Part shown: positions 1 through 12,089 of the stretch, piece by piece
Layout of the letters: each line of letters begins with the position of its first letter
How positions within the stretch are numbered: the first letter of the stretch is position 1
Assembly (NCBI GenBank): GCA_039208735.1
Contig: JBCCQY010000219.1
Span: 1-12,089 of the forward strand
Direction of reading: 5' to 3'
Length of the DNA stretch: 12,089 nucleotides
Source: Myxococcota bacterium
Lineage (GTDB): Bacteria > Myxococcota_A > UBA796 > GCA-2862545
Position numbers and translations under genes: made by a program
Notes under the pieces: generated by a model
What the model saw: the letters and a program-made list of their open reading frames with translations, nothing else
Told to the model about the DNA's origin: nothing
Database searches by the model: none

Positions 1-2
1 AC

Positions 3-1772
3 CGGGAAGAATTGTATGGGTTTCTCCATGACGATGGTTGGACCATCACCGTGCCTGGGCTCGCGTTGGATCTGTTTCTCGACGGGGCGGCGATTGCGGC
101 GGCATCGGGAGATGTAGACGGAGACGGGATTGACGAGGTCGTTGCCTTAGATGACGCCGATCGAGTCTGGATTTGCGAGCTGGAGCCCGATGGGTGCGAT
201 GCGTTCGACATTAATGATGCATTGGACCAGCTCGACGTCACCGTGGCGGACGTTGATGGGGACTCTATTGAGGAGCCGATTCTGCTGCTTGTCGATGCAA
301 CGAGCAGCTACGCGTTCGCGTTTGATGCGCACAATGATGAGATTGGCGTCGTAGGAAGCTACTTTGGTCGGGTCGATGACGAGCAGGTGACCCGCATCGC
401 CGCAGGAGATGCAGACGGCGACTTGGTGGCCGAGCTGGTCGCGCTCCGCGACCCTTGCGTGTTCGATGTCTGCAATGACCAGTTGTTGCTTATCGAATCC
501 ACGATTCTTGATGGGAAAGGCGAGTTTCAGTTCGCCAGCCGCCTAACGATGGGCAACGCGACGGTCATTGACGTGGCGGCCGCCGACACCGACGCTGACG
601 ATGACGTTGAAGTTTTGGCCTTGTCCAGCAACGACAACACAGTGCTGGTGCATGAGGTCGGGCCGGCGGCGTTCATTGAGGTCGACGCGTGGGCGAACCT
701 ACCCGGAACGGGCGCGGCGACTCGAATCGCGATGGCCGATCACGACGGAGACGCTCCTCGTGCCACTCTGCTCGATGGACCACAGGCCGTTGAGGGAGAC
801 CTGGTTCCGCTCGCGATGATCCTCGTGCCGCCCTACGACCGGCAGTACAGCGCGGGCGACGCCGGCGTGTCGTTTGGTACGAGCGAGGGCACCTCGAAGA
901 GCCAAAGCGAGGGCACGAGCTTCGGTGTCAACTTCAGCATCGGGGCTCGGGGGGCCCTCGTGCCGGGGCTTGTGACGATCAAGGCGGGAGCGAAGTTCAG
1001 CCAGAAAGTAAGTTCAACCAAGAGCTTTCGTGAACGTTACAACGTGGGGTCTCGCCATTCGGTGAAGGGCAACCCGACGCAGCTGGGTCCGTTTCATGCC
1101 GGCGTCATCCTGGGGTGGGGGTGCTACGACAGCTACCTTTACGAGCTCGATGATCCGGAGGGCAAGCTTAGCGACGGCAAGCAGCGCATCGATCGAAACC
1201 AGATGCTGCTGAATGTGCCGACGGGTGGCGGAGAGGCTTTGTACAGTTCTGCCCGTTACAACGCGATGGTCGATCGGCTAGGGAGCCTGCCCCGTTTCGA
1301 GATTCCCTACGAAGTGGGAAATCCCGACACCTACCCACAGGCTCCCGAGAAGCTCGATGGGTACCCGTTGGGGCCTGACGATGTCGTCTTCCCTGAACCG
1401 GGCACCTACGAGGTTTCCGACATCGGGGACTCCAGCTTCTCGCTTTCCTACACCAAAACCGAGACCACGAGTACGTCCACCTCTCGCAGCGTGGGCATCA
1501 ACGGTGGCGTCTCTGTGGGCAACAAGATTCTCGGTGTTGATGTGGGGGCCGGGGCCGACTGGGGCTGGACCGATGGCTATTCGGTGGGAGTGAGCGAGGG
1601 AGCGTTCTTCCGCGGTGGAACCCCACCGATTCCCGACGACCCCTCGACTCCAGAAGATGAGTTCGCAGTAAACAAATTCCGGTACCAGCCCTGGGTATAT
1701 CTCCAGGCGTGGACGAACCCATTCGACGAGCCTGCGTCTATCGTCGTCCTGACCTACAGTGTCCAACGATGA
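3..1772 (+). CDS. FG-GAP/VCBS-like Ca-binding repeat protein with a C-terminal beta-rich domain carrying two amphipathic hairpins (5' partial)
   Basis: The frame is open from base 3 (CGG GAA GAA TTG), so the real start is probably upstream of the window. Five DxDxD repeats: GDVDGDGIDE, ADVDGDSIEE, GDADGDLVAE, ADTDADDDVE, ADHDGD. Short Cys pairs (CELEPDGC, CVFDVC) suggest an extracytoplasmic location. The stop TGA overlaps the next ATG. Confidence 0.8.
   Translation, partial: REELYGFLHDDGWTITVPGLALDLFLDGAAIAAASGDVDGDGIDEVVALDDADRVWICELEPDGCDAFDINDALDQLDVTVADVDGDSIEEPILLLVDATSSYAFAFDAHNDEIGVVGSYFGRVDDEQVTRIAAGDADGDLVAELVALRDPCVFDVCNDQLLLIESTILDGKGEFQFASRLTMGNATVIDVAAADTDADDDVEVLALSSNDNTVLVHEVGPAAFIEVDAWANLPGTGAATRIAMADHDGDAPRATLLDGPQAVEGDLVPLAMILVPPYDRQYSAGDAGVSFGTSEGTSKSQSEGTSFGVNFSIGARGALVPGLVTIKAGAKFSQKVSSTKSFRERYNVGSRHSVKGNPTQLGPFHAGVILGWGCYDSYLYELDDPEGKLSDGKQRIDRNQMLLNVPTGGGEALYSSARYNAMVDRLGSLPRFEIPYEVGNPDTYPQAPEKLDGYPLGPDDVVFPEPGTYEVSDIGDSSFSLSYTKTETTSTSTSRSVGINGGVSVGNKILGVDVGAGADWGWTDGYSVGVSEGAFFRGGTPPIPDDPSTPEDEFAVNKFRYQPWVYLQAWTNPFDEPASIVVLTYSVQR
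108..752 (+). repeat. Protein-level FG-GAP-like repeats (5 copies, probable beta-propeller blades)
   Basis: Recurring hydrophobic-[AG]-D-x-D-[GA]-D-xxx-E-hydrophobic pattern at roughly 45-60 aa spacing; the fifth copy lacks the E. Confidence 0.75.
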
Positions 1773-2980
1773 GGGCGGGACTCATGCCGCTCTTGGCGTT
1801 GGCGGTCGGTTGCGTCGCAAGCCCTTTGGACTCTGGAGAATGGGGCGCGATTCGGTACTTTGCGGACGTGCTCGGCGATGTGCCGTTACCGATGATTCCT
1901 CCTCTCACGGATCGACAAGGCAATACCTACGTCTTGTACGGGGCGCCGGGCCTTGACGACGTCACGGTGTCTCGGTTGTCGGTCACGGGCAATCGGCCGA
2001 CGGCGTGCGACCCGAATCCGTCCGAGACGGATCCCGGAACGTCTGGTCTTCACGGCTTTGTCGGCCGAACATTGGACCGCGTGTGGTACTGGACGGGCAC
2101 GGCGCTCGTCGAGGTGAAGGACTCGGGATCGTGTGAGTTCGTCCTTGGCAACGATCCGGTCTCGGGAACGGAAGTGCGCTTCTTGGGAGTGGCGCCGTAC
2201 GTCGATGACACACCCTCCCGTCGCTTTGCCACAGCCTTGGTTGGCTCGGGTACGGGCGAGTTCAACTTCACCCTGGTCGACCTCGACCGAGGGTTGCCGT
2301 TCAATTCCGAACCGTTTCCTTCGGACGATCCAAGAGAACTGCGAGTGGTGGGGACCGGAGTCTGGGAAGCCGAACGAACAACGGTGTTTATCGTTGCGTT
2401 CTCGAGCCAGGTACAGGCCTTCTTCCTGGATCGGCTGGGTGACGTGGTGGCACGACGCGACGTTGCGTTGCCCAAGGACATCGCAGCCTATGATGTCGAA
2501 GGCTTCCTCCAGTTCAACGACGCTGGGTATGGCGCGGGGTTGCTCTCAGATGGACGGATCCTCACGCTACGGGCCGTTGCGGAGTCCGCGGTCATCGAAC
2601 CCGACTTCACGGCCTTGGGGCTTTTGACCTGGCAGGGCGAACTCTATGTGACGGGGGAACGAGACGGCCAGGCCGTGCTCGCCCGAGTGGAATCGGATCG
2701 CGAGCTAACGGCAGCCATTCCGTTTGATGCGGCCGCACGAGCGGCCGATGGCCTACGAGAAGGCCGGTTCGCCAACGACGAACGCTCGCGTCCCCTGCGA
2801 CGTGTTCCTTGGGATACCGTGCGCACCGCGATCGGGACGCGGCCGCTGATCACGCCTTGGCCCCTCGATCCTCACACGGTGGGCAGTGTGGGATGGGTGG
2901 TTGCAGGACCCGCCTTCGCCACCGGCGTCGACCCGGTGACGGCGGTGGGGTTCAGTCCCGTCGGCTTGGAGGTCCCATGA
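1769..2980 (+). CDS. Putative lipoprotein (~403 aa), beta-rich, function unknown
   Basis: ATG 1769 overlaps the upstream TGA (ATGA). The N-terminus MRAGLMPLLALAVGC has a basic residue, a hydrophobic core and a lipobox-like Cys. An alternative start is ATG 1784. The ORF-track start at 1709 lies inside the upstream gene. Confidence 0.75.
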   Translation: MRAGLMPLLALAVGCVASPLDSGEWGAIRYFADVLGDVPLPMIPPLTDRQGNTYVLYGAPGLDDVTVSRLSVTGNRPTACDPNPSETDPGTSGLHGFVGRTLDRVWYWTGTALVEVKDSGSCEFVLGNDPVSGTEVRFLGVAPYVDDTPSRRFATALVGSGTGEFNFTLVDLDRGLPFNSEPFPSDDPRELRVVGTGVWEAERTTVFIVAFSSQVQAFFLDRLGDVVARRDVALPKDIAAYDVEGFLQFNDAGYGAGLLSDGRILTLRAVAESAVIEPDFTALGLLTWQGELYVTGERDGQAVLARVESDRELTAAIPFDAAARAADGLREGRFANDERSRPLRRVPWDTVRTAIGTRPLITPWPLDPHTVGSVGWVVAGPAFATGVDPVTAVGFSPVGLEVP

Positions 2981-4107
2981 TGCTCCTCCTCGGTGCGCTG
3001 GGGTCAGCGATGGCCGCTACACCTGCCCCGGCTCTGCAAATTAGCGGGTTCGTTCAGCCGAGCTTTCTGGTTCAGGTCGCACCATCAGCCGTCCCGCGGG
3101 ATGCCCTCACCTTTGGGCTACGCGACAGCAAAGTCGGGCTCACCTTCGCAGGCCAACCGCTTCCCCAATGGAAGTACAAGGCGTTCCTCTCGATTGGCGC
3201 ACCGACCAGTGTGGTGCGTGACGTTACCTTTGTCGACACCAATGACAACGGGTTTTTCAACAGCATTGGGATTTCGCGTACCCAGGTCGTGAGCGACATC
3301 GTGCGAGAGATCTCGGTGACGTGGGTCCCCACCTCGGGCTTTCAGATTCGAGCTGGTCAGATGCCGGTGCCGTTGACGGCGACTGCGCAGTCGGCCGATG
3401 CCCGGTTGCTCTTCCCGAACCGCGCCAACCCGAACCGGCGACTCTTGGCCGATGACGACTTGGGCATTTTGGTCGAGACAGCAACGCCACGAGGCATCGT
3501 TTCGGCCAAGGTCGGTGTCTTCAATGGCCGCAACCTACCAGGTCGGCGAGCGAGCGAGCGTGGGTTGGCCTACCTCGCTCGGGTGGAAATCGCGCCGCTC
3601 GGCGAGCTTTCCTACGATGAGGTGAATCCCCTGCGGTCCGAGGCTCGCTTCTCGTTGGGAGCGGCTCTGATCTGGAACCCTTACCGGGTATTCGATAATG
3701 TTGGGTTCTCACAATCACGTGTGAATGATGTGCGGGGTTCGGTATCGGCTCGGCTGTCGCTTGTCGGATTCACCCTCTCCGCCGAAGCACTTCATCGCTA
3801 CCAACTCGATTCCCTCTCGGAACGCCCGGTCATCGCGACCGGTGCGTACACCCAAGCATCTTGGAAGCTGCCGATTGCGCTCGAGCCGATTGGTCGTGTG
3901 GGATGGGTAGCCGAAGACCGTAGTTTTGACCCTCGAAACACCATTTGGGGGGCTGGAGGATTCAACCTTTACCCTGCGTTTGGGGCGGTCGAGGAGTCTC
4001 GTCGAGACTGGATTCGCTTCGGCCTTGTGTACGAGGTTCAACGCCGAGTCACCGAGGGCGAAACGATCCAGGGTGCACAGGCGTTTGCGGTTGTCCGGTT
4101 TGAGTGA
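2977..4107 (+). CDS. Outer-membrane beta-barrel, phosphate-selective porin O/P-like
   Basis: ATGA overlap at 2977-2980 and GGAGG at 2968-2972. Signal peptide ends in AMA|A. Family-typical segments: ISGFVQ, FQIRAGQMPVP, DDLGI, KVGVFNG, YLARVEIAPLG, GAYTQASW, LEPIGR. C-terminal amphipathic strand AQAFAVVRFE. Confidence 0.75.
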   Translation: MMLLLGALGSAMAATPAPALQISGFVQPSFLVQVAPSAVPRDALTFGLRDSKVGLTFAGQPLPQWKYKAFLSIGAPTSVVRDVTFVDTNDNGFFNSIGISRTQVVSDIVREISVTWVPTSGFQIRAGQMPVPLTATAQSADARLLFPNRANPNRRLLADDDLGILVETATPRGIVSAKVGVFNGRNLPGRRASERGLAYLARVEIAPLGELSYDEVNPLRSEARFSLGAALIWNPYRVFDNVGFSQSRVNDVRGSVSARLSLVGFTLSAEALHRYQLDSLSERPVIATGAYTQASWKLPIALEPIGRVGWVAEDRSFDPRNTIWGAGGFNLYPAFGAVEESRRDWIRFGLVYEVQRRVTEGETIQGAQAFAVVRFE

Positions 4108-4161
4108 ACACTGACCGGCGACTCTTCGACTGAATGAAACTAAATAAGAACTTGCGTTCAA

Positions 4162-4190
4162 TCGATAGATCAAGGTTGAACCAATAGAAT
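4162..4190 (+). promoter_or_regulatory. Candidate sigma70-type promoter TCGATA-N17-TAGAAT
   Basis: -35 matches 4/6 and -10 matches 5/6 of the consensus with 17-nt spacing. The -10 lies at the centre of the palindrome. Confidence 0.35.
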
Positions 4191-4199
4191 ATTGGTTCA
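4177..4199. promoter_or_regulatory. Perfect inverted repeat TGAACCAATA-gaa-TATTGGTTCA, candidate operator
   Basis: 10-bp perfect arms with a 3-nt spacer in an AT-rich intergenic region. An extra half-site TGGTTCG follows at 4201-4207. Confidence 0.6.
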
Positions 4200-4255
4200 C
4201 TGGTTCGAATCTTGTCTTTTTGGTAAGATCTTGATAGATAAGGTAGAACCTGGAC

Positions 4256-4624
4256 ATGGATAGTGAAAGTTACAAGCGGCTTGTTCGGGTTGCTCGAAAG
4301 AAAACGAGTTCAAACGCGAGTAGAATGTCAATTCGTGAAGTTGCCTTGGATGCGGTGCTTGCCCATGACCTCAAGGGTGAGCAAGCAACGTCGTTGGGGC
4401 GAGTAGGACGAAGGATTGAAGTTGCGATTCAAGAGATGCGAGCATGTGCACAAGCTTGGGCGACAAGTGCTGAGAACCGTGATCAGCACGCGCTCTCTTT
4501 TGAAGAGGCCCGTAAGACCGCCCTTCAAGCGAAATGGGAACTCAAGGTCCAGCGGGAAGCCCTGGGGATCGCCGATCATTCGATCCTCGATCAAATCTAC
4601 CCAATTCCGCAAAAACTCCGGTGA
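4256..4624 (+). CDS. Small helical hypothetical protein, DUF6665-like
   Basis: Motifs E-Q-A-T-S-L-G-R-V-G-R-R-I-E-x-A and W-x-L-x-V-Q-R-E-A-L-G-I-x-D-H...Y-x-I-P match my recollection of DUF6665 (not searched). AAGG at 4240-4243 precedes the ATG. GC is about 52% by hand count (4261-4620). Confidence 0.65.
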   Translation: MDSESYKRLVRVARKKTSSNASRMSIREVALDAVLAHDLKGEQATSLGRVGRRIEVAIQEMRACAQAWATSAENRDQHALSFEEARKTALQAKWELKVQREALGIADHSILDQIYPIPQKLR

Positions 4625-4796
4625 GCGTCCCATTTCGTGCACATCCGACCCGAATATGGTAGCCTGTTCGCATTGCTCGTTCCGAGCCTAGAACCTAGAG
4701 GACGCAGCGAACGTGGAACATCCCGTCCAACGCATCCTGGTATGGGTTCGTTTGCTTGGGTAATTGATGAGCAACCTCCCCCCCTGGAGCGCGTAC

Positions 4797-5036
4797 ATGT
4801 CACGAAACAAGGCGAAAGCGCTGCCGCTCGATGAACGAATTGCACAGTTGGTCGACGAGGTAGCGACGCGAGAACCCATCACGGTCAAGCAACTCCAAGA
4901 GTCGCTCCCGTGGTCCCGTCCCACCCTACGGCGCGTCTTGCGCGAAGCCGAACGGTTGGGTGTGATCGCCCGGGTCAAGGGTGCACATTCGACCCAAAAC
5001 CCGGGACGGCCCTCCGACGTATGGGCGCTCGCCTAG
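4797..5036 (+). CDS. Stand-alone winged helix-turn-helix DNA-binding protein (79 aa)
   Basis: GGAG at 4786-4789 lies 7 nt before ATG 4797. PITVKQLQESLPWSRPTLRRVLREAERLGVI is an HTH core, followed by the wing motif GRP..W seen in ArsR/DeoR/ROK-type wHTH domains. Confidence 0.75.
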   Translation: MSRNKAKALPLDERIAQLVDEVATREPITVKQLQESLPWSRPTLRRVLREAERLGVIARVKGAHSTQNPGRPSDVWALA

Positions 5037-5071
5037 TTCTCTCCATGACGGTAGTCTCGTCGTGGAGGAAC
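5036..5071 (+). promoter_or_regulatory. Hairpin sequestering the Shine-Dalgarno of the downstream gene
   Basis: GTTC-T-CTCCATGACG (5036-5050) pairs with CGTCGTGGAG-GAAC (5058-5071): 14 bp with one G-U pair and one bulge. It contains GGAGG at 5064-5068. Confidence 0.5.
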
Positions 5072-5076
5072 GTCCG

Positions 5077-5460
5077 ATGCACCAATCCGCTGGTTTTATC
5101 TGGCTCACCTGGGTTCTTCCGTTGGTCGCCTGTACCGGGGAAGTGCCCGCAGGGGTAGCGGTCGGATCAGTGGGTTCAGTGACCCATTCGGCTCGCGCAA
5201 GTTGTGTCGTCGATGGTGCGCCGTGCGAGGTGCGTCACGCGTGCCGTGACGTGTACGGGGACGCGTGCGATCCACTTCGTGGTGACGAAGGATGCAAGGG
5301 AACGTGCTGGTCGTGTGATGACCCGGCGTTGGCCCGCACCTACGCGGAAACCAACCACCGTTCATGCAGCCGCATTCGCCTGTACTGTGAAGAGACCCAG
5401 CGTCCGTTCAACGACGCCTGCGGCTGCGGGTGTGAGAGAATCGTCCCTGGGGCCCGTTGA
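5077..5460 (+). CDS. Cysteine-rich lipoprotein (127 aa)
   Basis: GGAGG lies 8 nt upstream of ATG 5077. Signal peptide with lipobox LVAC. 12 further Cys, including CDP..G...C.G.C and Y.....C..I...C......F.D.CGCGC. Confidence 0.75.
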   Translation: MHQSAGFIWLTWVLPLVACTGEVPAGVAVGSVGSVTHSARASCVVDGAPCEVRHACRDVYGDACDPLRGDEGCKGTCWSCDDPALARTYAETNHRSCSRIRLYCEETQRPFNDACGCGCERIVPGAR

Positions 5461-5558
5461 TTCAGAGCCTTTTATGCGGATCATGGGTCCGTGACGGAAC
5501 CGGATCGACCCGTTAAAGAGGTGGGACGTATCAAGTCCCAAGAACCTCGCGGGGGCCT

Positions 5559-8144
5559 ATGTCCGACGTTCCCAGTGCGATCACTCCCATTCAAATCGAA
5601 GTTGAGATGAAGACGTCCTATCTCAACTATTCGATGTCCGTCATACGTGGTCGGGCTCTGCCCGACGTGCGTGATGGGCTCAAGCCGGTGCATCGCCGCA
5701 TCCTTTACGCCATGCACCGTGAGGGCTTGTCGTCCTCGAAGAAGTACAGCAAATGCGCCGGTGTCGTCGGCGAGGTGCTCAAGCGGTACCATCCTCACGG
5801 CGACAGCGCGGTCTACGATGCGCTGGTTCGCATGGCTCAGCCTTGGAACCTTCGTTATCCCCTAGTCGACGGGCAAGGCAACTTTGGGTCAGTCGACGGG
5901 GACCCGGCCGCCGCCTACCGGTACACCGAGTGCCGGATGACCAAGCTCGCCGAGCATCTTCTCACCGATATCGATGAGGAGACGGTCGGGTTCGAGCCCA
6001 ACTTTGACGGCACCACCCTCGAACCTGAAGTGCTGCCGTCGGCCTTCCCAAACCTGCTCGTCAACGGGTCTGAGGGCATCGCGGTCGGGATGGCGACGAA
6101 GATCCCACCCCACAACTTGGGCGAGATCATCAACGCCTGCGTGGCGCTCATCGAAGAACCGGAGCTGTCCGACGACGCGTTGCTCGAGATCGTGCCGGGC
6201 CCAGATTTTCCCACGGGCGGCACCATCTGCGGTCGCAGCGGGATTCGCGATGCCTATCGAACGGGGCGGGGCCGCATTCGCATCCAGGGCACGGCCCACT
6301 TTGAGGACATCGGGTCCCGCCGGGCCATCGTGATCACCGAGATCCCGTACCAGGTGAACAAGTCCCGCCTCATCACGCAGATCGCAGAGCTGGTTCGCGA
6401 CAAGAAGCTCACCGGCATCTCCAACCTACGTGACGAAAGTGCCCGTCAGGGCATGCGGGTGGTGGTCGAACTCAAGATGGACGCCGTGGAGGACATCGTC
6501 CTCAATCACCTCTACAAGCACACCCAGCTTGAGGTGACCTTCGGCGCCATCCTACTCGCCATCGTCAACAAGCAGCCGCAGGTCCTCAAGCTGCGCGACA
6601 TGCTGCATCACTACATCAGCCATCGACGCGAGGTCGTTCTCCGGCGCACCCGGTATCGCCTCCGCAAGGCCAAAGAGCGGGCCCACATCCTCGAAGGCTA
6701 CCGCATTGCGCTGCGCGATGAGGGAACCACGAGCGAGGTCATCGAGCTGATTCGCGCGAGTCGCGATGGAGCGACAGCTCGTGCGGCATTGGTGGCTCGC
6801 TTTGAGCTGAGCGAGATCCAGGCCCAGGCCATTCTCGACCTTCGATTGCAGCGCCTCACCGGCATCGAGCAAGAGAAGATTGAGGTGGAATACCAGGAGT
6901 TGATGGTCAAGATCGGTGAGCTTCAGGCCATCTTGGGCAGCGAAGACCGTCTCATGGAAGTGGTCAGGGAAGAGCTGCAGAAGATTGGCAACGACTTTGG
7001 CGATGAGCGGCTCACGCGCATCATTGAAGCGACGGGAGAGCGCAACGAACTCGACTATGTCGCCGAAGAAGACCAGGTCGTGACCCTGTCTCACCTGGGC
7101 TACATCAAGCGGGTTCCGCCTGATGAATGGCGCATGCAGCGCCGTGGTGGCATGGGCAAGAAGGGCATGGACACCCGGGACGAGGACTTTGTGACCTCGA
7201 TCTTCGTGGCCAATACTCACGCCGTGTTGTTCGTCTTCACCACCCAGGGCCGGGTGTACCCGCTGCAAGTCTATCGGGTGCCCCAGGCGAGCCGAACGTC
7301 ACGGGGCAAGCCGATCGTCAACCTCGTGCCCATCGAACAGAACGAGGCCATCGCAGCGGTCATCTCGGTGCGCGATGTCGCGGATGACGACACGCGCGAC
7401 CTCTTGTTCTGTTCGAAGTTCGGGCTGGTCAAGCGCACGCCGCTCACCGCATTCAAGAACCTCCGTCAGGGCGGTCTCATTGCGTGTGGGGTGGCCGACG
7501 ACGATGAGCTTTGCGTGGTCAAGCTCCTCGAGCCCGACCATCTTGAAGACATCATCGTGCTGACCCAGCATGGGCAATGCATCCGCTTCCCGAAAGAAGG
7601 GCCGAAGGGCGCTCCGGTGTATGGGCGGACCGCGCGCGGAAACAAGGGAATCTCCCTGCAAGAAGGCGACTTTGTCGTCGACATGTTGCTGGTGCCGACC
7701 GATGCTGCGCCGGGTGAGGAACCGCCCTCCGACGAAGGGTTGCCCCCCGAGGTCGAGGAGCCGATGGAAGACGACGATCTTCCCATCGACGCGGAAGCCG
7801 ACGATGCGGGACCCGAACCCGACAGCACGTTGTTGACGGTGACCGAACTCGGCTACGGCAAACGCACTCCGCTCGGCGCGTACCCCCGGCAGGGACGCAA
7901 CGGGAAGGGCGTGATCAGCCACAAGACCGGTCCTGGAATCGGTGGCGTCGTGGGGGCCCGTGAAGTGGGTCGCGACGATCAGCTCATGCTCGTCACCGAC
8001 ACTGGCCGGGTGATCCGCATTGCCGCCGAAGGCGTTCGTCTCGTCAAGAGTCGGAGTTCCAAGGGGGTACGCCTGATGCGGCTCGACAAGGAAGAACGGA
8101 TCGTCGATATGGAGCTGCTCCCGGCCGAAGAAGCTGAGGAGTAG
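5559..8144 (+). CDS. gyrA: DNA gyrase subunit A
   Basis: [35 protein letters not shown], catalytic RY122[10 protein letters not shown] and PGPDFPTGG are present. The GyrA-box-like QRRGGMG (7137-7157) and six C-terminal pinwheel blades favour GyrA over ParC. Confidence 0.97.
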
Positions 8145-8156
8145 GCCGTTTCGACG

Positions 8157-8924
8157 GTGGGCCAGGTAGCGGCGGTCGGACTGGGTCTGACCACCGCACT
8201 CACCGCGGCCTTGCTGTGGCTGCATCCGGCTTCCCCCACAGCCCTGGCGTGGGGGGACTTGGCGGTGGGACGAGGGCGCCCTCAAATTGCAGTTCGAGCC
8301 TATGATCAGGTCGCGCATCGGCATCCCTACCCCGAGGTTCGGGCGAAGGCGTTGCTTCGGAGCGCTCGGGTATGGGCCGTCGAGCTTGGAAACTCAGACG
8401 AGGCACGTCTTCGCTACGAGTGGGCGCTTCCCTTGCCGTTGCCGACCCACGAACGCGCCGCCATGCTCGATCATCTGGCCCAGATCTTGGACGATGCGGG
8501 CCGGCACCGTGACGCTGCCCAGCGCTTTCGGGAGGCGTGCGACTTGGATCCCGACTCCCCAAATGCGGTGACGCGCTTGGTTCGCGCCGCTCGCGCAGCC
8601 GCCCGAGGCGGCGATCGAGCGACGGCGGATCGGACATGGCGGCGGCTTGCCGAGACCCATCCGCAAGCCGCGGGTCGAGCGTGGCTGGGACGGGCAAACC
8701 TCGAACTGGAGCAAGGCCACACGGTGGGCGCCTTGCGGTTTTATGAGCGTGCGGTCGATCACGGCGTGGAAGCTTCGGTTACCGCGGTCGCGCGGCTTGG
8801 GATAGCCACGTGCCTCGAACGGCTCGGCGACCTGGACGAAGCCATTGGTCAGCTCGATGAGGCTGATCTCCCCAGGTCAATCCGAGAGCATCGGGAGTCA
8901 TCGATCCGCGCGCGGGACCACTGA
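8157..8924 (+). CDS. Tetratricopeptide-repeat protein with N-terminal signal/membrane anchor
   Basis: GTG start 12 nt after the gyrA stop, with GAGGAG overlapping the gyrA end. Hydrophobic N-terminus. TPR-like helices LAQIL..AGRH.DA...F..A..LDP, AWLGRANLE...G....AL..YE.A and ARLGIA.CLE.LG..DEAI. Confidence 0.8.
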   Translation: MGQVAAVGLGLTTALTAALLWLHPASPTALAWGDLAVGRGRPQIAVRAYDQVAHRHPYPEVRAKALLRSARVWAVELGNSDEARLRYEWALPLPLPTHERAAMLDHLAQILDDAGRHRDAAQRFREACDLDPDSPNAVTRLVRAARAAARGGDRATADRTWRRLAETHPQAAGRAWLGRANLELEQGHTVGALRFYERAVDHGVEASVTAVARLGIATCLERLGDLDEAIGQLDEADLPRSIREHRESSIRARDH

Positions 8925-10235
8925 GTCCACGGCGGTGGCCTGGATTCGATCCGCTGCAAGGTGAAACCAGCCCCAAATGGCCAGTCCTCGCAACAGCGTC
9001 GTGACGCCGATACTCCACCAAATCCCATCGATGCCAAGTCCCAAGGGCCAGGCGAAAAGCCAGGCCAAAGGCAAGCGGACCAGGGCGCCCAGCGTGGTCA
9101 CCCACAAGGGAGGGACGGTGTTGCCAGCCCCGGTGAAGGCTCCCGAGTAGGTGGAATCGAGGGTCATGAACACCAGGACGAGGGCCTGGATGCGGAGGTA
9201 GGCGGCGCCGCTTGCGATGGTTGCGGGATCGTCGCTGAAAATGCGCATCATCGGGTCCGCAAGCCCGAAGAGCACAAAGGTCAAGGGAAGCGTCAACGCG
9301 ACGCCCCAACGTGCCGCGGCATGGGCCGCAGAACGGGCTCCTTCGGCGTCACCGGCGCCGAGTCGTTGTCCCACCAGGGTGCAAGCGCCCACCTCGAAGG
9401 CGACGCCAAGCATGTACGCTGCCGATTCGACCCGGTGGCCCACCCCAAGCGCTCCGAGATGGAAGTCGCCGAAGGTGGCGATCATCGCGCCGAGAGCGAC
9501 GTAGACGAGCGAAAAGGCAATGCCCCGAACCGTCATCGGACCGCCGATGCGTCCGATCTCGGACAGCAGTGCGGCCGATAGCGGGTTGAAAAGCGGTGAA
9601 TGGTCACGGCGGATTAGCAGGCCGATTCCCACGGTGGCACCAATGCCATTGGCCATCACGGTGGCCCAAGCCGCCCCTGCGATGCCCATGTACCGGATCA
9701 GCAGCGGGTCGAGCAAGAGGTTGACGCCGAACGCGATGGCCGTCGTGAGAAGGGCGGTCCGGGTGTCTCCAAGTCCGCGGAAGACCCCGCCTACCACGGT
9801 GTTCAAGGTGAGCGAGAGTCCGCCGAGAAGGCTCGCTTCAAGGTAGGATACGCCAAGGGAATGCACGGACGTCCCGCGGTCCAGCTCCATGGCCTCGAGG
9901 TAGGGGCTCGTCAGCGGAACCAAAAGAGCCAGGATGAAGGCGGCCATACCGGCTGCGACGAGGCCATGTCCATAGACCTGACGCACCCCGATGGGGTCAC
10001 GAGCGCCGATTCGCTGGGCGACTAGCGCATGCACGCCGGTCGCGGGGAGTTCGGCGACGAGCACGATCATCCACCATCCGAACGCACACGCGCCCAACGC
10101 GGTCAGCGCTTCGTTCCCGAGTTGGCCGACGAAGTAGCTGTCGCACAGCAGCAGGCCGGTCCTCAACCAACCCATCACCGCGATGGGCCACGCAACGGCC
10201 CAGACTTCGGCCCCGATGGACCGCTTAGCGGTCAT
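8898..10235 (-). CDS. MATE family efflux transporter (445 aa)
   Basis: MATE hallmarks: AWP, D..FVGQLG.EAL.ALG, LVAQRIGA, GVFRGLGDTRT, NLLLDPLLI, GIAGAAWAT, LVGQRLGAGD, GAGNT.PP, LGIDGIW. The start is placed at MTAKR (10235) because the longer ORF-track start overlaps the upstream gene. Confidence 0.92.
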   Translation of the reverse strand: MTAKRSIGAEVWAVAWPIAVMGWLRTGLLLCDSYFVGQLGNEALTALGACAFGWWMIVLVAELPATGVHALVAQRIGARDPIGVRQVYGHGLVAAGMAAFILALLVPLTSPYLEAMELDRGTSVHSLGVSYLEASLLGGLSLTLNTVVGGVFRGLGDTRTALLTTAIAFGVNLLLDPLLIRYMGIAGAAWATVMANGIGATVGIGLLIRRDHSPLFNPLSAALLSEIGRIGGPMTVRGIAFSLVYVALGAMIATFGDFHLGALGVGHRVESAAYMLGVAFEVGACTLVGQRLGAGDAEGARSAAHAAARWGVALTLPLTFVLFGLADPMMRIFSDDPATIASGAAYLRIQALVLVFMTLDSTYSGAFTGAGNTVPPLWVTTLGALVRLPLAWLFAWPLGLGIDGIWWSIGVTTLLRGLAIWGWFHLAADRIQATAVDSVVPRADR

Positions 10236-10246
10236 GGAATCGTGCC

Positions 10247-10573
10247 TTAGACGACCAACCACGCCGCCACGGCGGCACTGGCCGCCAGCAGTAGGAACGC
10301 GCCGCCCCACATCGCCACTTGCTGGCTGCGCGAAGGCCCATCGTGCCGATTCGCAGCCGCCCCGGGCCGTGGGAATCGAGAGAGCAACTCAGATTGAGTC
10401 GTCTCTTCTTCAGGAGGAACGGCGGATTCGTGCAGATCGACGGCGCGGGGCTCCGGCTCCGAAGCAGAAGCGTCCTCGCTCCGCTCGGCCATGACGTCCC
10501 AAACCCCCTGCGGGCTGTCCTGAGAGGTGTCCTGCGCAGAGACCTTGTGGTACTGCGGGAGCTCGGTCGGCAT
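10247..10573 (-). CDS. Hypothetical protein with a single C-terminal transmembrane helix (108 aa)
   Basis: GGAGG lies 4 nt before the ATG. Polar/acidic, probably disordered body, then VAMWGGAFLLLAASAAVAAWLVV-stop. It ends 11 nt before the MATE start on the same strand. Confidence 0.55.
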   Translation of the reverse strand: MPTELPQYHKVSAQDTSQDSPQGVWDVMAERSEDASASEPEPRAVDLHESAVPPEEETTQSELLSRFPRPGAAANRHDGPSRSQQVAMWGGAFLLLAASAAVAAWLVV

Positions 10574-10716
10574 TCATCCTCCGCCGGCCCTCTCTTCGGT
10601 CCTGAATCGACATGGGTTTCGGGGATGGAAACCAGATCGAAACGTGGGCGCATCGATTTGTGCCTCCGGGGTGGCCGGTTGGGCCTCGCCAGTTCGGGTG
10701 GATAGAGGGCCAGCGC

Positions 10717-11199
10717 ATGGACGAATTCACACCGCTCGCGAGCCAAGCCCGGTTGATGTTCCACCTCCAGTCGTTCGCCCGGTTGGGGTTCGTCTGGCTG
10801 CCCATGGTCTCCGTGGCCGGAGTTGCGGGAGCGTTCTTCGTGGAACCCGTGATCGCCGCTGCGGCAGCCTTAGCCGTGCTCTTTGGTCGGTTTCTGCTCG
10901 CTCTGTGGTGGCCCTATCTCTCTTGGTCGCGGTGGGGCTACCGCCAAAGCGATGATGAGTTGCTCATCAAGCGCGGAGTCCTGTTCCGGAGCGTGACGGC
11001 GATTCCTATCGAACGCATCCAGCACGTCGATGTGCGACAGGGGCCGATCGAACAGTGGTTTGATCTGGCGCGGGTCCACATCTACACCGCGAGCGGACTG
11101 GGTTCAGACGGTGTGGTCCCCGGTCTTCTTCGGACCGATGCAGAGTCTCTGCGGGATCGCTTGGTAACGGGAGCCGGTCAGGGAGACGACGGTGTCTGA
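10717..11199 (+). CDS. Bacterial PH-domain (bPH_2) membrane protein, YdbS-like (160 aa)
   Basis: GAGGG at 10705-10709 precedes ATG 10717. Two TM helices are followed by WGYR..DDELLIKRGVLFRSVTAIPIERIQHVDVRQGPIEQWFDLARVHIYTAS, the typical YdbS-type signature. Confidence 0.88.
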   Translation: MDEFTPLASQARLMFHLQSFARLGFVWLPMVSVAGVAGAFFVEPVIAAAAALAVLFGRFLLALWWPYLSWSRWGYRQSDDELLIKRGVLFRSVTAIPIERIQHVDVRQGPIEQWFDLARVHIYTASGLGSDGVVPGLLRTDAESLRDRLVTGAGQGDDGV

Positions 11200-12088
11200 A
11201 GCCGCCGCCTTGCATGTCCCTTGGCGATCGCTGCAGCCGCTGTCGCTCGTCGTCAACCTCGTGCCCCGCACCTGGGCCACGTTGCGCAACCTGTGGCCGG
11301 TGCTGCTCGCCATCGCCTTTGGCGGAGCGGGTCGAGAGGGGTTCGTCGATCTCACCCTGGTGCTCGCGTTCTTTGGCCTTGCGGTCAGCAACACCGTCGT
11401 TCACTTTTTGACCCTGCGGTACCGGGTGGTGGGCGACCGGCTCGAACTCAAGCATGGCCTTTTCAATCGTCAGACCCGGGTCATCGGCGCCCAGCGCATC
11501 CAGAATCTCGAGATGGTTCGCAACATCTTCCATCAGCTCTCGGGATTGGTGGAGGTGCGGATCGAAACGGCCTCCGGCACAGACGTCGAAGGGATGCTCT
11601 CGGCGTTGTCCGTCCACGAGGCGCAAACCCTCATCACCCAGCTCGAAGAAGCCCGCGGTGAAGTCGTCGAGGACGAAGCGGAAGCCGGCGAACCGATCGT
11701 GCAAAACGGCATGGCGGAGCTGCTTCGGTTCGGTGCGACGGGCACGCGGTTTGGCGGCATTGCCGTGCTTCTTGGGCTTGCCATGGAGGGCCTTTCGATC
11801 GGGCCCGAGCCTGACGCGGGCCAGGTGGAAGCTACCTCAGGCTTTCTCGCAGGCTTTGGGGGCCTCGCGCTGTTGGTGGCCCTCGGCAGCGGGGCCTGGC
11901 TCGTCGGCACGATCACAGCGGTGGTTCGGCACTTCAGCTTCTCTCTCGAGCGGTTTCCCTCGGCACTGGTGGCGACCCAGGGCCTGCTCACCACCCGCCG
12001 GGCTGTCCTTCGCCTTTCCAAGGTCCAGCTCGTCTCGATCATCGAGCCGTGGCTTCGCCGGTGGTTTGGGTTTGCCTCGGTCACCAAC
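11192..12088 (+). CDS. Bacterial PH-domain membrane protein, YdbT-like (3' partial; absent from ORF track)
   Basis: Hand translation from GTG 11192 (GGAG at 11182-11185; 8-nt overlap with the upstream gene): MSEAAALHVPWRSLQPLSLVV...FLTLRYRVVGDRLELKHGLFNRQTRVIGAQRIQNLEMVRNIFHQLSGLVEVRIETASG...QGLLTTRRAVLRLSKVQLVSIIEPWLRRWFGFASV. It has two PH repeats separated by TM segments and no stop before the window end. Confidence 0.88.
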   Translation, partial: MSEAAALHVPWRSLQPLSLVVNLVPRTWATLRNLWPVLLAIAFGGAGREGFVDLTLVLAFFGLAVSNTVVHFLTLRYRVVGDRLELKHGLFNRQTRVIGAQRIQNLEMVRNIFHQLSGLVEVRIETASGTDVEGMLSALSVHEAQTLITQLEEARGEVVEDEAEAGEPIVQNGMAELLRFGATGTRFGGIAVLLGLAMEGLSIGPEPDAGQVEATSGFLAGFGGLALLVALGSGAWLVGTITAVVRHFSFSLERFPSALVATQGLLTTRRAVLRLSKVQLVSIIEPWLRRWFGFASVTN

Positions 12089-12089
12089 G

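Follow-up and report, generated by a model that had tools for sequence, protein, structure and literature searches.

Gene A of a myxobacterial operon carries a predicted two-hairpin pore domain behind FG-GAP repeats

The window analysed here is an entire 12,089-base contig from a Myxococcota bacterium whose genome comprises 9.4 Mb at 64% GC. It begins inside a gene that we call gene A (3..1772, + strand, +3 frame), of which 589 aa are visible; comparison with relatives indicates that the cut at the contig start removes approximately 130 N-terminal residues. Contigs aligned to window positions 1-4300 showed no indels and offered no usable 5' extension of the gene. Two genes follow on the same strand. 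Gene B (1769..2980), a lipoprotein-like beta-propeller protein without a Pfam match, starts within an ATGA overlap with the gene A stop, and gene C (2977..4107), a Porin_O_P-like outer-membrane barrel with a D-x-D-N-D-G insert, starts within a second ATGA overlap at the end of gene B.

The FG-GAP repeats of gene A lie at 108..752 (+ strand), with five D-x-D-G/A-D motifs and a match to Pfam FG-GAP_3 (E 1.8e-7), in agreement with the FG-GAP fusion proposed in the first-pass annotation. They would form a propeller and probably bind calcium, as FG-GAP repeats are associated with calcium and receptor binding. The last 339 aa of gene A (753..1769, + strand) have no curated family and constitute a predicted two-hairpin oligomerisation and pore domain, which we have termed P0002 and within which all residues are numbered below. 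The two hairpin segments originally singled out are found exactly in the ORF at 3-1772, where 864-1070 corresponds to residues 38-106 of P0002 and 1431-1616 to residues 227-288. In the first, strand S1 (864..947, residues 38-65) runs from a polar S/T stem into an amphipathic belt at 915-947, and strand S2 (972..1067, residues 74-105) returns from a belt at 972-1010 into a polar stem. In the second, strand S3 (1431..1517, residues 227-255) again passes from polar stem to belt (1491-1517), and strand S4 (1536..1622, residues 262-290) contains a belt at 1536-1568. Between the hairpins on the same strand lie two conserved patches, S165 with R168-Y-N (1236..1262), placed at the subunit interface by prediction, and V-S-D-x-G (1413..1427, residues 221-225), predicted to contact residues 163-168 of a neighbouring copy.

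The belt strands alternate between an outer and a lumen face, which in the query read TFVFIA/SGNSG, VIAAFQV/TKGKSK, VIGVV/GNGS and VVAAWW/DGGDG. In a close-family alignment of 116 sequences (the query and 115 homologues covering most of P0002), the hydrophobic fraction over the four belt strands is 0.81 on the outer face and 0.07 on the lumen face, and the contrast between faces is at least 0.4 in 113 of the 116. Distant members behave in the same way (0.82 versus 0.06, n=41), with 40 of 41 passing, so the alternating amphipathic design noted in the single sequence is a conserved property of its homologues. Ser and Thr make up 0.41 of stem residues versus 0.14 elsewhere across the 116 sequences. 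In the same alignment the frequency of the most common residue is 0.39 in the belts, 0.40 in the stems and 0.54 in the core; as belts and stems are less identical than the core while the alternation stays, it is the pattern rather than the sequence that is under conservation. A strict rule combining an S/T run with two alternating strands, devised post hoc after the sequence had been seen, was satisfied by 0 of 5000 shuffles and in the real ORF caught hairpin 1 only.

An AF2 model of P0002 consists of two long hairpins with strands of approximately 28 residues, between which there are only two strands and one helix; the hairpin tips have pLDDT values below 50. No compact sandwich is present in this model, and the ordinary soluble beta-sandwich named at the outset as the result that would count against a pore former is not what it predicts. 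The internal repeat is weak (48% over 8 columns, 76% over 28 columns), and the two halves of P0002 align end to end, as hairpin, strand, strand, with only 30-37% probability. It is possible that the halves arose by an old tandem duplication.

To examine strand pairing, we applied mean-field coupling to 135 sequences and compared ladder scores with 74 trials in which rows were permuted per strand. Antiparallel ladders were found for S1-S2 (index sum 141), S1-S4 (index sum 327) and S2-S3 (index sum 329), with the observed score reached in 0 of 74 permutations in each case and the register stable in 20 of 20 subsamples. S4 also coevolves with S3, in an antiparallel ladder with an index sum of 515 or 517 whose score is reached by 1 of 74 permutations. 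Coupling over these 135 sequences gave no ladder for S1-S3 (50 of 74 permutations) or S2-S4 (74 of 74). The closed cycle S1-S2, S2-S3, S3-S4, S4-S1 cannot form inside one chain, from which we infer that one pairing is inter-chain and that a polymer is needed. Among the 41 distant sequences, the mapped register ranks first for S2-S3 (1 of 39) and S3-S4 (1 of 34), with weak ladder scores that are reached in 6 and 2 of 64 permutations, respectively; the S1-S2 and S1-S4 ladders were not recovered in this set.

A three-copy model of residues 8-338 gave scores of 0.79, 0.79 and 0.77, compared with 0.00 for the best control, with contact agreement of at least 77% and partner pLDDT of at least 67 in these runs. 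In a calibration that, unlike the three-copy run, used two copies and other alignments, 20 of 30 proteins whose solved structure is a pair attained the corresponding mark, as did 1 of 23 with a single-chain structure. The predicted interface is head-to-tail, with residues 72-105 and 159-168 packed against 213-257 of the next copy, an arrangement that would pair S2 with the S3 strand of that copy. Model contacts 231-98 and 227-102 sum to 329, the coevolution register of S2-S3, although the model and the coupling analysis derive from a common alignment. The most conserved residues of the domain are those at the predicted interface (R168 0.99, D223 0.92, S222 0.91 and S165 0.89). When the registers are mapped, belt residues 55-65, 86-76, 243-253 and 272-262 come to lie side by side at the same height, all on one face, with stems of 13-14 residues below them. 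Together, the ladders and the three-copy model point to a predicted ring to which each subunit contributes four strands, with a single membrane belt. We consider it highly probable, from model and sequence patterns, that the P0002 family forms a membrane-spanning oligomeric barrel with long stems, four strands per subunit and a belt of bilayer width. The proposal of an oligomerising pore or channel former thus gains strong computational support from the retained alternation, the ladder cycle and the head-to-tail model, and as an overall reading it is supported in part.

Known beta-pore formers belong to a small number of structural classes, with one hairpin per subunit (aerolysin, PA) or two (MACPF/CDC, gasdermin). 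Profile searches of the PDB with the hairpin 1 half (module 1) returned beta-pore formers in 16 of 23 matches, including all of the top six (best E 1.5e-5), and those with the hairpin 2 half (module 2) in 13 of 13 (best E 0.064). The best module 1 matches are 7Y79/7Y78, which we take to be Tpp78, followed by CEL-III, Cry23Aa1 and Sip, while module 2 matches natterin-like proteins, PLP1, monalysin, epsilon toxin and PA. Each of these matches covers little more than the hairpin, and S-V repeats that are off-frame score too, so the likeness is one of common design and does not imply descent. The family shares with aerolysin/ETX-MTX2, Toxin_10/Bin, CEL-III, monalysin and anthrax protective antigen an insertion hairpin with alternating residues next to a polar stem rich in S/T, and the resemblance to aerolysin and anthrax PA stems drawn in the first-pass annotation holds at the level of this pattern. 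Proteins of this set are also the nearest named clusters in the ESM Atlas (0.88-0.89, a lead only). However, aerolysins have a single hairpin, described in PMC3110756 as a lone insertion loop for each chain with its five-strand core, whereas the family has two, both within the ladder cycle. Pfam ETX_MTX2 matched 1 of 41 module 2 members (E 0.041) and 0 of 41 module 1 members, and the aerolysin-like fold scores low for the whole of P0002.

In hairpin number the family agrees with MACPF/CDC proteins and gasdermins, as first suggested, but its predicted seam differs. According to PMC13534543, gasdermins place two hairpins and four strands per subunit in one continuous barrel, and the gasdermin E seam joins the first strand to the neighbour's last strand (beta3-beta8); the modelled seam of the family is instead S2-S3' (residues 72-105 with 222-257). 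In contrast to gasdermins, the lipoprotein members are exported, carry FG-GAP repeats and have no gasdermin-type C-terminal inhibitory domain, and gasdermins were absent from the matches of fold searches with whole P0002. Four strands per subunit, two predicted transmembrane hairpins, a long stem and a separate binding domain are shared with MACPF/CDC proteins, the soluble form of which has a kinked central sheet with helical TMH bundles. The MACPF signature motif and the CDC undecapeptide were each found in 0 of 116 sequences.

Among ring-forming outer-membrane proteins, CsgG and FlgH are lipid-anchored and insert in the producer's own outer membrane; neither was among the fold or profile matches. 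The family does have the predicted four-strand outer wall per subunit of secretins, and it differs from them in stems that are polar on both faces. Secretins have an inner barrel with gates and an N3 domain (bioRxiv 2021.07.20.453082); no sign of N domains or gates was seen in the family. Members without a lipobox set it apart from secretins and CsgG/FlgH alike. Neither secretins nor CsgG nor porins appear among the PDB profile matches of either module, and the Secretin profile gave nothing at E up to 1 in Pfam and nothing in NCBIfam. Secretin homology was rejected, as Foldseek E-values of 1e-7 were accompanied by TM scores of 0.1-0.19.

Other searches agree that the family is unannotated. With P0002, Pfam returned only Fil_haemagg_2 (E 0.19), phmmer against the PDB found no match, and a viral fold library held nothing credible; the domain is represented by a model in neither Pfam nor NCBIfam, and NCBIfam had no match for A, B or C. 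No homologues on plasmids or phages were found. The open-access literature searched contained no description of the two-hairpin family, with most subscription journals and supplements outside its scope, and the accessible parts of reports on Nkp-1 (PMC8615270), pyroptolysins (10.64898/2026.10.05.756811) and polymorphic toxins (PMC3482391) yielded no match to it.

The close family comprises at least 160 clusters at 50% identity (phmmer), in addition to distant groups, and its members with a named source come from assemblies of Myxococcota, Polyangia and Deltaproteobacteria, which makes a myxobacterial host probable. When 401 genomes of the phylum were searched with a profile, 31 gave family matches. 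Full-length relatives are approximately 700-740 aa long. A lipobox-like Cys comes first (76 of 91; the rule is loose and accepts 34% of shuffled N-termini), then a Cys-rich repeat (75 of 91), and after it the FG-GAP repeats and lastly the two-hairpin domain. The identical order of parts is seen in 13 of the weaker profile matches, which are proteins of 815-1350 aa. The host genome itself encodes a distant paralogue (C199:9187-11901, - strand), a lipoprotein of approximately 900 aa with FG-GAP-like repeats and both hairpins. Among distant rows of the lipoprotein type a lipobox occurs in 16 of 18, and some lipobox-bearing distant members have long spacers with Ig-like repeats (L069) or Big_5 (L067). 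Two remote proteins align over the full domain with 97.9% probability. One of the two connects to a group of proteins of 951-1304 aa, which looks Clostridia-like, carries FN3 and Ig-like tails and has no lipobox, and 23 distant rows without a lipobox have C-terminal tails of 183-404 residues, one of which ends hydrophobic. P0168, a member with an Ig-like domain that gives an archaeal impression, also has a hydrophobic C-terminal end, which suggests a membrane anchor.

In lipobox-free metagenome loci, all four neighbours scanned (L078, L079, L082 and L083) encode cadherin-like repeats with a similar N-terminal module in the next gene, a possible display stalk, and L079 and L088 each contain two family copies close together. 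The ESM Atlas contains 21 unnamed clusters, the top three of 279-306 aa at 0.96-0.97, with low recognition values (1733, 1820). The commonest taxa of the top clusters are Bacillota and Pseudomonadota, and those of 279-306 aa may be standalone versions of P0002. A search for the standalone domain scored 8000 candidates and gave five proteins, most on short contigs.

The gene order is conserved. Of 20 sampled genomes that encode a close homologue, 17 have genes for a propeller lipoprotein and a porin-like protein after gene A, and A-B-C synteny is seen at 18 of 22 loci. Gene B was found in 17 of the 401 genomes, in every case adjoining A, and the host genome has only one B and one C orthologue despite its second family member; distant family members stand alone or carry C-terminal tethers. 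The D-x-D-N-D-G insert of gene C resembles the FG-GAP motifs of A and could form an extracellular calcium-binding hairpin that docks A or B. Similar Cys-containing, lipoprotein-like ORFs without a Pfam match adjoin the operon at L001:6065-7417 and L002:12154-12840, upstream in one locus and downstream in the other. A phosphate-uptake operon was considered and rejected, as the neighbouring transporter, present at 8 of 22 loci and missing in the window, looks like a dicarboxylate/amino-acid symporter.

We hypothesize that the product of gene A is a pore former that is tethered at the surface and acts on other cells, a reading to which, as a whole, we assign a probability of about 0.5. Judging from the N-termini of relatives, the product would be exported and lipid-anchored, after which the FG-GAP propeller, probably calcium-bound, would dock, judging from what is generally known of such repeats. 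In the ring that would then form, the model and coevolution pair S4 with S1 inside each subunit and place S2 against the S3 strand of the following copy. From sequence and register, the polar stem of 13-14 residues would keep the core off the bilayer, which would be spanned by a hydrophobic belt, 11-15 residues long, present on each of the four strands. The target would be another cell, prey or rival, as suggested by the varied tethers, the long spacers, the orphan members and the lipobox-free members. B and C would, at a guess, assemble, display or restrain A. It is doubtful, but a serious competing account, that the ring instead belongs to the outer membrane of the producer itself and serves as a channel or bushing resembling a secretin, CsgG or FlgH, with A as a lipoprotein ring, B as a pilotin-like helper or plug and C as a partner barrel. 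The lipoprotein signal of relatives and the conserved operon keep this account a rival: the lipobox-like motif exceeds its shuffled frequency, the syntenic genes are coupled by ATGA overlaps, B always adjoins A, secretins head the fold-search lists, and a lipid anchor and single copy go together with coupling to a porin. Action on other cells and an own-membrane channel could also both hold, in different clades.

The remaining alternatives concern whether the strands cross a membrane at all. The ladders indicate a polymer rather than its closure into a membrane ring, and the four strands might form a surface lattice, tube or ribbon in which the belt packs on protein. S3-S4 register 515, which is also top in the distant set, gives a shift of zero per subunit, compared with two residues in perforin and gasdermin E (bioRxiv 2021.07.03.450947; PMC13534543), and S4 is hydrophobic above the belt too (0.54). 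We regard such a polymer as improbable, since belts of this length at one height, combined with tips that are hydrophobic, a low degree of identity and an opposite face that is polar, form the pattern of a membrane barrel, and the alternative register 517 yields the two-residue shift. Less credible still is an ordinary monomeric adhesin or lectin with its S/T-rich strands in a soluble sandwich; the sole curated match, to FG-GAP repeats, would suit it, but the closed ladder cycle, the three-copy result, the length of the strands and the placement of the top-conserved residues at the predicted interface all argue against it.

The family is real, conserved and unannotated, and probably represents a structurally new variant among membrane beta-barrel formers. 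It would join the aerolysin-type stem design to the strand number of two-hairpin proteins, in a topology unmatched in the libraries searched. We see an even chance that it represents a new class, with two aerolysin-style stems per chain (perhaps by tandem duplication), four strands per subunit and a non-gasdermin seam, always placed behind FG-GAP repeats and shown on the producer's surface by a lipid or C-terminal tether. A propeller lipoprotein and a porin would be its dedicated helpers in one myxobacterial clade. If true, several prokaryotic groups would share a weapon used on contact or a conduit between cells. The family offers a candidate for contact killing or for envelope channels among uncultured myxobacteria, and possibly a new scaffold for large pores; a ring in the producer's own membrane would amount to an undescribed three-gene outer-membrane machine.

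Downstream of gene C is a lower-GC stretch (0.49-0.54, around 3751-4750), with a DUF6665 gene at 4256-4624 (Pfam match below cut-off) and a small HTH gene at 4764-5036. The genes at 4981-12089 are unrelated to gene A: a small Cys-rich ORF without a Pfam match (4981-5460), a gyrA-type gene with an acidic insert near its end (5559-8144), a TPR protein (8157-8924), a MATE transporter on the - strand (8898-10310) and two bPH_2 membrane proteins (10612 to the end of the window).
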